DNA from: Candidatus Eremiobacteria bacterium | Lineage (GTDB): Bacteria > Vulcanimicrobiota > Vulcanimicrobiia > Vulcanimicrobiales > Vulcanimicrobiaceae | Direction: 5' to 3' | NCBI GenBank assembly: GCA_963737065.1 | Contig: CAVTRC010000001.1 | Location: forward strand, 1,312,001-1,376,000 | Length of the DNA: 64,000 nt | In this document: piece by piece, positions 1 to 64,000 of the stretch | How positions within the stretch are numbered: the stretch's first letter is position 1 | Layout of the letters: every line of letters starts with the position of its first letter | Notes under the pieces: model-generated | Database searches by the model: none | What the model was told of the DNA's origin: nothing | The model's input: the letters and a program-made list of their open reading frames with translations, nothing else | Translations under genes and position numbers: made by a program

Positions 1-918
1 ATGGTGACCGATGTCGGCGGCCTCGGCGATCAATCGTTCAACGATTCCGCCTACCGCGGGCTGCTCGCGGCGCGCACGAAGCTCGGCGCGTACGTGCAGG
101 TTCTACAATCGCGTTCCGCCGCGGATTATCAGCCGAACCTCAACGCGCTCACGAATCTTCATTACGGGATGATCTACGCCATCGGGTTCTTGATGGGACT
201 CGACTTAGATTCGGTCGCGAAGGAGCATCCGTCGCAACGCTATGCGATCATCGACGCGGTCGTGGACGATCGGAACGTCACGTCAATCACGTTTCGCGAA
301 CAAGACGGATCGTTTCTCGCCGGGGCGCTGGCGGCGATGGTGAGCAAGAATCACCACATCGGCTTTCTGGGCGGCGCCGATATTCCGCTGATCGAAAAGT
401 TTGAGGCGGGGTATACGGCTGGTGCGCGCGAGATCGATCCGTCCATTCAAGTCGACGTGAAATACGCCGGAAGTTTCGACGATGTCGCGGCGGGCAAAGA
501 GCTTGCGAATCTGCTCTTCAACGGCGGCGCGGACATCGTCTTTACCGCAGCGGGAAAAGTGGGCCTCGGTGCGATCGAAGCTGCGAAGGCGCGCGACGGT
601 GATTTCATCATCGGCGTCGATTCGAACCAAGACGCGCTTGCGCCGGGCAAAGTTCTAACGTCAATGGTCAAAAAAGTCGACGTCGCCGTGTTTGACGTCG
701 CGAGATCACTGCGTGACGGCCATCCGATGAGCGGACACGTCGTCTTCGGTCTCAAGGACGGGGCAATCGGTTTGACGGATTTCGCGTATACCAAAGCGTA
801 TGTCGACCCGGCGCGGCGAGCGCGGCTTGCGGCGATCCAACGCGCGATCGTGAGCGGCCGGATCTCACCGCCTGACTCACGCGCTGCGCTCGCCGCGTTC
901 AAGCCGGTAGCACTGTAG
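1..918 (+). CDS. BMP-family ABC transporter substrate-binding protein (nucleoside/purine), probably 5'-truncated by the window edge
   Basis: DVGGLGDQSFN, GSFLAGALAAM, IGVDSNQ and TSMVKKVD motifs; first gene of an ABC operon; no signal peptide visible. Confidence 0.9.
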   Translation: MVTDVGGLGDQSFNDSAYRGLLAARTKLGAYVQVLQSRSAADYQPNLNALTNLHYGMIYAIGFLMGLDLDSVAKEHPSQRYAIIDAVVDDRNVTSITFREQDGSFLAGALAAMVSKNHHIGFLGGADIPLIEKFEAGYTAGAREIDPSIQVDVKYAGSFDDVAAGKELANLLFNGGADIVFTAAGKVGLGAIEAAKARDGDFIIGVDSNQDALAPGKVLTSMVKKVDVAVFDVARSLRDGHPMSGHVVFGLKDGAIGLTDFAYTKAYVDPARRARLAAIQRAIVSGRISPPDSRAALAAFKPVAL

Positions 919-919
919 C

Positions 920-2311
920 GTGAACCGTGAGCCTGCGCTCGAACTGCGTTCGATTCGCAAAGCGTTTCCCGGCGTGGTCGCGGTGGACGGGGCGAGTCTT
1001 GCACTCTATCCCGGCGAGATTCACGCGCTCGTCGGCGAGAACGGTGCAGGCAAATCAACGCTTTCCGCGATTGCGTTCGGCGAACTAAAGCCCGATGGCG
1101 GAACGGTGAGCGCGCGCGGAACCGTTGGGCTCGTTCATCAGCATTTCGAGTTGGTCGGACGTCTGCGCGTCTGGGAGAACGTCCTGCTCGGACGCGAACC
1201 GCGTCGCGGATGGAGAATTGATGCGCGCGCGGCGCGAGAGCGCGTGCGGAAACTTGCGGATCGCAACGGCCTGGAGATCGATCCCGACGCGGTGGTGGAG
1301 ACGCTACCGGTCGGCGTGCAACAGCGCGTCGAACTGCTGCGCGAATTGGATCGTGAACCGTCGGTGCTGCTGCTCGATGAACCGACGGCCGCATTAGCAC
1401 CGGCTGAAATCGCGTCATTCTTCCAAACGGTAAAAGCGCTCGCCGCGCGCGGCACCGCGATCATGATCGTGACGCATAAACTGCAAGAAGTGATCGCGTA
1501 TTCCTCGACGGTCACGGTGATGCGGCACGGAAAGATCGTCGCCTCAATGACGACGGCTTCGACGAGCTCCGATACAATCGCGCAAGCAATGGTCGGCGGC
1601 CGCATTCCCGCGGTTGCGCAGCGTGAAGCGCGCCCGCTGGAACCGTGTTTGTCGGTTCGTACGAACGAGTTTTCGCTCGACGTACGCTCGGGTGAGATCG
1701 TCGGAATCGCGGGTGTTGAAGGCAACGGCCAAACCGCGCTCGCGGACAGCATCGCAGGCGTGATCCCGCATGATGGTACGATCGCGATCGAACGCGCCGG
1801 TCGCCCAGCGCTCGGCGTGATTGCGCAGGACCGGCAAGCACAAGGCCTCGTGATGGGATGGTCGATCGTCGACAACGTGATGCTCGGACGTCAGCAGGCG
1901 TTACGACGCGGTGCACTGCTCGATCGGAGGCGCGCGCGCGTCGACGCGCAGTCGATCGTGCAACGCTTCGACGTTCGCACGGCAAACCTCGACGTCGCCG
2001 TCAAAACGCTTTCCGGCGGTAATCAGCAAAAAGTTGTCGTCGGACGCGCGCTGATCGACGAACCGGCGCTCGTCATTGCATACAATCCGACGCGCGGGAT
2101 CGACGTCGGCGCGGCCGCGCTCGTCCAGTCGCGACTGATCGAAGCTCGCAACCGCGGTTGCGCGGTTCTGTTGATCTCTTTTGAACTCGACGAATTGCTC
2201 GCGATTGCGGACCGCATCGCGGTCATGTATCGCGGGCGCATCACCGGCGAATTCGATCGCAGTGTGTTCGACCGTTCGGCGATCGGACGACTCATGGCCG
2301 GCCTCTCGTGA
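920..2311 (+). CDS. Sugar/nucleoside ABC transporter ATP-binding protein with two ATPase domains
   Basis: Walker A GENGAGKST, LLLDEPT, second-domain LSGGNQQK and PTRGIDVG. Confidence 0.93.
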   Translation: MNREPALELRSIRKAFPGVVAVDGASLALYPGEIHALVGENGAGKSTLSAIAFGELKPDGGTVSARGTVGLVHQHFELVGRLRVWENVLLGREPRRGWRIDARAARERVRKLADRNGLEIDPDAVVETLPVGVQQRVELLRELDREPSVLLLDEPTAALAPAEIASFFQTVKALAARGTAIMIVTHKLQEVIAYSSTVTVMRHGKIVASMTTASTSSDTIAQAMVGGRIPAVAQREARPLEPCLSVRTNEFSLDVRSGEIVGIAGVEGNGQTALADSIAGVIPHDGTIAIERAGRPALGVIAQDRQAQGLVMGWSIVDNVMLGRQQALRRGALLDRRRARVDAQSIVQRFDVRTANLDVAVKTLSGGNQQKVVVGRALIDEPALVIAYNPTRGIDVGAAALVQSRLIEARNRGCAVLLISFELDELLAIADRIAVMYRGRITGEFDRSVFDRSAIGRLMAGLS

Positions 2312-3330
2312 ACCGATTGAATCGTTTTGCTCCGCTCGGCGCCGCGCTGTTGGTTGTCGTTCTCATGTCGCTCGCGATGATCGTCGCGGGCACGAGTCCG
2401 ATCGAGGGATTCTCGGCGCTCCTGACCGGCGCGCTCGGCGGGCGCAACGAGCTTGGTGAAACGCTCGTGGCGACGACCGCGCTACTCTTTCCCGCGCTCG
2501 GGATTTGCTTGGCATTCCGCGCGGGGCTCTTCAACATCGGAGCCGAGGGACAACTCGTTATGGGTGCGCTGCTTGCGGGCGCCGCCGGCGCGCAGATGCA
2601 CGTAGCGGCGCCGGTTGCGATCCCGATCATGCTGCTGCTCGGTGCGCTCGGCGGCGGCGTGTGGGGCGGTATCGCGGGATGGATGAAGGCCCGTTTCAAC
2701 GCAAATGAGATCATCTCGACGCTGATGCTCAACTTTGTCGCGGCGTCGTTCGCGCTGACGCTCGTCAGCGGCCCGCTGAAGGGCCCGCTTGCAACCGGCG
2801 CGGAGACGGCGTGGCTGCCGGCACAGTATTGGCTGCCGACGTTAATTCCCGGCACACGTCTCTCCGCTGCGCTCCTCCTCGCGCTTGCAATCGCCGGCGT
2901 ACTCGCTTTTGTTTTTCGCGCGACGGTGTTCGGATACGAATTGAGTGCGGCCGGTGAAGCGCCGGAAGCCGCGCGGCGCAACGGCATCAACATCGAGCGG
3001 CTGACGTGGCTCTCGTTGACGCTCTCGGGTGCGATCGCGGGTCTCGGCGGCGCTTCCATCGTCACCGGTGAACTGCATCGCTTCAACACGCAACTCTCGC
3101 CCGGCTACGGCTTTACGGCAATTGCAGTCGCCCTCGTCGGCGATTTGCAGCCGCTATGGATTTGCGTTGCGGCGTTCGGTTTCGGCATTCTGGAATCGGG
3201 CGGTCTCGCGATGCAGGCGAGCGCGCAGGTTCCGAAGGATGCGATTCACGTGATCGAAGGATTGATCATTCTCGTGCTCGCCGCGCGGCGTTATGTGGCG
3301 ACGCGCATCGAGAACGTGCAGGCCGCGTGA
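2308..3330 (+). CDS. ABC transporter permease (nucleoside type)
   Basis: GLFNIGAEGQ, NEIISTLMLNF and GYGFTAIAVALVG motifs; hydrophobic; GTGA overlap with the upstream gene. Confidence 0.92.
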   Translation: MNRLNRFAPLGAALLVVVLMSLAMIVAGTSPIEGFSALLTGALGGRNELGETLVATTALLFPALGICLAFRAGLFNIGAEGQLVMGALLAGAAGAQMHVAAPVAIPIMLLLGALGGGVWGGIAGWMKARFNANEIISTLMLNFVAASFALTLVSGPLKGPLATGAETAWLPAQYWLPTLIPGTRLSAALLLALAIAGVLAFVFRATVFGYELSAAGEAPEAARRNGINIERLTWLSLTLSGAIAGLGGASIVTGELHRFNTQLSPGYGFTAIAVALVGDLQPLWICVAAFGFGILESGGLAMQASAQVPKDAIHVIEGLIILVLAARRYVATRIENVQAA

Positions 3331-4187
3331 TGGAGATTCTCTCGGCGCTCGTCATACTGACGCTGATCAAGGCGACTCCGATCGTCTATGCGGCGCTCGG
3401 CGGCGTGATTTCCGAACGGTCCGGTGTGATCAACATCGGTCTCGAAGGCATGATGGCAGCGGGCGCGTTCACCGCCGCGCTGATCTCATATGCGACCAAC
3501 GTTCCAACGCTCGGTTTACTCGCCGGCATCGGAGCGGGCGCGATTGCCGGACTCGTTCTCGCGCTTGCCGCAACGCGCTTCAAAGTCGACCAAATCGTTG
3601 CCGGAACCGGCATCAACGTCATCTGCGCCGGCGGCGCTGCGTATGGCCTCGTTCTCGTCTTCAATCAACCTGGTGCGAGTAAAGAAGTCAACGCGCTTGG
3701 TCCGAATTACTGGGTGCTTGTCGCGCTCGCATTCGCGCTCGCAATCGCGATGCAGTGGGCGCTCTCACGCACGCCGTGGGGATTGCGCGTGCGCGCGTGC
3801 GGCGAAAATCCGCGATCCGTTGCCGCCGCGGGACTCGACCCGCTCGCGCTGCGAACCGTCGCCGTTACCTTGAGCGGCGCGCTCGCCGGTCTCGGCGGTG
3901 CGTTCCTCTCGATCGGCGAGCTGAATCTGTACAGCGACGGCATGACCGCGGGCCGCGGATTCATCGCACTCGCTGCCGTCATCTTCGGACGTTGGAATCC
4001 AATCGGCGCGACGGCTGCGTCCGTTGTGTTCGGATTGTTCGAGGCGTTGCAATACGTTCTGCAAGGAAAGATCTCATGGCTGCCGGCCGATGCGATGCAG
4101 GCGCTTCCGTATATCGCCGCGTTGATTGCGCTCGCAGGCGTTACCGGGCGCGTCCGCGCGCCTGCATCCGACGGCGTCCCCTATTGA
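3330..4187 (+). CDS. ABC transporter permease (nucleoside type)
   Basis: SERSGVINIGLEG and GRGFIALAAVIFGRW motifs; start placed at ATG 3330 (TGATG overlap). Confidence 0.92.
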   Translation: MEILSALVILTLIKATPIVYAALGGVISERSGVINIGLEGMMAAGAFTAALISYATNVPTLGLLAGIGAGAIAGLVLALAATRFKVDQIVAGTGINVICAGGAAYGLVLVFNQPGASKEVNALGPNYWVLVALAFALAIAMQWALSRTPWGLRVRACGENPRSVAAAGLDPLALRTVAVTLSGALAGLGGAFLSIGELNLYSDGMTAGRGFIALAAVIFGRWNPIGATAASVVFGLFEALQYVLQGKISWLPADAMQALPYIAALIALAGVTGRVRAPASDGVPY

Positions 4188-4241
4188 TCGTTGTCGTGCG
4201 CGATTGTTATAATTGCGCGCAACGTGGCCGATAAAAACGGT

Positions 4242-5183
4242 ATGGGTGTACGTCGCACTGTTGCGGCGCTCAGCGCTGCACTTTTGCTTGTAATCACGTA
4301 CGTTGCTCCCGCGCGTGCGATGGACGCTCCCGCCCCCGTTCGCGTGTTGAACAGCGGTCTGCGCGAACTTGCGGCCCGCTTGCCTGCATCCGCCGCCATT
4401 GAAGTCCTCGATCTCTCCACGGGCTTCCGCGCCGGTTATAACGCGAACGTCGCGATGCCGGCCGCCTCGACGATCAAAGTGCCCGTCATGGTGGAGGTAT
4501 TCCGTCAACTCGAAGACGGCCGCTTCGACCTGAACCGTCGCGTGACGCTGCTAGCAAGCGACAAAGATTACGGTTCCGGCAATCTGTGCGATGCGTCCGC
4601 GGGTAGTACGTATGCCGTCGCCCAGCTGCTCTCCAAGATGATCGATGTCAGCGACAACACGGCAACCAACATGTTGATCCGCCTCGTGGGGCGGCATCAC
4701 ATCAACGCGACGATGACGGATCTTGGTTTGCAACGCACGCATCTCTCGACAGACGTCCGCACCGAGAACTGGGCGGTCCGGACGGCCCTGCGGTCATCTC
4801 CCGCCGACATGGTTCGTCTGCTCGCATTGATGGCGCGCCGTCAGCTCGTCGACGAATGGTCATCCAATGAGATGATTTCCATCCTCGAAGACGACCAAAT
4901 CAACACGTTGCTCCCCGAACCGCTTCCGGTCGACGTACCGGTCGCACATAAGACGGGCAGCTTCTTCGACACGCTCAACGACGTCGGAATCGTATTCGAA
5001 GAAGACGCGCCGTACGTTATTGCGGTGATGACGACGCATCTGCCGTCGCTTTCCACCGGCCGAACGTTTATCCACTCGCTCTCGCGCATGGCGTTCCATG
5101 AAGAAGCGCAACTCGCGCGCTGGCGCACGGTGGCCGGGTGCCGAACCGGTCGCGGCCGGCACCGCAACCATTACGGCGCCTGA
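4242..5183 (+). CDS. Secreted serine hydrolase, class A beta-lactamase-like
   Basis: Signal peptide, then SxxK (ASTIK), SDN and KTG motifs; the C-terminus may be frameshifted (see findings). Confidence 0.85.
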   Translation: MGVRRTVAALSAALLLVITYVAPARAMDAPAPVRVLNSGLRELAARLPASAAIEVLDLSTGFRAGYNANVAMPAASTIKVPVMVEVFRQLEDGRFDLNRRVTLLASDKDYGSGNLCDASAGSTYAVAQLLSKMIDVSDNTATNMLIRLVGRHHINATMTDLGLQRTHLSTDVRTENWAVRTALRSSPADMVRLLALMARRQLVDEWSSNEMISILEDDQINTLLPEPLPVDVPVAHKTGSFFDTLNDVGIVFEEDAPYVIAVMTTHLPSLSTGRTFIHSLSRMAFHEEAQLARWRTVAGCRTGRGRHRNHYGA

Positions 5184-5290
5184 CGTCCGCTACTGGTCGA
5201 ACCCCTCCGACACCGACAACAACGCCGGCGGCGGTCGTTAGTCTCCTCCTAACCAGACACTTTGACGTTGCGCTCGATGCGATCGTCGCA

Positions 5291-8200
5291 TCAAAGGCCG
5301 GCGATGCGTTTCATTTCTGAGATGAGCGCTTCGGTTTGCGATTTGAGGGTTGTGTAGGCGTCTTGCTGTGCCGCTGTCGGCGCACGGTATGCGAGATCGA
5401 GAGAATTCATTTGGAACGCCAGATAGTCGCGCATACGCGACGGATAGACGGCGTCCGCTTCACTGGAATGGAACCGGAATTCGACGACCTGTCGGATCAC
5501 GCGATCGAGTTCCGATTGTTTGGCCGGTGATAACGTGCTGCGCTTTGCGAGCGCGGCGTTCGTCATCGAGTTCAAGGCATTGAGCAGGTCGGCGTATTGC
5601 GTGGCAAGCGCTAAGCGTGCCTGCAACGCATCCGGCGCGGGCGAGAACCGCGGATCGAGCTGAACCTTCAGCGGTTGCTTCACCATCGTGCCGCCGTAGC
5701 TGAGAACGACGGTGTAGTCGCCCGGCAGAACGGTAGGCCCGTCCATGCTATCGCGGAAGTCGTCGGTCGGGACGAGATGGGCGCCGTGAATCTCCACCGG
5801 AGGTGCGTAGCGTAAATCCCACTGGAACGCGTTCATTCCGGATTCCACCGCGGTTAAGCGCCCGAGATGATAGTTCGCAACGCTGATCGCGTCCATCGCG
5901 GTCAGTTCTTCGCCGCTGCGTTCTTTCGCTCGCTTATTTCTCAGCCGAAGCGTAAACGAACGTATCGTCCTGCCGCCGGAATCGACGAACGATAACGTCG
6001 CGGGCGTGCGTCCGCTATAGTCGCGCGGCAAATTGAAGTAGATCGCCGCGCCGTAGTCGGGATTATCGCCGGAATTCGCAAGGAAACCGCCGCCGCCGTA
6101 TGCATGCGTGATCCACGCCGTCTCCGGTTCGAACAGTTGCGCGGTTGACGTCTGCAGCGACGATGCGCGCGCCAGGTCCTCGACCAGCGCGAGGTTGTCG
6201 AGCACCCAGAATGAACGACCGTGCGTCGCGATGGCGACTTGACCTTGGCGTGCGTTGATCTGCAGATCGCGCACTTCGGTGACGGGAAGATTGAGCGAGA
6301 GTGGTTGCCACTGCGCTCCGCCGTCCAAACTGACATACACGGTGCTCCGCGTGCCGGCGAACAGAACGCGCGGTTCACGCGGATCGATTCGCACGGCAAA
6401 GACGGATTGATCTTCCGGAATTCCGTTCACCATCGGCGTCCAATGCGCCCCGTAATCCGTCGTCTTGTAGATATACGGACGCATATCGTCCCACATATAA
6501 CGGGATGCGCTGATGAACGCGGTCCCGGGATTGGTCTGCGACGGTTCGATGCTGCTGATCTGCGTCCACTCGCGCAGGCTCTTCGGCGTGACGTCCTTCC
6601 AGCTCGCGCCGCCGTCGGTCGTAACATGCACGAGCCCGTCCGCCGAACCCGTCCACATCACGTCCTTATTTGCGGGCGAAAGTCCGAGTGAGGCAATGTC
6701 CGGAAACGTCTCCGCACCGGTTTGGTCGGGATAAACCGGCCCTCCGCTCACGCCTTCCGTCGACGTATCGTTACGCGTGAGATCGGGGCTTATCGCCTTC
6801 CACGTTTGACCGTAGTCGTCGCTGCGGAAGACGACTTGCGATGTTTCGAAAAGCGTATGCGGCTCCGCGGACGAGAACATGACCGGATGCGTCCACCCGA
6901 AACGGTATTTCTGATCGATCGATGCGATGCCGGATTTGTAGACGGCGTACGGCGAAACGTTCTGCTCTTCGCCCGTCGCATAATCGAGTTGCGCGAGCGA
7001 ACTGTAGTAGCCCGCTCCGTACGTCACCGTCGGGTTTCGTGGATCGACCGCGACGTACGTGCTCTCGCCGAGCGCAACGGTATGAACGGTGTTGAGCCCG
7101 AGCCCTTCGTTTGACGCGCTCGGAAGCTCGAACGCGCCTTCGTCCTGTTGCGCGCCGTAGACATGGTACGGAAATTGCCCGTCGAGCGCGACGTGATAGA
7201 ACTGTCCCGTCGGCTGATTGTACGTCGTGCTGAACGTTTTGCCGCCGTCGAGCGACACGTTTGCACCGCCGTCGTCGCCGATGATCAATATCTTCGGATT
7301 GCGCGGATTGATCCAGACGATATGGTTGTCGCCGAGGCCCGGACCGAGCGGGTGCCACGTGCGGCCGCCGTCGGTCGTTTTGAAGACGCTATCGACTTCA
7401 GGCGCGTACGCAATCCTCCAATTCGTCGGGTCGACGTAAATCGCCATATAATAGAACGCGCGCTGACGGAGCTTCCACTCGTCGTTCATGCGCTTCCACG
7501 TCGCACCGGCGTCGTCGGAGCGAAACACTCCGCCGTCGTTCGCCTGGACGATCGCGTAGACGATACGCGCGTTATTCGGTGCAACGGCGACACCGATTTT
7601 GCCGAGCGTCCCGCGCGCAAAACCCGGATTGCTCGAGATTTTCTTCCAGTGCGCGCCGCCGTCGGTCGTCTTATACACCGCGCTGCCGGCACCGCCGCTC
7701 GTCAATCCCCACGGCGTTCGCTGCGCTTGCCACATCGTCGCGTATAAAACGTTCGAATTGTGCGCGTCCATGACGACGTTGTTCGCGCCGGTGTTCTCGT
7801 CGACGTAAAGGATCTTCTTCCACGTCTTGCCGCCGTCCGTCGTTTTATAGACGCCACGATCCGCGTTCGGTTTGAAGACATGTCCCATCGACGTCACGTA
7901 CACGATTTGCGGATCGTGCGGATCGATGACCAGTGAACTGGTCTGCCGCGTCTCACGCAAGCCGGCGTAATGCCATGTCTTGCCCGCGTCGGTCGATTTG
8001 TAAATACCGTCGCCGTTTGCGAAGTCTTGTCGGATATCGCTCTCGCCCGTTCCCGCGTAAACGATCTTCGAATTCGACGGTGCAACGGCAATCGCACCGA
8101 TGCTGTTGGAAACGCTTCCCATCTGACCGTCGGTAATGTTTTCCCACGTCGTACCGGCGTTTTCGCTCTTCCAGACACCGCCTTGCACGGCGCCCATGTA

Positions 8201-8386
8201 GAACAGATTCGGTTGATCCGGCACGCCGGCTACGGCCACGACGCGTCCGCCGACGTACGGACCGATGCTGCGCCATTCCAGCTTACTCAGCAGTGTTTGC
8301 GCCGGTGAATTCGATGGTGCCGAAAAAACGGCACCAGGCGCCGCGGCAAATGCCGCGGCGAGAACACTTGCAACAACGCGTTTCAT
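5291..8386 (-). CDS. Secreted VPS10/BNR (Asp-box) repeat beta-propeller protein, glycosyl-hydrolase-like; paralog 2
   Basis: Signal peptide MKRVVASVL..., WRSIGP.GGR motif, many S/TxDxGxTW Asp-boxes; start at ATG 8386 by analogy to the paralog. Confidence 0.85.
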   Translation of the reverse strand: MKRVVASVLAAAFAAAPGAVFSAPSNSPAQTLLSKLEWRSIGPYVGGRVVAVAGVPDQPNLFYMGAVQGGVWKSENAGTTWENITDGQMGSVSNSIGAIAVAPSNSKIVYAGTGESDIRQDFANGDGIYKSTDAGKTWHYAGLRETRQTSSLVIDPHDPQIVYVTSMGHVFKPNADRGVYKTTDGGKTWKKILYVDENTGANNVVMDAHNSNVLYATMWQAQRTPWGLTSGGAGSAVYKTTDGGAHWKKISSNPGFARGTLGKIGVAVAPNNARIVYAIVQANDGGVFRSDDAGATWKRMNDEWKLRQRAFYYMAIYVDPTNWRIAYAPEVDSVFKTTDGGRTWHPLGPGLGDNHIVWINPRNPKILIIGDDGGANVSLDGGKTFSTTYNQPTGQFYHVALDGQFPYHVYGAQQDEGAFELPSASNEGLGLNTVHTVALGESTYVAVDPRNPTVTYGAGYYSSLAQLDYATGEEQNVSPYAVYKSGIASIDQKYRFGWTHPVMFSSAEPHTLFETSQVVFRSDDYGQTWKAISPDLTRNDTSTEGVSGGPVYPDQTGAETFPDIASLGLSPANKDVMWTGSADGLVHVTTDGGASWKDVTPKSLREWTQISSIEPSQTNPGTAFISASRYMWDDMRPYIYKTTDYGAHWTPMVNGIPEDQSVFAVRIDPREPRVLFAGTRSTVYVSLDGGAQWQPLSLNLPVTEVRDLQINARQGQVAIATHGRSFWVLDNLALVEDLARASSLQTSTAQLFEPETAWITHAYGGGGFLANSGDNPDYGAAIYFNLPRDYSGRTPATLSFVDSGGRTIRSFTLRLRNKRAKERSGEELTAMDAISVANYHLGRLTAVESGMNAFQWDLRYAPPVEIHGAHLVPTDDFRDSMDGPTVLPGDYTVVLSYGGTMVKQPLKVQLDPRFSPAPDALQARLALATQYADLLNALNSMTNAALAKRSTLSPAKQSELDRVIRQVVEFRFHSSEADAVYPSRMRDYLAFQMNSLDLAYRAPTAAQQDAYTTLKSQTEALISEMKRIAGL

Positions 8387-8432
8387 GCTCACCGCTATAC
8401 CGCCGGGTCGTTCAGGTTCCTTTATAAAAACG

Positions 8433-8457
8433 AAGCCCGCCGGATGACGGCGGGCTT
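8433..8457 (-). terminator. Intrinsic terminator after VPS10 paralog 1
   Basis: Hairpin AAGCCCGCCG-gatga-CGGCGGGCTT, followed on the minus strand by CGTTTTTAT. Confidence 0.7.
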
Positions 8458-8492
8458 TGCGTTGTCCTTCAACAACGTCAAGATAACACCGG

Positions 8493-11400
8493 TCACAAAC
8501 CGGCAGCTGCTTTGATCCGTGCGATCGCCGCGTCGGCTTGATTCTCGAGTTGTTTGGCTGCATCTTGTTCTGCAGCGGTCGGTGCCGAATACGAGAGATC
8601 GAGCGAGTTCATCAGCATCGCGAGGTGGTCGCGAAGCTTGGACGGCAACATGATGTCGGCTTCGCTCGATCGATATCGCGGTTCGTACACCGACGTCACC
8701 GCCATTTCAACGGCGGCGCGTTTCGACGCAGCCAACGACGCCATCTTTCTCTGCGCGGCATTGACCGTTGAGTTCAACTCGTCGATCTTATTCGATAGCT
8801 CCATCGCGAGGGATAGCCGCGACGGCAGTTCATCGGCTGCGGGATTGAAGCGCGGGTCCAGTTGAATCTTGAAGGACGCCTTGCTCGCGTTACCGCCGTA
8901 ATTCAACACGACGGTATAGTCGCCGGGAAGCGTCGTTGGCCCGACGAGATCGTCGCGAAAGTCTTCGGTCGGCACAATATGCTGACCAACGATCTCCGCT
9001 GCGGGAGCGTACCGCATATCCCACCCGAACCTGTTCATTCCGGGTTCGACCGCGGTCGATTGTGAGAGGTGATAGTTCGCCACACTAATCGCGTCCATCG
9101 CCGTCAACTCCCAGCCCTCGTAGTGTTTTGCTTTCTTGTTCTTCAAATGCAAGTCGAACGTGCGAATCGTTTTACCGTTTGCATCTTGGAATGAAAGCGT
9201 CACCGGCGTGCGGCCGTTGTAGTTCGCCGGCAAACTGAAGAAGATGGTCGCGCCGTAATCCGGATTGTCTCCCGACGGCCCGAAGCTGCCGCCGCCGTAT
9301 GCGTGCGTGAGCCAGGCGGTTTCCGGCTGGAAGACTTGCGCGGTTGACGCGGACGGTGAGGTTTCCCGTGCAACATCTTCGATTTGCTGTAGATGATCGA
9401 GCGCCCAGAACGAACGGCCGTGCGTTGCAATTGCGACTTCGCCTTCGCGCGCGTTGATTGCAATATCGCGCACTTCGACGGGCGGCAGATTCAACGCGAG
9501 CGACTGCCACGATGCTCCGGCGTTGAGGCTGACATAGACGCGACTGCGCGTACCGGCGAACATGACGCGCGGTTCGCGCGGGTCAATGCGCACCGCATAG
9601 ACCGATTGATCGGAGGGAATGCCGTTCGTCATTTCGGTCCAGTTTGCGCCGCAATCCGTCGTTTTAAAAATGTACGGACGCATATCGTCCCACATATAGC
9701 GTGACGCCGTAACCCACGCGGTGCACTGCTCGGTTTGCGATGGTTCGAAGCTGCTGATCCGGGACCATTGCGAACCAAGTTGCTTCGGCGTTACGTTTTT
9801 CCAACTGCTTCCACCGTTTTGCGTGACGTGTACGAGTCCATCGGCGGAGCCGGCCCAGATAATATCTTTGTTGACCGGCGAAAAACCGAGCGATGCGACG
9901 TCGGGGAACGTCTCCGCACCGGTTTGATCCCAATACACGTTACCGCCGCTCGGGCCTTCGGTCGATTTGTCGTTACGCGTCAAATCGGGGCTGATCACTT
10001 TCCACGTGCGTCCGTAGTCGTCGCTGCGGAACACGACCTGCGCCGCCTCGAAGAGCGTGTGCGGTTCGGCGGGTGAGAACATGACCGGGTGCGTCCACCC
10101 GAAGCGGTACTTCGTTTCCGCCGCGGAGTGACCCGGAAGGTAGATCGCCCACGGCGTGACGTTCTTTTCGTCGCCGGTGGCAGTGTTCAGACGCGCGAGC
10201 ACGCTGTAATACGCGCCGCCGTACGTCACTTTCGGATCGGTTGGATCAACGGCGACGTACGTGCTTTCACCAAGCGCGACGCCGTGCACGACGTTCAATC
10301 CCAACCCCTCGTTCGATGCACTCGGAATTTCGAACGCGCCCGCGTCCTGCATCGCGCCGTACATGTGGTAGGGGAATTGCCCGTCGAGCACGATGTGGTA
10401 AAACTGCGAGAGCGGTTGATTCGTCGTCGTGCTGAATGTCTTTCCACCGTCGACCGAAACGTTTGCTCCACCGTCGTCGCCGATGATGAGCACCTTCGGA
10501 TTGCGGGGATTGACCCAAATGATGTGGTTGTCGCCGAGTCCGGGTCCGAGCGGCTTCCACGTGTGACCGCCGTCGGTAGTTTTAAAGACGCTATCGACGT
10601 TGGGCGCGTAGGCAACCTTCCAATTCGTCGGATCGACGTAGATCGCCATATAGTAGAACGCGCGCTGCCGGAGTTTCCATTCGTCGTTCACGCGCGTCCA
10701 GTTGGCACCGCCGTTATCGGAGCGGAAGACGCCGCCGTCTTTCGCCTGGACGATCGCATACACCACGTTCGAGTTGTTGGGAGCGACGGCAACGCCCATC
10801 TTGCCCAACTCACCCGTAGCGAAGCCCGGATTCGTGGAAATCTTCTTCCACGTTTTGCCCGCGTCCGTCGTCTTGTAGATCGCGCTGCCCGGGCCGCCGC
10901 TGTTCAACGTCCACGGCGTGCGTTGCGCTTGCCACATCGCGGCGTACAAGACGTTCGGATTCTTTGCGTCCATCACGATCGTGTTTGCGCCGGTGCGCTC
11001 GTCGACGAACAGAATCTTCGCCCATGTCTTCCCGCCGTCGGTCGTCTTATATACGCCGCGCTCGGAATTCGGCTCGAAGACGTGACCCATCGACGTCGCA
11101 TACGCCACGTCCGCATTACGCGGATCTATGACGATGGAACTCGTCTGACGCGTGTCGCTCAAACCAGCGTACTTCCACGTGCTTCCGGCGTCGGTCGATT
11201 TGTACACGCCTTCGCCGTTGGCCCAGTCGCCGCGGATGTCGCTTTCGCCCGTGCCGACGTAGATGACCTTAGAATTTGACGGCGCTACCGCAATCGCGCC
11301 GATGCTGTGCGAGAGCGAGCCCATTTTGCCGTCGGTGATGTTATCCCAGGAACTGCCGTAGTTTTCGCTCTTCCAGACGCCGCCTTGAACGCCGCCCATG

Positions 11401-11585
11401 TAGAAGAGATTCGGTTGGTCGGGTACGCCTGCCACCGCCACCACGCGGCCGCCGATGTAGGGACCGACGAGACGCCACTCCATCTTGCTCAGCAGCTTTT
11501 CGGATGCGGAGCTTGACGCGGCGGGAACAGCATTTGGCGCCACGGCAAACGCCGCGGCTAGTAGAGTAGCAACAAAGCGCTTCAT
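8493..11585 (-). CDS. Secreted VPS10/BNR repeat beta-propeller protein; paralog 1
   Basis: Same architecture as 5291..8386 and colinear with it along the whole length. Confidence 0.87.
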   Translation of the reverse strand: MKRFVATLLAAAFAVAPNAVPAASSSASEKLLSKMEWRLVGPYIGGRVVAVAGVPDQPNLFYMGGVQGGVWKSENYGSSWDNITDGKMGSLSHSIGAIAVAPSNSKVIYVGTGESDIRGDWANGEGVYKSTDAGSTWKYAGLSDTRQTSSIVIDPRNADVAYATSMGHVFEPNSERGVYKTTDGGKTWAKILFVDERTGANTIVMDAKNPNVLYAAMWQAQRTPWTLNSGGPGSAIYKTTDAGKTWKKISTNPGFATGELGKMGVAVAPNNSNVVYAIVQAKDGGVFRSDNGGANWTRVNDEWKLRQRAFYYMAIYVDPTNWKVAYAPNVDSVFKTTDGGHTWKPLGPGLGDNHIIWVNPRNPKVLIIGDDGGANVSVDGGKTFSTTTNQPLSQFYHIVLDGQFPYHMYGAMQDAGAFEIPSASNEGLGLNVVHGVALGESTYVAVDPTDPKVTYGGAYYSVLARLNTATGDEKNVTPWAIYLPGHSAAETKYRFGWTHPVMFSPAEPHTLFEAAQVVFRSDDYGRTWKVISPDLTRNDKSTEGPSGGNVYWDQTGAETFPDVASLGFSPVNKDIIWAGSADGLVHVTQNGGSSWKNVTPKQLGSQWSRISSFEPSQTEQCTAWVTASRYMWDDMRPYIFKTTDCGANWTEMTNGIPSDQSVYAVRIDPREPRVMFAGTRSRVYVSLNAGASWQSLALNLPPVEVRDIAINAREGEVAIATHGRSFWALDHLQQIEDVARETSPSASTAQVFQPETAWLTHAYGGGSFGPSGDNPDYGATIFFSLPANYNGRTPVTLSFQDANGKTIRTFDLHLKNKKAKHYEGWELTAMDAISVANYHLSQSTAVEPGMNRFGWDMRYAPAAEIVGQHIVPTEDFRDDLVGPTTLPGDYTVVLNYGGNASKASFKIQLDPRFNPAADELPSRLSLAMELSNKIDELNSTVNAAQRKMASLAASKRAAVEMAVTSVYEPRYRSSEADIMLPSKLRDHLAMLMNSLDLSYSAPTAAEQDAAKQLENQADAAIARIKAAAGL

Positions 11586-11592
11586 CCAGGCG

Positions 11593-12546
11593 CTATACCG
11601 CTGCTTTTTGCCGGTTCCTGTATGTCGCGGTCACCCACGTGGCATAGTTCGCTTCGCGGTTTCGCACCGCGCGTTGATAGCAGTCCGAAAGCTTGCGCGA
11701 GACCGGCCCCATCGCGCCGTCGCCGACGATGCGCTTGTCGACCGAACGGATGTAGCCGATGCCGGCGGCCGTCCCGGTAAAGAACGCCTCGTCCGCAGTA
11801 TACAGTTCACCGCGGTCGATCGAACGCTCGACGATTCGAATGTCGAACTGTTCTTGTGCGATCTGCATGATCGCACGGCGCGTGCATCCTTCGAGCACGT
11901 TCTGCGAAGGGTCGGGCGTGTAGAGCGTCCCGTTCCGGACCAAGAATACATTTTCCGCGGAACCTTCGGAAACATGACCGTCGTGCGAAAGCAGAATCGC
12001 CTCGTCATATCCGTTGCCGATTGCTTCGCTCTTTGCAAGTGCCGAGTTGACGTAGAGCCCGGTGATCTTCGCGCGCGGTGGCGCGGACGCATCGTCCGCG
12101 CGGCGCCACGAGCTCACACAAACATTGAGACCCTTCGACGTATCGAGATAGTTCGTAAATGGAACCGGAATGATCGCGAAATAATCGGGAACGCCGTGCA
12201 GACGCACGCCGATGTCTTCAGCGCACTTGAAAATGCACGGCCGTAAATACATGTCGGTACGGAAATTATTGCGTTGAACGAGGTCGACCGTAATCCGGAT
12301 CAACTCATCGACGCTATACGGCAACGCCATCGTTAAGATCTTCGCCGAGAGTTGCAGCCGCTCGTAATGATCGCGCAAGAGGACGAGATACAGCTCTTGA
12401 TCTTCCGGCTGCCAGTAGCCGCGGATCCCTTCGAAACAGCCGGTGCCGTACTGCAGCCCGTGCGTAAGCAAACCGACTTTCGCATCCTCATACCGGCGAA
12501 AGTCGCCGTTCGCGAAGACGGTGATCGACGAAAGATCCACGTTCAT
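11593..12546 (-). CDS. ilvE: Branched-chain amino acid aminotransferase (class IV PLP)
   Basis: HGLQYGTGCFEGIRGY, PLP lysine in AKITGLYVNS, EGSAENVF and GTAA motifs. Confidence 0.88.
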   Translation of the reverse strand: MNVDLSSITVFANGDFRRYEDAKVGLLTHGLQYGTGCFEGIRGYWQPEDQELYLVLLRDHYERLQLSAKILTMALPYSVDELIRITVDLVQRNNFRTDMYLRPCIFKCAEDIGVRLHGVPDYFAIIPVPFTNYLDTSKGLNVCVSSWRRADDASAPPRAKITGLYVNSALAKSEAIGNGYDEAILLSHDGHVSEGSAENVFLVRNGTLYTPDPSQNVLEGCTRRAIMQIAQEQFDIRIVERSIDRGELYTADEAFFTGTAAGIGYIRSVDKRIVGDGAMGPVSRKLSDCYQRAVRNREANYATWVTATYRNRQKAAV

Positions 12547-12864
12547 CTCCCTTAATTACTTGCCGCTCTCCAAAACGGCGGAAATCGCTCGAAGGTTGCC
12601 GCTTCGATTTCGGCGCACCTCTAGTGAGACTCCTAACTTCACATGCCGCGCGTCGTCGAGGTTTTCGTAACGTTGCTATGTCGAGCGCGAGTTCGTCGCA
12701 TACCGCAAATGGCCTGACGCGCAACGTTCGCAGAGTGCGTCGCCGTCTGCAGTTGCTTCCCGGCCCAAGCGGTTCGCAAACCGGCATGCTGATCGGGTGG
12801 TTGCGCGCGTGCCGGCATGAATGATCGTGATGCTCGGCGCGCTCGCCGGCTTGGGTCTAGAGAG

Positions 12865-15135
12865 ATGATGCGTCGTTTGCTCGTGCTAACTGCGATTGCC
12901 ACCATCACCCTCGTGCCGGGCGTGATGCACGCGTTCGCGCGTTCAGCGCCAATCGTTACGGCGCTTCTCCCCACCGGCTGGCGTATCTCGGAGCCCACGT
13001 CGCGCGTCGCGACAATCGGAACGATGCCGCAAGGGGTTGCGCTCTCACCGGACGGCACGGAGCTCGCCGTCCTCGAAGCCGGCTTCAATCCGCCTGCGCT
13101 TCGGATTCTGGCCGTGCCGGATCTTCACACGATTCGCGTTATTCCGGTGAAGGATGCGTTCGGCTCGCCGCTTTGGCTCGGTAACCGGACCGTTCTCGCT
13201 CCCGGCGCTTCAATGGACGCCGTTCTTTCTATCGACGTCGCCGCCGGCGCCGTGACGACGCTTCAACACGCCGAAGGCTACGTAAGCGCGATCGCCGTCT
13301 CCGGTACGACGATGGCAAGCACGAGCGACACAGGCAACGAGGTTGACGCATTTCGGTTGGCCGGCGCGAGCAGTACCCCGCTTCGCACGGTGCGCACGGG
13401 TTCGCACCCGGCGGCGGCCGTTATCGCACGCGATGCGGTGTACGTCGCCGACAAGGGCGCTGCAACGGTCACGAAAGCGCAATTGCGGCTGCACGCGACG
13501 ATCGAACCGCCCGTTACGATCGCGGTCGATCTCCATCCGGCGGCGCTTGCGCTTTCGAGCGATCAACGCCGGCTCTACGTCGCATGCGCCGACGACGATA
13601 CGATCGACGTGATCGATACTGCGAGCGACCGCGTCACGCAGCGCATCAACGTAGGGTTAGCGCGCGGATACGGCGCATCGCCGAACGCGCTTGCCCTCGC
13701 GGCGGACGGGACGCTGTACGCATCGCTCGGCGGCGAAAATGCGGTTGCCGAAATCCGGGGCGGAAAAGTGGTCGCGCGCGTCGCCGCCGGCTGGTATCCG
13801 AGCGGTGTCGCGGTCGATGCGAACAACGTCTACGTGATCGACGGAAAGGGCGAGGGTTCGCACGCGAATCCGCAATTCGACCCGACGGCACACCACGGTC
13901 CCGGGTACGTTGCCGCAATTCTCGACGGATCCGTCCGTAAGATGCCGCGCAGCGCCTTCACCGCTCAAAGCACGGCGATCGTTCTCTCGAATATTCCTTC
14001 ACCGCAACCTACGCCGTCGCAAACGTCCGTGCGCGCAGACGGACCGATCAAACACGTCGTGTACGTCATCAAAGAGAATCGCACGTACGATCAAGTGCTC
14101 GGCGATGTTCCGGGCGCGGACGGCGATGCGCAGCTCGCATGGTTCGGCGAGAACGTGACGCCGAATCAACATGCGCTAACGCAGCGGTTCGGCATCTTCG
14201 ACAACACCTACACCGATGCGCAAGTGAGCGCAAACGGGCATAACTGGTCGACGGCCGCGTTTGCAAACGATTATCTCGAACGTTTTTGGCCACCGAGCTA
14301 CGGTGGGCGCCGCGAGCTTTACGACTTTGAAGACGGGGCGGTCGCGAGTACGCCGCATAACGGATACATCTGGGATAATGCAGACAAACATGGCGTTTCA
14401 CTACGCGATTACGGCGAATTCGTATCCTACGCCGTGATCGGCGGCGGCTTCGTGACGACCAGCATGCCGGGACTCACGGGAAAAATCGACGAGCGCTATC
14501 CCGGATTCGATTTGCAAGTGAGCGACGAACGGCGCATCGACGAATGGAAGCGCGAATTCGACGGCTACGTGCAGCGCGGCGATCTTCCGGCGCTCGAGAT
14601 CGTGCGCCTTCCCAACGACCACACGTCGGGAACCAAACCGGGTTCGCTCACGCCGCAGGCGTACGTCGCGCAGAACGATCACGCGTTCGGCCGCCTCGTT
14701 GACATCATTTCCCACTCGAAGTACTGGCCGAGCACGGCAATTTTCGCAATCGAAGACGATGCGCAAAACGGTCCGGATCATGTCGACGATCAGCGCACGA
14801 CGTTCTATCTCGTCTCACCGTATGCGGCGCACGGCGTACATCACGCGCACTATAGCACATCGGCTGTGCTTCGTACGATGGAGCTACTGCTCGGGCTGCC
14901 GCCGATGTCGATGTACGATGCGGTTGCGCCGCCGCTCTACGACGCATTCACGCTTGCGCCGTCGCTCGCTCCGTTCAACGCGATCCGGCCGCGCATCGAC
15001 GTCAACGCCAAGAACGAACGAACGGCGTACGGCGCAGCTGAAAGCGCGCGCATGGATTTCAGCCGCGCCGATAACGTCGACGACGCGCAGCTCAACGATA
15101 TCCTGCGCCACGCTGCGGGTAAGCCATCCCAATGA
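12865..15135 (+). CDS. Secreted YncE/YVTN beta-propeller fused to a phosphoesterase (alkaline phosphatase superfamily) domain
   Basis: Signal peptide; GWYP propeller repeats; IKENRTYDQ, LPNDHTSG and EDDAQNGPDHVD motifs. Confidence 0.85.
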   Translation: MMRRLLVLTAIATITLVPGVMHAFARSAPIVTALLPTGWRISEPTSRVATIGTMPQGVALSPDGTELAVLEAGFNPPALRILAVPDLHTIRVIPVKDAFGSPLWLGNRTVLAPGASMDAVLSIDVAAGAVTTLQHAEGYVSAIAVSGTTMASTSDTGNEVDAFRLAGASSTPLRTVRTGSHPAAAVIARDAVYVADKGAATVTKAQLRLHATIEPPVTIAVDLHPAALALSSDQRRLYVACADDDTIDVIDTASDRVTQRINVGLARGYGASPNALALAADGTLYASLGGENAVAEIRGGKVVARVAAGWYPSGVAVDANNVYVIDGKGEGSHANPQFDPTAHHGPGYVAAILDGSVRKMPRSAFTAQSTAIVLSNIPSPQPTPSQTSVRADGPIKHVVYVIKENRTYDQVLGDVPGADGDAQLAWFGENVTPNQHALTQRFGIFDNTYTDAQVSANGHNWSTAAFANDYLERFWPPSYGGRRELYDFEDGAVASTPHNGYIWDNADKHGVSLRDYGEFVSYAVIGGGFVTTSMPGLTGKIDERYPGFDLQVSDERRIDEWKREFDGYVQRGDLPALEIVRLPNDHTSGTKPGSLTPQAYVAQNDHAFGRLVDIISHSKYWPSTAIFAIEDDAQNGPDHVDDQRTTFYLVSPYAAHGVHHAHYSTSAVLRTMELLLGLPPMSMYDAVAPPLYDAFTLAPSLAPFNAIRPRIDVNAKNERTAYGAAESARMDFSRADNVDDAQLNDILRHAAGKPSQ

Positions 15136-15854
15136 CGCCTTGGGTGCTTGCCGGCACGACGTTTTTCGCGTCCGCGGTCGAATTCGTCGAAGCGGCGACG
15201 ATCGTTCTAGCCGTTGCGGTAACGCAAGGCTGGCGCTGCGCAATCGGTGGGACGCTTGCCGCAACCGCCGCGCTGATCGTGCTCGTCGGCGTCGGCACGC
15301 CGCTCCTCATGAACGCCGTGAACCTCCGGCGGCTCGAATTGATCGTCGGACCGTTTTTGATTCTCTTCGGAATCGCGTGGCTGCGGAAATCGGTATGGCG
15401 ATATGCGGGTCGCAAAGCGCTGCACGACGAGGACGCGATTTATCGGCGGCAGGTGGAGCATTTACGTGCTCGCCGCGAGCAGCGGTATGGCTTTGCGGTT
15501 GCATTTCAAGGCGTCTTCGTGGAGGGACTCGAGGTTGCAGTGATCGTCGTGACGTTCGCGGCATCAACGCCGGCGCTCGTCGCCTGGTCGATGGGCGGTG
15601 CGCTCATCGCCCTCGCGTCGGTGGTGATCGCAACGATCGCGCTGCGAACGCCGTTTTCGCGCGTTCCGGAAAACCTGCTCAAGGGCGTCGTGGGCGTCAT
15701 GCTGCTCTCGCTCGGGACGTTTTGGACCGGCGAAGGCGCACATATCGTTTGGCCGCTTGAGGACGCCGCGCTGTTCGCGTTCATCGCCGGGTACGCGCTG
15801 ATCGGTCTTGCGTTGATCGCGGCCCAACGAAAATTGTTTAATGCGCCTAGTTAA
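15132..15854 (+). CDS. COG4280-like membrane protein (FTR1/GDT1-related, with ExxE motifs)
   Basis: VEFVEAATIV and VFVEGLEVAV motifs; multiple TM helices; ATGA overlap with the upstream gene. Confidence 0.75.
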   Translation: MTPWVLAGTTFFASAVEFVEAATIVLAVAVTQGWRCAIGGTLAATAALIVLVGVGTPLLMNAVNLRRLELIVGPFLILFGIAWLRKSVWRYAGRKALHDEDAIYRRQVEHLRARREQRYGFAVAFQGVFVEGLEVAVIVVTFAASTPALVAWSMGGALIALASVVIATIALRTPFSRVPENLLKGVVGVMLLSLGTFWTGEGAHIVWPLEDAALFAFIAGYALIGLALIAAQRKLFNAPS

Positions 15855-16014
15855 TGAAATATATGACTTCATCACAGGCGGATCGGTGGTGACGCCCATA
15901 GGCGTGGCGTGCGCGATCGCCGCTGCGTTTCTGATGCCCGCATTCCGTGCGGAAATCTTTGTTGCAATCGTCGCGCTGACGTTCGGAGCGTCGACGTTCG
16001 AGAAACCAGACTGA
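15841..16014 (+). CDS. Small 57-aa membrane protein (not in the ORF track)
   Basis: MRLVNEIYDFITGGSVVTPIGVACAIAAAFLMPAFRAEIFVAIVALTFGASTFEKPD; two hydrophobic segments; overlaps the end of the COG4280 gene. Confidence 0.6.
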   Translation: MRLVNEIYDFITGGSVVTPIGVACAIAAAFLMPAFRAEIFVAIVALTFGASTFEKPD

Positions 16015-16106
16015 TATGCAGAATGCCAAGCACGGGCTATGTTAAGCACTTCAGCACTCAATCAGGCTGCTAGTTCGCACCGGCTGGATCTACGTAAGGA
16101 GAACAC

Positions 16107-17447
16107 ATGAACGCTTCCGCATCCTCAGGAAACCGCTGGGCAATTGCATCAGCCGGCGTCGTCGTGATGCTCTGCTTGGGAACGGTTTATTCGTGGAGTC
16201 TGTTCACGAACTCGTTCGTCGCCGGTTTTAACTGGTCGACGCAAGATGCGACGCTCGCGTTTGAGCTCGCGATCTTTTTCCTTGGAGTTGGAGCAGTTTT
16301 CGGCGGCCGGTGGCAGGACCGCGTCGGTCCTCGAACCGTCACCATTATCGGCGCCGTTTTGTGGGGAATCGGCGTTGCGCTCGCGGGATTCGGTACCGAA
16401 GCGCTCGGCAAATGGTGGCTGTACCTGACATACGGCGTCCTTGGTGGTTTCGGAACGGGAATGGCATACGTCACGCCGGTCGCAATGGTGACGAAGTGGT
16501 TTCCCGACCGTCGCGGCTTCGGCAGCGGAATGGTCGTCATGGGCTTCGGCCTCGGCGCATTCGTCTACAACCAAATTATCACGCGTCTCGACGTCTACAA
16601 AGCCGCAGCAAAGCCGGCGGGCGCGTTCGTCGCCGCGCGCGCGGCAGCGATTAAAGCCGGAACGACGTTCGATCCGTCGCAGTATGCGATGCCGGCCGGA
16701 TCGCTGCACGGGTTGATGATGCTTTTTGCCGTTTCCGGAATCGTGTTCATCATTCTGGGCGGGCTCAGCGCGATCGTGCTGCGCAATCCGCATGACGCCT
16801 ATACCGTCGCCGGAGCAAGCGAAAGCGCAACGGTGGCGAGCGGCGTGCATCACACGCCCGGTAAAGCGATGCGCATGCCGCAGATGTACGGCTTGTGGCT
16901 GCTCCTCTTTCTCAACGTCACGGCCGGAATCTTGATCATTTCGAACGCCGCGCCGATTTACACCGAATTGACGGGCGCGTCGCCGGCGGTTGCCGGACAG
17001 GTGTATGGGGTGCTTGCGATCTTCAACGGTCTCGGCCGTTTCTTCTGGGGCTGGGTCTCGGATCGTCTGGGACGCGCTTTGACGTATACCGTCATGTACT
17101 TGATCCAGGCGGTGATTTTCTTCTTGATGGCGCACACCGGCGGATTCGTTGCCGTCGGCATCTACTTCGCGATCGTTCTGCTCTGCTACGGCGGCGGCTT
17201 CGGCGTCATGCCGTCGTTCAACGCCGACTTCTTCGGCACGCGCTACATGGGGCAGAATTACGGCATCATTCTGACGGCGTGGGGCGTCGCCGGAATCGTA
17301 GGGCCGTTCATCGCGGCGAAGTTCAAAGATGTAACGGGATCGTATTCGGGAGCGCTTATCCCCGTCGCGATCATGCTATTGATTGCTGCAATCATCCCGT
17401 TCTTCGTCAAGAAGCCGACGGAAGAACCACAACGCGCCACGGCGTAG
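16107..17447 (+). CDS. OFA-family MFS transporter (oxalate/formate antiporter-like)
   Basis: GTVYSWS, GRWQDRVGPR, KWFPDRRG, FNGLGRFFWG and YGGGFG motifs; SD AAGGAG; directly upstream of the FDH genes. Confidence 0.88.
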   Translation: MNASASSGNRWAIASAGVVVMLCLGTVYSWSLFTNSFVAGFNWSTQDATLAFELAIFFLGVGAVFGGRWQDRVGPRTVTIIGAVLWGIGVALAGFGTEALGKWWLYLTYGVLGGFGTGMAYVTPVAMVTKWFPDRRGFGSGMVVMGFGLGAFVYNQIITRLDVYKAAAKPAGAFVAARAAAIKAGTTFDPSQYAMPAGSLHGLMMLFAVSGIVFIILGGLSAIVLRNPHDAYTVAGASESATVASGVHHTPGKAMRMPQMYGLWLLLFLNVTAGILIISNAAPIYTELTGASPAVAGQVYGVLAIFNGLGRFFWGWVSDRLGRALTYTVMYLIQAVIFFLMAHTGGFVAVGIYFAIVLLCYGGGFGVMPSFNADFFGTRYMGQNYGIILTAWGVAGIVGPFIAAKFKDVTGSYSGALIPVAIMLLIAAIIPFFVKKPTEEPQRATA

Positions 17448-17472
17448 TCTTTCTTACAACGCGAGGTCTAGA

Positions 17473-20400
17473 GTGAAAACGACGATCGATCTTACGCAAT
17501 TCGCGTGGCCCGGACAGCTCGGTGCCGGCGAACGCGTGGGCAGCTTGCCGAACGTTCCATCGAAGCGAACGAAGCAACTCAAAGCGCGGATCGCCAACGC
17601 GAAGGCGGTCACGAGCCTTTGCTGTTACTGCGCGGTCGGCTGCAGTTTGCTCGCGTACGTCGATGATGACGGAACGCTCCTCGACGTCGAAGGCAATCCG
17701 GAAAGTCCGATCAACGGCGGACACCTCTGCCCGAAAGGATCGGCGATTTTCGGACTGACGGTGAACGATCAGCGATGGACGACCGTCAAGTATCGCGCCC
17801 CGTACTCCGACCGGTACGAGGAACGCCCGCTGGAGTGGGCGCTCGAGCGCATCGCGCAGCTCACGAGAGAAACGCGCGAGAAAACGTTCGCGCGCGAGTG
17901 GACGAATCCAGTCACGGGCGACAAACGGCGCGTCAATCATACGCTCGGCATCGCATCGCTCGGCGGCGCGACGTTCGGCATCGAAGAGAACTACATGCTG
18001 GGCAAGTTGATGCACTCGCTCGGCGTCGTTTCCATCGAAAACCAAGCCCGAATATGACACTCCTCGACGGTGCCCAGTTTGGGCACCTCGTTCGGGCGCG
18101 GCGGCGCCACCGTTTGGCTTCCGGATCTCGCGAACGCCGACTGCATTCTGATCGAAGGTTCGAACTTCGCTGAAGCGCATCCGGTCGGGTATCGGTTCGT
18201 GATGAAGGCAAAGGAACGGGGCGCGACGATCGTTCACGTCGATCCCCGCTTCACGCGCACGTCGGCAACGGCGGACATCTACGCGCCGATCCGCAGCGGG
18301 AGCGACATCGCATTCCTGGGCGGCATCATCAACTACGTGCTGACGAACGAGCGGTACTTCAAAGAGTACGTGTACGCCTACACGAATGCCGCGAACATCG
18401 TCAGCGAAGCGTTCAAAGATACGGAAGATCTCGACGGCGTCTTTTCGGGATACGACGAAGCGGGCCGCGTCTACGACCCGAGCAGCTGGGAATACGAAAA
18501 AGACGAGAACGGACACGTCAAACGCGATCCGACCTTCGCGCATCCGCGCTGCGTGCTCAACCTCTTGCGCCGGCATTATTCACGGTACACGCCGGAGATC
18601 GTCGAACGCGTCTGCGGAACGCCGCAAGAAACGTTCTTACGGATCGCCGATGTGATCGCATCGAACAGCGGACGCGAGAAAACGACCGCGTTTGCATACG
18701 CGGTCGGCTGGACGCAGCACACGGCCGGCGTGCAGATGATTCGCACGGCCGCGGTGCTGCAGTTGCTGCTCGGCAACATCGGACGCCCGGGCGGCGGAAT
18801 CATGGCATTGCGCGGACATGCCGACATTCAAGGCGCCACGGACATTGCAACGCTCTACGACTTGTTGCCCGGCTATCTGCCGATGCCCTCGGCGCTCCGG
18901 GATGAACAAACGCTCGATGCGTGGTTGAAGAACAACACGAAGCCGACCGGCTGGTGGGCCAACACGCCAAAATATATGATTTCGCTGCTCAAAGCGTTCT
19001 ACGGCGAGCACGCCACGAAAGAAAGCGATTACTGCTACGACTATCTTCCGCAATTGATCGCCGACCACTCGATGCTCCCACTGACCTTCGCGATGAAAGA
19101 CGGTACGGTAAAAGGCTATTTCGCGATCGGACAAAACCCGGGCGCATCGGGTCAAAACGCGGAGCTCATGAAAGCGGCGATGGAACGCTTGGAGTGGTTC
19201 GTCAACATCGACAGCTACGATAACGAAACGGTCTCCTTCTGGCGTCGCGAAGGCGCGGACCCGAGGAGCATCGGCACGGAAGTGTTCTTCCTGCCCGCTG
19301 CGACGGTACTCGAAAAAGAAGGCACGATGACGCAAACGAGCCGGATGCTGCAGTGGCACGATCGAGCGGTCGAACCGGCAGGCGATTCCAAGAGCGACGC
19401 GTGGTACTTCACGTGGTTTGCGAAGCGGCTGAAAGAATTGTACGCCGATTCGACGGATCCAAAAGATCGTCCGATCCGGCACATGACCTGGGATTACGAC
19501 CACGATGATGCGCAGCAGCGCGCAAACGGCGAGCCGTCGGTATTGAAAGTGCTACAAGAAATCAACGGGTATCGCGTTGCGGACGGCGAGCAAGTCGGCG
19601 GCTTCGGCGAACTGAGCGACGACGGATCGACGGCGTGCGGCGGATGGATTTACAGCGGCGTGTGTCCCGACAAGCAGACGAACAAAGCCCGCAACCGAGA
19701 CGCCGGCGGTCCGTACACCGCGCCGAACTGGGGATGGGCATGGCCGGCCAATCGCCGTACGCTCTACAATCGCGCGTCCGCGGATCCGGACGGCAAGCCG
19801 TGGAGCGAGCGCAAGAAGTATGTCTGGTGGGATGAGAGCCAAGGAAAATGGACCGGGATCGACGTGCCCGATTTCATCGCGACGAAAGCACCGGACACGC
19901 CCGCGAATCCCGACGGCAGCGGGATGGACGCGCATTCGGGCTCGGATCCGTTCATCATGATGCTCGACGGACGCGGACAGCTCTTCGTTGCGAGCGGATT
20001 GAAAGACGGCCCGCTGCCCGCGCATTACGAACCGCTGCAATCGGTCGTGGAAAACCAACTCTACGGCCAACAAAGTAATCCAACGCTGGGCGAGTATCTG
20101 CGCGACGACAATCCGTATAACGGTGTCGTGTCCGACGAGTATCCGTACGTGCTGACCACGTATCGCATTACCGAACAATCCGGAATTATGACCCGCTACG
20201 TTCCATGGCTCGCTGAACTGCAGCCTTCGGCCTTTGCGGAAATCGATCCGGATCTCGCCGTCGAAAAGGGCATCAAGAGCGGTGATTGGATGACGATTTC
20301 TACCGCGCTCGGCGATATGGAAGCGCGCGCGCTCGTGAGCGGTCGTTTGCAGCCTTTGCGCATTGGCTCGAAGGGCGAGCGCAAACGCATCCACCAAGTC

Positions 20401-20691
20401 GGCGTGCCGTACAATTACGGCGACATGGTTGGTCTCGCACGCGGAGACAGCGTCGGGAATCTCATTTCGATCGCGCTCGATCCCAACGTATCGATTCACG
20501 AATCGAAAACGTTGACGTGCGACATCCGCGCCGGGCGCCGGCCGCCGCACCGGCGCGGCCGCGTCGACGAAGCCGTCCCCGCGAGCGAACGCGATCCGCT
20601 CGGCCAACCGATCGGCGATTGGGCCAGCGCGCACCACGGTCACGGCTACACGCTTCAATCGGGCGAAGAAGGAGGCGCATCCGACGTCTGA
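17473..20691 (+). CDS. fdnG: Formate dehydrogenase alpha subunit (FdnG/FdoG type), selenoprotein read through UGA at 18055-18057
   Basis: CCYCAVGC...HLCPKG Fe-S motif; ENQARI-U-HSSTVPSLG; ORFs 17383..18057 and 18070..20691 are in the same frame; ALRGH and LTTYR motifs; no twin-arginine signal. Confidence 0.92.
18069..18087 (+). promoter_or_regulatory. Bacterial SECIS element
   Basis: Perfect hairpin GGTGCCCA-gtt-TGGGCACC separated from the in-frame UGA by 11 nt, with GU in the loop. Confidence 0.8.
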
Positions 20692-20732
20692 TGGCAACCG
20701 GCATGAGGGTAGAGGTCCGCTAATGGCCCCAG

Positions 20733-20775
20733 CCCTTCGACTCCGCCGCCTACGGCGGCTGCGCTCAGGATGACA
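20733..20775. repeat. REP-like palindromic element between the FDH alpha and beta genes
   Basis: CCCTTCGACTCC-GCCGCC-tac-GGCGGC-TGCGCTCAGGATGACA resembles GTCATCCTGAGC...GTCGAAGG-type REP sequences; flanked by a 24/28 imperfect direct repeat (20700-20727 and 20788-20815). Confidence 0.55.
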
Positions 20776-20810
20776 ACAGAGGTACCTGGCATGAGGTTAG
20801 AGGCGCGCTG

Positions 20811-21656
20811 ATGGCTACAGGGTTTTTTACTGACACAACGCTGTGCATCGGGTGTAAGGCGTGCGAGGTTGCGTGTAAGCAGTGGAACGAGTTGCCGTCG
20901 GACGGATTCTCGTTCAGCGGCAATTCGTACGACAACACGCTCGAGCTTTCCGGAACGACGTGGCGGCACGTCGCGTTCGTCGAGCAAACGGTACCGACGG
21001 AAAACGGCATCGCGAATCGATGGTTGATGAGCAGCGACGTGTGCAAGCACTGCACGAACGCGGGATGTATGGAAGCATGCCCGACCGGTGCAATCATTCG
21101 CAACGAGTTCGACTCCGTTTTTATTCAGCCGGACGTGTGCAACGGCTGCGGATACTGCGTCGTCGCGTGTCCGTTCGGTGTCGTCGACTTGATCGAGCGG
21201 TTCGATCCGCAGGCAACTCGGTACAATCTCGCATCGTTAAACGAAGACCGCCTCGAGGAAGGGCGCACGGCGGTGCAAGGCCACGGCGGCGTTGCCGGCA
21301 AGTGCACGCTGTGCTACGACCGTCAAAAGCTCGGCTTCGTGCCCGCCTGCGCAAAAGCGTGCCCCACCGAGTCGATTCAGTACGGCGATATCGATGAGCT
21401 GCGCGAGCGTGCGCGTGCGCGCGTGGAGACGCTGGCCGAACGCGGCGTCCAGGCGCAACTCTACGGTGCCGACGACGTCGGCGGCGGTGTTGGCCCGCTC
21501 AATGCGTTCTTCTTGCTCACGGACCGGCCGGAAGCGTACAATCTTCCGGCGTTACCCGTGCTGCCCTCGACGCGACAACCGGCCGGATATACCGCTGCCG
21601 CGGTTACCGTGCTCGGCTTGGCGATTGCGGGATGGATGATCTTCCGTAATGCGTAG
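20811..21656 (+). CDS. fdnH: Formate dehydrogenase beta subunit (4x[4Fe-4S]) with a C-terminal TM anchor
   Basis: CIGCKACEVAC, CKHCTNAGCMEACP, CNGCGYCVVACP and CTLC...CAKACP motifs. Confidence 0.9.
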   Translation: MATGFFTDTTLCIGCKACEVACKQWNELPSDGFSFSGNSYDNTLELSGTTWRHVAFVEQTVPTENGIANRWLMSSDVCKHCTNAGCMEACPTGAIIRNEFDSVFIQPDVCNGCGYCVVACPFGVVDLIERFDPQATRYNLASLNEDRLEEGRTAVQGHGGVAGKCTLCYDRQKLGFVPACAKACPTESIQYGDIDELRERARARVETLAERGVQAQLYGADDVGGGVGPLNAFFLLTDRPEAYNLPALPVLPSTRQPAGYTAAAVTVLGLAIAGWMIFRNA

Positions 21657-22638
21657 CATTCCGAGCCCGGACGACGCGTTTCTCGGCGCGGCTTCGCGCA
21701 ATGGCGAGCAACGCGCGGCAATTCCAACGTATTATGACCGTCCGATGCTCAAGGCGCCGCATTGGGAGTGGAACGTCGTAACGTATCTGTTCCTCGGCGG
21801 CATCATGGGCGGGCTAGGTCTTATTCAACTGCTCGCGCGCCCGGAACGCGAACCGGACCGGAAACTCAAACGCACCGCGCGCTACACCTCATTCCTTCTC
21901 GCAGCCGCAAACCCGGCAATTCTGATCACGCACCTCGGCCGCCCGGAACGTTTTCTCAAGATGCTGCGTATCGTGAAGTTCAAATCACCGATGTCGCTCG
22001 GCACATGGGGACTCGTTTTATACTCGGGCGCTGCCGCAGCCAACATTGTTCGCGAGCTCGCCGTCGAAGGACGCGTACCGCGATGGCTGCGGTTTCTGAC
22101 TCCGCGCGTGATGACGCCGGCGCAGGCGCTGCTCGGCGCGTTTACTGCGGGCTACACCGGCGTGCTGCTCAGTTCGACGGCGAATCCGTTCTGGGGATCC
22201 GGAAAGCGCCACATTCCGGCGATGTCGGTCTGTTCGGGTGTCGCGTCGGCGTGCGCACTCTTAAACTTCTTAGGCGCGATCGAAGGGAATACCGAACCGT
22301 CGCAACGCCTCGAGCGTCTTGAAATCGTCGCCGGCGCCGCCGAGATATTCATCCTCAACGATTTCGAGCGCCGGCATCCGCAATACACGAAGCCGTTCTT
22401 CAAAGGCAAGCGCGGCGAGAGACTTCGCGCCTACACGATGCTTGCGGGAACACTTGCGCCGATCGCGTTGAATGTGCTCGGAATCATGACGAAATTTCCG
22501 AAGCCGCTTGAGGCGATGCGAGTCATCGGCGCATCGTTTCTGACGCTCGCCGGCGGATACGTGCTGCGCGAATCGCTCATTGAAGCGGGTAAAGACGCGG
22601 TGCGCGACCCACACGCCGCGTTCCGTCAGCCCACATGA
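21649..22638 (+). CDS. nrfD: NrfD/PsrC-family membrane anchor subunit
   Basis: YLFLGGI, HLGRPERF, SPMSLG and YTGVLL motifs. Confidence 0.85.
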   Translation: MRSIPSPDDAFLGAASRNGEQRAAIPTYYDRPMLKAPHWEWNVVTYLFLGGIMGGLGLIQLLARPEREPDRKLKRTARYTSFLLAAANPAILITHLGRPERFLKMLRIVKFKSPMSLGTWGLVLYSGAAAANIVRELAVEGRVPRWLRFLTPRVMTPAQALLGAFTAGYTGVLLSSTANPFWGSGKRHIPAMSVCSGVASACALLNFLGAIEGNTEPSQRLERLEIVAGAAEIFILNDFERRHPQYTKPFFKGKRGERLRAYTMLAGTLAPIALNVLGIMTKFPKPLEAMRVIGASFLTLAGGYVLRESLIEAGKDAVRDPHAAFRQPT

Positions 22639-23492
22639 ATGACGCGCCAAACGCCGTACGACCGGGACGCACGGTTGAGACTGCGATCGAACGTCTCGAC
22701 GCGCAAGAAACAAAGCCCGACTACGATCGGATCGTTACGGAGGAGCCGCTCGAACTGCGGTTGATCGCCGGCGGTGCGACGCAGAAGCTTGCCGTAACGA
22801 TGCGAACGCCCGGAAACGATTTTGAGCTGGCCGCCGGCTTCGCGCTCAGTGAAGGCATTATCCATTCGCGCAGCGAGCTCGCCGGCGTCAGGTACTGTAT
22901 CGATCCCGCAATCGACGCGGAGCAGCAGTATAACGTCGTAAGTATTGAACTTACCGCGCCGCAGCTTCCGGATGCGTCGCGCTTCGAGCGTCATTTTTTG
23001 ATGAACAGCTCGTGCGGCGTGTGCGGACGAGCAAATCTCGACGCGCTTCGTGACGCCGGCGTCGAACCGGTCTGTGACGATGCGCGGATCGTTCGCTCCA
23101 TTCTCTACGCGCTACCAGAACGTATGCGCCAAGCTCAGCGGGTGTTCACGACCACGGGCGGCGTACACGCGGCTGCGCTTTTTCGGACGGACGGGACGCT
23201 CGTGGCGGTTCGTGAAGACATCGGACGTCACAACGCCGTCGATAAATTGACCGGTTGGTCGTTGCTCGAGAACGGATTTCCTCTCCATGGAGCGGTGATG
23301 GCGGTTAGCGGCCGGGCCAGCTTCGAGATCGTGCAAAAAGCCGCCGTAGCGCGCGTCCCGATCGTGCTCGCGGTTTCCGCACCGAGCAGTCTGGCAGTCG
23401 ACGTTGCGCGCGCATTCAACATCACGCTCGTGGCGTTCATCCGCGGTACGCGCGCGAACATCTACAGTGCGCCGGAACGCATCATTCCTTAG
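22635..23492 (+). CDS. fdhD: Formate dehydrogenase accessory sulfurtransferase FdhD
   Basis: TMRTPG, SSCGVCG, TGGVHAA and REDIGRHNAVDK motifs. Confidence 0.95.
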   Translation: MNDAPNAVRPGRTVETAIERLDAQETKPDYDRIVTEEPLELRLIAGGATQKLAVTMRTPGNDFELAAGFALSEGIIHSRSELAGVRYCIDPAIDAEQQYNVVSIELTAPQLPDASRFERHFLMNSSCGVCGRANLDALRDAGVEPVCDDARIVRSILYALPERMRQAQRVFTTTGGVHAAALFRTDGTLVAVREDIGRHNAVDKLTGWSLLENGFPLHGAVMAVSGRASFEIVQKAAVARVPIVLAVSAPSSLAVDVARAFNITLVAFIRGTRANIYSAPERIIP

Positions 23493-25362
23493 CGAGTAGA
23501 CGCTCGAGCCCCGCCGTGACGTCGCCGATCAGCACCGGACGCGCGAACGTCAACGCCGGAGCGAGACGCGCGGCATATTTTTCTCCGCCGATCGCAACGA
23601 TCGGAATGCCGCGCTCGCTGCTGAACGCGCGGAATTGCACGGCATCGGTCCCGCTCAAGCGGTCGGGAGCGGCGAGGATCAGCGCATCGACCGTTTGCGC
23701 GTCGACAATGGCCAGCACATCGTCCAATGCGGGCGCGCTCAGAATTCGATAGCCCGCTTCTTGCAATCCGTATCCCAGAAACAAATGCTCGTTTTGCGGA
23801 TCGACGACGACGATGGTGCGCGGCGCGGCGCGGCGGTCGACACGCCGCGGCAACGTCACGATAAAACGGGAGCCTGTGCCCTCCTCGCTTTCCACGGCGA
23901 TCGTGCCGCCATGGAGCTGCACGAGCTGTTTGGTCATGAACAGACCGAACCCGGTTCCCGAGATACGCAGGCGGCGCGCGTTCGACGCGCGCGAGAAACG
24001 GTCGAACACGCGCGAGACTTCACCCGCGGGAATGCCGATACCGCGATCGCTGACGGTGACGACGACGTGCTGCGGGCGTCCCTCGATGCGGACGCACGGC
24101 TCCGATCCGTCGGGCGAATACTTGATCGCGTTGTCGATGAGGTTCATGAAGACCTGACGCAACCGCTCGTCATCGCCGGACACGCACGTATCGCCGTTCA
24201 CGTCCAACGCGACCGCACGACGGCCGGCAACTTGCGCGACGATGGAAGCAATCAGGATTTCCACATCGACGTCGCCGACGTGCAGCGTCACTTCGTTGCG
24301 CTCCAAACGAGAGAGCGTCAACGTATCCGTCGCGAGTTCTGAGAGTTGCAATGCCGATCGCTTTATGTTGTCGAGGAACTCATGCTGTTCGTCGTTGACC
24401 TCGCCGAATTCGCACGTCAGTTCCGAGAAGCCGACGATCGACGTAAGCGGCCCGCGGAAGTCGTGCGCGAGCATCGCAATCAAATCGCTCTTCGTTTGGT
24501 TCAGTTCTAGAACGGCGCTCCGGCGCTCGTCCAGCTCCTGATAGAGCGAAACGTTGCGAGCGGCCACCGCCACATACTCCGCGATCAAGTCGAATACGAA
24601 GAGATCGGTATTGCGCAGCGACCGCGCGGAGCGAACGCGCAGTTCGAGCGCATAGCGGGCGTCACCAAATTGTCCCGCCGGTACGATGGCCCGCGTGTGC
24701 GCGTCGTCGACGACGCGCGTGCGCATCGACGTCGCGCGCTGAGCGAGCGCATCGTACGTGGCAGCCGACCAGTCCACCGCGCCCATCTCGTCAACCGGTA
24801 TCGTGAATCCATCCGGTCGCACCGCGAGCACCCTGCCCTCGGCGCCCACCAACTGCGAAACGACCTCGCGTACGCTGGTAACGAGGGCGCGTGCATCGAG
24901 CGCCGTGAACAAGCGCCGCGCGGCGCGTGTGAGCGCCAAGAGACGATCGTGCTCTTCGGCCAGCATCGACGTACGCGTCACTTCGTCGGTTATGTCGCGC
25001 TCGATCGAAATCCAATGCGTAACCGCGCCGCCGCCGTTGCGAATCGGATGCAACGTCACTTGATTCCAGTACGTCGTGCCGTCTTTGCGGTAACTGACGA
25101 CTTCCGATTGAACCGCGGTCCCGGCCGCAATCGAGGCCCGAAGAACGCGCATGCCTTCGTCGTCCGGCATCGACTGGCGGAACTCATCGACGGTTCGGCC
25201 CATGGCCTCTTCACGCGTGTATCCGCTCTGTTCGGCGAACGCTTCATTCATGTACGCGAGCCGCAGTTCGCCGGAGTCGTTTACTTCATAGAAGAGAATG
25301 ACGTCACCCGCGACGTTGATCGCGCCAAGCAACAGGTCGACGTCAAGTCCGGGTGCTTTCAT
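23482..25362 (-). CDS. Cytoplasmic sensor histidine kinase: PAS-PAC, GAF-like, HisKA, HATPase and degenerate receiver domains
   Basis: YRKDGTTYWN PAC, AHDFRGPL H-box, NLIDNAIKY N-box, DRGIG and GTGFGL; start placed at ATG 25362. Confidence 0.88.
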   Translation of the reverse strand: MKAPGLDVDLLLGAINVAGDVILFYEVNDSGELRLAYMNEAFAEQSGYTREEAMGRTVDEFRQSMPDDEGMRVLRASIAAGTAVQSEVVSYRKDGTTYWNQVTLHPIRNGGGAVTHWISIERDITDEVTRTSMLAEEHDRLLALTRAARRLFTALDARALVTSVREVVSQLVGAEGRVLAVRPDGFTIPVDEMGAVDWSAATYDALAQRATSMRTRVVDDAHTRAIVPAGQFGDARYALELRVRSARSLRNTDLFVFDLIAEYVAVAARNVSLYQELDERRSAVLELNQTKSDLIAMLAHDFRGPLTSIVGFSELTCEFGEVNDEQHEFLDNIKRSALQLSELATDTLTLSRLERNEVTLHVGDVDVEILIASIVAQVAGRRAVALDVNGDTCVSGDDERLRQVFMNLIDNAIKYSPDGSEPCVRIEGRPQHVVVTVSDRGIGIPAGEVSRVFDRFSRASNARRLRISGTGFGLFMTKQLVQLHGGTIAVESEEGTGSRFIVTLPRRVDRRAAPRTIVVVDPQNEHLFLGYGLQEAGYRILSAPALDDVLAIVDAQTVDALILAAPDRLSGTDAVQFRAFSSERGIPIVAIGGEKYAARLAPALTFARPVLIGDVTAGLERLLAKE

Positions 25363-25363
25363 C

Positions 25364-26164
25364 CTACCGCGCTGCCGCCACGCGGTCAAAAAAACGCGCG
25401 AGCATAGTATTGAAGTACGCGGGGTTGTCGGCGTTTGCAACGTGTCCCGCGTCGGGAATCGCCTCGAGTTCTGCGCCCGGAATCGACGACGCAATGACCT
25501 GTGAGAGAGCAAACGGAGCGATCGCGTCGCGCTCTCCGGCTGCGACGAGCACGGGAACGTCGATCGTTGGTAACACGTTCGTATAATCCCCCGTCCACGT
25601 CGCATCCGTCGCTGCAAGATATGATGGAACGGTTTTACACGACATCTGTTCGATCGTTTCGCGCATCCGGTCGGGCGGCAGGCCGAGCTTTGCTGCGCGC
25701 GACCGCGCAAACGCCGGCATTCCCTCCGCTTCCTTGACGGCCGCTTTCACGCTATCGGCATATGCGCGCGCGTTGGGATAGCTGGCGAAACTTCCCACGA
25801 TCACCATCGCTTCGATGCGCTTGGGCGCGCGCTTCCACAGTTCGAACGCGACGACGCCGCCCAAACTACATCCGACGATCGTGAACGACCCGACGCCCTG
25901 CGCGTCGGCTACGGCAAGGACATCGTTCGCATATCCCTCGCGCGTGATGAGCGCCGGCTCGGGCTCCGGCTTCGGAACGCCGTTGCCGCGCAGCTCGATG
26001 GCCATGCAACGCGCACGATCGCGCAACGCCGTCAGCTGATAGTCCCAAATCGCCGCCGTCGAGCCAACGCCATGAACGAATGCGAGCGCCGAACGAGGCG
26101 TACCGGAGAGCCGCGCCGCGGTAGCGGCGCCGTCGCGCGCGGTACAAAAGAACGTTTCGATCAC
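25364..26164 (-). CDS. Alpha/beta fold hydrolase
   Basis: FVHG oxyanion motif, GCSLGG nucleophile elbow, GERD and AGH. Confidence 0.88.
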   Translation of the reverse strand: MIETFFCTARDGAATAARLSGTPRSALAFVHGVGSTAAIWDYQLTALRDRARCMAIELRGNGVPKPEPEPALITREGYANDVLAVADAQGVGSFTIVGCSLGGVVAFELWKRAPKRIEAMVIVGSFASYPNARAYADSVKAAVKEAEGMPAFARSRAAKLGLPPDRMRETIEQMSCKTVPSYLAATDATWTGDYTNVLPTIDVPVLVAAGERDAIAPFALSQVIASSIPGAELEAIPDAGHVANADNPAYFNTMLARFFDRVAAAR

Positions 26165-27888
26165 GCGCCGTTCCTCTTGCGACCAACGAAGCCGAGCACG
26201 TCTTCTAACGCACGTGCGTTCAGCACGTCGTCTTTCGTGAGGCCTGCGCGGCGCGCCTGGCCCACGGCAAGATCGACGTTACTGAGGTCTTCGACGCCGT
26301 GCGCATCGGAATCGACCGTAAAGGTCACACCGAACGTCTTCGCGCGACGAACCAACTGCGCCGGAAGATCGAGCCTCAGCGCCTGACCGTCGATCTCCAA
26401 CGCGGTTCCGGTTCGTGCCGCGGCGGCGAAAACGGCATCGTAGTCGAAATCGTACCCGGCAAAGCCGTCCAGCCTCCGGCCCGTGGGATGACCGATGATC
26501 GTCACGTAGCGATTTTCGCACGCGCGGATCAGACGCCGCGTCATTGCGTCACGTCCGACGTTCATTCCTGAATGGATGCTCGCAATGACGATATCCAACG
26601 CGGCCAGAACCTCGTCGCTGTAGTCGAGCGTTCCATCCGGCAGCAGATCCACTTCACTGGCGCACAGCGTTCGGATGCCGTAGCGCGAACCGATTGCCGC
26701 CGCCTCGTGACGCTGCTTGTCGAGATCAACGGGGTCGAGACCGTATTTCGGACCGCGTCCCCACGAATGGTCGCTGATCGCGTGATACTCGTAGCCGCGC
26801 GCTTTCGCCGCGGCGATCATCTCTTCAAGCGAGTTACGGCCGTCGCTCCACGTGCAGTGCATGTGGAAATCGCCGCGCACATCGGGGTAATCGATCAACG
26901 CGGGAAGCCGATCGGTGAGCGCAAGATCGACTTCATCGAGTCCGCTGCGCAGTTCAGGGGGAATGAATCGCATGCCGAGCGCTTCATACACGCCTCGTTC
27001 TTCCGAGCACGTAATCACGTCACCGGTTTCAAGGTTCAAGATTCCGTTTTCGCTGACGCGCAAGTTTTTGCGGACGGCGTATTCACGCACCTTGATGTTG
27101 TGTTCGCGCGAGCCCGTGAAATGCTGCAGCAAATTCCCGTAGAGATGATCGGGCAGCACGCGCAAATCGATTTGTAAGCCGTTCTGCAGCCAAATGCTTG
27201 TTTTCGTCGGGCCTTCCGCGAGAACAGCTTCCGCGCGATCCCACGTCGCGAAATAAGACGTAACCGCAGCCGCATCGGCACACGTGCAAACAAGATCGAT
27301 ATCGCCGACGGTTACCTCTTGCCGTCGCATCGATCCCGCATACGTCAAACGATCGTGCGGCGGCCCGTCGCGTAGAAATTCCATCGCTTCGCGAGCGACG
27401 GCGCGCGCGCGCGCAAGAGGCGTTCGTTTTTGCCGACCTTTGTACGCCAGAATGCCGCGCCGCCAGTTGTCGATCGTCTTCTCGCCTAAGCGTGGGACGC
27501 CGGCTAAACTGCCGTGCGCGATCGCAACTTCGAGATCCGCAAGGGATGCGATTTTGTACTCGCGCCACAGCATCGCGGCCGTCTTTGCGCCGATGCCGCT
27601 GACGCCGAGCACTTCAACGATCGTCGGCGGAAAGGTCACGTACAACTCGTCCAACGCGTCGCATGTTCCGCGCTCATGCAACTGTTCGATGACGACGCCG
27701 ATCGACTTACCGATGCCGGGCAGCTTCGTGAGCTCGCCTCCGGCAATCACGTCGCGCAGCGGTGGAGCGTTTTCAACCGATGCCGCGGCCTTTTCGAAGG
27801 CGGTGTATTTGTAGAACGTCTCGCCCGCCATCTCCATCAGCGTGCGGATCTCGAGCAGTTTTTTCGCGATCTCGGCGTTCGAAAGCAT
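26161..27888 (-). CDS. polX: DNA polymerase X / PHP-domain exonuclease
   Basis: HhH repeats, AGSMRR, GDID, IDLR, HFTGS; PHP motifs HMH, SDH, GHPTGR and DSDAH. Confidence 0.93.
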   Translation of the reverse strand: MLSNAEIAKKLLEIRTLMEMAGETFYKYTAFEKAAASVENAPPLRDVIAGGELTKLPGIGKSIGVVIEQLHERGTCDALDELYVTFPPTIVEVLGVSGIGAKTAAMLWREYKIASLADLEVAIAHGSLAGVPRLGEKTIDNWRRGILAYKGRQKRTPLARARAVAREAMEFLRDGPPHDRLTYAGSMRRQEVTVGDIDLVCTCADAAAVTSYFATWDRAEAVLAEGPTKTSIWLQNGLQIDLRVLPDHLYGNLLQHFTGSREHNIKVREYAVRKNLRVSENGILNLETGDVITCSEERGVYEALGMRFIPPELRSGLDEVDLALTDRLPALIDYPDVRGDFHMHCTWSDGRNSLEEMIAAAKARGYEYHAISDHSWGRGPKYGLDPVDLDKQRHEAAAIGSRYGIRTLCASEVDLLPDGTLDYSDEVLAALDIVIASIHSGMNVGRDAMTRRLIRACENRYVTIIGHPTGRRLDGFAGYDFDYDAVFAAAARTGTALEIDGQALRLDLPAQLVRRAKTFGVTFTVDSDAHGVEDLSNVDLAVGQARRAGLTKDDVLNARALEDVLGFVGRKRNGA

Positions 27889-27929
27889 GGGGCGATGCAT
27901 CTTCGGCGTCCGCGGCGAAAACGCCCGCG

Positions 27930-29033
27930 ATGGCGAGAAAGCGGCTCGAGCCGGCGATCTTTAACCTGCCGGTCGACAAGATGCGCGCCGGGTATTACTC
28001 GGATACCTATTTCAACCGCGCGCGCGACATTCTCACACGCGACGGCTACGATCCGCTCGTGCGCATGCAGGTCTTCCAACGCAACGACGCCGTCGTGGGC
28101 GGAATTGATGAAGCGGTCGCGATCCTGAAGCTCTGCAGCGGGCGCATGCGAGACGACGGCACATGGGAACCCGGATGGGAACGGCTGCGCGTTCGCGCGC
28201 TCTACGACGGCGATCACATCGAACCGTACGAGACGGCGCTTACGGTTGAAGGTGATTACACGCTTTTCGCACACCTCGAAACGCCCTATCTCGGGGTGCT
28301 TTCGCGCCGGACGCGTATCGCAACCAATGCACGCGACATCGTATCGGCCGCGCAAGGAAAGACCGTACTGTTTTTTCCGGCGCGCTTCGATCACCATTTG
28401 GTGCAGACCGGCGACGGATACGCCGCGTACGTCTCCGGCGCACTCGGTGTTTCGACGGACGCAAATGCCGAATGGTGGGGCGCGCGAGGGATGGGAACGG
28501 TTCCGCACGCACTGATCGCGGCATACGGCGGCGACACGGTGCTTGCGACGAGGAAATTCGCGGAATATTCGGATCCGAGCGTGAGCGTCATCGCGCTCGT
28601 CGATTTCGAGAACGATTGCGTTCGTACGAGCCTCGACGTCGCGCGCGCCCTCGGACGGCGCTTATGGGGCGTGCGTCTCGATACGTCGGGTACGCTCGTC
28701 GACCGTTCGATCTGGAATCAGATGGGAACGTTTACGCCGACGGGCGTGAATCGCCAGCTGGTCTGGAACGTACGGCGCGCGCTCGATGCCGATGGGTTCG
28801 ACTTCGTGCGCATCGTGGTGAGCGGCGGTTTCACGGCCGCACGGATCTCCGCGTTTGAACGAGCCGGCGTTCCGGTCGATGCATACGCCGTCGGCAGCGC
28901 GTTCTTTGACGGCGCCGGCCGCTTCGATTACACCGCGGATATCGTTGCGCTGCAACGCGGCGGCGTGTGGACCGAGTGTCACAAAGTGGGTCGTCCCGAA
29001 CGCCCGAATGCTCGCCTCGAGGACGTTCACTGA
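27930..29033 (+). CDS. pncB: Nicotinate (type II) phosphoribosyltransferase family protein
   Basis: YSDTYF, GTVPHALIA, GVRLDTSG, IVVSGGF and YTADIV motifs. Confidence 0.75.
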   Translation: MARKRLEPAIFNLPVDKMRAGYYSDTYFNRARDILTRDGYDPLVRMQVFQRNDAVVGGIDEAVAILKLCSGRMRDDGTWEPGWERLRVRALYDGDHIEPYETALTVEGDYTLFAHLETPYLGVLSRRTRIATNARDIVSAAQGKTVLFFPARFDHHLVQTGDGYAAYVSGALGVSTDANAEWWGARGMGTVPHALIAAYGGDTVLATRKFAEYSDPSVSVIALVDFENDCVRTSLDVARALGRRLWGVRLDTSGTLVDRSIWNQMGTFTPTGVNRQLVWNVRRALDADGFDFVRIVVSGGFTAARISAFERAGVPVDAYAVGSAFFDGAGRFDYTADIVALQRGGVWTECHKVGRPERPNARLEDVH

Positions 29034-29034
29034 G

Positions 29035-29601
29035 ATGCACGTCTTGCGAATGCGGGATGCAGTCTACGCGCCGCGCGGCGAAACGATCGTCACACCGGCA
29101 ACGTTCGACGTGGCGCCGGGCGAACGCGTTGCTCGCGTCTGCGCGACAGCGGACGAAGCGCAGACGCTTGCGATGATGGGTGCGGCGCTCGTCAAACCAA
29201 CGAACGGTATCGTGCTGATCGGTGAATACGATCCGCGCGTGCAACCGGTGCACTGCAAACGCATCGCGGCGTTCGTGCCGCACGATCCCTTACCGTTGAC
29301 CGAGCTGAGTGTGGAACACTTCATCGACCATCGCGCAGCATTATGGGATATCGAGCCCGAACGCGCGCGCGCGCATGCCGATGTGTTGCTCGATCGCCTT
29401 GCGGGGTTGCACGAGGCCTTCGCGTATCCCATTGTCGCAGCGTTGCTCGGGTGTCCGTCGCTGCTCGTCCTCGATCGTCCGCAACCGGTTTATGCGAAGA
29501 TCATTCTCGCTGCGGCCGGACCGTGCGCCATCTTCTCTACGCACGTCGATGCGTCGGCCGCGGTCGAATTCAGCATGGTGCGTGAAGAGGTCAACGCGTG
29601 A
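29035..29601 (+). CDS. Degenerate ABC-ATPase-like protein
   Basis: ABC-like segments (FDVAPGE, KPTNGIVLIG, AFVP, LLVLDRP, FSTH) but no Walker A motif. Confidence 0.55.
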   Translation: MHVLRMRDAVYAPRGETIVTPATFDVAPGERVARVCATADEAQTLAMMGAALVKPTNGIVLIGEYDPRVQPVHCKRIAAFVPHDPLPLTELSVEHFIDHRAALWDIEPERARAHADVLLDRLAGLHEAFAYPIVAALLGCPSLLVLDRPQPVYAKIILAAAGPCAIFSTHVDASAAVEFSMVREEVNA

Positions 29602-30263
29602 CCCACCGCGCGCTAACGGCGATCGTTGCATCGCGTCTGCGCGGCGAGCGGCGGACGACCGCGTTTGCGTGCGTCACAGCCGCGATCGTCGGATTCATTC
29701 AACCGCACGGCGTTTCACCGATCGCCGACCCGCTGACGGCCGATGTCGCGACGCGAAGCGTTTGGCTCGCGGGCCCGGTTTTCTTTTGCTCTGCAATCGG
29801 CATTGCGCTCGCGCTCGCGCAGGGGCCGGGACGGCATCCCTATCTCGATATCGGTGAACGCAGTGCGCCGCTCTTTGGCCGCGAACTGGCGCGCGCAAAG
29901 GCGATTGCACCCGCGCTCACCGCTACGCTCGCCGCGCTGTTCTATTGGTTCGCGCAATTCTTGAGCGGCTTCGCCGCGCCGCCGGCCTTCTTTATTCTGG
30001 CGGTTGCATCGGTTCTCTCGTCCACGCTCGTCGCGCTCAACGCAACGCTGCGGTCCGGTGCGCGCAGGCTGCTCTACGTCTTGCTTGCGTTTGCAACGAG
30101 CGCGATCGCGTACGCGCTCGCGGTCTATGCCGATTCCGTGACCGATCGAAGTGGTGACGGGGTCGGCGTCGCGACCGAACTGTTGTTTTGCGCCGCGGTC
30201 GGATTCATCGCGCTTCGCCAATACGGTGAAGCACTGGCGCGCAGCGACGCCGCCCCGTCCTAA
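29598..30263 (+). CDS. Multi-pass membrane protein, possible ABC-2-type permease partner
   Basis: About six hydrophobic helices; GTGA coupling to the upstream gene. Confidence 0.65.
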   Translation: MTHRALTAIVASRLRGERRTTAFACVTAAIVGFIQPHGVSPIADPLTADVATRSVWLAGPVFFCSAIGIALALAQGPGRHPYLDIGERSAPLFGRELARAKAIAPALTATLAALFYWFAQFLSGFAAPPAFFILAVASVLSSTLVALNATLRSGARRLLYVLLAFATSAIAYALAVYADSVTDRSGDGVGVATELLFCAAVGFIALRQYGEALARSDAAPS

Positions 30264-30287
30264 GCGCTCGCCCTCCGCGGTCGCGCG

Positions 30288-30851
30288 TTACACGACTTGC
30301 GTCGCGCCCGAAGAAGCGAGTTTTTCCAACATTGCGCGGTTGAATTGCGGCATGTCGTCGCCGCCGCGCGTCGTTACCCAATTCGAATCTTGCACGGTCG
30401 GCTGGTCGCGATAGAGGCCCCCGGCATTACGAATGTCGTCTGCAATTGAATGAGCGCCGGTTACTTGGCGGCTGCGCACGAGCTGCGACGAGATCAACAC
30501 TTGCGCGCCGTGGCCGACGCAAAAGATGGGCTTCTTAGCGGCATCCACTTCGCGCGCGAAGCGCTGCACTTCCTTATTGGTGCGGATGCGATCCGGCGAA
30601 GTACCGCCGGGAACGAGCAAGCCATCGAAATCTTCGGCCGTGCAGTCTATGACGAGTTCCTCTGCACGTACGGATTGGCCGTCATCGAGTCCACGTTTGC
30701 CGCGGATCTTCTGACGCGACCGCTCGTCGATACCGACGATTGTCACCACGGCGCCCGCATCTTCGAGCGCCCGGCGCGGTTCTACGAGATCCGCCTCTTC
30801 GAATCCATCGCCGATCAGCGCGGCGATTCGCTTGCCATCTACTCCTTGCAT
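30288..30851 (-). CDS. DJ-1/PfpI family protein
   Basis: DGFEEADL, LLVPGG.SPD and TTRG.DD motifs; the nucleophile Cys of CHG appears as GHG. Confidence 0.85.
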   Translation of the reverse strand: MQGVDGKRIAALIGDGFEEADLVEPRRALEDAGAVVTIVGIDERSRQKIRGKRGLDDGQSVRAEELVIDCTAEDFDGLLVPGGTSPDRIRTNKEVQRFAREVDAAKKPIFCVGHGAQVLISSQLVRSRQVTGAHSIADDIRNAGGLYRDQPTVQDSNWVTTRGGDDMPQFNRAMLEKLASSGATQVV

Positions 30852-30886
30852 CGTGCGCCCCTGTTTCGCTCCGGCGTGGTCTCCAC

Positions 30887-31393
30887 CTACAGTGTTCCCC
30901 CGGTCTGCTGAACCGCTGAACGGAGCAGGTAAGCGAGCTCGACTTCGACCTTGCCGAGCGAGTCCAAGACGTCGTCGTGCGCGAGCGCGTCGAGCGTCGG
31001 ATTGCGTCGCGTCATGTCCGCTTCCGGAACGGCGTGGCGCGGATTGATCTCGCGCATGTAAATGCGCGCGTCGTAGCGGATCGGTCCCTCCGGCAAAAAG
31101 TAGAGCGGATCGAGGCCGAATGCATACGCGCTCAGGCCAAGGATGCCCGTGCGCTGCAAAAACTCGATCGGACGCGCGCGCAGCGCCACGGCGAGCGCGG
31201 CGAGCGCGGAGACGCCGATGCGACCTGAACCGCCCAGAATCGCGCGCAGCAGCGGCTCACCTAAACCGGTTGCCTCACCGAGCCGCGCGATCGATACGTT
31301 TCGTTCGCGCGCGAGTTCCGCAAGCGCGGCGCCGAATGCCGATCCTCCGGCTGTTCCCTCGATTCCGTTCCACGCCGGCTGGGACTCGTTCAT
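30887..31393 (-). CDS. Hypothetical protein with an N-terminal XRE-like helix-turn-helix
   Basis: AFGAALAELARERNVSIARLGEATGL... HTH pattern; ATG 31393 overlaps the Rieske stop. Confidence 0.6.
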   Translation of the reverse strand: MNESQPAWNGIEGTAGGSAFGAALAELARERNVSIARLGEATGLGEPLLRAILGGSGRIGVSALAALAVALRARPIEFLQRTGILGLSAYAFGLDPLYFLPEGPIRYDARIYMREINPRHAVPEADMTRRNPTLDALAHDDVLDSLGKVEVELAYLLRSAVQQTGGTL

Positions 31394-31710
31394 GATGGCA
31401 GCGGCTCCGTGCGAACGTAAATACCGTCTCCTTCGATGCGTACCTCGAAGCGCGGGATCCATGCAAACTCGCCAAGCGTCATTTTTCCCGTTCGCAGATC
31501 GAAGCACCACGCGTGCCACGGACACGTCACGGTTCGATCCTCGATCCAGCCGTCCGCGATCGGGCCACCCTGGTGCGGGCACGAATTTTCAAGCGCGTAC
31601 AATTCACCGCCGACATTGAAGAGAGCGACCTCATAGCGCCCGACCGGAAATGCGTGCGCGGTTCCCGGCGGCAGCGCGTCTCGATCGGCAACGCGAACGA
31701 ACTCGGACAT
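31390..31710 (-). CDS. Rieske [2Fe-2S] ferredoxin
   Basis: CPHQGGP and CPWHAWCFD motifs. Confidence 0.92.
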   Translation of the reverse strand: MSEFVRVADRDALPPGTAHAFPVGRYEVALFNVGGELYALENSCPHQGGPIADGWIEDRTVTCPWHAWCFDLRTGKMTLGEFAWIPRFEVRIEGDGIYVRTEPLPS

Positions 31711-31724
31711 CGGGTGCGCGGATT

Positions 31725-32492
31725 TCAGAACAACGACTCGATCATTCCTCCGTCGATTGCAATCGTTTGTCCGGTGATGTAGCGTGCCGGTTCGCTGCAC
31801 AAGAACGCAACCATCGGCGCGAACTCGTCTGGCGTCGCGATGTGTTGCAACGGAATGTCTTGCTTTGCGGCAGCCTCCATCGCGTCTTCACTCTCATAGA
31901 GCGCGCGCAAACGATCGGTTAGGATGCGCCCCGTTGCAATCGAATTGACCGTGATCCCGTACCGGCCGACTTCGATTGAGAGGGACTTCAGCGCCGAGAC
32001 GAGCGCCGTGCGAAGCGAGTTCGAGAGGACGATGTTTGGAATCGGCTGCTTGACCGACGAAGACGTCAGCGCGATGATGCGTCCCCACTGCCGCGCCGTC
32101 ATCGCCGGTACGATCGCGTTCACGAGTTCGATCACGTTCCGAAGGATGCCGCGATACGCCGTGTCCCAATCGTCGAGGGACATTTGCGAGAACGTTCCGG
32201 GCTTCGGGCCGCCGCTATTCGCGACCAGAATATCGATCTCGCCGTAGGCATCGCGCACGCGATCGAGCATCGCATGAATCGATTTCGCATCGGTCAGATC
32301 GACCGTAAATCCGCGCGCATCCGTTGCGCCCTGTGTGTTGGCTTGCGAGGCAACGGCATCGAGCTCGTTCTCGCGCCGCGCGGCGACGGCGAGCGTCACG
32401 CCTTCTCGGGCAAGCGCAAGCGCGACCGCTTTGCCGATCCCGGAACTGCCACCCGTCACCAGCGCGACTTTGCCGCGAATTCCTAGATCCAC
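31725..32492 (-). CDS. SDR family oxidoreductase
   Basis: TGGSSGIG, NSGGP, SxxxR atypical active site, ITGQTIAIDGG. Confidence 0.92.
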   Translation of the reverse strand: MDLGIRGKVALVTGGSSGIGKAVALALAREGVTLAVAARRENELDAVASQANTQGATDARGFTVDLTDAKSIHAMLDRVRDAYGEIDILVANSGGPKPGTFSQMSLDDWDTAYRGILRNVIELVNAIVPAMTARQWGRIIALTSSSVKQPIPNIVLSNSLRTALVSALKSLSIEVGRYGITVNSIATGRILTDRLRALYESEDAMEAAAKQDIPLQHIATPDEFAPMVAFLCSEPARYITGQTIAIDGGMIESLF

Positions 32493-32498
32493 TTCGTC

Positions 32499-33413
32499 TC
32501 AACTCCAGCTCAGTACGGTATTTGCACCGCAAATAACGACGCCGACGCGTTCGCCGTTCGCAGCATGATACTTGCCGGAAAGCAACGCGGCGTACGCCGC
32601 CGCGCCGCCGGGTTCAGCCACGACGCGCGCTTGTTCCCACAGTGAGTGACGGGAAGCAACGATCTCTTCATCGCGCACCAGAACAACGCGATCGACGTAG
32701 CGCGCAGCGATCTGATAATTTAATTCGCCGACCCGACGAGGAGCGAGCGAATCGCTCGCGATACCGCCGGCCGGCGCATCGACGGGCCGCCCGGCCGCGA
32801 TTGCATCGTGTAGCGTCGGCGCACCTTCCGGTTCGACGGCGACGATCCGAATTCGACCGCCGTACCATGATGCGATGCCCCCGATCAGTCCACCGCCGCC
32901 CACCGAAACCAGCAGCGTATCGAGTGAACGTTGTTCGCTCATTTCAAGTCCGACCGTACCTTGACCGCACAGCGTTTCTATCGAGTCGAACGCTTGCACC
33001 GCGAGCGCACCGCTCGCTGCCTGATAAGCAACACTCGCTTCGTATGCATCTTGATAGCGGTCGCCGCCGATCACCAGCTTTGCGCCGTACGATTCGATCC
33101 GTGCAATTTTCGCCGGCGACGTGACCGTCGGAACGAAGATCGTGCACGGGATGTGCAAACGCATCGAAGCGTACGCTACGGCGGCGCCGTGATTGCCGCC
33201 CGATGCCGCGACGACGCCCGCTTGCGGCACGTCGCGCGTGAGCAGGTTGGCGAACGCGCCCCGCACTTTGAACGACCCGGAGTGCTGAAGGTATTCCAGC
33301 TTCAACGTCACGCCGTCGACATCGAGGACCGGCGTGCGACGGATATACGGGCGTATCAGCGTAGACGTACGCGCGATGCGGTCCGGAGTGACGCCCGCGG
33401 CTGCGGTGTGCAT
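32499..33413 (-). CDS. Threonine/serine dehydratase family PLP enzyme
   Basis: KLEYLQHSGSFKVRGA, ASGGNHG, VGGGGLIGG and CGAN motifs; start at ATG 33413. Confidence 0.9.
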   Translation of the reverse strand: MHTAAAGVTPDRIARTSTLIRPYIRRTPVLDVDGVTLKLEYLQHSGSFKVRGAFANLLTRDVPQAGVVAASGGNHGAAVAYASMRLHIPCTIFVPTVTSPAKIARIESYGAKLVIGGDRYQDAYEASVAYQAASGALAVQAFDSIETLCGQGTVGLEMSEQRSLDTLLVSVGGGGLIGGIASWYGGRIRIVAVEPEGAPTLHDAIAAGRPVDAPAGGIASDSLAPRRVGELNYQIAARYVDRVVLVRDEEIVASRHSLWEQARVVAEPGGAAAYAALLSGKYHAANGERVGVVICGANTVLSWS

Positions 33414-33414
33414 A

Positions 33415-33449
33415 TTGACATTTAATTTGATACTTAGCAAAATTGCAAT
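33415..33449 (+). promoter_or_regulatory. Sigma70-type promoter for the leaderless ArsR gene in an AT-rich divergent spacer
   Basis: TTGACA (33415-20), 17-nt spacer, CAAAAT (33438-43), 6 nt, then ATG 33450. Confidence 0.6.
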
Positions 33450-33749
33450 ATGCCTATGCCCGAAGCGCTGCGGGCGCTCTCGAACGCTAAGCGCTTGGCG
33501 ATTCTCAAGTGGTTGAAAAATCCGCGAGCGCATTTTCCGCCGCAGGTCGACGGGGATCTCGTCAAGGACGGCGTTTGCGGCGTGTTTATCGCAGAGAAGC
33601 TCGGCATCAGTCAGCCGACCGCAAGCGAGCACTTACGGGTGCTTGCGCAGGCCGGCCTGATTCGCGGCAAACGGATTAAGCAGTGGACGTTCTACAAACG
33701 CGACGAGGCGAAGATCGCCGAAGTCAAGCGCGCACTCAAGGAGATTTAG
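33450..33749 (+). CDS. ArsR/SmtB family transcriptional regulator
   Basis: ALSNAKRLAIL, ISQPTASEHLRVL and QWTFY motifs. Confidence 0.9.
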   Translation: MPMPEALRALSNAKRLAILKWLKNPRAHFPPQVDGDLVKDGVCGVFIAEKLGISQPTASEHLRVLAQAGLIRGKRIKQWTFYKRDEAKIAEVKRALKEI

Positions 33750-33753
33750 TATT

Positions 33754-34167
33754 GTGAAGACGGCCGGCAGCTTCGTACCGGTGGTGCGAAGTGGAAATTT
33801 GATGTTCGTGAGCGGACACGTGTCGGGAACGGGCGACGATCCGGTTTGCGGCAAGGCGGGCGCCGATCAAACGATCGAACGCGCATACGAGGGCGCGCGG
33901 CGCGTCGGCGACGCGCTGCTCGCGACGATCCAGCGTGAAGTCGGATCGCTCGATCGTGTGGCGCGCATCGTTAAAGTTCTCGGTTTCGTCAACGCGGCGC
34001 CCGATTTCACGGCGATGCCCGCGGTGATCAACGGCGTCTCCGACCGCTTAGTCGAGGTCCTCGGCGCGCGCGGCGAGCACGCGCGAAGCGCAGTCGGTGT
34101 CGCTTCGCTTCCGTTTGCGTCGACCGTTGAAGCTGAACTCATCGCAGAGATTCATGAGGTGCAATGA
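33754..34167 (+). CDS. RidA/YjgF/UK114 family protein
   Basis: VSGH, VINGVSD, conserved Arg in HARSAVGV, VEAE. Confidence 0.88.
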   Translation: MKTAGSFVPVVRSGNLMFVSGHVSGTGDDPVCGKAGADQTIERAYEGARRVGDALLATIQREVGSLDRVARIVKVLGFVNAAPDFTAMPAVINGVSDRLVEVLGARGEHARSAVGVASLPFASTVEAELIAEIHEVQ

Positions 34168-35060
34168 TGTCCTATACGTATCACATCGTCGATGTCTTCA
34201 CGCGCGTTCCGTTCGAAGGTAACGCGCTTGCCGTCTTTCCGGACGCTACAGGTCTCGATACGGTGACGATGCAAAAGATCGCGCGGGAACTGAATCTCTC
34301 GGAGACCTCGTTCATCTTTCCGAAGCACTCCCGCGAAGGCTCGACGCGCGTACGCATCTTCACGCCGGCGTACGAGATGGAGTTCGCAGGCCATCCAACC
34401 ATCGGCACCGCCTACGTCATGCGCTCCACGGGAATCGTCCCGCGCACCGCGCGGAGTTTTGCGTTAGAGGAAAACGTCGGCGTGGTTCCGGTGCGTGTCG
34501 AAGACGGCGAAGAGCCGTTGCTTTGGCTCACGACACCGCCAATCCACGATCTCGGCAGCTTCGATCGCGCACAATGCGCGGCTGCGATTGGGCTCGACGA
34601 AGCCGATGTGCTGCCCGGCGTTCCGTGCGAGTTCCTCTCTGCGGGCAACCCATCGATCTATGTGGCGCTGCGAGACAAAGCAACGGTGGACCGTGCCGCG
34701 ATCGACACGACGCAATTCTATAACCTGATTCGTGGACGCAGCGAACTCGCGTGCGCGTTCGTGTTTACGCCGACGGCTGAAGGAGCATACTCGCGCATGT
34801 TCGCGCCGGAATACGGGATCGTCGAGGATCCCGCAACCGGAAGCTCAACCGGACCCCTTGCCGCATTCATGATGCGCCATAAGCTGGTTTCACATTCCGA
34901 CGGCACGCGATTCGTCAGCGAACAGGGAACGAAGATGAAGCGCCGCAGCCTTTTGCACGTCTTCATTCACGGCGAAAACGGCGCAAACGGTATCGAAGTC
35001 GGCGGCCACGTCACGCCGGTCGCGACCGCGACGCTCGCGCTGGAGGGCGTTCCCGCGTGA
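34164..35060 (+). CDS. PhzF family isomerase
   Basis: VDVF...GNALAV, LSETSF, FAGHPTIG and EDPATGS motifs. Confidence 0.93.
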   Translation: MMSYTYHIVDVFTRVPFEGNALAVFPDATGLDTVTMQKIARELNLSETSFIFPKHSREGSTRVRIFTPAYEMEFAGHPTIGTAYVMRSTGIVPRTARSFALEENVGVVPVRVEDGEEPLLWLTTPPIHDLGSFDRAQCAAAIGLDEADVLPGVPCEFLSAGNPSIYVALRDKATVDRAAIDTTQFYNLIRGRSELACAFVFTPTAEGAYSRMFAPEYGIVEDPATGSSTGPLAAFMMRHKLVSHSDGTRFVSEQGTKMKRRSLLHVFIHGENGANGIEVGGHVTPVATATLALEGVPA

Positions 35061-35078
35061 TACGGTACTCTTGCCGCC

Positions 35079-35477
35079 ATGGCTCGAACTGATCCGCGCG
35101 TCACCACCGAGCGCCGCACGGAGATCGTCTTTCCTCAGGACAGCAATGCGTACGGGAATTTGTTCGGCGGGAAGGCCGTCTCGATGATGGATGTGGTCGG
35201 CGGTATCGCAGCCACGCGTGCGTGCCGCAAACCGGTCGTCACGGTTTCGATCGATCGCATCGACTTCAAGCAGCCCATTCGCACCGGCGAGTTCGTCGAC
35301 ACGGTCGCGCACGTCGTGAAGCTCGGCCGGACGTCGATCGGCGTCGAAGTCGAGCTTTGGGGCGAGCATCCCACGACCGGCGAACGGCGTTTGGCGACGG
35401 TCGGAAAGTTTATCTATGTCGCGGTGACGCCGGACGGAAAACCAACGCCCGTCCAGGGTGACGACGCAAATCCGTAA
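35079..35477 (+). CDS. Acyl-CoA thioesterase (hotdog fold)
   Basis: NAYGNLFGG..MMD and GRTSI motifs. Confidence 0.9.
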   Translation: MARTDPRVTTERRTEIVFPQDSNAYGNLFGGKAVSMMDVVGGIAATRACRKPVVTVSIDRIDFKQPIRTGEFVDTVAHVVKLGRTSIGVEVELWGEHPTTGERRLATVGKFIYVAVTPDGKPTPVQGDDANP

Positions 35478-35484
35478 AAGGCGC

Positions 35485-35514
35485 TTGTCGACGGGGCACG
35501 GTCTTTGATACACT
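35485..35514 (+). promoter_or_regulatory. rpsO promoter candidate
   Basis: TTGTCG, 18-nt spacer, extended TGn-TACACT. Confidence 0.45.
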
Positions 35515-35587
35515 CACCCGGTCGCCGAAGCGGAGCACGCGGAGCGGGCCCTGCATTCGAGCGAGACCATCCTGCTAAGGAGCAATC

Positions 35588-35857
35588 GTGCCTCTCACCA
35601 AGGAACAAAAGGCGGAAATCGCGTCGAAGTACGGCCGCGGATCGAACGACACCGGCTCTGCTGAAGTCCAGATCGCGATTCTCACCGCGTCGATCAACCA
35701 GCTCACCGAGCACCTCAAGATCCACAAGAAGGACCACCATAGCCGACGCGGCCTGCTGCTGCAAGTCGGTCAACGTCGCCGCTTGCTGAACTACCTGCAA
35801 GCGAAGGATCTCGAGCGCTATCGAGCGTTGATTTCGGATCTCGGTCTACGCCGCTAA
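35588..35857 (+). CDS. rpsO: 30S ribosomal protein S15
   Basis: [21 protein letters not shown] and LGLRR motifs; SD AAGGAG. Confidence 0.98.
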
Positions 35858-35877
35858 AATAGCGATACAGCAGTAAA

Positions 35878-35917
35878 AACAAGGCGCCGGCGATCTTCAC
35901 CGGCGTCTTTGTTGTTT
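35878..35917 (+). terminator. Intrinsic terminator after rpsO, probably bidirectional
   Basis: AAGGCGCCGG...CCGGCGTCTT hairpin, with a T-rich tail downstream and an A-run upstream. Confidence 0.7.
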
Positions 35918-36006
35918 ATTCCGATTCTGTTGCGACCGCTTGTGCTATGGCGTGTGGAAGTGAAGATGTAATCGCGTTCATTCCTTACGGTGAGCGTGCT
36001 CGCCGG

Positions 36007-37023
36007 TTACGCGCGCTTGCGCTTGTATGCGCGACGTGCCGCTTCTTTGATCGCGGCCGTTCCCATGCCGTAGTATTCAATCAATTCAAGCGGATCGCCT
36101 GATTGCCCGAATTGATCCTGCACGCCGATGAATTCAATCGGCGCGGGATGATGCTGAGCCAGGATTTCCGCAACGCGCGAACCCATGCCGGCGTGAACTT
36201 GGTGCTCTTCGACCGTGACGACCGCTGCACAACTTTGCCCTGCATCGACGATGGCCGGTTCATCCATTGGTTTTACGGTGTGGTTGTTCAGAACCCGACA
36301 CTCGATTCCATCTTCACGCGAGAGTTCGTCGGCTGCAACGAGCGCGTTGTAGACGAGGATACCGCAAGCGATGATCGCAACGTCGTTGCCTTCGCGGAAC
36401 GTTTGCGCTTTACCGATCTCGAACGGCGTCTGATCGGTAGTGATCACCGGCGATTTGTCGCGCGCGAAGCGCAAGTACGTTGGACCGAACGTTTCGGAGA
36501 GCGCGATCGTCGCTTTCTTCGTCTGCACCGAGTCGCACGGCACGACGACGAACATGTGCGGAATCACGCGCATGATGGCGATGTCTTCGATCGCCTGGTG
36601 CGTCGCGCCGTCGGGTCCCACCGAAACGCCCGCATGCGCGCCCGCAATCTTGACGTTTGTTTCGTTGAGCGCCATGATGGTGCGCACTTGCTCCCACGAG
36701 CGCCCAGGGTTGAACATCGCGTACGACGCGATCCACGGGATCTTTCCCGTCGCCGCGAGACCGCCCGCCATAGCAACGAGCATCTGCTCCATGACGCCGA
36801 TCTCGAGATATTGCGTCGGATGCGCCTTCTTGAACCCTTCCATGCGGGTGGATTCCGCAAGGTCGGCGCAAATGGCCAGGACGTCTTTATTGCGATTTCC
36901 CGCCTCGATCAAACCTTCGCCGAATCCGTTACGCGTCGGAACTTGCTTCAGTTCATCACGATTGCGGTAGTCGACTAGATGCATCGCAAGGGCGGCCGCG
37001 TCGATCACGTCGGTGCTAGACAT
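36007..37023 (-). CDS. Transketolase C-terminal subunit
   Basis: ADLAEST, GVMEQ, GPDGATHQ and VEEH motifs. Confidence 0.93.
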   Translation of the reverse strand: MSSTDVIDAAALAMHLVDYRNRDELKQVPTRNGFGEGLIEAGNRNKDVLAICADLAESTRMEGFKKAHPTQYLEIGVMEQMLVAMAGGLAATGKIPWIASYAMFNPGRSWEQVRTIMALNETNVKIAGAHAGVSVGPDGATHQAIEDIAIMRVIPHMFVVVPCDSVQTKKATIALSETFGPTYLRFARDKSPVITTDQTPFEIGKAQTFREGNDVAIIACGILVYNALVAADELSREDGIECRVLNNHTVKPMDEPAIVDAGQSCAAVVTVEEHQVHAGMGSRVAEILAQHHPAPIEFIGVQDQFGQSGDPLELIEYYGMGTAAIKEAARRAYKRKRA

Positions 37024-37873
37024 TCGCGAGGATCCTTTCGCGTTGCGACTGCAGTTCGGTCAGCGCTTCATCGGCTTGCGCTTTATTCGGCGGCTTACCG
37101 TGCCAGGTATAATCGCCTTCCATGTAACTGACGCCCTTGCCGGGAATCGTGTGCGCGATGATGACTTGCGGTTTGCCTTTCACTTGCTTTGCGCGCTCGG
37201 CGGTTTCGATGAACTCGGCCATATCGTTACCGTCGCACTGAAAGACTTCCCAGTTGAATGCGCGATATTTGTCGGCAAGCGGCTCGAGCGGCATGATCTC
37301 TTCCGTACTGCCGTCGATTTGAATGAAGTTCCGGTCGACGATATTCGTAAGATTGTCGAGCGCGAACTTTCCTGCCGTCATCACCGCTTCCCAATGCAAG
37401 CCGCATTCATGTTCCGCGTCGGACGTGATAACATACACACGCCAGTCTTTGTTGTCGAGTTTCGCGCTGATCGCCATACCAGTGCCTTGCGCAAGCCCCT
37501 CCCCAAGCGGACCCGACGTCGTTTCTAGCGACGGCATCTTCACGCGTTCGGGATGGCCTTGCAGGCGCGAGCCGAATTTGCGCAGCGTCAACAACTCTTC
37601 GACCGGAAAATAGCCGAAGTTCGCCATCGCGGAGTAACGAACGGGCGCGATATGACCGCACGAGAGCAGCAATCGATCGCGATCTTCCCATTGCGGACGT
37701 TGCGGATCGTTTCGGACGATCGCGCCGTAGAGCGCGGTAAAAACATCGGCCATGTCGAGCGAACCGGCCGAGTGTCCGGAGCCCGCCGCTAAAAGCGAGC
37801 GAATGATCCCCTGCCGAACGTCATTCGCCTTCAGTTTGAGCTCCTTGAGGCGCTCTGCGGTAACGGATTGCAT
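37016..37873 (-). CDS. Transketolase N-terminal (TPP-binding) subunit
   Basis: SGH, DRDR..LSCGH, LQGHP, SDAE...N TPP motif, WHGK. Confidence 0.93.
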   Translation of the reverse strand: MQSVTAERLKELKLKANDVRQGIIRSLLAAGSGHSAGSLDMADVFTALYGAIVRNDPQRPQWEDRDRLLLSCGHIAPVRYSAMANFGYFPVEELLTLRKFGSRLQGHPERVKMPSLETTSGPLGEGLAQGTGMAISAKLDNKDWRVYVITSDAEHECGLHWEAVMTAGKFALDNLTNIVDRNFIQIDGSTEEIMPLEPLADKYRAFNWEVFQCDGNDMAEFIETAERAKQVKGKPQVIIAHTIPGKGVSYMEGDYTWHGKPPNKAQADEALTELQSQRERILANV

Positions 37874-37883
37874 ACGGCACTTG

Positions 37884-38339
37884 TTATACCAGAGGTGGCC
37901 GGATCGGACCTAGCGGCTCGGTCGGCTGCGTCCTTGCCTGTCGTTTCGTCACCGCTTTATGGCACGAAAGGCACAACGTCTCGAGATTGCTTAAGTGATG
38001 CAGGCAGCTCAACCGCACGTGCGCGCCACGTGCTTGTTCGATGTGATTGACTTCCACGCGATGGGTTCTGCGTAACGCGCTATAGTTTGGCGTTCCACGC
38101 TTGGGCGCGCGTTCGCCGCAGCGTCTGCAACGATACCGATCGCGCCGTTTCGCCGCGCGGCGCGCGAGCGTCCACCAGTGATTCGTCCAAAACGCGTTCG
38201 CGCATTTGTCGCTGCACCAGGTTCGCCGGCGTTTCGGTAACGCGCATCCACACCAAGTGCAGCCTTCGCGCATCCGGTGCACGAGCGAACATGTCTCCAT
38301 CAACGTACGAGAGCGATACACGGGCTGCTTTCCATCCAT
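37884..38339 (-). CDS. HNH endonuclease with a zinc ribbon
   Basis: CTWCG...WCSDKC, RDRYRCRRCG, EVNHI and NLETLCLSCH motifs; exact start uncertain. Confidence 0.75.
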   Translation of the reverse strand: MDGKQPVYRSRTLMETCSLVHRMREGCTWCGCALPKRRRTWCSDKCANAFWTNHWWTLARRAAKRRDRYRCRRCGERAPKRGTPNYSALRRTHRVEVNHIEQARGAHVRLSCLHHLSNLETLCLSCHKAVTKRQARTQPTEPLGPIRPPLV

Positions 38340-38510
38340 CGTTCGAGATCGATCGCGGTCAGCGGCTACGCGACCGCAAAACTCCTTACGTGTATTTTGA
38401 CGCGCGCGCTGAGGATCGCTGCACGGTCCTCCGCAGTTCCGGCGCGCTTTATGCTTGCTGCGCGTTCGTTACGGGCCGCGTCACTCCGTGTGCAACGATG
38501 GCCGCTTGGC

Positions 38511-40151
38511 TCAATAGCCTAGCGCGGCCCCCGCGGGATAGCGGCGATCCGTGCCGCCGTAACGCACGCCGGTTTTCGGATCGATGACGATCGCCTGCGC
38601 GGAACCCCAGAACGGAACTTCCGAAAACACATAGCCGTCGGTGCGTAACGCGTTCATTACCTGCGCCGTGAATGCATGCGGTTCGTATTCAATCCGGTCG
38701 GGCAGCCATTGCATGTGAAAGCGCGGCGCGTCCACCGCCTGTTGCACGTTCATCCCAAAATCGAACACGTTGAGGATCGTTTCGAGCGCGATCGTAATGA
38801 TGCGCGATCCGCCCGGACTCCCGGTCACCATCGCCAGTTTGCCGTCGCGCACCACCATCGTCGGCGTCATCGAGGAGAGCGGCCGTTTTTCGGGTCGAAT
38901 ATCGTTGCGCTCGCCCTGCACGAGGCCGTACATGTTCGGGACGCCCGGTTTTGACGTAAAATCGTCCATCTCGTCGTTGAGAAAGAATCCCGTATGCGGC
39001 GCGACGACACCGGCACCAAACCAGTCGTTGATCGTGTACGTGACGGCGACCGCGTTACCGTCCTTGTCGACGATCGAGTAATGCGTCGTGTCGTCGTTCT
39101 CGTTCACAACCGCACCGAGGCCCGGCTTCACTTCGTTTGACGGTGTCGCTGCTTGCGGAGCAATCGAATGACGCAACGACGCCGCGTATGCGGGATCGAG
39201 CATTTCCGCAATGGGATCGCGAACGAACGCCGGATCGCCGAGATACGTGTTGCGATCGGCATACGCGCGGCGTTCCGCTTCTACGACGTAATGCGTCTCT
39301 CGCGTACTGTGCCATCCCCAACGCGCAAGCGGGTACGGCGCGATGACGTTGAGGATTTCGCAGAGCGTTACGCCGCCCGAACTCGGCGGCGGCGCGGATA
39401 CAATGTCGAGATCGTGATATGCGCAGTGCACAGGTTGCGATTCACCGACGGTATAGCCGGCAAAATCCCGCATCGTCATAATGCCGCCATTTTGCTTCGA
39501 CGCGTCCACGATGCTACGCGCAATTCCACCACGGTAAAAGGCGTCATCGCCGCCGCGCGCGATGGATTCTAGTGAAGCGGCAAGATCGGGCTGAACGATG
39601 CGTTCGCCAACGTCCGGCTTTTTTCCGAATGCCCACCCGCTGTAACGTTCAGCGGGTGAACCCTGGAACGGAATCATATCGCCCGCTTCAATGACGTAGC
39701 CGTGACGGGCGAGATCGATCGCCCGGGACATAACGCGTGCGCGCGCCATCGTCCCATACTCACGTAATGCGCGATCGAGTCCCATCACCGTTCCCGGGAC
39801 GCCGATAGCGAGCCAGCCCTTGCGCGATTTGTTCGGATCAACGTTCCCGCGACGATCCAGATACATGTCGCGCGAAGCGTGCTCAGGCGCCTTCTCGCGG
39901 AAATCTATGAATCGCTCGCGTCCGTTGTGCATCCGGATGAGCATGAATCCGCCGCCGCCGATGTTTCCACAACACGGATCCACGACGGCAAGCGCATATC
40001 CCACGGCCACCGCGGCGTCGACGGCGTTACCTCCCGCTTTGAGGACGTCGATGCCGGCTTGTGTTGCAAGGCGCTGTTCTGTGGCCACCATCGCATGTGT
40101 GCCGGCTACCGGGGTAAGAGCGTTGGCGAAAACCAGTGCAGCAAATAGCAT
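38511..40151 (-). CDS. ggt: Gamma-glutamyltransferase
   Basis: GGNAVDAA, DFRE, TTHYS autocleavage site, NDEMDDF, RPLSSM and GSPGG motifs. Confidence 0.95.
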   Translation of the reverse strand: MLFAALVFANALTPVAGTHAMVATEQRLATQAGIDVLKAGGNAVDAAVAVGYALAVVDPCCGNIGGGGFMLIRMHNGRERFIDFREKAPEHASRDMYLDRRGNVDPNKSRKGWLAIGVPGTVMGLDRALREYGTMARARVMSRAIDLARHGYVIEAGDMIPFQGSPAERYSGWAFGKKPDVGERIVQPDLAASLESIARGGDDAFYRGGIARSIVDASKQNGGIMTMRDFAGYTVGESQPVHCAYHDLDIVSAPPPSSGGVTLCEILNVIAPYPLARWGWHSTRETHYVVEAERRAYADRNTYLGDPAFVRDPIAEMLDPAYAASLRHSIAPQAATPSNEVKPGLGAVVNENDDTTHYSIVDKDGNAVAVTYTINDWFGAGVVAPHTGFFLNDEMDDFTSKPGVPNMYGLVQGERNDIRPEKRPLSSMTPTMVVRDGKLAMVTGSPGGSRIITIALETILNVFDFGMNVQQAVDAPRFHMQWLPDRIEYEPHAFTAQVMNALRTDGYVFSEVPFWGSAQAIVIDPKTGVRYGGTDRRYPAGAALGY

Positions 40152-40246
40152 CGTCGTGTTGTTCTTCTGTGAGGATTAACCGGAATCATCGCTAAGAACA
40201 ATTCGCGTATACTTGCTACATCAATATGTGGTCTAACGGACCAAAC

Positions 40247-41578
40247 GTGAGCGACCGGCACCGCAAGCGGCACGTGGAGCGCCGTATTGCGCGGTACGCT
40301 ATATTGACCGTTGTCGTCATTGCGGCGATTCTCACGGCGTTCTACGAACTGCGCGTGCTTGAGGGCAGCGAGGAACGCGCCGACGCGCTCCGCCTGAAAG
40401 CGAACCTCCTGCTCGCGGCACAGATCAACGAAGAGACCGCGGTGCGCGGATACACCGTAACCGCCGACCGCCGTTTTCTTTCGCCGTATTATGCGGGCAA
40501 AGCCGAACTCGAGCGTTCCGCGGATCAACTGACCTTCTATTTGCGATCGCACCCGCGTGAAGTACACGCGGTGACAGACTTTACGTCGCTTCATCGTACT
40601 TGGGAAAATGCCGTGGCGCAGCCGGTGTTGCGCGATCCCGCCTTGGGTCGTGAGCTTGCACTCGAATTGAACGGCAAGCACCTCATGGATACGATGCGCG
40701 CGCAAATCGCTACGCTGGACGCCCTCGCCGCGCGGGATGAGAGCGCGAACACCCGGCGCACGCATCTCGTGCAATACATCGAGGCGCTCGGGATCGTCGC
40801 CGTTATCGCGATCATCGTCGTCTATTCCCTTATAAACGAACGGCGTTCCGCCGCGGTGCAAGAACAAGCATTTGCAGAAATCGCCGAGACGAGCGCCACG
40901 GCGACCCGCGTCGGGGAGTGGCGGATGAAAATCATAGCGATGCTCGCTCACGATTTCAAATCGGCACTCACCGTGATCTCCGCGTGCGCCGACGTGCTGC
41001 AAGAATTCCCCGAAAAACGCGACGACCCCGGGCCATATCGCGGCATTCATGAATCGGTGGAAGAGCTGTCCGACATGACGGATGAAGCGCTCTTTATGGC
41101 CCGCATTGCGAGCGACGCGTTGAAGATCAAGCGAGAACGCGTTGAACTTGCGCCCGTACTCGAAAGCGTCGCTGCACGATACCGCGCAGTGCATCCGATC
41201 GACGTGCGCGTCAAAGACGAAGCGGTGGAAGGCGATGAAGCGTACTTACTGCGTGCATTCGATAACATCGTCAGCAACGCAACGAAGTATTCGGCGCCGT
41301 TTCAGCCGATCGATATCGAAACGCGGCGCCATGGCAACGAAATCGAAGTCTTGGTTCGCGATCGCGGCCAAGGCATCAACCCGGACGACGTGCCGCACAT
41401 TTTTGAAGAGTACTGGCGCAGTCCGCACGCGGCCGGCGTTGCCGGTGCCGGCGTCGGGCTCTTCATCGTTCGAAAAATCATCGACGCACACGGTGGCTCC
41501 ATCGACACGGTCAGCCGTCCGGGCATTGGGACTACGCTCTACGTCCGTCTTCCGGCGGCAAACGAGCCAGCTAAATAA
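40247..41578 (+). CDS. Membrane sensor histidine kinase with a CHASE3-like domain
   Basis: TM, EETAVRGY...FLSPY, TM, AHDFKSAL H-box, NATKY, DRGQG and GAGVGL; start uncertain. Confidence 0.88.
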   Translation: MSDRHRKRHVERRIARYAILTVVVIAAILTAFYELRVLEGSEERADALRLKANLLLAAQINEETAVRGYTVTADRRFLSPYYAGKAELERSADQLTFYLRSHPREVHAVTDFTSLHRTWENAVAQPVLRDPALGRELALELNGKHLMDTMRAQIATLDALAARDESANTRRTHLVQYIEALGIVAVIAIIVVYSLINERRSAAVQEQAFAEIAETSATATRVGEWRMKIIAMLAHDFKSALTVISACADVLQEFPEKRDDPGPYRGIHESVEELSDMTDEALFMARIASDALKIKRERVELAPVLESVAARYRAVHPIDVRVKDEAVEGDEAYLLRAFDNIVSNATKYSAPFQPIDIETRRHGNEIEVLVRDRGQGINPDDVPHIFEEYWRSPHAAGVAGAGVGLFIVRKIIDAHGGSIDTVSRPGIGTTLYVRLPAANEPAK

Positions 41579-41681
41579 GCGCACGCGTATTACCGCGTGA
41601 AGATATTTCACCGGTGAATGCGCAAACTCGCGTCCGCCGGTCTGCTATCCCGACGTATCGTGTGAACGAGCGCTAAAGAAG

Positions 41682-41710
41682 ATCGGCCGGCAAACGCCTC
41701 GCCGGCCGAT
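41682..41710 (-). terminator. Terminator-like hairpin after the response regulator
   Basis: ATCGGCCGGC-N9-GCCGGCCGAT, followed on the minus strand by CTTCTTT. Confidence 0.55.
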
Positions 41711-41722
41711 GTTGTACTGCGG

Positions 41723-42361
41723 CTACGCGAGCCCCGTGCGAATTGCGTGAACGGCGGCTTGCGAACGCGTCGTCATGTGAAGCTTCGAGAAGATGTGACT
41801 CACGTGATTTTTTACCGTCTTCTCGGAGAGTGCGAGGCGCTTGCCGATGTCGCGATTCGAAAGCCCCTGGGCGATCAAACGGATAATTTCCATCTCGCGC
41901 GGCGAGAGTTCCGCAACGCCGTCTCTGCGCAAAGATGTGCGGCGGCGGAAGTACGTTGCGGCGACGCGCGGATCCACGTAGCTCGTTCCGCGTGCGACGC
42001 TGTGGATCGCGGTCACTAACTCTTGCAGTGAGGAGTCTTTGACGATGTACGCGTCCGCGCCCGCGGACAGGCAATACTGTAGAAGGTCCGGCTGGGGGTG
42101 CATTGAGAGCGCGCAGACGCGCAACGACGGATTGTGCGACCGGAACATTTCAATCGCTTCGTCGAGATCATCGGCATCGTCGATGTCCACCACGACGACG
42201 TCGGCCGCTTCTTTCGACGCGAGAGCCGCTTCGCGGCTCGCCGAAATGCCGACGACTCTTATCTCCGGGTCTGACGAGAGCGCGTGGGCGACGGCTTTTG
42301 CAAAGAGGAGTTGTTTTTCGACGATGTATACGCGGATCGTCGCCTGAACGACGGTAGCCAA
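41723..42361 (-). CDS. NarL/LuxR-family response regulator
   Basis: Receiver domain (VVVDID, AYIVK) and LSPRE...SEKTVKNHVSHI HTH; TTG start with SD GGAGG. Confidence 0.93.
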   Translation of the reverse strand: MATVVQATIRVYIVEKQLLFAKAVAHALSSDPEIRVVGISASREAALASKEAADVVVVDIDDADDLDEAIEMFRSHNPSLRVCALSMHPQPDLLQYCLSAGADAYIVKDSSLQELVTAIHSVARGTSYVDPRVAATYFRRRTSLRRDGVAELSPREMEIIRLIAQGLSNRDIGKRLALSEKTVKNHVSHIFSKLHMTTRSQAAVHAIRTGLA

Positions 42362-42677
42362 GAGTTACTCTCCCTCCAAGCTCAATGGAATCCCCGTGTG
42401 ACCCCAACCCCCCGTACGAGCCCTCGCTCGGATTCCATTGGGAAAACCGCGACGTGGATGGAATGCTGAAATACCGAGTAGGTCGTAAGTCCTTCAGCCG
42501 ATCCGCCCACTACGCGGGATGATTGCAAGAGGCACGTGCTTCAACAGCGCGGCCCCCAGGCGATTAACGTACCGAAACAAGTGTGCGGGTTTTAAGAAGA
42601 TGTGGATAAGGCGTGAATAAAACTCAAGCTTTCTGTGATGGTTTCATTATGGTCGGCAGCGAGCTCCATTCATTCTC

Positions 42678-42850
42678 TCGTGTTCGGCGGTGGCACAAGC
42701 TGTTGAGCCTCGGCTACCTGCCCTGTGGGTAAGTGGCCGAAGGTCGCATGGGACGAACGCGCCAGCCCGTGGGAACAACGGAGTCGCGAGCGCTCCGTGA
42801 GAGTCGCTTCCCAGGGACGTCTGAGACGCGCCCCGAACGACGGGCCGTTC
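42678..42850 (+). ncRNA. Structured 5' leader of pnp (candidate cis-regulatory RNA)
   Basis: Nested stems: 42682-87/42833-38, 42710-23/42727-40, 42770-75/42808-13 and 42778-83/42793-98. Confidence 0.45.
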
Positions 42851-42887
42851 ATTTAAATAAAGCAAACAGAAGAAACTAGGAGTAACT

Positions 42888-45146
42888 GTGCCCGAATCCG
42901 TGACCATTGAGGTCGGCGGGCGCACGATGGTCATTGAAACCGGCGAACTCGCGAAGCAAGCCAACGGCTCCGCGTTAATCCGCTATGGCGACCAGAACGT
43001 CGTGCTCTGCGCCGTCACTGCCTCCGAGAAACCTCGCGAAGGCATCGACTTTTTCCCTCTCACTTGCGATTTCGAAGAGAAGATGTACGCGGCCGGTAAG
43101 ATTCCGGGCGGCTACATCAAGCGCGAAGGCCGCCCGTCGGAACACGCCGTGCTCAGCTCGCGTCAAATCGATCGCCCCATCCGCCCGCTCTTTCCCGAAG
43201 GCTTCCACAACGACGTACAGATCGTCGCGACGGTCCTTTCGATCGACCCGGAACTCGACGCCGACGTACTCGGTGTCTGCGCCGCGGGCGCCGCGCTCGC
43301 GCTCTCGGACATTCCGTTTGATAAGACGGTTGCGGCCGTCCGCGTCGGCCGGGACGAAAGCGGCACGTACGTCTGTAATCCGACTTTGCCGCAATATGAA
43401 ACGGGCGGCATGGACATCGTCATTGCGGGCACGGCTGATGCCGTGATGATGGTTGAAGGCGGTGGTGAAGAGATTTCCGAGGACGATTTCCTCGGTGCCG
43501 TAGAGTTCGCACACAACGAAATCCGCAAGATCGTCAAAGCGATCGATCAGCTCGCAAAAAAGGCCGGAAAAGACAAACGCGACTATCCGATCAAGAAAGT
43601 CAACGCCGATCTTGATAAGTGGGCTCGCAAAAGCTTCGCAAAAGACGTCGCCAAGGCAATGCGCATCGTCGACAAACAAGCGCGCGAAGAGGCTTTCGAC
43701 AAACTTACCGTCGACGAAGCGATCGCGCGGTGCGGAAAAAGAGACGAACAAATCAAAGAGCTTCTCGAAGATCCGAACTTCGCGAAAGATTTCCGCAAGA
43801 TCATCAAGGCGATGGAAGAGGACGAACTGCGCACGATGGTCGTCGACGAGAAGATCCGTCCGGACGGCCGCAAGCCCGACGAAATTCGACCGATTTGGTG
43901 CAAAGTGCACTACGTGCCGCGCGTGCACGGTTCCGGCGTCTTCACACGCGGACAGACGCAAGTTTTCACCGCGGCGACGCTCGGTTCGACGAGCGACGCG
44001 CAACGTCTCGACGGTATCGTCGACATCGGCGACAAGCGCTACATGCACTACTACAATTTTCCGCCGTTCTCGGTTGGTGAGACGCGTCCGATGCGCGGAC
44101 CCGGGCGCCGCGAAATCGGCCACGGCCACCTCGCGGAGCGTGCGCTCGAGCCCGTGCTGCCGGCAAAGGAAGAATTCCCGTACACGCTCCGTTTGATCAG
44201 CGAAGTGCTGGAATCGAACGGCTCCTCGTCGATGGCGTCGGTTTGCGGCTCATCGCTCGCGTTGATGGATGCAGGCGTGCCGATCAAGGAACACGTCGCC
44301 GGTGTTGCGATGGGGTTGATCCTCAAAGGTAAGGACTACACCGTGCTCACCGACATTCAGGGCCTCGAAGACGCCCTCGGTGAAATGGACTTCAAAGTCG
44401 CGGGCACCAAGGAGGGCATCACCGCGATTCAGATGGACATCAAGGTCCAAGGCATCACAATCGACATCATGCGTGAAGCGATGACACGTGCGAAAGAATC
44501 GCGCTACTTCATCATTGATAAGCTCGCTGAAGCGATTTCGGAGCCGCGCGAGTCGCTCTCGAAGTACGCGCCGCGCATGATCGTCATCAAGATCAATCCC
44601 GACAAAATCAAGGACGTCATCGGGCCCGGCGGCAAGGTCATCAACAAGATCATCCAAGAAACCGGCGTCGAGAAGATCGACATCGAGGATGACGGAAGCG
44701 TCTTCATCACTTCGCTCGACGGCGAGAGTGGTGAGAAGGCCAAGCAAATCGTTGAGAACATCACCAAAGACGTCGTCGTCGGCGAGACGTATCTCGGCAC
44801 GGTGACGCGCACGATCGCAATCGGCGCCTTCGTGCAGATTCTGCCGGGCAAAGAAGGCCTCGTCCATATCTCGCAACTCGCGCCCCAACGCGTCGAGAAA
44901 GTCGAAGACGTAGTCAAGCCGGGTGACGAGGTCATGGTTAAAGTGATGGAGATCGACGGCCAAGGCCGCATAAACCTTTCGCGCAAAGCGCTCCTTGCGC
45001 CGGGAAGTGACGACGGCCACGCGCAACGCGGCAACGGTGCGTTCCGTCCGCGCGAACGTGAAGAATCGGCCGCCGCACCGGGAGGCCCGGGCGCACCGCC
45101 AACGCGGCGTCGCCGCCGGCCACCCGGCCGCCACGACGATAGTTGA
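42888..45146 (+). CDS. pnp: Polyribonucleotide nucleotidyltransferase (PNPase)
   Basis: Two RNase PH domains (DFFPLT, RREIGHG, SNGSSSMASVC, DFKVAGT), then KH and S1 domains. Confidence 0.98.
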   Translation: MPESVTIEVGGRTMVIETGELAKQANGSALIRYGDQNVVLCAVTASEKPREGIDFFPLTCDFEEKMYAAGKIPGGYIKREGRPSEHAVLSSRQIDRPIRPLFPEGFHNDVQIVATVLSIDPELDADVLGVCAAGAALALSDIPFDKTVAAVRVGRDESGTYVCNPTLPQYETGGMDIVIAGTADAVMMVEGGGEEISEDDFLGAVEFAHNEIRKIVKAIDQLAKKAGKDKRDYPIKKVNADLDKWARKSFAKDVAKAMRIVDKQAREEAFDKLTVDEAIARCGKRDEQIKELLEDPNFAKDFRKIIKAMEEDELRTMVVDEKIRPDGRKPDEIRPIWCKVHYVPRVHGSGVFTRGQTQVFTAATLGSTSDAQRLDGIVDIGDKRYMHYYNFPPFSVGETRPMRGPGRREIGHGHLAERALEPVLPAKEEFPYTLRLISEVLESNGSSSMASVCGSSLALMDAGVPIKEHVAGVAMGLILKGKDYTVLTDIQGLEDALGEMDFKVAGTKEGITAIQMDIKVQGITIDIMREAMTRAKESRYFIIDKLAEAISEPRESLSKYAPRMIVIKINPDKIKDVIGPGGKVINKIIQETGVEKIDIEDDGSVFITSLDGESGEKAKQIVENITKDVVVGETYLGTVTRTIAIGAFVQILPGKEGLVHISQLAPQRVEKVEDVVKPGDEVMVKVMEIDGQGRINLSRKALLAPGSDDGHAQRGNGAFRPREREESAAAPGGPGAPPTRRRRRPPGRHDDS

Positions 45147-45205
45147 GTTCTCGAAGGAGCACTCGTGCCTGCAGCGGCTTGCGCTAAGAGCAAGCCGCTT
45201 TCTTT

Positions 45206-45618
45206 TTACATCACCGGCGGAGGAAGAAACACACTGAGATTCGCAACCGCAGTCGCGGCGCGAGCGGCCGAGAAAACGTCCACCGCCGTGCGATTTCGGG
45301 AATGCAAGCACGCGGAACGCGATAGAATTCGAACAGACTCCACGCACAACGCCGACAGTCCGATCGCAACTCCGAGAACGACGGATCTTGCCGCACTGAG
45401 CGTTCCGGCGATCGGGCCAAAGACTCTGCGTCCACCTCGCACTATCATGATGATGGAGGCGAGCGAGTAAGCAATAGGATCATTAACGCGCGCGATCCCG
45501 GCACAAGCGCTGCAAACAAAACACCAAAAACACTTGCAATAAGCACCGCAAACGGAATACGCCTGGCTGCGAGCCATTCATCATATGTGCGATCCGAACG
45601 AGCACGATCCGTTGTCAA
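45206..45618 (-). pseudogene. Probable decayed membrane-protein gene
   Basis: TTG 45618 with an SD-like GAGGA opens MTTDRARSDRTYDEWLAARRIPFAVLIASVFGVLFAALV...; hydrophobic sequence continues in another frame (AYSLASIIMIV...SVVLGVAIGLSAL); lower GC. Confidence 0.3.
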
Positions 45619-45676
45619 TGCGGGCTTCCTCGTGCTCTTATTGCGCTGCTCCAGCTGAGACCGATGTTATCATTGT

Positions 45677-46366
45677 GTGATGCAAACGATTGGGTTGCTT
45701 GGAGGCATGAGCTGGGTTTCGACGCAGCTGTATTACCGCGAAATCAATAAGAAAACCGCAGAAGAACTCGGCGGATCGCATTCGGCGAAGCTTCTGCTCT
45801 ACTCGTTCGATTTCCACGAAGTCGAGAATCTACAAACGCGCGGCGATTGGGGCACGGCCGGCCGCGTACTCGGAGAGGCCGCCCAAAAACTGAACGATGC
45901 GGGCGCCGACTTCATCGTCATCGGCGCGAACACGATGCATCTCGTTGCCGAGGACGTTGAGCGTATCGGCGGTCTTCCCGTGCTGCATATCGGCGATGCG
46001 ACCGCCGAAGCGTTGCGCGAGGTGGGAATCAGATGCGCCGCGTTGCTCGGGACACGCTATACGATGGAAAAGCCGTTCTTGCGAGAGCGCTTGGAGCGCG
46101 ACGGTGTCCGCGTGCTCATTCCGAACGATACGGAACGAGCAAGACTTCACCAGATCATTTACTCCGAGTTGATCAAAGACGCCGTCAACGAAGGGTCGAG
46201 GAAAGAAGTCGTCCGCATCATCGAGCGTCTGAACGCCGCGGGCGCGGAGGGTGCCATTCTGGCGTGCACGGAGCTGGAACTTCTCGTGACGGCCGAGTAC
46301 ACCGACATTCCGCTCTTTCGAACCGCGGCGATTCACGCTCGAGCCGCTGCACTTCGAGCAATATGA
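45677..46366 (+). CDS. Aspartate/glutamate racemase family protein (YgeA/RacX-like)
   Basis: IGLLGGMSW.ST..YY, ANTMH, LLGTRYTM and ACTEL motifs. Confidence 0.92.
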   Translation: MMQTIGLLGGMSWVSTQLYYREINKKTAEELGGSHSAKLLLYSFDFHEVENLQTRGDWGTAGRVLGEAAQKLNDAGADFIVIGANTMHLVAEDVERIGGLPVLHIGDATAEALREVGIRCAALLGTRYTMEKPFLRERLERDGVRVLIPNDTERARLHQIIYSELIKDAVNEGSRKEVVRIIERLNAAGAEGAILACTELELLVTAEYTDIPLFRTAAIHARAAALRAI

Positions 46367-46424
46367 CAGCACGTGTCATATTCGGGTGTTAGGCTTGACG
46401 TAGCTTCAGAAGAGAGGAAACGTC

Positions 46425-46790
46425 ATGAGTACTGCAACGACAACGATTATCAAAGGAATCGATATCACGGGATTCCTGGTGAAAGATCCCGCTAAGGCGA
46501 TCGCATTTTATCGCGACGTTCTGGGTATCCAGCCAACCGAGATCGACGAGGACGGCCGCGGCGCCGAGTTTACGCTTGCCGACGGCACGACGTTCGGCGT
46601 GTGGCGCCCCGAAGACGGTGAAACCGGCGGATTCGTCATGTTCGCCGTTGACGACATAAACGCGGCAATCGAGCAATTACGCGGGCGCGGCGTTCAGCTG
46701 CCCGACCCGATGGAAACACCCGTCTGCCACATGACGTTTGCGCAAGACCCGGAAGGCAACGGTTTCATCATTCATCAGCGCAAGAAGTAA
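46425..46790 (+). CDS. VOC/glyoxalase family protein
   Basis: AIAFYRDVLG, FAVDDI and DPEGN motifs. Confidence 0.9.
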   Translation: MSTATTTIIKGIDITGFLVKDPAKAIAFYRDVLGIQPTEIDEDGRGAEFTLADGTTFGVWRPEDGETGGFVMFAVDDINAAIEQLRGRGVQLPDPMETPVCHMTFAQDPEGNGFIIHQRKK

Positions 46791-46804
46791 AGCGCTCAAC
46801 ACAA

Positions 46805-46827
46805 AGGGCTCGCACGAATGCGAGCCC
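46805..46827. terminator. Hairpin after the VOC gene
   Basis: AGGGCTCGCA-cgaa-TGCGAGCCCT perfect stem; no U-tract on the + strand. Confidence 0.4.
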
Positions 46828-46840
46828 TAAAGTATTCGGC

Positions 46841-47314
46841 GTGAGCATCACGTTACAACCCGTGGCCGTCGTGCATTCACCGCGCACCGACCGCACCGAC
46901 GACTACTGGGGTTCCGTTGAATCAACGATCGAATTGGACGAGCGCTTTTCGCCCGAAGCGCTGAGCGGCTTGAGTGAATTCTCCCACATCGAAGTCGTCT
47001 TTCTCTTACACGGCGTCGACGAAAGCGAGATCGAAACCAACGCGCGCCGTCCGCGGAACAACCCACGGTGGCCGAAGCTAGGAATATTTGCACAGCGCGG
47101 CGCTCGCCGCCCGAATCGTCTTGGTGTTTCGCGGTGCACGCTCGTGCGCATCGACGGGCGCACCATGTACGTTCGAGGACTTGACGCCAATGATGCATCG
47201 CCGGTGCTCGATATCAAGCCGTACATACGCGAATTCGCTCCGATCGGTGAGATCCGTCAGCCACGCTGGGCGACGGAAGTCATGGAGGCGTACTATCGCG
47301 TTAAGGAAGTTTAA
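46841..47314 (+). CDS. TrmO/TsaA-like SAM-binding methyltransferase domain protein
   Basis: GIFAQR..RRPNRLG and GLDA...PVLDIKPY motifs. Confidence 0.85.
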   Translation: MSITLQPVAVVHSPRTDRTDDYWGSVESTIELDERFSPEALSGLSEFSHIEVVFLLHGVDESEIETNARRPRNNPRWPKLGIFAQRGARRPNRLGVSRCTLVRIDGRTMYVRGLDANDASPVLDIKPYIREFAPIGEIRQPRWATEVMEAYYRVKEV

Positions 47315-47344
47315 GACCCGGCGCCTTCTCGGTATGTTAGCAAC

Positions 47345-48067
47345 GTGGCAAACCACACCAGGAAGCAGGCGACGCTTTCGATGCGCCTTGGCGCGGAGGT
47401 CGTCGGAACATTTATCCTCACATTCACCGCTGCCGGCGCGGACATCATCGACCAGGTGTATCCACCAGGCATCGGCCACGTCGCGCGCTACGCCGCACCC
47501 GGCATCGCGGTGATGGCAATGATCTGGGCGCTCAGCGGCATATCGGGCGCGCACATCAACCCGGCAATCTCACTCGCATTCTTCTTCCGCCGCGTGTTTT
47601 CTGGTTCGCTCGTGGCGCCTTACATTGCCGCTCAACTCGTCGGCGCAACGATCGCCGCACTCATTCTGCGGGCCATTTTCGCGGGCGATATTTCGCTCGG
47701 AATCACGAAGCCGGTGCAGCCGTTCACCAATCCGCAAGCGTTCGCGATTGAAGTGCTCCTTACCGGAATTCTCGCTTTTACGATTCTCGGCACGGCGGAC
47801 CAGAAGGCGGTCGTCGGTAAAAATGCCGCGCTCGCCGTCGGCGGTATCGTTGCTATGTGCGGGTTCGCGTTCAGTCCGTTGAGCGGTGCGTCGATGAATC
47901 CCGCACGCTCGCTCGGACCGATGATCGCGTCGCTTGATTTTGCGCACGCTTCCATATATATTTTCGCACCGATGATCGGCGCGGCAATTGCTGCCGGTCT
48001 CTGCCGCCTGATCTATGGTGAGCCGAAAGAAGGATCGCGCGAGAGCGCAGAGGGACGAGCCGCATGA
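47345..48067 (+). CDS. MIP-family channel (aquaporin)
   Basis: SGAHINPA and SMNPARS (two NPA motifs). Confidence 0.92.
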   Translation: MANHTRKQATLSMRLGAEVVGTFILTFTAAGADIIDQVYPPGIGHVARYAAPGIAVMAMIWALSGISGAHINPAISLAFFFRRVFSGSLVAPYIAAQLVGATIAALILRAIFAGDISLGITKPVQPFTNPQAFAIEVLLTGILAFTILGTADQKAVVGKNAALAVGGIVAMCGFAFSPLSGASMNPARSLGPMIASLDFAHASIYIFAPMIGAAIAAGLCRLIYGEPKEGSRESAEGRAA

Positions 48068-48630
48068 GCAAACAGCCGGTCAACGCAACGCATTATGAAG
48101 CGATTCCGCCGCGCATCAAAAACGGCGCCCAGGAGCCGCGCGTCAATGCGGTGATCGAAACGCCGAAACACAGTCGTCACAAGTACGCGTTGAACAATGA
48201 ATACGGCATTATCGCGTTTCACGAGCTCATGCCCGATTCAATGGAATGGCCGTACGATTACGGTTTCATTCCCCAGACGCTTGCGCCCGACGGCGATCCA
48301 CTCGATATTCTCGTCATCATCGAAAACGCACTGTTCTCAGGTTGTCTGATCGAAGTTCGCTTGATCGGCGCGGTGCTGGAAAGCAAAGACGGCATCGATA
48401 ACCACCGCGTGCTTGGCGTTCCGCTTCCCAGCCCCGGCGCACCGCTCATGACGGACGATGTGCATGAACCGAATCAGCTTCCGCCGACAATGCTTGATGA
48501 AATCCTCAAATTTCTCAAGTCATACTCGGAGCGACAAGGCCACAAGATCGTGCAGAAGGGTGTCGTCGGCGCGGAAGAGGCGATGAAGCTCATCAAATCG
48601 GCGCGAAAAGCCTATAAGAAAGAGCTATAG
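48064..48630 (+). CDS. ppa: Family I inorganic pyrophosphatase
   Basis: IETPK...KY and YGFIPQT.APDGDPLD motifs. Confidence 0.88.
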   Translation: MSKQPVNATHYEAIPPRIKNGAQEPRVNAVIETPKHSRHKYALNNEYGIIAFHELMPDSMEWPYDYGFIPQTLAPDGDPLDILVIIENALFSGCLIEVRLIGAVLESKDGIDNHRVLGVPLPSPGAPLMTDDVHEPNQLPPTMLDEILKFLKSYSERQGHKIVQKGVVGAEEAMKLIKSARKAYKKEL

Positions 48631-48700
48631 GCCTCTAACGAATGCGCACGCCGAGGGCGGTCTGCTGCGCGCCGTATACGCGCGACGACGAGGCAAACCA

Positions 48701-48862
48701 ATCGACGCGGTCATTGATCCGCGCAACGGCGACGCAGCGGGCACGGGGCTCGGCCTTGCAATCGCGCAATGGGTCGCCCGCGCGCACGAAGGATCGATCG
48801 CGCTCTCCGATCGCACGCCGGGTGCATCCTTCATCGTCGAAATCCCGTTGATGTCCGCGTGA
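48701..48862 (+). pseudogene. Orphan C-terminal fragment of a histidine kinase HATPase domain
   Basis: Translates IDAVIDPRNGDAAGTGLGLAIAQWVARAHEGSIALSDRTPGASFIVEIPLMSA*, containing the G2 box; no start codon or upstream domains. Confidence 0.7.
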
Positions 48863-49314
48863 CCACGTCGATCAGAATCGTTCGTTCCGATGACGAGCGT
48901 CGCGAGCTTACGCGGCTCGTTGCCGAGTACGAATTATCGTTACCACCCGGACTGCGCCACGCCGAGGTTCCTTCGACGGATGGCGCATCGAATGTCGCGC
49001 TCGTCGCGACGGCGGATGGGATCGCTTGCGGCTGCGTATTCGTCGGTCATCACGATGAGGAGACCGCGGTCATTGCGCGCTTGTACGTGCGACCCGCCGC
49101 ACGAGGTCGCGGCGTCGCGCGCACCTTGATGCACCACGCCGCCGATCGCGCACGATCGCGCGGATACCGTCGCATGGTTTTGGATACCGATAAAGAGCAG
49201 CTGCACGCGGCGTACCAACTCTACCGCTCGCTGGGGTTTACGGAGTGCGTACCGTATGGTCCGGTGACATACGGAAATCCCACGTATATGGAACTGCTGC
49301 TCGCGTCGTCCTAA
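48859..49314 (+). CDS. GNAT family N-acetyltransferase
   Basis: RLYVRPAARGRGVA, LDT and LYRSLGF motifs; GTG 48859 overlaps the stop of the HK fragment. Confidence 0.88.
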   Translation: MTTSIRIVRSDDERRELTRLVAEYELSLPPGLRHAEVPSTDGASNVALVATADGIACGCVFVGHHDEETAVIARLYVRPAARGRGVARTLMHHAADRARSRGYRRMVLDTDKEQLHAAYQLYRSLGFTECVPYGPVTYGNPTYMELLLASS

Positions 49315-49374
49315 CGGATACGCGTCACGCCGGCTTACGCGTCTCTATTGACCCTATATGTTGCAATCATCGTG

Positions 49375-49971
49375 ATGATCGACTCCGCTCTGGTCCTCGA
49401 TGGTACGCGTGTTCGCCTGGAGCCGATTGCGCGCCGGCACCTCGGCCATCTACGCGAGAACTGTGCGGATCGCGCCCTGTGGGAATTCGTGTACGGCCGA
49501 AATCCGTTTCTGAGCGATCGCGACACGGAAGAATGGTTTGCCGATGCAACGAAAGGCGATGACCGTCTCGCATTTGCAGTCGTCGATAAGACGACCGGGG
49601 AAGCGATCGGGTCCACGCGATTCGCCGACATTCAACCGCAGCATCGAAAACTCGAAATCGGGTGGACGTTCATCGCCCAACGCTATTGGCGTACGTACGC
49701 GAACACCGAAAGCAAATTTCTCCTCTTACGGTATGCGTTCGAGCGCTGGCACGCGCAGCGCGTGCAATTGAAAGCCGAAGCAATCAACACGCGGTCACGC
49801 AACGCGATCTTGCGCATCGGCGCGACCTACGAAGGCACGCTACGATCGTTCAGGATCAAGGCGGACACCGGCGAAATCCGCGATACTTCGTTCTACAGCA
49901 TCATTGCGCAGGAGTGGCCCGCGGTAAAAGAACGGCTAAGCGCACTTCTTCACGTCGTTCCGCTGGGATAA
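49375..49971 (+). CDS. GNAT family N-acetyltransferase (RimJ/RimL type)
   Basis: GSTRF, LEIGWT, NTESKFLLL.YAFE and EGTLR motifs. Confidence 0.9.
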   Translation: MIDSALVLDGTRVRLEPIARRHLGHLRENCADRALWEFVYGRNPFLSDRDTEEWFADATKGDDRLAFAVVDKTTGEAIGSTRFADIQPQHRKLEIGWTFIAQRYWRTYANTESKFLLLRYAFERWHAQRVQLKAEAINTRSRNAILRIGATYEGTLRSFRIKADTGEIRDTSFYSIIAQEWPAVKERLSALLHVVPLG

Positions 49972-50243
49972 AACCCGCGATAGCCGCGGACGGGTACGAT
50001 CTGATACTCGACCATGTTGCGATGAAAGAGCGGCAACGTCATTAGCGAGGCGAGCGCGTGTTCGCGCGAATCGGCTTCGAGCAACAAACATGCGCCGAGG
50101 ACGTCGTTGCGGCTCCAGGCGATGCGTATAATGCCCTGCTCGTATAAGCCGCGCACGCCCTCGGCTTCATCGTCGAGAAGCACGTCGAACGCTTCTTTGG
50201 GAAACGATTCCGTCAAGCGCCGAACCACTGCGATGAATTGCAT
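49950..50243 (-). CDS. Muconolactone-isomerase/YCII-like small protein
   Basis: LYEQGIIR.AW...GACLLLEADS...LPL pattern. Confidence 0.6.
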   Translation of the reverse strand: MQFIAVVRRLTESFPKEAFDVLLDDEAEGVRGLYEQGIIRIAWSRNDVLGACLLLEADSREHALASLMTLPLFHRNMVEYQIVPVRGYRGFYPSGTT

Positions 50244-50687
50244 CTACGTCTTCGGTCCGAAGATGCGTCGATCGTCTGCTTCGAGGACGTCGAGAATATA
50301 TTCAAGCTGAGGGTTTGCGCCGAGCACGTCAGCATATACGTCGCGGAAATGCGCTTCATCCTCGGCGTGTTTCGGACGGATATGGCGCAGGGTTTGATTG
50401 ATCGCGGGATACTGCGACGCATCGGTGTTTGCGCGTAGCCACGTCGCAACTTCCGTCTCATCCTTCGCGGACGCGACGACGTGGAACAGCGCTTCTTCGG
50501 TAATGCCGAGACGGTGGAACAAGTAGTCCGACATGCCGCGAATTTTGCCATTGATGAAATACGCGCCCGGATTACCGCCGGGCAAACGGCCGCGCAGCTT
50601 ATCGATCGTTCTCGGCATGAACATCAAGCCGTCGAGTTCTTCGTAGCACGAACGCGGCGGACGCACCGATAAATCCAACGGGCCCAT
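50244..50687 (-). CDS. DUF5069-like protein
   Basis: DL...PPRS...LDGL.FMPRTIDK.R...G..G.Y and C-terminal LEADD. Confidence 0.7.
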   Translation of the reverse strand: MGPLDLSVRPPRSCYEELDGLMFMPRTIDKLRGRLPGGNPGAYFINGKIRGMSDYLFHRLGITEEALFHVVASAKDETEVATWLRANTDASQYPAINQTLRHIRPKHAEDEAHFRDVYADVLGANPQLEYILDVLEADDRRIFGPKT

Positions 50688-50725
50688 GCGGGGTTACTAC
50701 GGCGGTGCCACCGAATGGCCTCGTC

Positions 50726-52249
50726 ATGCCCTTCGATTCCCTGCGGCCGTTCGTCGACGCGCTCAAGCGCGCGGGCGAACTTCATACGATCTCGGCTGCA
50801 GTCGATCCGTACTTGGAGATCGCCGAGATTACCGATCGCGTGGTAAAAGCCGGCGGGCCGGCATTGCTCTTCGAGAATGTGAGCGGCAGCCGTTTTCCGG
50901 TACTTACGAATCAATTCGGTTCGCAACGCCGCATCGCGCTTGCGCTCGGCGCGAAACGTCTGGACGAAACGGCAAACCGGCTGCGCGCGTTAATCGATCT
51001 CTCGCCGCCCGGCTCCTCATTCGGCGAAAAACTCGGCGCGCTCAAACGCTTTGCGCCGCTTGCCAATGCGATCCCGAAGACCGTGCGCGATGCGCCCGTG
51101 CATGAAGTCGTGATGCCCGAACCGGACCTCACGAAATTGCCGGTGCTTACGACATGGCCGCTCGATGCGGGACCGTTCATAACGCTGCCGCTCGTGATCA
51201 CAAAAGATCCGCGTACGAACCGGCCCAACGTCGGCATGTATAGGATGCAGGTGTACAACGCGCGCGAAACTGGGATGCACTGGCAGCGTCATAAGCAAGG
51301 TCGCGCGCACGCCGCACTGTGGGGCGATAACGTTCCCGTTGCGGTCGCGATCGGAAGCGATCCGGTATTGACGTACGCCGCGACCGCCCCGCTGCCGCCG
51401 GTGCTCGATGAATTCGCGTTCGCCGGATTGCTGCGCGGTAAACCGGTGTCGCTCGTGCCGGCGAAAACGGTCGACGTAAAGGTTCCGGCTGACGCCGAAT
51501 TCGTACTCGAAGGGTATGTCGACAACACCGACCTGCGCACCGAAGGGCCGTTCGGCGATCACACGGGCGTGTATAGTCTTGCGGACCAGTATCCGACATT
51601 CCACGTCACCTGCATCACGCACCGGCGCAATCCGATCTTCGCCGCGACCGTCGTTGGGAAGCCGCCGATGGAAGACGCGTGGCTCGGGAAGGCAACGGAA
51701 CGGCTCTTCTTACCGCTGCTGCAGATGGTTTTGCCCGAAGTCGTCGACATGAATCTGCCGGTGGAAGGCGGGTTCCACAACCTCGCAATCGTCTCGATAC
51801 GCAAACAGTATCCGGGTCACGCGAAGAAAGTCATGAACGCGCTGTGGGGCCTCGGCCATATGATGATGCTCACGCGCGTGCTAGTCATCGTCGACGATGA
51901 TATCGACGTCCAGGACTCACGCAGCGTCGCCTGGTTCGTCTTGAACAACTTGGCGCCCGAACGCGACGTCGTGATGATGCCCGGACCGGTCGACGACCTC
52001 GATCACGGCTCCTATAGCGTCGCGTACGGAACGAAGATCGGAATCGACGCCACACGGAAAAGCGCAAGCGAAGGATACGCGCGCGAATGGCCGCCCGATA
52101 TCGTGATGAACGATGAAACGAAGCAGCTCGTGAACCGGCGCTGGCGCGAGTATGGACTCAACCGTATTGCGAAATCGCTGCATTCCGACACCTGGTCGGG
52201 CCAAGGACCCGACGCGTATAGCCGGCTGACGCGCAATGACAAGGGTTAG
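50726..52249 (+). CDS. ubiD: UbiD-family decarboxylase (menaquinone biosynthesis, MqnL-like)
   Basis: NVGMYRMQV, EGPFGDHTG, GKPPMED and KIGIDAT motifs; coupled to a UbiA gene. Confidence 0.9.
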   Translation: MPFDSLRPFVDALKRAGELHTISAAVDPYLEIAEITDRVVKAGGPALLFENVSGSRFPVLTNQFGSQRRIALALGAKRLDETANRLRALIDLSPPGSSFGEKLGALKRFAPLANAIPKTVRDAPVHEVVMPEPDLTKLPVLTTWPLDAGPFITLPLVITKDPRTNRPNVGMYRMQVYNARETGMHWQRHKQGRAHAALWGDNVPVAVAIGSDPVLTYAATAPLPPVLDEFAFAGLLRGKPVSLVPAKTVDVKVPADAEFVLEGYVDNTDLRTEGPFGDHTGVYSLADQYPTFHVTCITHRRNPIFAATVVGKPPMEDAWLGKATERLFLPLLQMVLPEVVDMNLPVEGGFHNLAIVSIRKQYPGHAKKVMNALWGLGHMMMLTRVLVIVDDDIDVQDSRSVAWFVLNNLAPERDVVMMPGPVDDLDHGSYSVAYGTKIGIDATRKSASEGYAREWPPDIVMNDETKQLVNRRWREYGLNRIAKSLHSDTWSGQGPDAYSRLTRNDKG

Positions 52250-53090
52250 CGTCTTTCTTCGCGAGATCCGCATCGAGCACACGCTCTTTGCATTGCCGTT
52301 CGCGTATGTCGGCGCCGTGCTCGCCGCGCGCGGCGTCCCGACGCCGTGGTCGCTCCTCTGGATCACGCTCGCGGTGTTCGGTGCGCGAACAGCCGCGATG
52401 GCGGCCAACCGGTATTTCGATCGCGATATCGACGCGCGCAATCCTCGCACCGCGCGCCGCGCCGTTGCAAGCGGCGCGCTCTCGCCGTCGGTAATGATTT
52501 GGGCGATCGTTCTCGGGTTTGCGGTATTGCTGCTCTCGGCGTGGATGCTCAATCCGCTCTGCGTCAAATTGATGCCGATCGCGGCGCTCGGCGTGCTGAC
52601 GTATCCGCTCTGCAAACGCTTCACCTGGCTCGTGCACTTCGTGCTCGGCGCGGTTGACGGTCTCGCGCCGCTCGGCGCGTACATCGGCATTACCGGACGC
52701 GTCAGCGTGAGCGCATTTCTCGTTTTTGCCGCGGTCACCGTCTGGGTAGCGGGGTTCGATATTGCGTATGCGCTCATGGATGTCCCGACCGATCGCGAGC
52801 AGGGCATCTACTCTCTCCCGGCGCGCTTCGGTGAGCGCGCGGGACGCTGGCTGCCGATTGCGCTGCATGCCGCGATGGTGTTGCTCCTAGCGCTGGCCGG
52901 CATTCTCGCTGATGCGGGTTGGGTGTACTACGCGGGCGTCGCCGCCGCGCTGGCCCTTACCGTGTACGAAGATCGCCTTTACGGACTGACTGAGAACGTT
53001 TTCGTGCTCAACGAACGTATATTTATCAGCAACATGGTCTTCTCGATCGTTTTTCTCGTAGCAACGCTCGGAGGCTTCGTCGTCCGCTAA
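52236..53090 (+). CDS. ubiA: UbiA-family polyprenyltransferase (MqnP-like)
   Basis: EHTLFALPF, NRYFDRDIDARNPRT, KRFT and FDIAYA.MD motifs. Confidence 0.9.
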   Translation: MTRVSVFLREIRIEHTLFALPFAYVGAVLAARGVPTPWSLLWITLAVFGARTAAMAANRYFDRDIDARNPRTARRAVASGALSPSVMIWAIVLGFAVLLLSAWMLNPLCVKLMPIAALGVLTYPLCKRFTWLVHFVLGAVDGLAPLGAYIGITGRVSVSAFLVFAAVTVWVAGFDIAYALMDVPTDREQGIYSLPARFGERAGRWLPIALHAAMVLLLALAGILADAGWVYYAGVAAALALTVYEDRLYGLTENVFVLNERIFISNMVFSIVFLVATLGGFVVR

Positions 53091-54242
53091 ATGCTGCGTT
53101 CGGAATTTCTCGCCGGCACGATTGCGGCGCTCTTACCGAGCGGAACGACCGGGATCCCGAATCAAAACGGCTTCTTGCCGCAAGTGAACCTTGGCGTCAA
53201 CGTGCCGCTCACGGGCCCGCTCGCGCAATTCGGCAGCCAAATCGTCAAAGGCGTACAGGCATGCGTGAACGAGACGAACCGTTTTACGCCCTCGCTGACG
53301 CGCTACTGGGGTGTCCGGCCATTCGACGATCAAAACAATGCGACGGTCGCATCGTCGAACGTATTCATTGCCGCTTCCGACCCGACCGTCATGGGCATGA
53401 TCGGCAACCTGACCGTCGAGACGACCCTCGCGGCTCTCCCGCAATACGCAAACGCGAATTTCGCGATCGTCGTGCCGTCCGTTACGGCAGACATCGTCAC
53501 CAACCGCGGATTCCGTAACATCTTTCGTCTGCCGACGAAAGATTCGAGCGAAGGGCAACTCTTCGCGCGCTCGGTCCTGCCGAAAAATCGTTCAGCAACC
53601 ATTATTGCGGTTACGATGAAAGGCGATTACGGCGCGGATGTCGCTTCCGGACTCGTCGCGCAAGCGACGGCGGATAAGCACGATGCGCACACAATTACCG
53701 TTGAGCCGACGAACGATCCCGAGAACATTGCCGCGCGCATTAACAAACGCAACGCAACCTTCGTGTTTCTCGCCGGCAAACCCGATCCGCTAGGCCCGAT
53801 CGCCAAAGCGCTGCAAAAGCAAGGATACAAAGGCGATTTCGGCGCGAGCGACGGGTTCTTCACGGGAGCAGCCATCGATCCGTACGGTGAAGCGCTGAGC
53901 GGCACGCTCGTCGCATCCTCCACACCGCCGATCGATCGCATTCCGTCGATGTTGCAACTCGTACGCGACTTTCAAGGGGAAGTCGGCGGCATCGACGCAT
54001 TCGAAGCGTTCGGCTACGCCGCAGCGCAACTATTAATTCAAGCCGCCGGCCGTGTGAATGCGAAAGACCGCTTCGCACTATTGACGCAATTACAAGCCGG
54101 CGGCGCATATAATTTGCTCGTGGGACAATACGCGTTCAACTTCTACGGCGACGCGACGTTACCGAACATTTATCTCTACAAGATGACGCCGAAAGGTTTC
54201 ACGTTTGAGAAATCCGCCGTGCCAAGCGGCTTTGTCGTGTAG
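53091..54242 (+). CDS. Branched-chain amino acid (LivJ/K-like) periplasmic binding protein
   Basis: VPLTGPLAQFG, DDQ, IFRL, DYG and GYAAAQ motifs; no cognate permease adjacent. Confidence 0.8.
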   Translation: MLRSEFLAGTIAALLPSGTTGIPNQNGFLPQVNLGVNVPLTGPLAQFGSQIVKGVQACVNETNRFTPSLTRYWGVRPFDDQNNATVASSNVFIAASDPTVMGMIGNLTVETTLAALPQYANANFAIVVPSVTADIVTNRGFRNIFRLPTKDSSEGQLFARSVLPKNRSATIIAVTMKGDYGADVASGLVAQATADKHDAHTITVEPTNDPENIAARINKRNATFVFLAGKPDPLGPIAKALQKQGYKGDFGASDGFFTGAAIDPYGEALSGTLVASSTPPIDRIPSMLQLVRDFQGEVGGIDAFEAFGYAAAQLLIQAAGRVNAKDRFALLTQLQAGGAYNLLVGQYAFNFYGDATLPNIYLYKMTPKGFTFEKSAVPSGFVV

Positions 54243-54249
54243 TGCCGGC

Positions 54250-54423
54250 TTAGTTCGCGTTTGCGCGGCGCCGGCGTGCGTGCGGAGCCTCTTCGATGAC
54301 ACGGATGCGGTGCGGCGTTTGCCGTTTCGGCGGCGCCGGTTCGTCGACGTCTTCGACGGCGAGGCAGAAGCGTAACCGCCAGGAACCGAGCGTGATCGCG
54401 AAATTGGTACCGAGAATTTCCAT
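54250..54423 (-). CDS. Small 57-aa hypothetical protein at the end of the GntR-ABC operon
   Basis: MEILGTNFAITLGSWRLRFCLAVEDVDEPAPP...; ATG 2 nt after the permease stop, with SD GGAGG. Confidence 0.55.
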   Translation of the reverse strand: MEILGTNFAITLGSWRLRFCLAVEDVDEPAPPKRQTPHRIRVIEEAPHARRRRANAN

Positions 54424-54425
54424 GA

Positions 54426-55451
54426 TTACGCCTCCACGCGCCGCCACTGGATGACGGCAAGTGCGCTGTAGATGATGAACAGTCCGAATTCGACGGCCAG
54501 ACGGGGAACGAAGTCGGGCGGAGCGGTCAATTGACCAGCCGTGTTCTCGTTGATCGCGATGCCGTTCACATAGCTGAGCGGATCGATGCGCGAGAGAACC
54601 CAGAAGACGTTGTGCACGAGCTGACCGACGATCGAGTCGCCCCATGGAATCGCGCCGAAGACCGTAACGAGGATCGCGACCGGCCACGCGAAGCCGAGGA
54701 CCGCTCCGTATCCGCGCCTGAGCGATGCGGTCGATGCCGCGAGCAATCCGTACCACGCGAAGGGCACGGCGATTCCCATTAGGATCGCATTGGCGTTCAC
54801 GCCCGTAAAGTCTAAGCTCGGCATCTCGAACATCAGCTGACACAGCAAGAGCGCGACGATGGTCATTACGGAAGCCGCAATGATTCCAACGAGGTCCGCG
54901 GCGATTGCGCCGATGGCGAATGCTTCGCGCGAAACCGGTTTGGTTAGAGCGTACTCGAGGTGTCCGTCTGCTTCGCGGGCAAACGGCGCCGCGAGTACGG
55001 TGGCAACGAAAAGCGCGGCGAGATCCGCAAAGGCCATGTAGTAAAGGAACGGCACGCTTCCATTGGTATCGATCGTCGTAACGTGCATCTTTCCGGAACG
55101 CGTCTCGTTGATATGGACGCTTCCGATAACAGCCCGGTCTGCGTGCCCGCCTGTACGCGACGACGGCTCGGTGATGACGATGTGCCGGCCCGCACTCCCC
55201 ATGTTGTCGATCACGACCGTCGTATTATCAGATGGACTCTTAATCGTCGTGCGCTTCGTACCATCCGGCAGCACGCTCCGCGAAATCGTCGTACCCGGCT
55301 CCATCGTGACGTGCTTGATGAAGACGTCATCTGCGCTCAAATATCGATTGAACGAAATACGCAGGACGAGCACGATTAAAATGAACGCGCCGAGCACGAT
55401 AGCGACCACGCGCAGCGCGTTGCGCACACGCAGCCATTCAACGTAGCTCAT
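54426..55451 (-). CDS. ABC-2-type exporter permease with an extracytoplasmic loop
   Basis: E..G.LEYALTKPVSR motif; about six TM helices; ATGA coupling to the ATPase gene. Confidence 0.8.
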   Translation of the reverse strand: MSYVEWLRVRNALRVVAIVLGAFILIVLVLRISFNRYLSADDVFIKHVTMEPGTTISRSVLPDGTKRTTIKSPSDNTTVVIDNMGSAGRHIVITEPSSRTGGHADRAVIGSVHINETRSGKMHVTTIDTNGSVPFLYYMAFADLAALFVATVLAAPFAREADGHLEYALTKPVSREAFAIGAIAADLVGIIAASVMTIVALLLCQLMFEMPSLDFTGVNANAILMGIAVPFAWYGLLAASTASLRRGYGAVLGFAWPVAILVTVFGAIPWGDSIVGQLVHNVFWVLSRIDPLSYVNGIAINENTAGQLTAPPDFVPRLAVEFGLFIIYSALAVIQWRRVEA

Positions 55452-56359
55452 GAAGTCGCTCCCTCTACCACATCGGCGGTTGCCTCTGCGGGCGAGACCG
55501 CGTATAGGAAAATATCTTCTAAGTTGAGGTCGACGATGCGAACGCCCGTTGCGCCCATCGCCTCCAATTTGCGGACGAATTCGGGCGCGCCGTCGGTGGT
55601 AAGCAGACGCACGATCCGGCCGGTGCGATCGGTACGCGCGATGCGCGGATCGTTCGCCACACCGTTGAGCGCATAAGACTCATTGGGGAAGATCCCTTCG
55701 ACGATCTTGCGATCGGCTTTCAGATCATCGACCGCGCCTTCGAGCGCAAGATGACCTTTGTCGACTACCGCGATACGCTCTGCGGCGCGCTCGACTTGTC
55801 CGATTTGATGCGACGAGAAGATTACCGTTGCACCCCGCGCGGATTCGTTGATGATCATATTGAGCACGTGACGCTGATTGATCGGGTCGAGTCCGCTCGT
55901 CGGTTCATCGAGAATGAGGATGTCCGCTTCGCGCGCGATTGCGAGCGCGACCATCGTCGCGGTCTTCATGCCTTTCGAAAGCGCGCGCGCCTTCTTGCGC
56001 ATATCGATATCGAACTGCGCGAGAAGTTCGTTCGCGCGCTGCACCGAAAACTGCGTGTACGCGCGGCGCTGCATTTCGACGTGTTCCTTGACCGTCATCC
56101 AGTCGTACAGCACGGTCTTCTCGGGAACGTACGCGATCCGTTCGAACGTCGCCGGCTCAAGCGGTTTTCCGTTATACAAAACGGTTCCCGAGCTGGCGAA
56201 CGCAAGGCCCAGCATACACTTGAACGTCGTCGTTTTGCCGGCGCCGTTCGGACCGAGAAGGCCGAAGACGCAGCCCTCGGGGATCGCGACGGTGAGACCG
56301 TCGACCGCCGTGTACCGGCCGTATGTCTTGCGCAAGTTTTCAATTGAGATTGTACTCAT
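55448..56359 (-). CDS. ABC transporter ATP-binding protein (YtrB-like)
   Basis: GPNGAGKTT, LSKGM, LDEPTSGLDP and SSH motifs. Confidence 0.93.
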   Translation of the reverse strand: MSTISIENLRKTYGRYTAVDGLTVAIPEGCVFGLLGPNGAGKTTTFKCMLGLAFASSGTVLYNGKPLEPATFERIAYVPEKTVLYDWMTVKEHVEMQRRAYTQFSVQRANELLAQFDIDMRKKARALSKGMKTATMVALAIAREADILILDEPTSGLDPINQRHVLNMIINESARGATVIFSSHQIGQVERAAERIAVVDKGHLALEGAVDDLKADRKIVEGIFPNESYALNGVANDPRIARTDRTGRIVRLLTTDGAPEFVRKLEAMGATGVRIVDLNLEDIFLYAVSPAEATADVVEGATS

Positions 56360-56754
56360 TGTGCCTCCCTGAACCACCGGTCGATTGCGCCGTTGGCGAG
56401 CGATCGAACCGCTTCGGCATCGAGGCCGATCGATTTCGCTTCACGCACTGCCCCGTCGATTGCATCTCGCGCTACATCCGTCGCAGCGGCCTTCGTCGTA
56501 TCCTTGACGCCGTTGCTCTTCACGAAGGAGCCGCGTCCGGGCGACGTTTCGATGACGCCGTCGCGTTCGAGTTCGCGGTAGGCCTTCGCTACGGTGTTGG
56601 GATTGATGGTCAAATCGAGCGCGAGCTGCTTCACCGTGGGCAGTTGCTCGCCCGCTCCGAGAACCCCGATCGCCACCGAGCGCTTTACTTGCTCGATGAC
56701 TTGTAGATAGATCGGGACCCCGCTACGCGGATCGACCGTGAGTACGACGGGCAT
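56356..56754 (-). CDS. GntR-family regulator, YtrA subfamily
   Basis: PIYLQ, LPTVKQLA..L.INPNTVAKAY and GRGSFV motifs; short C-terminal domain; heads an ABC operon. Confidence 0.93.
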   Translation of the reverse strand: MPVVLTVDPRSGVPIYLQVIEQVKRSVAIGVLGAGEQLPTVKQLALDLTINPNTVAKAYRELERDGVIETSPGRGSFVKSNGVKDTTKAAATDVARDAIDGAVREAKSIGLDAEAVRSLANGAIDRWFREAQ

Positions 56755-56760
56755 TGCCGT

Positions 56761-56872
56761 TTAGAACTTCGGGCCCCAGCCTTGAAACAGCGGAGCGCTC
56801 ATCTGGGCGGGGATTCGAACGCGAGCTTCGCGAGCTTCGGTGTCTTCGCGGGCGATTGATGAACCGTGTCAT
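56761..56872 (-). CDS. Small FxGWGPK peptide, copy 1 (frameshifted, or expressed only as a 13-aa ORF)
   Basis: The intact ORF 56802..56761 reads MSAPLFQGWGPKF. From the SD-preceded ATG 56872 (AGAGGA), removing one A at about 56856 gives MTRFIIAREDTEAREARVRIPAQMSAPLFQGWGPKF. Confidence 0.45.
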
Positions 56873-56915
56873 GTCGATTGTCCTCTAGCTTTCCGTACCG
56901 TACTGCTCTCATGTC

Positions 56916-56933
56916 GTACTAGTACATTAGTAC
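56916..56933. promoter_or_regulatory. YtrA-type operator
   Basis: Inverted repeat GTACTA-N6-TAGTAC upstream of the GntR operon, resembling YtrA-family boxes. Confidence 0.7.
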
Positions 56934-57067
56934 AATAGCGCAGCAGTACGCCACCGTCAATAGGTCGCCAGAAAATTTTCCGAACCGCCGTACGCGTCCA
57001 CGCGCGCGCCCGGCTCGATTCGCCCTAGCGCCGACGTAGTGCTGGAGACAAGCCCGCTTCCCACAAA

Positions 57068-57277
57068 GGCAGTTCTTGTGGTGCGCGCTCGGTTGCGCGA
57101 GCTACCCCGGTATGGAAATGTGCAGCTTTTTCGGGCTGGCCCGGACGGCCATTTCAAAACTTCGTTCTCCCGAAAAAGTGCGCAAGCAGAAAACCGGCAC
57201 GATGCCGGTTTTCGGGCGGTTTCCATACCGGGGTAGCTCGCGCGACCGAACGCGCACCACAAGAACTGCCGGCGCCG
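57068..57277. mobile_element. MITE-like or structured element with 51-bp inverted repeats
   Basis: 57068-57118 and 57220-57270 are reverse complements at 49/51 positions; two internal hairpins; CACAAA direct repeat at 57062-67 and 57278-83. Confidence 0.6.
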
Positions 57278-57429
57278 CACAAACTCAGGGGTTTTCACGC
57301 ATACATCGCGCCGTGGGCGTTTCGTACCATGAGCACACCAGAGATCTGCTTGCATAAACAACCCCGAACTGCTCGTTTGGAACGCCGATCTATCACTGCG
57401 GGCCACGTCGCTATCGGCTCGGCTGCGCG

Positions 57430-57764
57430 GCATCGCAGGCATCGGCACGAGCGCGCCGGCGCTGGATGTGAGCGATCTCTGGGCACGATCGTGCGAAGAC
57501 GGCGGAAGCCGCCGGATCGTACGGCCATGACGAGTCTGCGATCATCGCATTCGGTGCGTCGGTACGCTCGTCGACATCACCAAGTTTAAAAGAACGTGAA
57601 GCGCAACCGCGCAGCGTCTTGCACCGTCGATCACGTTTACGCGCGCGACGGGCGCATGTGCGCGGTGGTGTTTCTCGATATCGGCAATTGCGACGTCGAA
57701 GGAATTGCTCGCAGTTGCGGATCGTAAATTGTACGCGGTGAAGCAGAACGGGGGCGCGGCGTAA
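57430..57764 (+). pseudogene. Decayed GGDEF (diguanylate cyclase) gene remnant
   Basis: AGSYGHDESAII from 57511 (degenerate RYGGDEF) and ELLAVADRKLYAVKQNG from 57702 lie in different frames; 5' boundary approximate. Confidence 0.55.
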
Positions 57765-57783
57765 AGCTCGCGAACGCCTCCTC

Positions 57784-59256
57784 GTGGCCAGCCGGATCTT
57801 CGTCGGACCGTCGTCCCTTCGCCATCCTCGGGAGCGCCTCGCGCTTCTCGGAACGCTGCTATGGGCGCTGCCGATCGCCGGCATCATCGGGCTGGTCGTT
57901 CACGAACGGGTCGATCTCCCGAAGGTCGCGCTTTTCATTGTGATTGCGATGCTGTATGTGACGCTCGCCCGCGGCCGCCTGATCGGCTCGTCGGTAATGA
58001 TTCACGAGGCACAATATCCGCGCGTGTTCTCCATCGTCAAACGCGCGTGCGCGGCGCTCGAGATTCCGATGCCGCTGATCTTCGTGCGCGAAGACTTATA
58101 CGTCCCGGTTGCGGCGCTCGGCTTCGGCGAACCGTATTCGCTCGTGCTTTCGAGCAGCTACATCGAACAATTCGAAGACGACGAGCTGGCGTTCATGATT
58201 GGACGGCAACTCGGGCACATTGCCGCCGGCCACACGCGCTTCATCTCGCTGCTCAGCGTTAATGGAAACGAAAATCCGATCGTCGCGCTCATCTTCGGTC
58301 CGTGGCTGCGCATTTGCGAGCTCACGTGCGACAAAGCCGGCCTGCTGGTGTGTGGTTCGCTCGACGCCGCCGCGCGCGCCATTGCCATCGCATCGTTCCA
58401 TCATTTCGGGCGCCGCGTCGACATGGATCAATTTGCCGAGCAGGCGCGCGAAATCGCGGGTGACAGCGTTTTGCGCTGGGGCGAGTGGCTGGGCGCCGAA
58501 CCGTACGCAACGCGCCGCATCGCCGATATGCGCGCCTTCTCGCACACGCACGCGTATCAGACGCTCGAAGAATGGTTTTTGCGTGAAGCGTATGAGCCGC
58601 CGCCCGCGCTTCCGGCTCCGGGGCGCGTGACGGTTTCGCGCGCGGATTGCGCGGGGTGGTGGCGGCGCTTCATCGCGACGTTCATCGATCTCGTCGTCGT
58701 TACGTCGCTGATTACCGCAATTACCGGCACCGACGACTCGGGAACCCGCATTGTCAACGAAATCAACGTCGACAAGCACGGGAAAACGACGCATAGCGCG
58801 ACCGTCGTGCCCGGCGACACGTCCCAGTCAACGGACGAGGATACCGGCACGACACAATTCGGCTGGCTTCGCGTAGGGCTGGGCGGTATTCACGTGGCCC
58901 AAGGCACTCCGCTCGCTGCGGTTTCAAACCTCTTCGGAAAAAACTTATGGTATTGGGCGGCAGGGGTCTACTTTGTGCTTCTCGTCGGACTTTCGGGACA
59001 AACGTTCGGGATGATGATTACCGGCTTGCGTGTGGTCACGACGGATTTCCGGAAACCCGGAATCACGCTTTCGCTGTGGCGCTATATTCTCGGCTTTGTG
59101 CTAATCCCTATCATCATTCTGCTCAGCTTTATTCAGCATCGCGTGATGTTACACGATCGCTGGAGCGGAACGCGATTGATCACGACCGAGCGCGCGATGG
59201 CGCGCGCAGCGAGCACGGCCGCCGCAACGGCGGCGCCCGCTAGCGTGCCGGCGTAG
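57784..59256 (+). CDS. M48-peptidase-like domain fused to an RDD membrane domain
   Basis: DDELAFMIGRQLGHI (HExxH degenerate), ELTCDKAG; RDD motifs AGWWRRFIA..ID, GQTFG...GLRVV and LHDRWSGT. Confidence 0.8.
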   Translation: MASRIFVGPSSLRHPRERLALLGTLLWALPIAGIIGLVVHERVDLPKVALFIVIAMLYVTLARGRLIGSSVMIHEAQYPRVFSIVKRACAALEIPMPLIFVREDLYVPVAALGFGEPYSLVLSSSYIEQFEDDELAFMIGRQLGHIAAGHTRFISLLSVNGNENPIVALIFGPWLRICELTCDKAGLLVCGSLDAAARAIAIASFHHFGRRVDMDQFAEQAREIAGDSVLRWGEWLGAEPYATRRIADMRAFSHTHAYQTLEEWFLREAYEPPPALPAPGRVTVSRADCAGWWRRFIATFIDLVVVTSLITAITGTDDSGTRIVNEINVDKHGKTTHSATVVPGDTSQSTDEDTGTTQFGWLRVGLGGIHVAQGTPLAAVSNLFGKNLWYWAAGVYFVLLVGLSGQTFGMMITGLRVVTTDFRKPGITLSLWRYILGFVLIPIIILLSFIQHRVMLHDRWSGTRLITTERAMARAASTAAATAAPASVPA

Positions 59257-59692
59257 ATTCCAGCGCGAGCGCGTTGCTCAAGCGGCTGACGTAATTGTTC
59301 GCACCGATGACGGCAAGGATTTCAATCAATTCGCCATCGCTATAGTGTTCGCGCAGTTGTGCGAGTACCGTGGGCGGCAATGCGCGCGGTTCGCGCGTAA
59401 GCGATACGGTGGCGGACAGCGCAGCACGCTCGGCGTCCGAAAACCGCTCGCTGTGCGCAAAGTCGCCTAACGCCGCGAGCGTCTCCGTTTCGATTCCGAG
59501 CTTGAGGGCGATCTCTTCGTGCACGCAGGTGCAGTAGTCGCACGCGTTGAGCCAGCCAACCATCAACGCGATCAGCTGCTTCGTACGAGCCGGCACGGTA
59601 CCGTCGTCATCGATCGCGCGTAGATGCGCCGCAAGCGTCCGCGCGAGTTGCGGACGCGACGCAATCGCGGAGAACAGCCCGTCGTCCGGCAT
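59240..59692 (-). CDS. Carboxymuconolactone decarboxylase / AhpD-like protein
   Basis: NACDYCTCVH CxxC motif and FSDAERAAL; start at ATG 59692. Confidence 0.85.
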   Translation of the reverse strand: MPDDGLFSAIASRPQLARTLAAHLRAIDDDGTVPARTKQLIALMVGWLNACDYCTCVHEEIALKLGIETETLAALGDFAHSERFSDAERAALSATVSLTREPRALPPTVLAQLREHYSDGELIEILAVIGANNYVSRLSNALALESTPAR

Positions 59693-59705
59693 TACCGAGG
59701 GGCCC

Positions 59706-61163
59706 TTATGCCGACTCTTGCGCCAGTTGACGAAATTCCGCGTCGTCGCGAAGGCTGTCAAAACGCGCGTCGTGGATGATCGCCATCCACGTTCCGTGCG
59801 CGTGCATGCGACGCAGCAGCGCAAAGGCAACGCTTCGGTCGCCGACTGCGGCGGCCGCAATGGCGAGATCGGCCGGATCGACGTCGCGGGCGTGCGCGCG
59901 CGCATATGCAAGCTCCGTGCGGGCTTCGGAGTACCGGTGCGCGATCGCGTACGCGTGCGCGAGTAAGGCAGAGCCTTCCGCGTGACAGTAGCTGCTCGAC
60001 GCTGCGTATTGCTTGAACGCCTCGATCGCGCGCGTGAGGTTTCCTTCGGCTTCGTACGCTTCGCCGATCGTCGTCAGCGCATCAGTCCGCTGCGGCGAGA
60101 GTTCGAGTGCCTGCTGTGAGTACGTGATCGCGTCGTGATAGCGGCGATCGTAGTACGCTGTCGATCCGAGCCATGCCGTCGTTGCAACGCTCAGCGGATC
60201 GAGATCAGCCGCCCGCTTCAACTGTGCAAATCCTTCGCGCAATTTTCCTCCACCCACGAGCGCAACGCCGTACCACTCGCGCGCGGGTCCGTATCCGGGG
60301 TCGAGCGCAATCGCGCGCTGCAGTTCGGCCATCGCGTCCGGCATATGTTTCTCGTTAAGCGCAATCAGTCCGAGTGCGGCGTGCGCTTCGGCCGAATTCG
60401 GATCGAGCGACAACGCCTTGTCCGCATATCCGCGCGCACGCGCGAAATAGACGCCTGGCGTTTGCGAGCCGTAGCGGTAATCGCCCATCGTCGCGTTCGC
60501 GTCGGCGAGCGCCGCGTATCCTTGCGCGCTCCTCGGATCGCTGTCCACGACCTGCGCGAAATACGTGAGGCTCTTCTCGACGCCGTCGCGCGTGCGCAGA
60601 TTCCAATAATAGCGGCCGATCTGATAGAGACGCGCGCCGTTGTCCGACAGCGCTTCAACGGTGGTTCCCCGGTGCGCAACGACACCGGCCAGCAACACAA
60701 ACGATGCGGCAATCACGGCGAGTCCTGACGCGGCTGCCGCGATCCAACGTGCCTTCGCGACGCGCGGCTCTCGCTGCTTCACGGCGGTCGCCGGAATGGA
60801 GAGGGCCGGAATCTCATCCGGAATCATCGGCGCTTCCGCGAGCGCTGCACGCGCAGCGCGCCGGACGGGCGCGGTAAACCGGTAGCCGCGCCGCGGCACC
60901 GTTTCTATTGCATCGGTGCCCCAGCGCGCGCGAAGCATCTTGCGCAGGACGTAGATGTTCTGCGCGAGATTTGCTTCTTCGACGAATCCTTCGGGCCAGA
61001 TACGGTCGAGCAACATTGCCTTGGCAAGAACTTCGCCGGGATGCTCGACGAGCGCGAGCAGCGTTTCGACGACTTTCGGACCGAGTGCAACCGGCTCACC
61101 CTCGTGCACGAGCAATAATCGCTCCACGTCGAGGTGGAAAGGACCAAATTCATAGACGTCCAT
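59706..61163 (-). CDS. ToxR/CadC-like regulator: winged helix, TM segment, TPR repeats
   Basis: YEFGPF...VEEANLAQNIYVLRK...ETVPRRGYRF; one TM segment; repeated A..LDP TPR units. Confidence 0.88.
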   Translation of the reverse strand: MDVYEFGPFHLDVERLLLVHEGEPVALGPKVVETLLALVEHPGEVLAKAMLLDRIWPEGFVEEANLAQNIYVLRKMLRARWGTDAIETVPRRGYRFTAPVRRAARAALAEAPMIPDEIPALSIPATAVKQREPRVAKARWIAAAASGLAVIAASFVLLAGVVAHRGTTVEALSDNGARLYQIGRYYWNLRTRDGVEKSLTYFAQVVDSDPRSAQGYAALADANATMGDYRYGSQTPGVYFARARGYADKALSLDPNSAEAHAALGLIALNEKHMPDAMAELQRAIALDPGYGPAREWYGVALVGGGKLREGFAQLKRAADLDPLSVATTAWLGSTAYYDRRYHDAITYSQQALELSPQRTDALTTIGEAYEAEGNLTRAIEAFKQYAASSSYCHAEGSALLAHAYAIAHRYSEARTELAYARAHARDVDPADLAIAAAAVGDRSVAFALLRRMHAHGTWMAIIHDARFDSLRDDAEFRQLAQESA

Positions 61164-61237
61164 AACCGTACTGCCTTCGAAGAATAATTGATTCCGTTTT
61201 GAGGACGGTCGATATCCCTACTCGCATGCTTATAGCG

Positions 61238-63430
61238 ATGACATCCCGCCTCACGTTCTTATCTACGATTGTACTGCTTGCGGGTTTCGCCATGGCGGCT
61301 TCTCCCGCGGCGGCTGCCGTGTCCGACTCATTTTCGTTCCCGGTGGCCAAGGCTCCCCATGCGATGCCGCTCGATCCGTCGTTGTCGGACCCGGCGTGGC
61401 AAGCAGGCAAAGTACCGGGCGCCGGCGGCTGGGAAAATGTGACGACGCGCAGTTCGGCGCCATCAGCGACCGTCTACATGCTTTACGACGATACGTACGT
61501 CTACGTCGGTTTCGTCGTCCCACAAGACGGTGTCCCGATCACTGCAACGCAGACCACCGATTACGTCGGCTTTGGAACAGACGACTTCGTCGGCGTTGGA
61601 CTCGACCCGAGCGGCGCCGGCTCGCAGGCCTACTTCTTCGAGACGACGCCGCGCGGCGTACGTTACCAGCAAGCGCTCGAGAACGTGCGGTATCGCCCGG
61701 AATGGGACGCGGCGGCGAAGATCGAGAAGGGCGGATGGCGCGCGGTGATGCGAATCCCGCTGCGCGACATGCGAGTGCGTTCCGGACCCTCGCAGACCTG
61801 GCGTATCGGCTTCTTTCGTCAGATTGCCGCACGCGGCGAGCACCTTACATGGGCGTTCGACCCGCTGATGCAAGACTCGGGTTCGGGCAACTGGCCGACC
61901 TTCAACGACCTCCGCTACTGGCCCGCGGCTACGTCCATTGCACTTTCCGGCAAGGCCATACGCCCGAGGCCGCGGCTCGAACTCTTTGCGCTCTCGAGCA
62001 CGGGCGGAGATCGCGACGTGTACCAGCAAGGCAACGGAGAGTTCTTGTCAGAGCAGACGCGTCCGCTTGGGATGGATTTCAGCTATCCCGTGACGCCGAC
62101 CGCGAATCTCGTCGGTACGCTGGCGCCGGATTTTTCGAACGTCGAAACCGACCAGCAGACGATCGCGCCGCAAGAGTTTCCACGCCAGCTCGTCGAGTAC
62201 CGGCCGTTCTTCGCTCAGGGCGCGCAGTATCTCAATCCGAATCCCAACGGGGTTTCGAACTTTAATTCGCCGTCGAACGAACTGTTTTACACGCCGAGCG
62301 TCGGTCCGTTCGATCGTGGGCTGAAGTTCGAAGGCACACAAGGGCTGCAGAGTTTCGGGCTACTGACGTTTCGTGGATACAACGAATCCACGAACGACAC
62401 GTTCGACGATCAAGCTTTTGGATACAAGCACGCGCTGCAGGATCAAACGTTCCAATACTGGACGGACGGCGTGCTCGCACATCACAGCATGTCGGGTAAT
62501 GACTCCACGATCGAATACGGCGCGAAAGGACGCGATCTTCACACGGGCTTCGTCTGGATGGTCGATCACGCCGACGAGAGCGGCTCGTGGGTTCCCGGCG
62601 GCAGCGCGCACAGCACGAACGGCTACTTCGACGTTCATCAACACAATTATGAGGTGAATCTGGGTTACGTCGACATCACGCCGTATTACAATCCGATCGA
62701 CGGGTACACGACGAACTCCGACATTCGCGGGCCACAGATGTTCGTCAGCTTCCTTGGTGCAACGCCGTACGTCAAAAACTGGAGCATTTTCGTTTACGGC
62801 GATCGCTTCAAGGATCAGAGCGGCGCCGTTCACGAGTCGGATGCCGGCGCGTTCCTGCAAGCGGTGTTCAAAAACGGCCTTTCGATCAACGGCTTGGGGC
62901 CGACCGTGAGTATCCTGCGCTCCTATAACGGAAATGCATTTACCGGCTACCCGCTCTATCAGAACGGCATCGACACCCCGTACAATCTTTTCGGCGTGCC
63001 GATCGGCTACCGGGACGGTACGCCGACGCCGGTCGACGTCAGCGCAAATTGGGGAAGCTTCGGCGGTTACTGGGAGCACCTGTATACGTCGTCCACGTCG
63101 CGTCCGCTCGGTTCGCGGTTTACGTTGGGCCTTGAATACGACGGGACGTACCAGCGCAGCCTTACGACGGGCGACGTCAACTCGCAGTTCCTGCGGCGCG
63201 TGTCGATCGGATATAACATTTCGCCGCTCAGCAATTTCACGGTAGGTTTGCGTAGCATTAACGGCACGGGCGGTTTTGCTATACCCGGACTCAACCTCGC
63301 CGCCGCATATCACCTGCAGATGCGCTCAGGGGATCTTTATATCAACTACGGTTCGCCGTCGGCTATCGCAACGTTAAATCGCTTAATCGTAAAGTACGTG
63401 TTCCGCGCAGGCGGCGATGCGGGGACGTAG
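61238..63430 (+). CDS. Secreted/outer-membrane CBM9-like plus DUF5916-like protein
   Basis: Signal peptide; LYDDTYVYVGF and MRIPL (CBM9-like); PDFSNVETD and EYRPFF (DUF5916-like); aromatic beta-strand-rich C-terminus ending LIVKYVF. Confidence 0.7.
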   Translation: MTSRLTFLSTIVLLAGFAMAASPAAAAVSDSFSFPVAKAPHAMPLDPSLSDPAWQAGKVPGAGGWENVTTRSSAPSATVYMLYDDTYVYVGFVVPQDGVPITATQTTDYVGFGTDDFVGVGLDPSGAGSQAYFFETTPRGVRYQQALENVRYRPEWDAAAKIEKGGWRAVMRIPLRDMRVRSGPSQTWRIGFFRQIAARGEHLTWAFDPLMQDSGSGNWPTFNDLRYWPAATSIALSGKAIRPRPRLELFALSSTGGDRDVYQQGNGEFLSEQTRPLGMDFSYPVTPTANLVGTLAPDFSNVETDQQTIAPQEFPRQLVEYRPFFAQGAQYLNPNPNGVSNFNSPSNELFYTPSVGPFDRGLKFEGTQGLQSFGLLTFRGYNESTNDTFDDQAFGYKHALQDQTFQYWTDGVLAHHSMSGNDSTIEYGAKGRDLHTGFVWMVDHADESGSWVPGGSAHSTNGYFDVHQHNYEVNLGYVDITPYYNPIDGYTTNSDIRGPQMFVSFLGATPYVKNWSIFVYGDRFKDQSGAVHESDAGAFLQAVFKNGLSINGLGPTVSILRSYNGNAFTGYPLYQNGIDTPYNLFGVPIGYRDGTPTPVDVSANWGSFGGYWEHLYTSSTSRPLGSRFTLGLEYDGTYQRSLTTGDVNSQFLRRVSIGYNISPLSNFTVGLRSINGTGGFAIPGLNLAAAYHLQMRSGDLYINYGSPSAIATLNRLIVKYVFRAGGDAGT

Positions 63431-63571
63431 TCACAGAGGTTCCTTTATAACAGTTGTCTTCACGAACGCGCAAAAGTCGTGTGAAACAAAAATCATATGT
63501 GGGCAGTAATTCGCGGTGTAAAGTGACACACGGACAACGCAATGCCCGTTGTTCACACGGAAGGAACAGTC

Positions 63572-63733
63572 GTGAATACGCCTATGGAAAAGCCCAATGA
63601 TGTCGCTCAGGAGGACGAACAGCCGGTGAATTCGTTCACGCGCGTGATCGCAGTCGCACCGAGCAGTGCATCCTTCAGCGGTTGGGGACCCAAAGTGATC
63701 GGATTGACGTCCTCGCTGACACGCTGGAATTAA
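63572..63733 (+). CDS. Small FxGWGPK peptide, copy 2 (53 aa)
   Basis: GTG 63572 with SD GAAGGA; MNTPMEKPNDVAQEDEQPVNSFTRVIAVAPSSASFSGWGPKVIGLTSSLTRWN. Confidence 0.55.
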   Translation: MNTPMEKPNDVAQEDEQPVNSFTRVIAVAPSSASFSGWGPKVIGLTSSLTRWN

Positions 63734-63839
63734 AGACCAATTAAAGTTTCATCCACGTGCACGGTTGCGCGTGAGATGGACGGGGGTGAAGTTGTCCTCC
63801 ACCAACGGCACCCCCGAGGAACCTCGTAGAGTGCAGCAA

Positions 63840-63875
63840 GTAAAAATGGACGGCAAGGCGGCCGTCCATTTTTAC
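63840..63875. terminator. Bidirectional intrinsic terminator
   Basis: GTAAAAATGGACGGC-aaggcg-GCCGTCCATTTTTAC, a perfect 15-bp inverted repeat. Confidence 0.85.
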
Positions 63876-63892
63876 GTCTAACGCGCTTCGCG

Positions 63893-64000
63893 TTATGCGG
63901 TGTACGGTTCGTCGGGTGCGACCGGTTCTAAAATGCGGTCCATCTCGACAAAGATCGCAGGATCGAGATGCAAGTCGCCCGCTGCGACATTGTCCCGCAC
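63893..64000 (-). CDS. C-terminal end of a gene running off the window, probably an aldo/keto reductase
   Basis: VRDNVAAGDLHLDPAIFVEMDRILEPVAPDEPYTA* resembles the AKR C-terminal N..A..L.L motif. Confidence 0.55.
   Translation of the reverse strand: MRDNVAAGDLHLDPAIFVEMDRILEPVAPDEPYTA

Follow-up and report, generated by a model that had tools for sequence, protein, structure and literature searches.

Two short ORFs, about 7 kb apart and on opposite strands, end in nearly the same residues in a 64,000-nucleotide stretch of a Candidatus Eremiobacteria genome, referred to here as the window. The question raised by this locus is whether the resemblance marks a family of small proteins and, if so, what such proteins might do. 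No part of a bacterial genome is annotated less well than its small proteins, and the Eremiobacterota, a widespread soil phylum, are known mostly from metagenomes; to our knowledge there is almost no experimental genetics for them, and no sRNA has been described. The initial annotation read the two ORFs as an unrecognised family of peptides with an acidic, leader-like half, and proposed a signal, a RiPP-like precursor or a ribosome-arrest peptide as their role. Both peptide sequences are found where it had placed them, that of copy B at 63572..63733 (+) and the frame of copy A ending at 56761..56763 (-).

The GWGP family and its distribution

The core common to both window peptides and to the family is the octapeptide F-x-G-W-G-P-[KR]-[LIVFM]. 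Six-frame translation of the 3.08 Mb genome yields three occurrences of F.GWGP[KR], each ending a short ORF, and in 41 related genomes the DNA pattern TTYNNNGGNTGGGGNCCNMRN has 94 matches against 3 with a reversed control, far above chance. At the protein level, 82 of 87 matches are ORFs of 30-59 aa with a start codon, and an SD-like word precedes nearly all of the small ORFs. The family is present in 226 of the 231 sampled genomes of one class of Eremiobacterota (201/206, 3/3 and 22/22 by family), with 1-7 copies per genome and with the octapeptide retained across the three families of the class; matches in other families of the phylum (15 of 69 genomes) are at a control-like level. The family arose in one class and is nearly universal there.

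Database counterparts number 109 proteins in one set and, separately, 123 representatives, 113 of them small, all unnamed. F.GWGP[KR] is carried by 107 of the 109, and the full octapeptide by 93 of 102 small representatives, two sets that overlap. The peptides match nothing in Pfam, NCBIfam or PDB, and a literature search with motif and family strings found no prior description of them. The GWGP peptides are therefore a real, previously undescribed and nearly class-wide family of proteins of about 30-60 residues; the excess of pattern matches, selection on the protein and absence from curated libraries all bear out the suggestion that the family was an unrecognised one.

Each paralogue is bipartite, with a type-specific N-terminal part joined to a shared C-terminal module, in which a weak R-V-x-hydrophobic element lies some 11 residues ahead of F-x-G-W-G-[P>V]-[K/R]-[LIVFM] (Val at position -11 in 36 and Arg at -12 in 20 of 84 peptides). 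Of the features first seen to be shared by A and B, FxGWGPK and 'RV', but not 'A(R/Q)ED', are accordingly family-wide. The five members found without the motif as key (three upstream of GntR genes and two database variants) all keep F, G, W and G unchanged. The Lys is replaced by Arg in 41 of 84 peptides and sometimes by Ser, His, Asn, Thr or Ala, and the Pro is Val in the GntR-linked orthologues of three genomes (G012, G016 and G020). Stop codons vary (TAA, TAG, TGA), and between motif and stop there may be as few as 1 or as many as 12 residues: among the 107 database proteins the K/R is followed by one residue in 74, two in 9, three in 4, six in 1 and 11-12 in 19. The motif also forms the end of a 223-256-aa protein in one genus and, in a single case (L023), stands immediately before the membrane helix of a TonB_C protein, on its cytoplasmic side.

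Selection and predicted properties of the peptides

Purifying selection, for which dN/dS had been proposed as a check, is evident in all three types examined: dN/dS is 0.14 for type A (among six intact orthologues), 0.24 for type B (over all seven genomes including G000) and 0.17 for type C. Because third codon positions are free to vary among the 94 pattern matches and pN/pS in the motif within the genus is 0-0.09 against a pS of 0.31-0.52, conservation acts on the protein, as first proposed, and does not reflect a DNA repeat. It is highest in the last eight codons, and the N-terminal parts are also constrained (pN/pS 0.27-0.39).

The acidic half ascribed to the two window peptides does not generalise, since the net charge of 84 peptides has a median of +2 and ranges from -4 to +9. 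The peptides are hydrophilic (median GRAVY -0.48), lack a signal peptide and always have a Trp close to the C-terminus; none of the 84 has a 15-residue window with a Kyte-Doolittle value of 1.6 or more. An AF2 model of peptide B from a 26-row alignment has a pLDDT of 58 and no secondary structure. The GWGP peptides are thus predicted to be intrinsically disordered, soluble small proteins.

These properties bear on the idea that the motif is itself an anchor at the membrane interface, where Phe, Trp and the last hydrophobic residue would insert and Lys or Arg would snorkel at the inner face with no need of a protein partner. The motif lies at the extreme C-terminus in most members, with the one-residue tail in 74 of 107 database proteins; it directly precedes a membrane helix in the TonB_C case, and most neighbours of the family belong to membrane-linked modules. 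Membrane anchors usually tolerate many substitutions, however, whereas F, G, W and G do not change even in members found without the motif; two Gly and a Pro speak against an amphipathic helix, and by a rough estimate the summed interfacial hydrophobicity of the nine residues is modest. We regard such an anchor as very unlikely.

Copy A and the GntR/ABC operon

Copy A opens an operon that runs leftward in the window:

54426..55451, minus strand: 341-aa membrane protein without a Pfam match, presumed to be a permease of the ABC-2 type
55448..56377, minus strand: ABC transporter ATPase (PF00005, E 2.7e-25)
56356..56754, minus strand: GntR-family repressor, 132 aa, short C-terminal part, YtrA-like (PF00392, E 3e-14)
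56761..56872, minus strand: peptide A, which opens the operon; start codon ATG at 56872, motif encoded by 56767..56787, stop codon TAA at 56761..56763; frame broken near 56849
56916..56960, minus strand: promoter-like site TTGACG, 17 nt, TATTGT, with overlapping GTACTA/TAGTAC palindromes, conserved in congeners

The site at 56916..56960 is probably the operator of the GntR repressor; elsewhere in the genome its exact 10-mer palindrome occurs only inside 23S rRNA. By eye, the topology of the 341-aa protein is a first hydrophobic segment, a long loop and several more hydrophobic segments.

Copy A had been read as a peptide encoded at 56761..56855 (-), which needs correction for this genome. The frame ending in ...RVRIPAQMSAPLFQGWGPKF, with its TAA 6 nt before the GntR ATG at 56754, has 35 codons from stop to stop, and its sole ATG, GTG or TTG is a Met 13 residues from the end. 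The true start, the ATG at 56872, is in the neighbouring frame and is preceded by AGAGGA. When the DNA is aligned with that of six congeners, one extra base shows up near 56849 (CGCCCGCGAAGAC against CGyCC-sraaGAy), so that the frame is broken in this genome by a 1-nt insertion. All six congeners have an intact orthologue of 36-37 aa starting MTRFINRP or MTRIINRP, and each of them has A and B on opposite strands at a distance of about 7 kb, in agreement with the expectation that relatives would carry the ORFs at syntenic sites.

The GntR start follows the peptide stop by 2-20 nt in all 27 type-A pairs, so that any SD must be inside the last codons of the peptide. Such a junction invites a cis-acting interpretation, in which translation of the sORF, possibly with pausing at GWGP-K/R, sets re-initiation on the GntR or toastrack gene and the peptide has no role after release. 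The spacing in type A, the stop/start overlaps that are frequent in type C (TGATG or TAATG) and the peak of conservation in the last eight codons are all in line with it, and known arrest motifs often contain Trp, Gly and Pro; the SecM, TnaC, MifM, Erm and ApdA/ApdP leaders likewise lie directly upstream and have conserved last residues that include these three. GWGP peptides differ from those leaders in several respects, and we consider a cis role quite unlikely. At least 26 of the 87 copies, B among them, are followed by a convergent gene or a terminator and have no co-directional downstream gene; the Pro is replaceable, with Val in three GntR-linked orthologues; the stop codon varies, and the tail after K/R may be 1, 2-4 or 11-12 residues; and the whole peptide, including its N-terminal part, is under selection. 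RNAalifold found no conserved structure across 26 A-GntR junctions (-1.5 kcal/mol, five pairs, none compensatory). The proposal of a ribosome-arrest peptide is thus poorly supported.

Copy B and its RNA element

The remaining features of the cluster lie between A and B or adjoin B:

57784..59256, plus strand: membrane protein with peptidase M48 and RDD domains, divergent from A
59706..61163, minus strand: ToxR-like regulator, divergent from the DUF5916 gene; winged helix of the OmpR type, then a single predicted membrane helix and TPR repeats
61199..63430, plus strand: 743-aa CBM9-like/DUF5916 protein, upstream of B
63431..63571, plus strand: conserved non-coding region upstream of B, 80% mean column identity across 7 congeners, long invariant runs
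63572..63733, plus strand: peptide B, 53 aa, GTG start with SD GGAAGGA 6 nt before it, ending ...SFSGWGPKVIGLTSSLTRWN
63731..63886, plus strand: structured RNA element directly after B, with three hairpins, and a terminator hairpin with T-run

Peptide B carries the motif as FSGWGPKV, followed by an 11-residue tail (12 after the Lys) that ends in WN, and has orthologues in 6 of 6 congeners; a DUF5916 gene precedes type B in 9 of 11 related B loci. The conserved upstream region contains an inverted repeat, TTCACGAA..TTCGTGTGAA, a 5'-UTR hairpin, and a second repeat, TTCAC..GTGAA, which surrounds the SD and start codon of B.

The RNA element has an invariant loop, GUCCUCCACC, described as a C-rich CCUCCACC loop, together with an invariant ACCUCGUAGAGUGCAGCAA, and 13 of its 23 pairs show compensatory changes. 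A covariance model finds a single match in each of 13 genomes out of the 41, always 35-65 nt downstream of a type-B motif, so that type B and the element are paired one to one (13/13); an Rfam search with the element gave no match at E<=1. A contig from a soil RNA library spans 63683..63797 with 80-95% likeness, which indicates presence only, as DNA carry-over is possible, and hints at one transcript for the ORF and the RNA domain. From its own upstream region and terminator, copy B appears to be a separate, independently transcribed unit, and with its RNA element it may be a dual-function sRNA. In this it resembles SgrS/SgrT, RNAIII/delta-haemolysin and SR1/SR1P, where an sORF likewise makes up one compact unit with a structured RNA domain, in B one with a C-rich loop and its own terminator, although the RNA after B has no homology to these in the Rfam search.

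The third copy and gene neighbourhoods

The third copy in the genome, at C1:1003120..1003227 (-), is outside the window and precedes a toastrack/DUF6249 operon adjoining an ECF sigma factor gene. Neighbour counts, which come from related genomes and so are not independent events, and which rest on heuristic gene calls (GC3 filter), show a similar range of contexts for the 87 copies: 28 immediately precede GntR, 12 have an ECF sigma gene on one side and a toastrack gene on the other, and 9 adjoin XRE-STAND-TPR genes, while others adjoin STAS, SARP, GGDEF or M56/BlaR1-like genes. Most copies thus have regulatory genes as neighbours. A co-directional gene follows in the 40 copies of types A and C, and a further four GntR/ABC-operon copies have a variant motif (L003, L084-L086). 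One genome, G010 (97% complete, one contig), retains a copy of the toastrack type but lacks a GntR orthologue at E<=1e-15, so the GntR/ABC proteins are not a universal partner.

Several of these neighbours would suit an exported signal, a leaderless precursor that is recognised by its motif, trimmed by the M48-type protease, exported by the ABC transporter and sensed by TPR regulators, both the ToxR-like protein with its extracytoplasmic TPR domain and the cytoplasmic XRE-STAND-TPR proteins. For type A, 28 of the 87 copies, the operon also encodes an ABC ATPase and a membrane protein; the M48-RDD gene is the divergent neighbour in 10 related loci as well as in the window; the ToxR-like regulator, with its helix at about residue 140-160 in orthologues, sits inside the A-B cluster; nine copies adjoin XRE-STAND-TPR genes; and four loci of family f3 (L009, L054, L056 and L060) have a gene for a family-5 solute-binding protein upstream of type A. 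Short hydrophilic precursors without a signal peptide but with a Trp-containing functional C-terminus are also known in a-factor, ComX and SHP/ComS, and Ste24, which acts with the ABC exporter Ste6 on yeast a-factor, is an M48 protease. Set against this, the presumed mature part is nearly invariant across the class, whereas known pheromones, among them those of RRNPP and ComX systems, diverge between strains. The motif also ends a protein of 224 aa and, in the membrane-anchored TonB_C protein, is on the cytoplasmic side; G010 has a copy without the GntR/ABC orthologue; and the M48 neighbour is found only in family f1. The adjacent TPR regulators are membrane-anchored OmpR-type proteins or STAND NTPases of 767-899 aa, unlike RRNPP receptors, which combine HTH and TPR domains in about 300-450 aa. 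The peptides differ further from a-factor and ComX in having neither Cys nor a CAAX box and no prenyltransferase neighbour. On balance an exported signal seems rather unlikely.

The neighbours also speak to a RiPP or cofactor precursor, carrying for example a Trp-Lys cross-link, as known from streptide and darobactin, made by an enzyme encoded elsewhere in the genome. Small ORFs with a conserved core, a Trp with a Lys three residues later and several copies per genome would suit this, as would a YcaO gene two genes downstream in L080 and a prolyl oligopeptidase two genes downstream in L050. These two are single cases out of 87, however, and the Lys is often Arg or another residue. No radical-SAM, LanM, P450, ATP-grasp, prenyltransferase or polyprenyl synthase was found in a neighbour scan that covered 40 representatives of the clusters that recur and 77 of 111 others, the 34 outside the scan being mostly singleton ORFs below about 130 aa. 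We judge this precursor role, one of those first proposed, to be poorly supported and highly improbable.

Discussion

The explanation that we tentatively favour is that GWGP peptides are translated, disordered small proteins attached to signalling modules, acting in trans and sharing a C-terminal docking motif. As co-regulators of signal-transduction modules (YtrA-type GntR/ABC operons, ECF-sigma/toastrack, XRE-STAND-TPR and ToxR-like TPR regulators), they would owe their module specificity to the type-specific N-terminal part, while the octapeptide would dock onto one shared, probably membrane-proximal, partner. Peptide A would be made together with the GntR repressor, because the repressor start lies 6 nt behind the A stop, although this arrangement is interrupted by the frameshift in this genome; peptide B would be encoded by an RNA that is transcribed independently and has a conserved structured domain as its 3' half. 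We infer action in trans, the docking role of the motif and the membrane proximity of its partner; counted for trans over cis are the 26 or more copies followed by a convergent gene or terminator, the occurrence of the motif in the 223-256-aa and TonB_C proteins, and the conserved upstream region and terminator that B has of its own.

Two observations weigh against this explanation. Docking motifs are usually more degenerate than the GWGP octapeptide, and its near-invariance (107/109; 93/102) was counted against docking. In types A and C the downstream start follows so closely that a cis role would suit those two types equally well.

The closest likeness to type A is found in YtrG, which is encoded at the head of the ytrGABCDEF operon of Bacillus subtilis. 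Long without a known function, YtrG is reported to be a monotopic transmembrane protein and a functional part of the operon (PMC13729164). Both are small first-cistron proteins encoded with a YtrA-type GntR repressor and ABC subunits; they are set apart in that YtrG is transmembrane in that account whereas GWGP peptides have no hydrophobic segment (0/84) and are predicted to be disordered. The GWGP family also has paralogues outside the GntR operon.

A broader reading would treat the octapeptide as a class-specific common currency, with several stress and signalling regulons (ECF sigma, ToxR-like TPR, STAND-TPR and YtrA) each having its own small protein and all of these addressing one membrane receptor or enzyme through the same residues; B would in addition be a base-pairing sRNA with anti-Shine-Dalgarno-like loops. 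We think this unlikely, but if true it would be a regulatory network of a new kind, with a shared peptide tag as its basis.

The signal input of YtrA-type operons is debated even in B. subtilis, and type A would provide a second, unrelated example of a small first-cistron protein in such GntR/ABC operons. Type B and its RNA together make a candidate dual-function sRNA, and we know of no sRNA described for the phylum. For the class as a whole, the near-universal, invariant octapeptide is a defining molecular feature, and one that may offer a handle on its regulatory circuits.

The GWGP peptide family

The initial annotation had proposed that two small peptides of the window are homologous members of a family, and the scans bear this out beyond chance: in a six-frame scan of the 3.08 Mb source genome F.GWGP[KR] occurs three times, each time closing a short ORF (copies A, B and C), and a degenerate DNA pattern gave 94 matches in 41 related genomes versus 3 with a reversed control. 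A family profile search of the source genome at E<=50 returned no further copy.

Family copies in the source genome (A and B in window coordinates, C on contig C1)
56761..56763, minus strand: TAA stop of the peptide A frame, 6 nt ahead of the GntR ATG at 56754
56754, minus strand: ATG of the GntR gene that follows A, 132 aa
63572..63733, plus strand: peptide B ORF, GTG start 6 bases after GGAAGGA; 53 aa, C-terminus ...SFSGWGPKVIGLTSSLTRWN
C1:1003120..1003227, minus strand: copy C, from the six-frame motif scan

At least one match was present in 40 of the 41 related genomes. Across a 301-genome sample of the phylum (source genome uncounted), the three families of the window's class carry a match in 201/206, 3/3 and 22/22 genomes, and the other 18 families in 15 of 69, with control matches about as many; these tallies take in unpublished genomes, namely G036 and G014 among the 41 and ten in the phylum sample. 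We fetched 92 of the 94 pattern places, omitting two in G014, and the 87 hits with K or R at position 7, including the window's two and the copy in locus L001, form the set described below.

A collection of 5.8 billion proteins yielded 109 members at E<=0.01, all unnamed or labelled 'hypothetical protein', with source labels that include Candidatus Eremiobacteraeota, Baltobacteraceae and Aquilonibacter. A representative library of 1.84 billion gave 123 hits of 34-112 aa, apart from about 10 long proteins that we rejected as unrelated repeat proteins with hydrophobic-F-x-G-W-x-G words. Pfam and NCBIfam searches with 79 members produced isolated chance-level hits only (best E 0.0074), a PDB profile search gave none at E<=10, and a protein atlas queried with B gave no usable hit. 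No longer fused relatives were found at E<=1, which the search tool itself rates as weak evidence. Full-text literature searches with the motif strings returned unrelated papers only, and searches on small proteins or peptides of Eremiobacterota found nothing relevant.

A conserved C-terminal module

Nearly all of the family takes the form of small ORFs: 82 of the 87 hits are ORFs of 30-59 aa with a start codon, nearly all after a Shine-Dalgarno (SD)-like word, one further hit (L021) lacks a start codon, and one is the frameshifted A of the window. The remaining three lie in larger proteins. Two (L014 and L015) form the C-terminus of a 224-256-aa protein, unassigned by Pfam and seen in one genus of family f2, of which L016 holds a third member with a GWGPH ending (223-256 aa over the three); the 224-aa protein with the motif at its end has only 4 database members, all unnamed. 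L062 possibly adds a fourth instance of this larger protein, in a different frame. The last hit (L023) is in a 161-aa TonB_C protein, within its cytoplasmic N-terminal tail and immediately ahead of a hydrophobic segment.

Larger proteins that carry the motif
L014:856-1527, L015:460-1227 and L016:1494-2162: f2 proteins with the motif at the end, C-termini FQGWGPRLG, FQGWGPRLS and FQGWGPHLD
L023:1140-1622, minus strand: TonB_C protein of G020, STFHGWGPKL in an Arg-rich N-terminal tail, then VALALAASAFGSL and an AYA-A site

K/R is followed by L, I, V, F or M in 84/84 peptides, Val stands at position -11 in 36 of them and Arg at -12 in 20, and from these shared positions we infer a homologous module of about 20 residues. 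Conservation at the protein level, as proposed from synonymous differences between A and B, is supported by motif third codon positions that are free to vary and by substitution rates measured within the genus: A (6 sequences) has a dN/dS of 0.14, B (7) of 0.24 and C (7) of 0.17, with 0.08 for the GntR gene, and pN/pS is 0-0.09 in the octapeptide F-x-G-W-G-P-[KR]-[LIVFM] against 0.27-0.39 in the N-terminal parts. The GWGP family is real and coding. Variants do exist: S, H or N may replace K/R, and G012, G016 and G020 have Val in place of Pro in their GntR-linked copies, which were located via the GntR gene and not via the motif; in database proteins the K/R position may hold A, T or S, Pro may give way to Gln or Val, and the last residue may be Ala. 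The 84 peptides have a median GRAVY of -0.48 and a median net charge of +2, and no membrane-like hydrophobic window was found in any of them.

Gene contexts

Neighbouring genes were called in the loci by our own GC3 heuristic. In type A (28/87) the peptide is followed by genes for a 130-141-aa GntR regulator, an ABC ATPase and a membrane protein, with the GntR start 2-20 nt past the peptide stop in 27/27 pairs; at 10 loci of family f1 the divergent neighbour encodes an M48-RDD membrane protease. Type C copies (12/87) are flanked by a divergent ECF sigma/anti-sigma pair on one side and an operon of toastrack (DUF4097) and DUF6249 genes on the other, the peptide stop often overlapping the next start. 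The 12 type B copies follow a CBM9/DUF5916 gene, precede a convergent aldo-keto reductase gene and have tails ending in WN or FN. Nine copies adjoin genes for 767-899-aa proteins that combine HTH_XRE, STAND NTPase and TPR parts, and the other 26 lie near varied genes that include STAS, SARP, GGDEF, an M56/BlaR1-like protease, MsrA, bestrophin-like, PLP enzymes and SNF2. The largely complete genome G010 (97%, one contig) has a type C copy and no GntR orthologue at E<=1e-15.

Between A and B, 57784..63430 encodes proteins conserved in f1: the M48-RDD membrane protease, a CMD-family protein, an OmpR-type/membrane-helix/TPR regulator and the CBM9/DUF5916 protein. The A-B cluster and the ABC operon look like a single envelope-related module.

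Single-case neighbours
L080:3475-4677, plus strand: YcaO gene in G022
L050:1626-3722, plus strand: prolyl oligopeptidase gene in G005
L083:3213-6020, minus strand: BlaR1-type M56 peptidase fused to pentapeptide repeats in G016

The suggestion that the peptides are RiPP-like precursors lacks the enzymes: one YcaO locus and one prolyl oligopeptidase locus, each with the gene two genes away, are the only cases, and no other RiPP-type enzyme was found among the 117 neighbour representatives scanned, a set from which 34 singleton ORFs, mostly short, were omitted. A purely cis-acting role, as a leader or through ribosome arrest (the latter also suggested from the window), is contradicted by the many copies with nothing downstream (at least 26 of the 87 have no co-directional downstream gene), as well as by the Pro to Val variants, the variable tail length and the failure to find a coupled RNA structure. 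Types A and C may include some action in cis.

Copy A and its GntR gene

In the window the A frame covers only 35 codons between stops and lacks a usable start codon because of one extra base near 56849 (minus strand), as an alignment of the DNA with that of six congeners shows. In all six the orthologue is whole, at 36-37 aa with an N-terminus of MTRFINRP or MTRIINRP. An ATG at 56872 with a good SD (AGAGGA) lies in the frame adjoining that of A, and the shifted frame extends to 56723, 31 nt inside the GntR gene. The extra base is either real or an assembly error; a search of sequencing runs turned up at most 8% of the A-region words in any public run.

Upstream of the A ORF the window has a promoter-like site with GTACTA/TAGTAC palindromes, which are probably a YtrA-type operator.

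Putative operator of the A/GntR promoter
56916..56933, minus strand: GTACTAATGTACTAGTAC palindromes, overlapping the -10 region and conserved in the genus
Candidate GntR operator at A: GTACTAGTAC

Elsewhere in the genome the exact palindrome 10-mer occurs only inside 23S rRNA (C2:414306); no exact copy of it precedes B or C. A complex prediction of peptide A with two GntR copies (alignments A4 and A5), run without controls, scored 0.00 and speaks neither for nor against binding.

Copy B and the RNA around it

There is more to the B locus than its ORF. Past the B stop, 150 nt show higher conservation than the ORF does, and they contain a structured RNA with a fold predicted across five genera.

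Non-coding elements at B
63431..63571, plus strand: non-coding region 5' of B, inverted repeat TTCACGAA-N-TTCGTGTGAA
63731..63886, plus strand: structured RNA directly 3' of B, also in L026, L032, L034, L036, L038, L041, L043, L048, L064 and L065

The 3' RNA comprises a hairpin with UUUCAUC/GAUGAA closing, a second hairpin with a covarying stem and the invariant, anti-Shine-Dalgarno-like loop GUCCUCCACC (also given as CCUCCACC), an invariant stretch ACCUCGUAGAGUGCAGCAA, and a terminator that, in genomes outside the genus, once more has CUCCACC as its loop. Compensatory changes occur in 13 of the 23 predicted pairs. A covariance model found exactly one match per genome in 13 of the 41 genomes, two of which were absent from model building, and all 13 lie 35-65 nt downstream of a type B motif; Rfam has no match. 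Conservation is strong too in the 140 nt ahead of B, which hold inverted repeats and a hairpin formed around the SD and the start codon. A second repeat, TTCAC..GTGAA, could pair across the SD and GTG start, and the word GTAGAGTG from this region reappears in the 3' element.

One soil metatranscriptome run contains seven contigs of relatives, mostly 80-95% alike, on 63472..63802, and one of these contigs covers the end of the B ORF together with the RNA element; they show that the sequence is present in an RNA library and do not prove that it is transcribed. Comparison of the RNA with about 4500 start regions genome-wide (duplexfold) gave a mean of -45 kcal/mol, which is uninformative because long bulged duplexes were allowed. 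AlphaFold2 on B with 26 sequences gave a pLDDT of 58 and no secondary structure. Taken together, B and its RNA resemble dual-function sRNAs.

Possible function of the peptides

We propose that small proteins belonging to signalling modules may act in trans, and that the octapeptide may serve as their modular recognition motif at the C-terminus. Such a role is suggested by its strong conservation on otherwise type-specific, disordered peptides, by its occurrence as the C-terminus of a larger protein and, elsewhere, next to a membrane helix, by the tight spacing to regulator genes and by the dominance of regulators among the neighbours. Our preferred, though tentative, reading is that the peptides remain inside the cell; that they are exported and sensed seems unlikely. 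Among described cases YtrG comes nearest: this small protein, encoded by the first gene of the B. subtilis ytrGABCDEF operon (PMC13729164), shares the operon position of the type A peptide but, unlike the GWGP peptides, is described as a membrane protein. For the window strain, if the extra base in A is real, expression of the GntR repressor could be disturbed by the shifted A frame.
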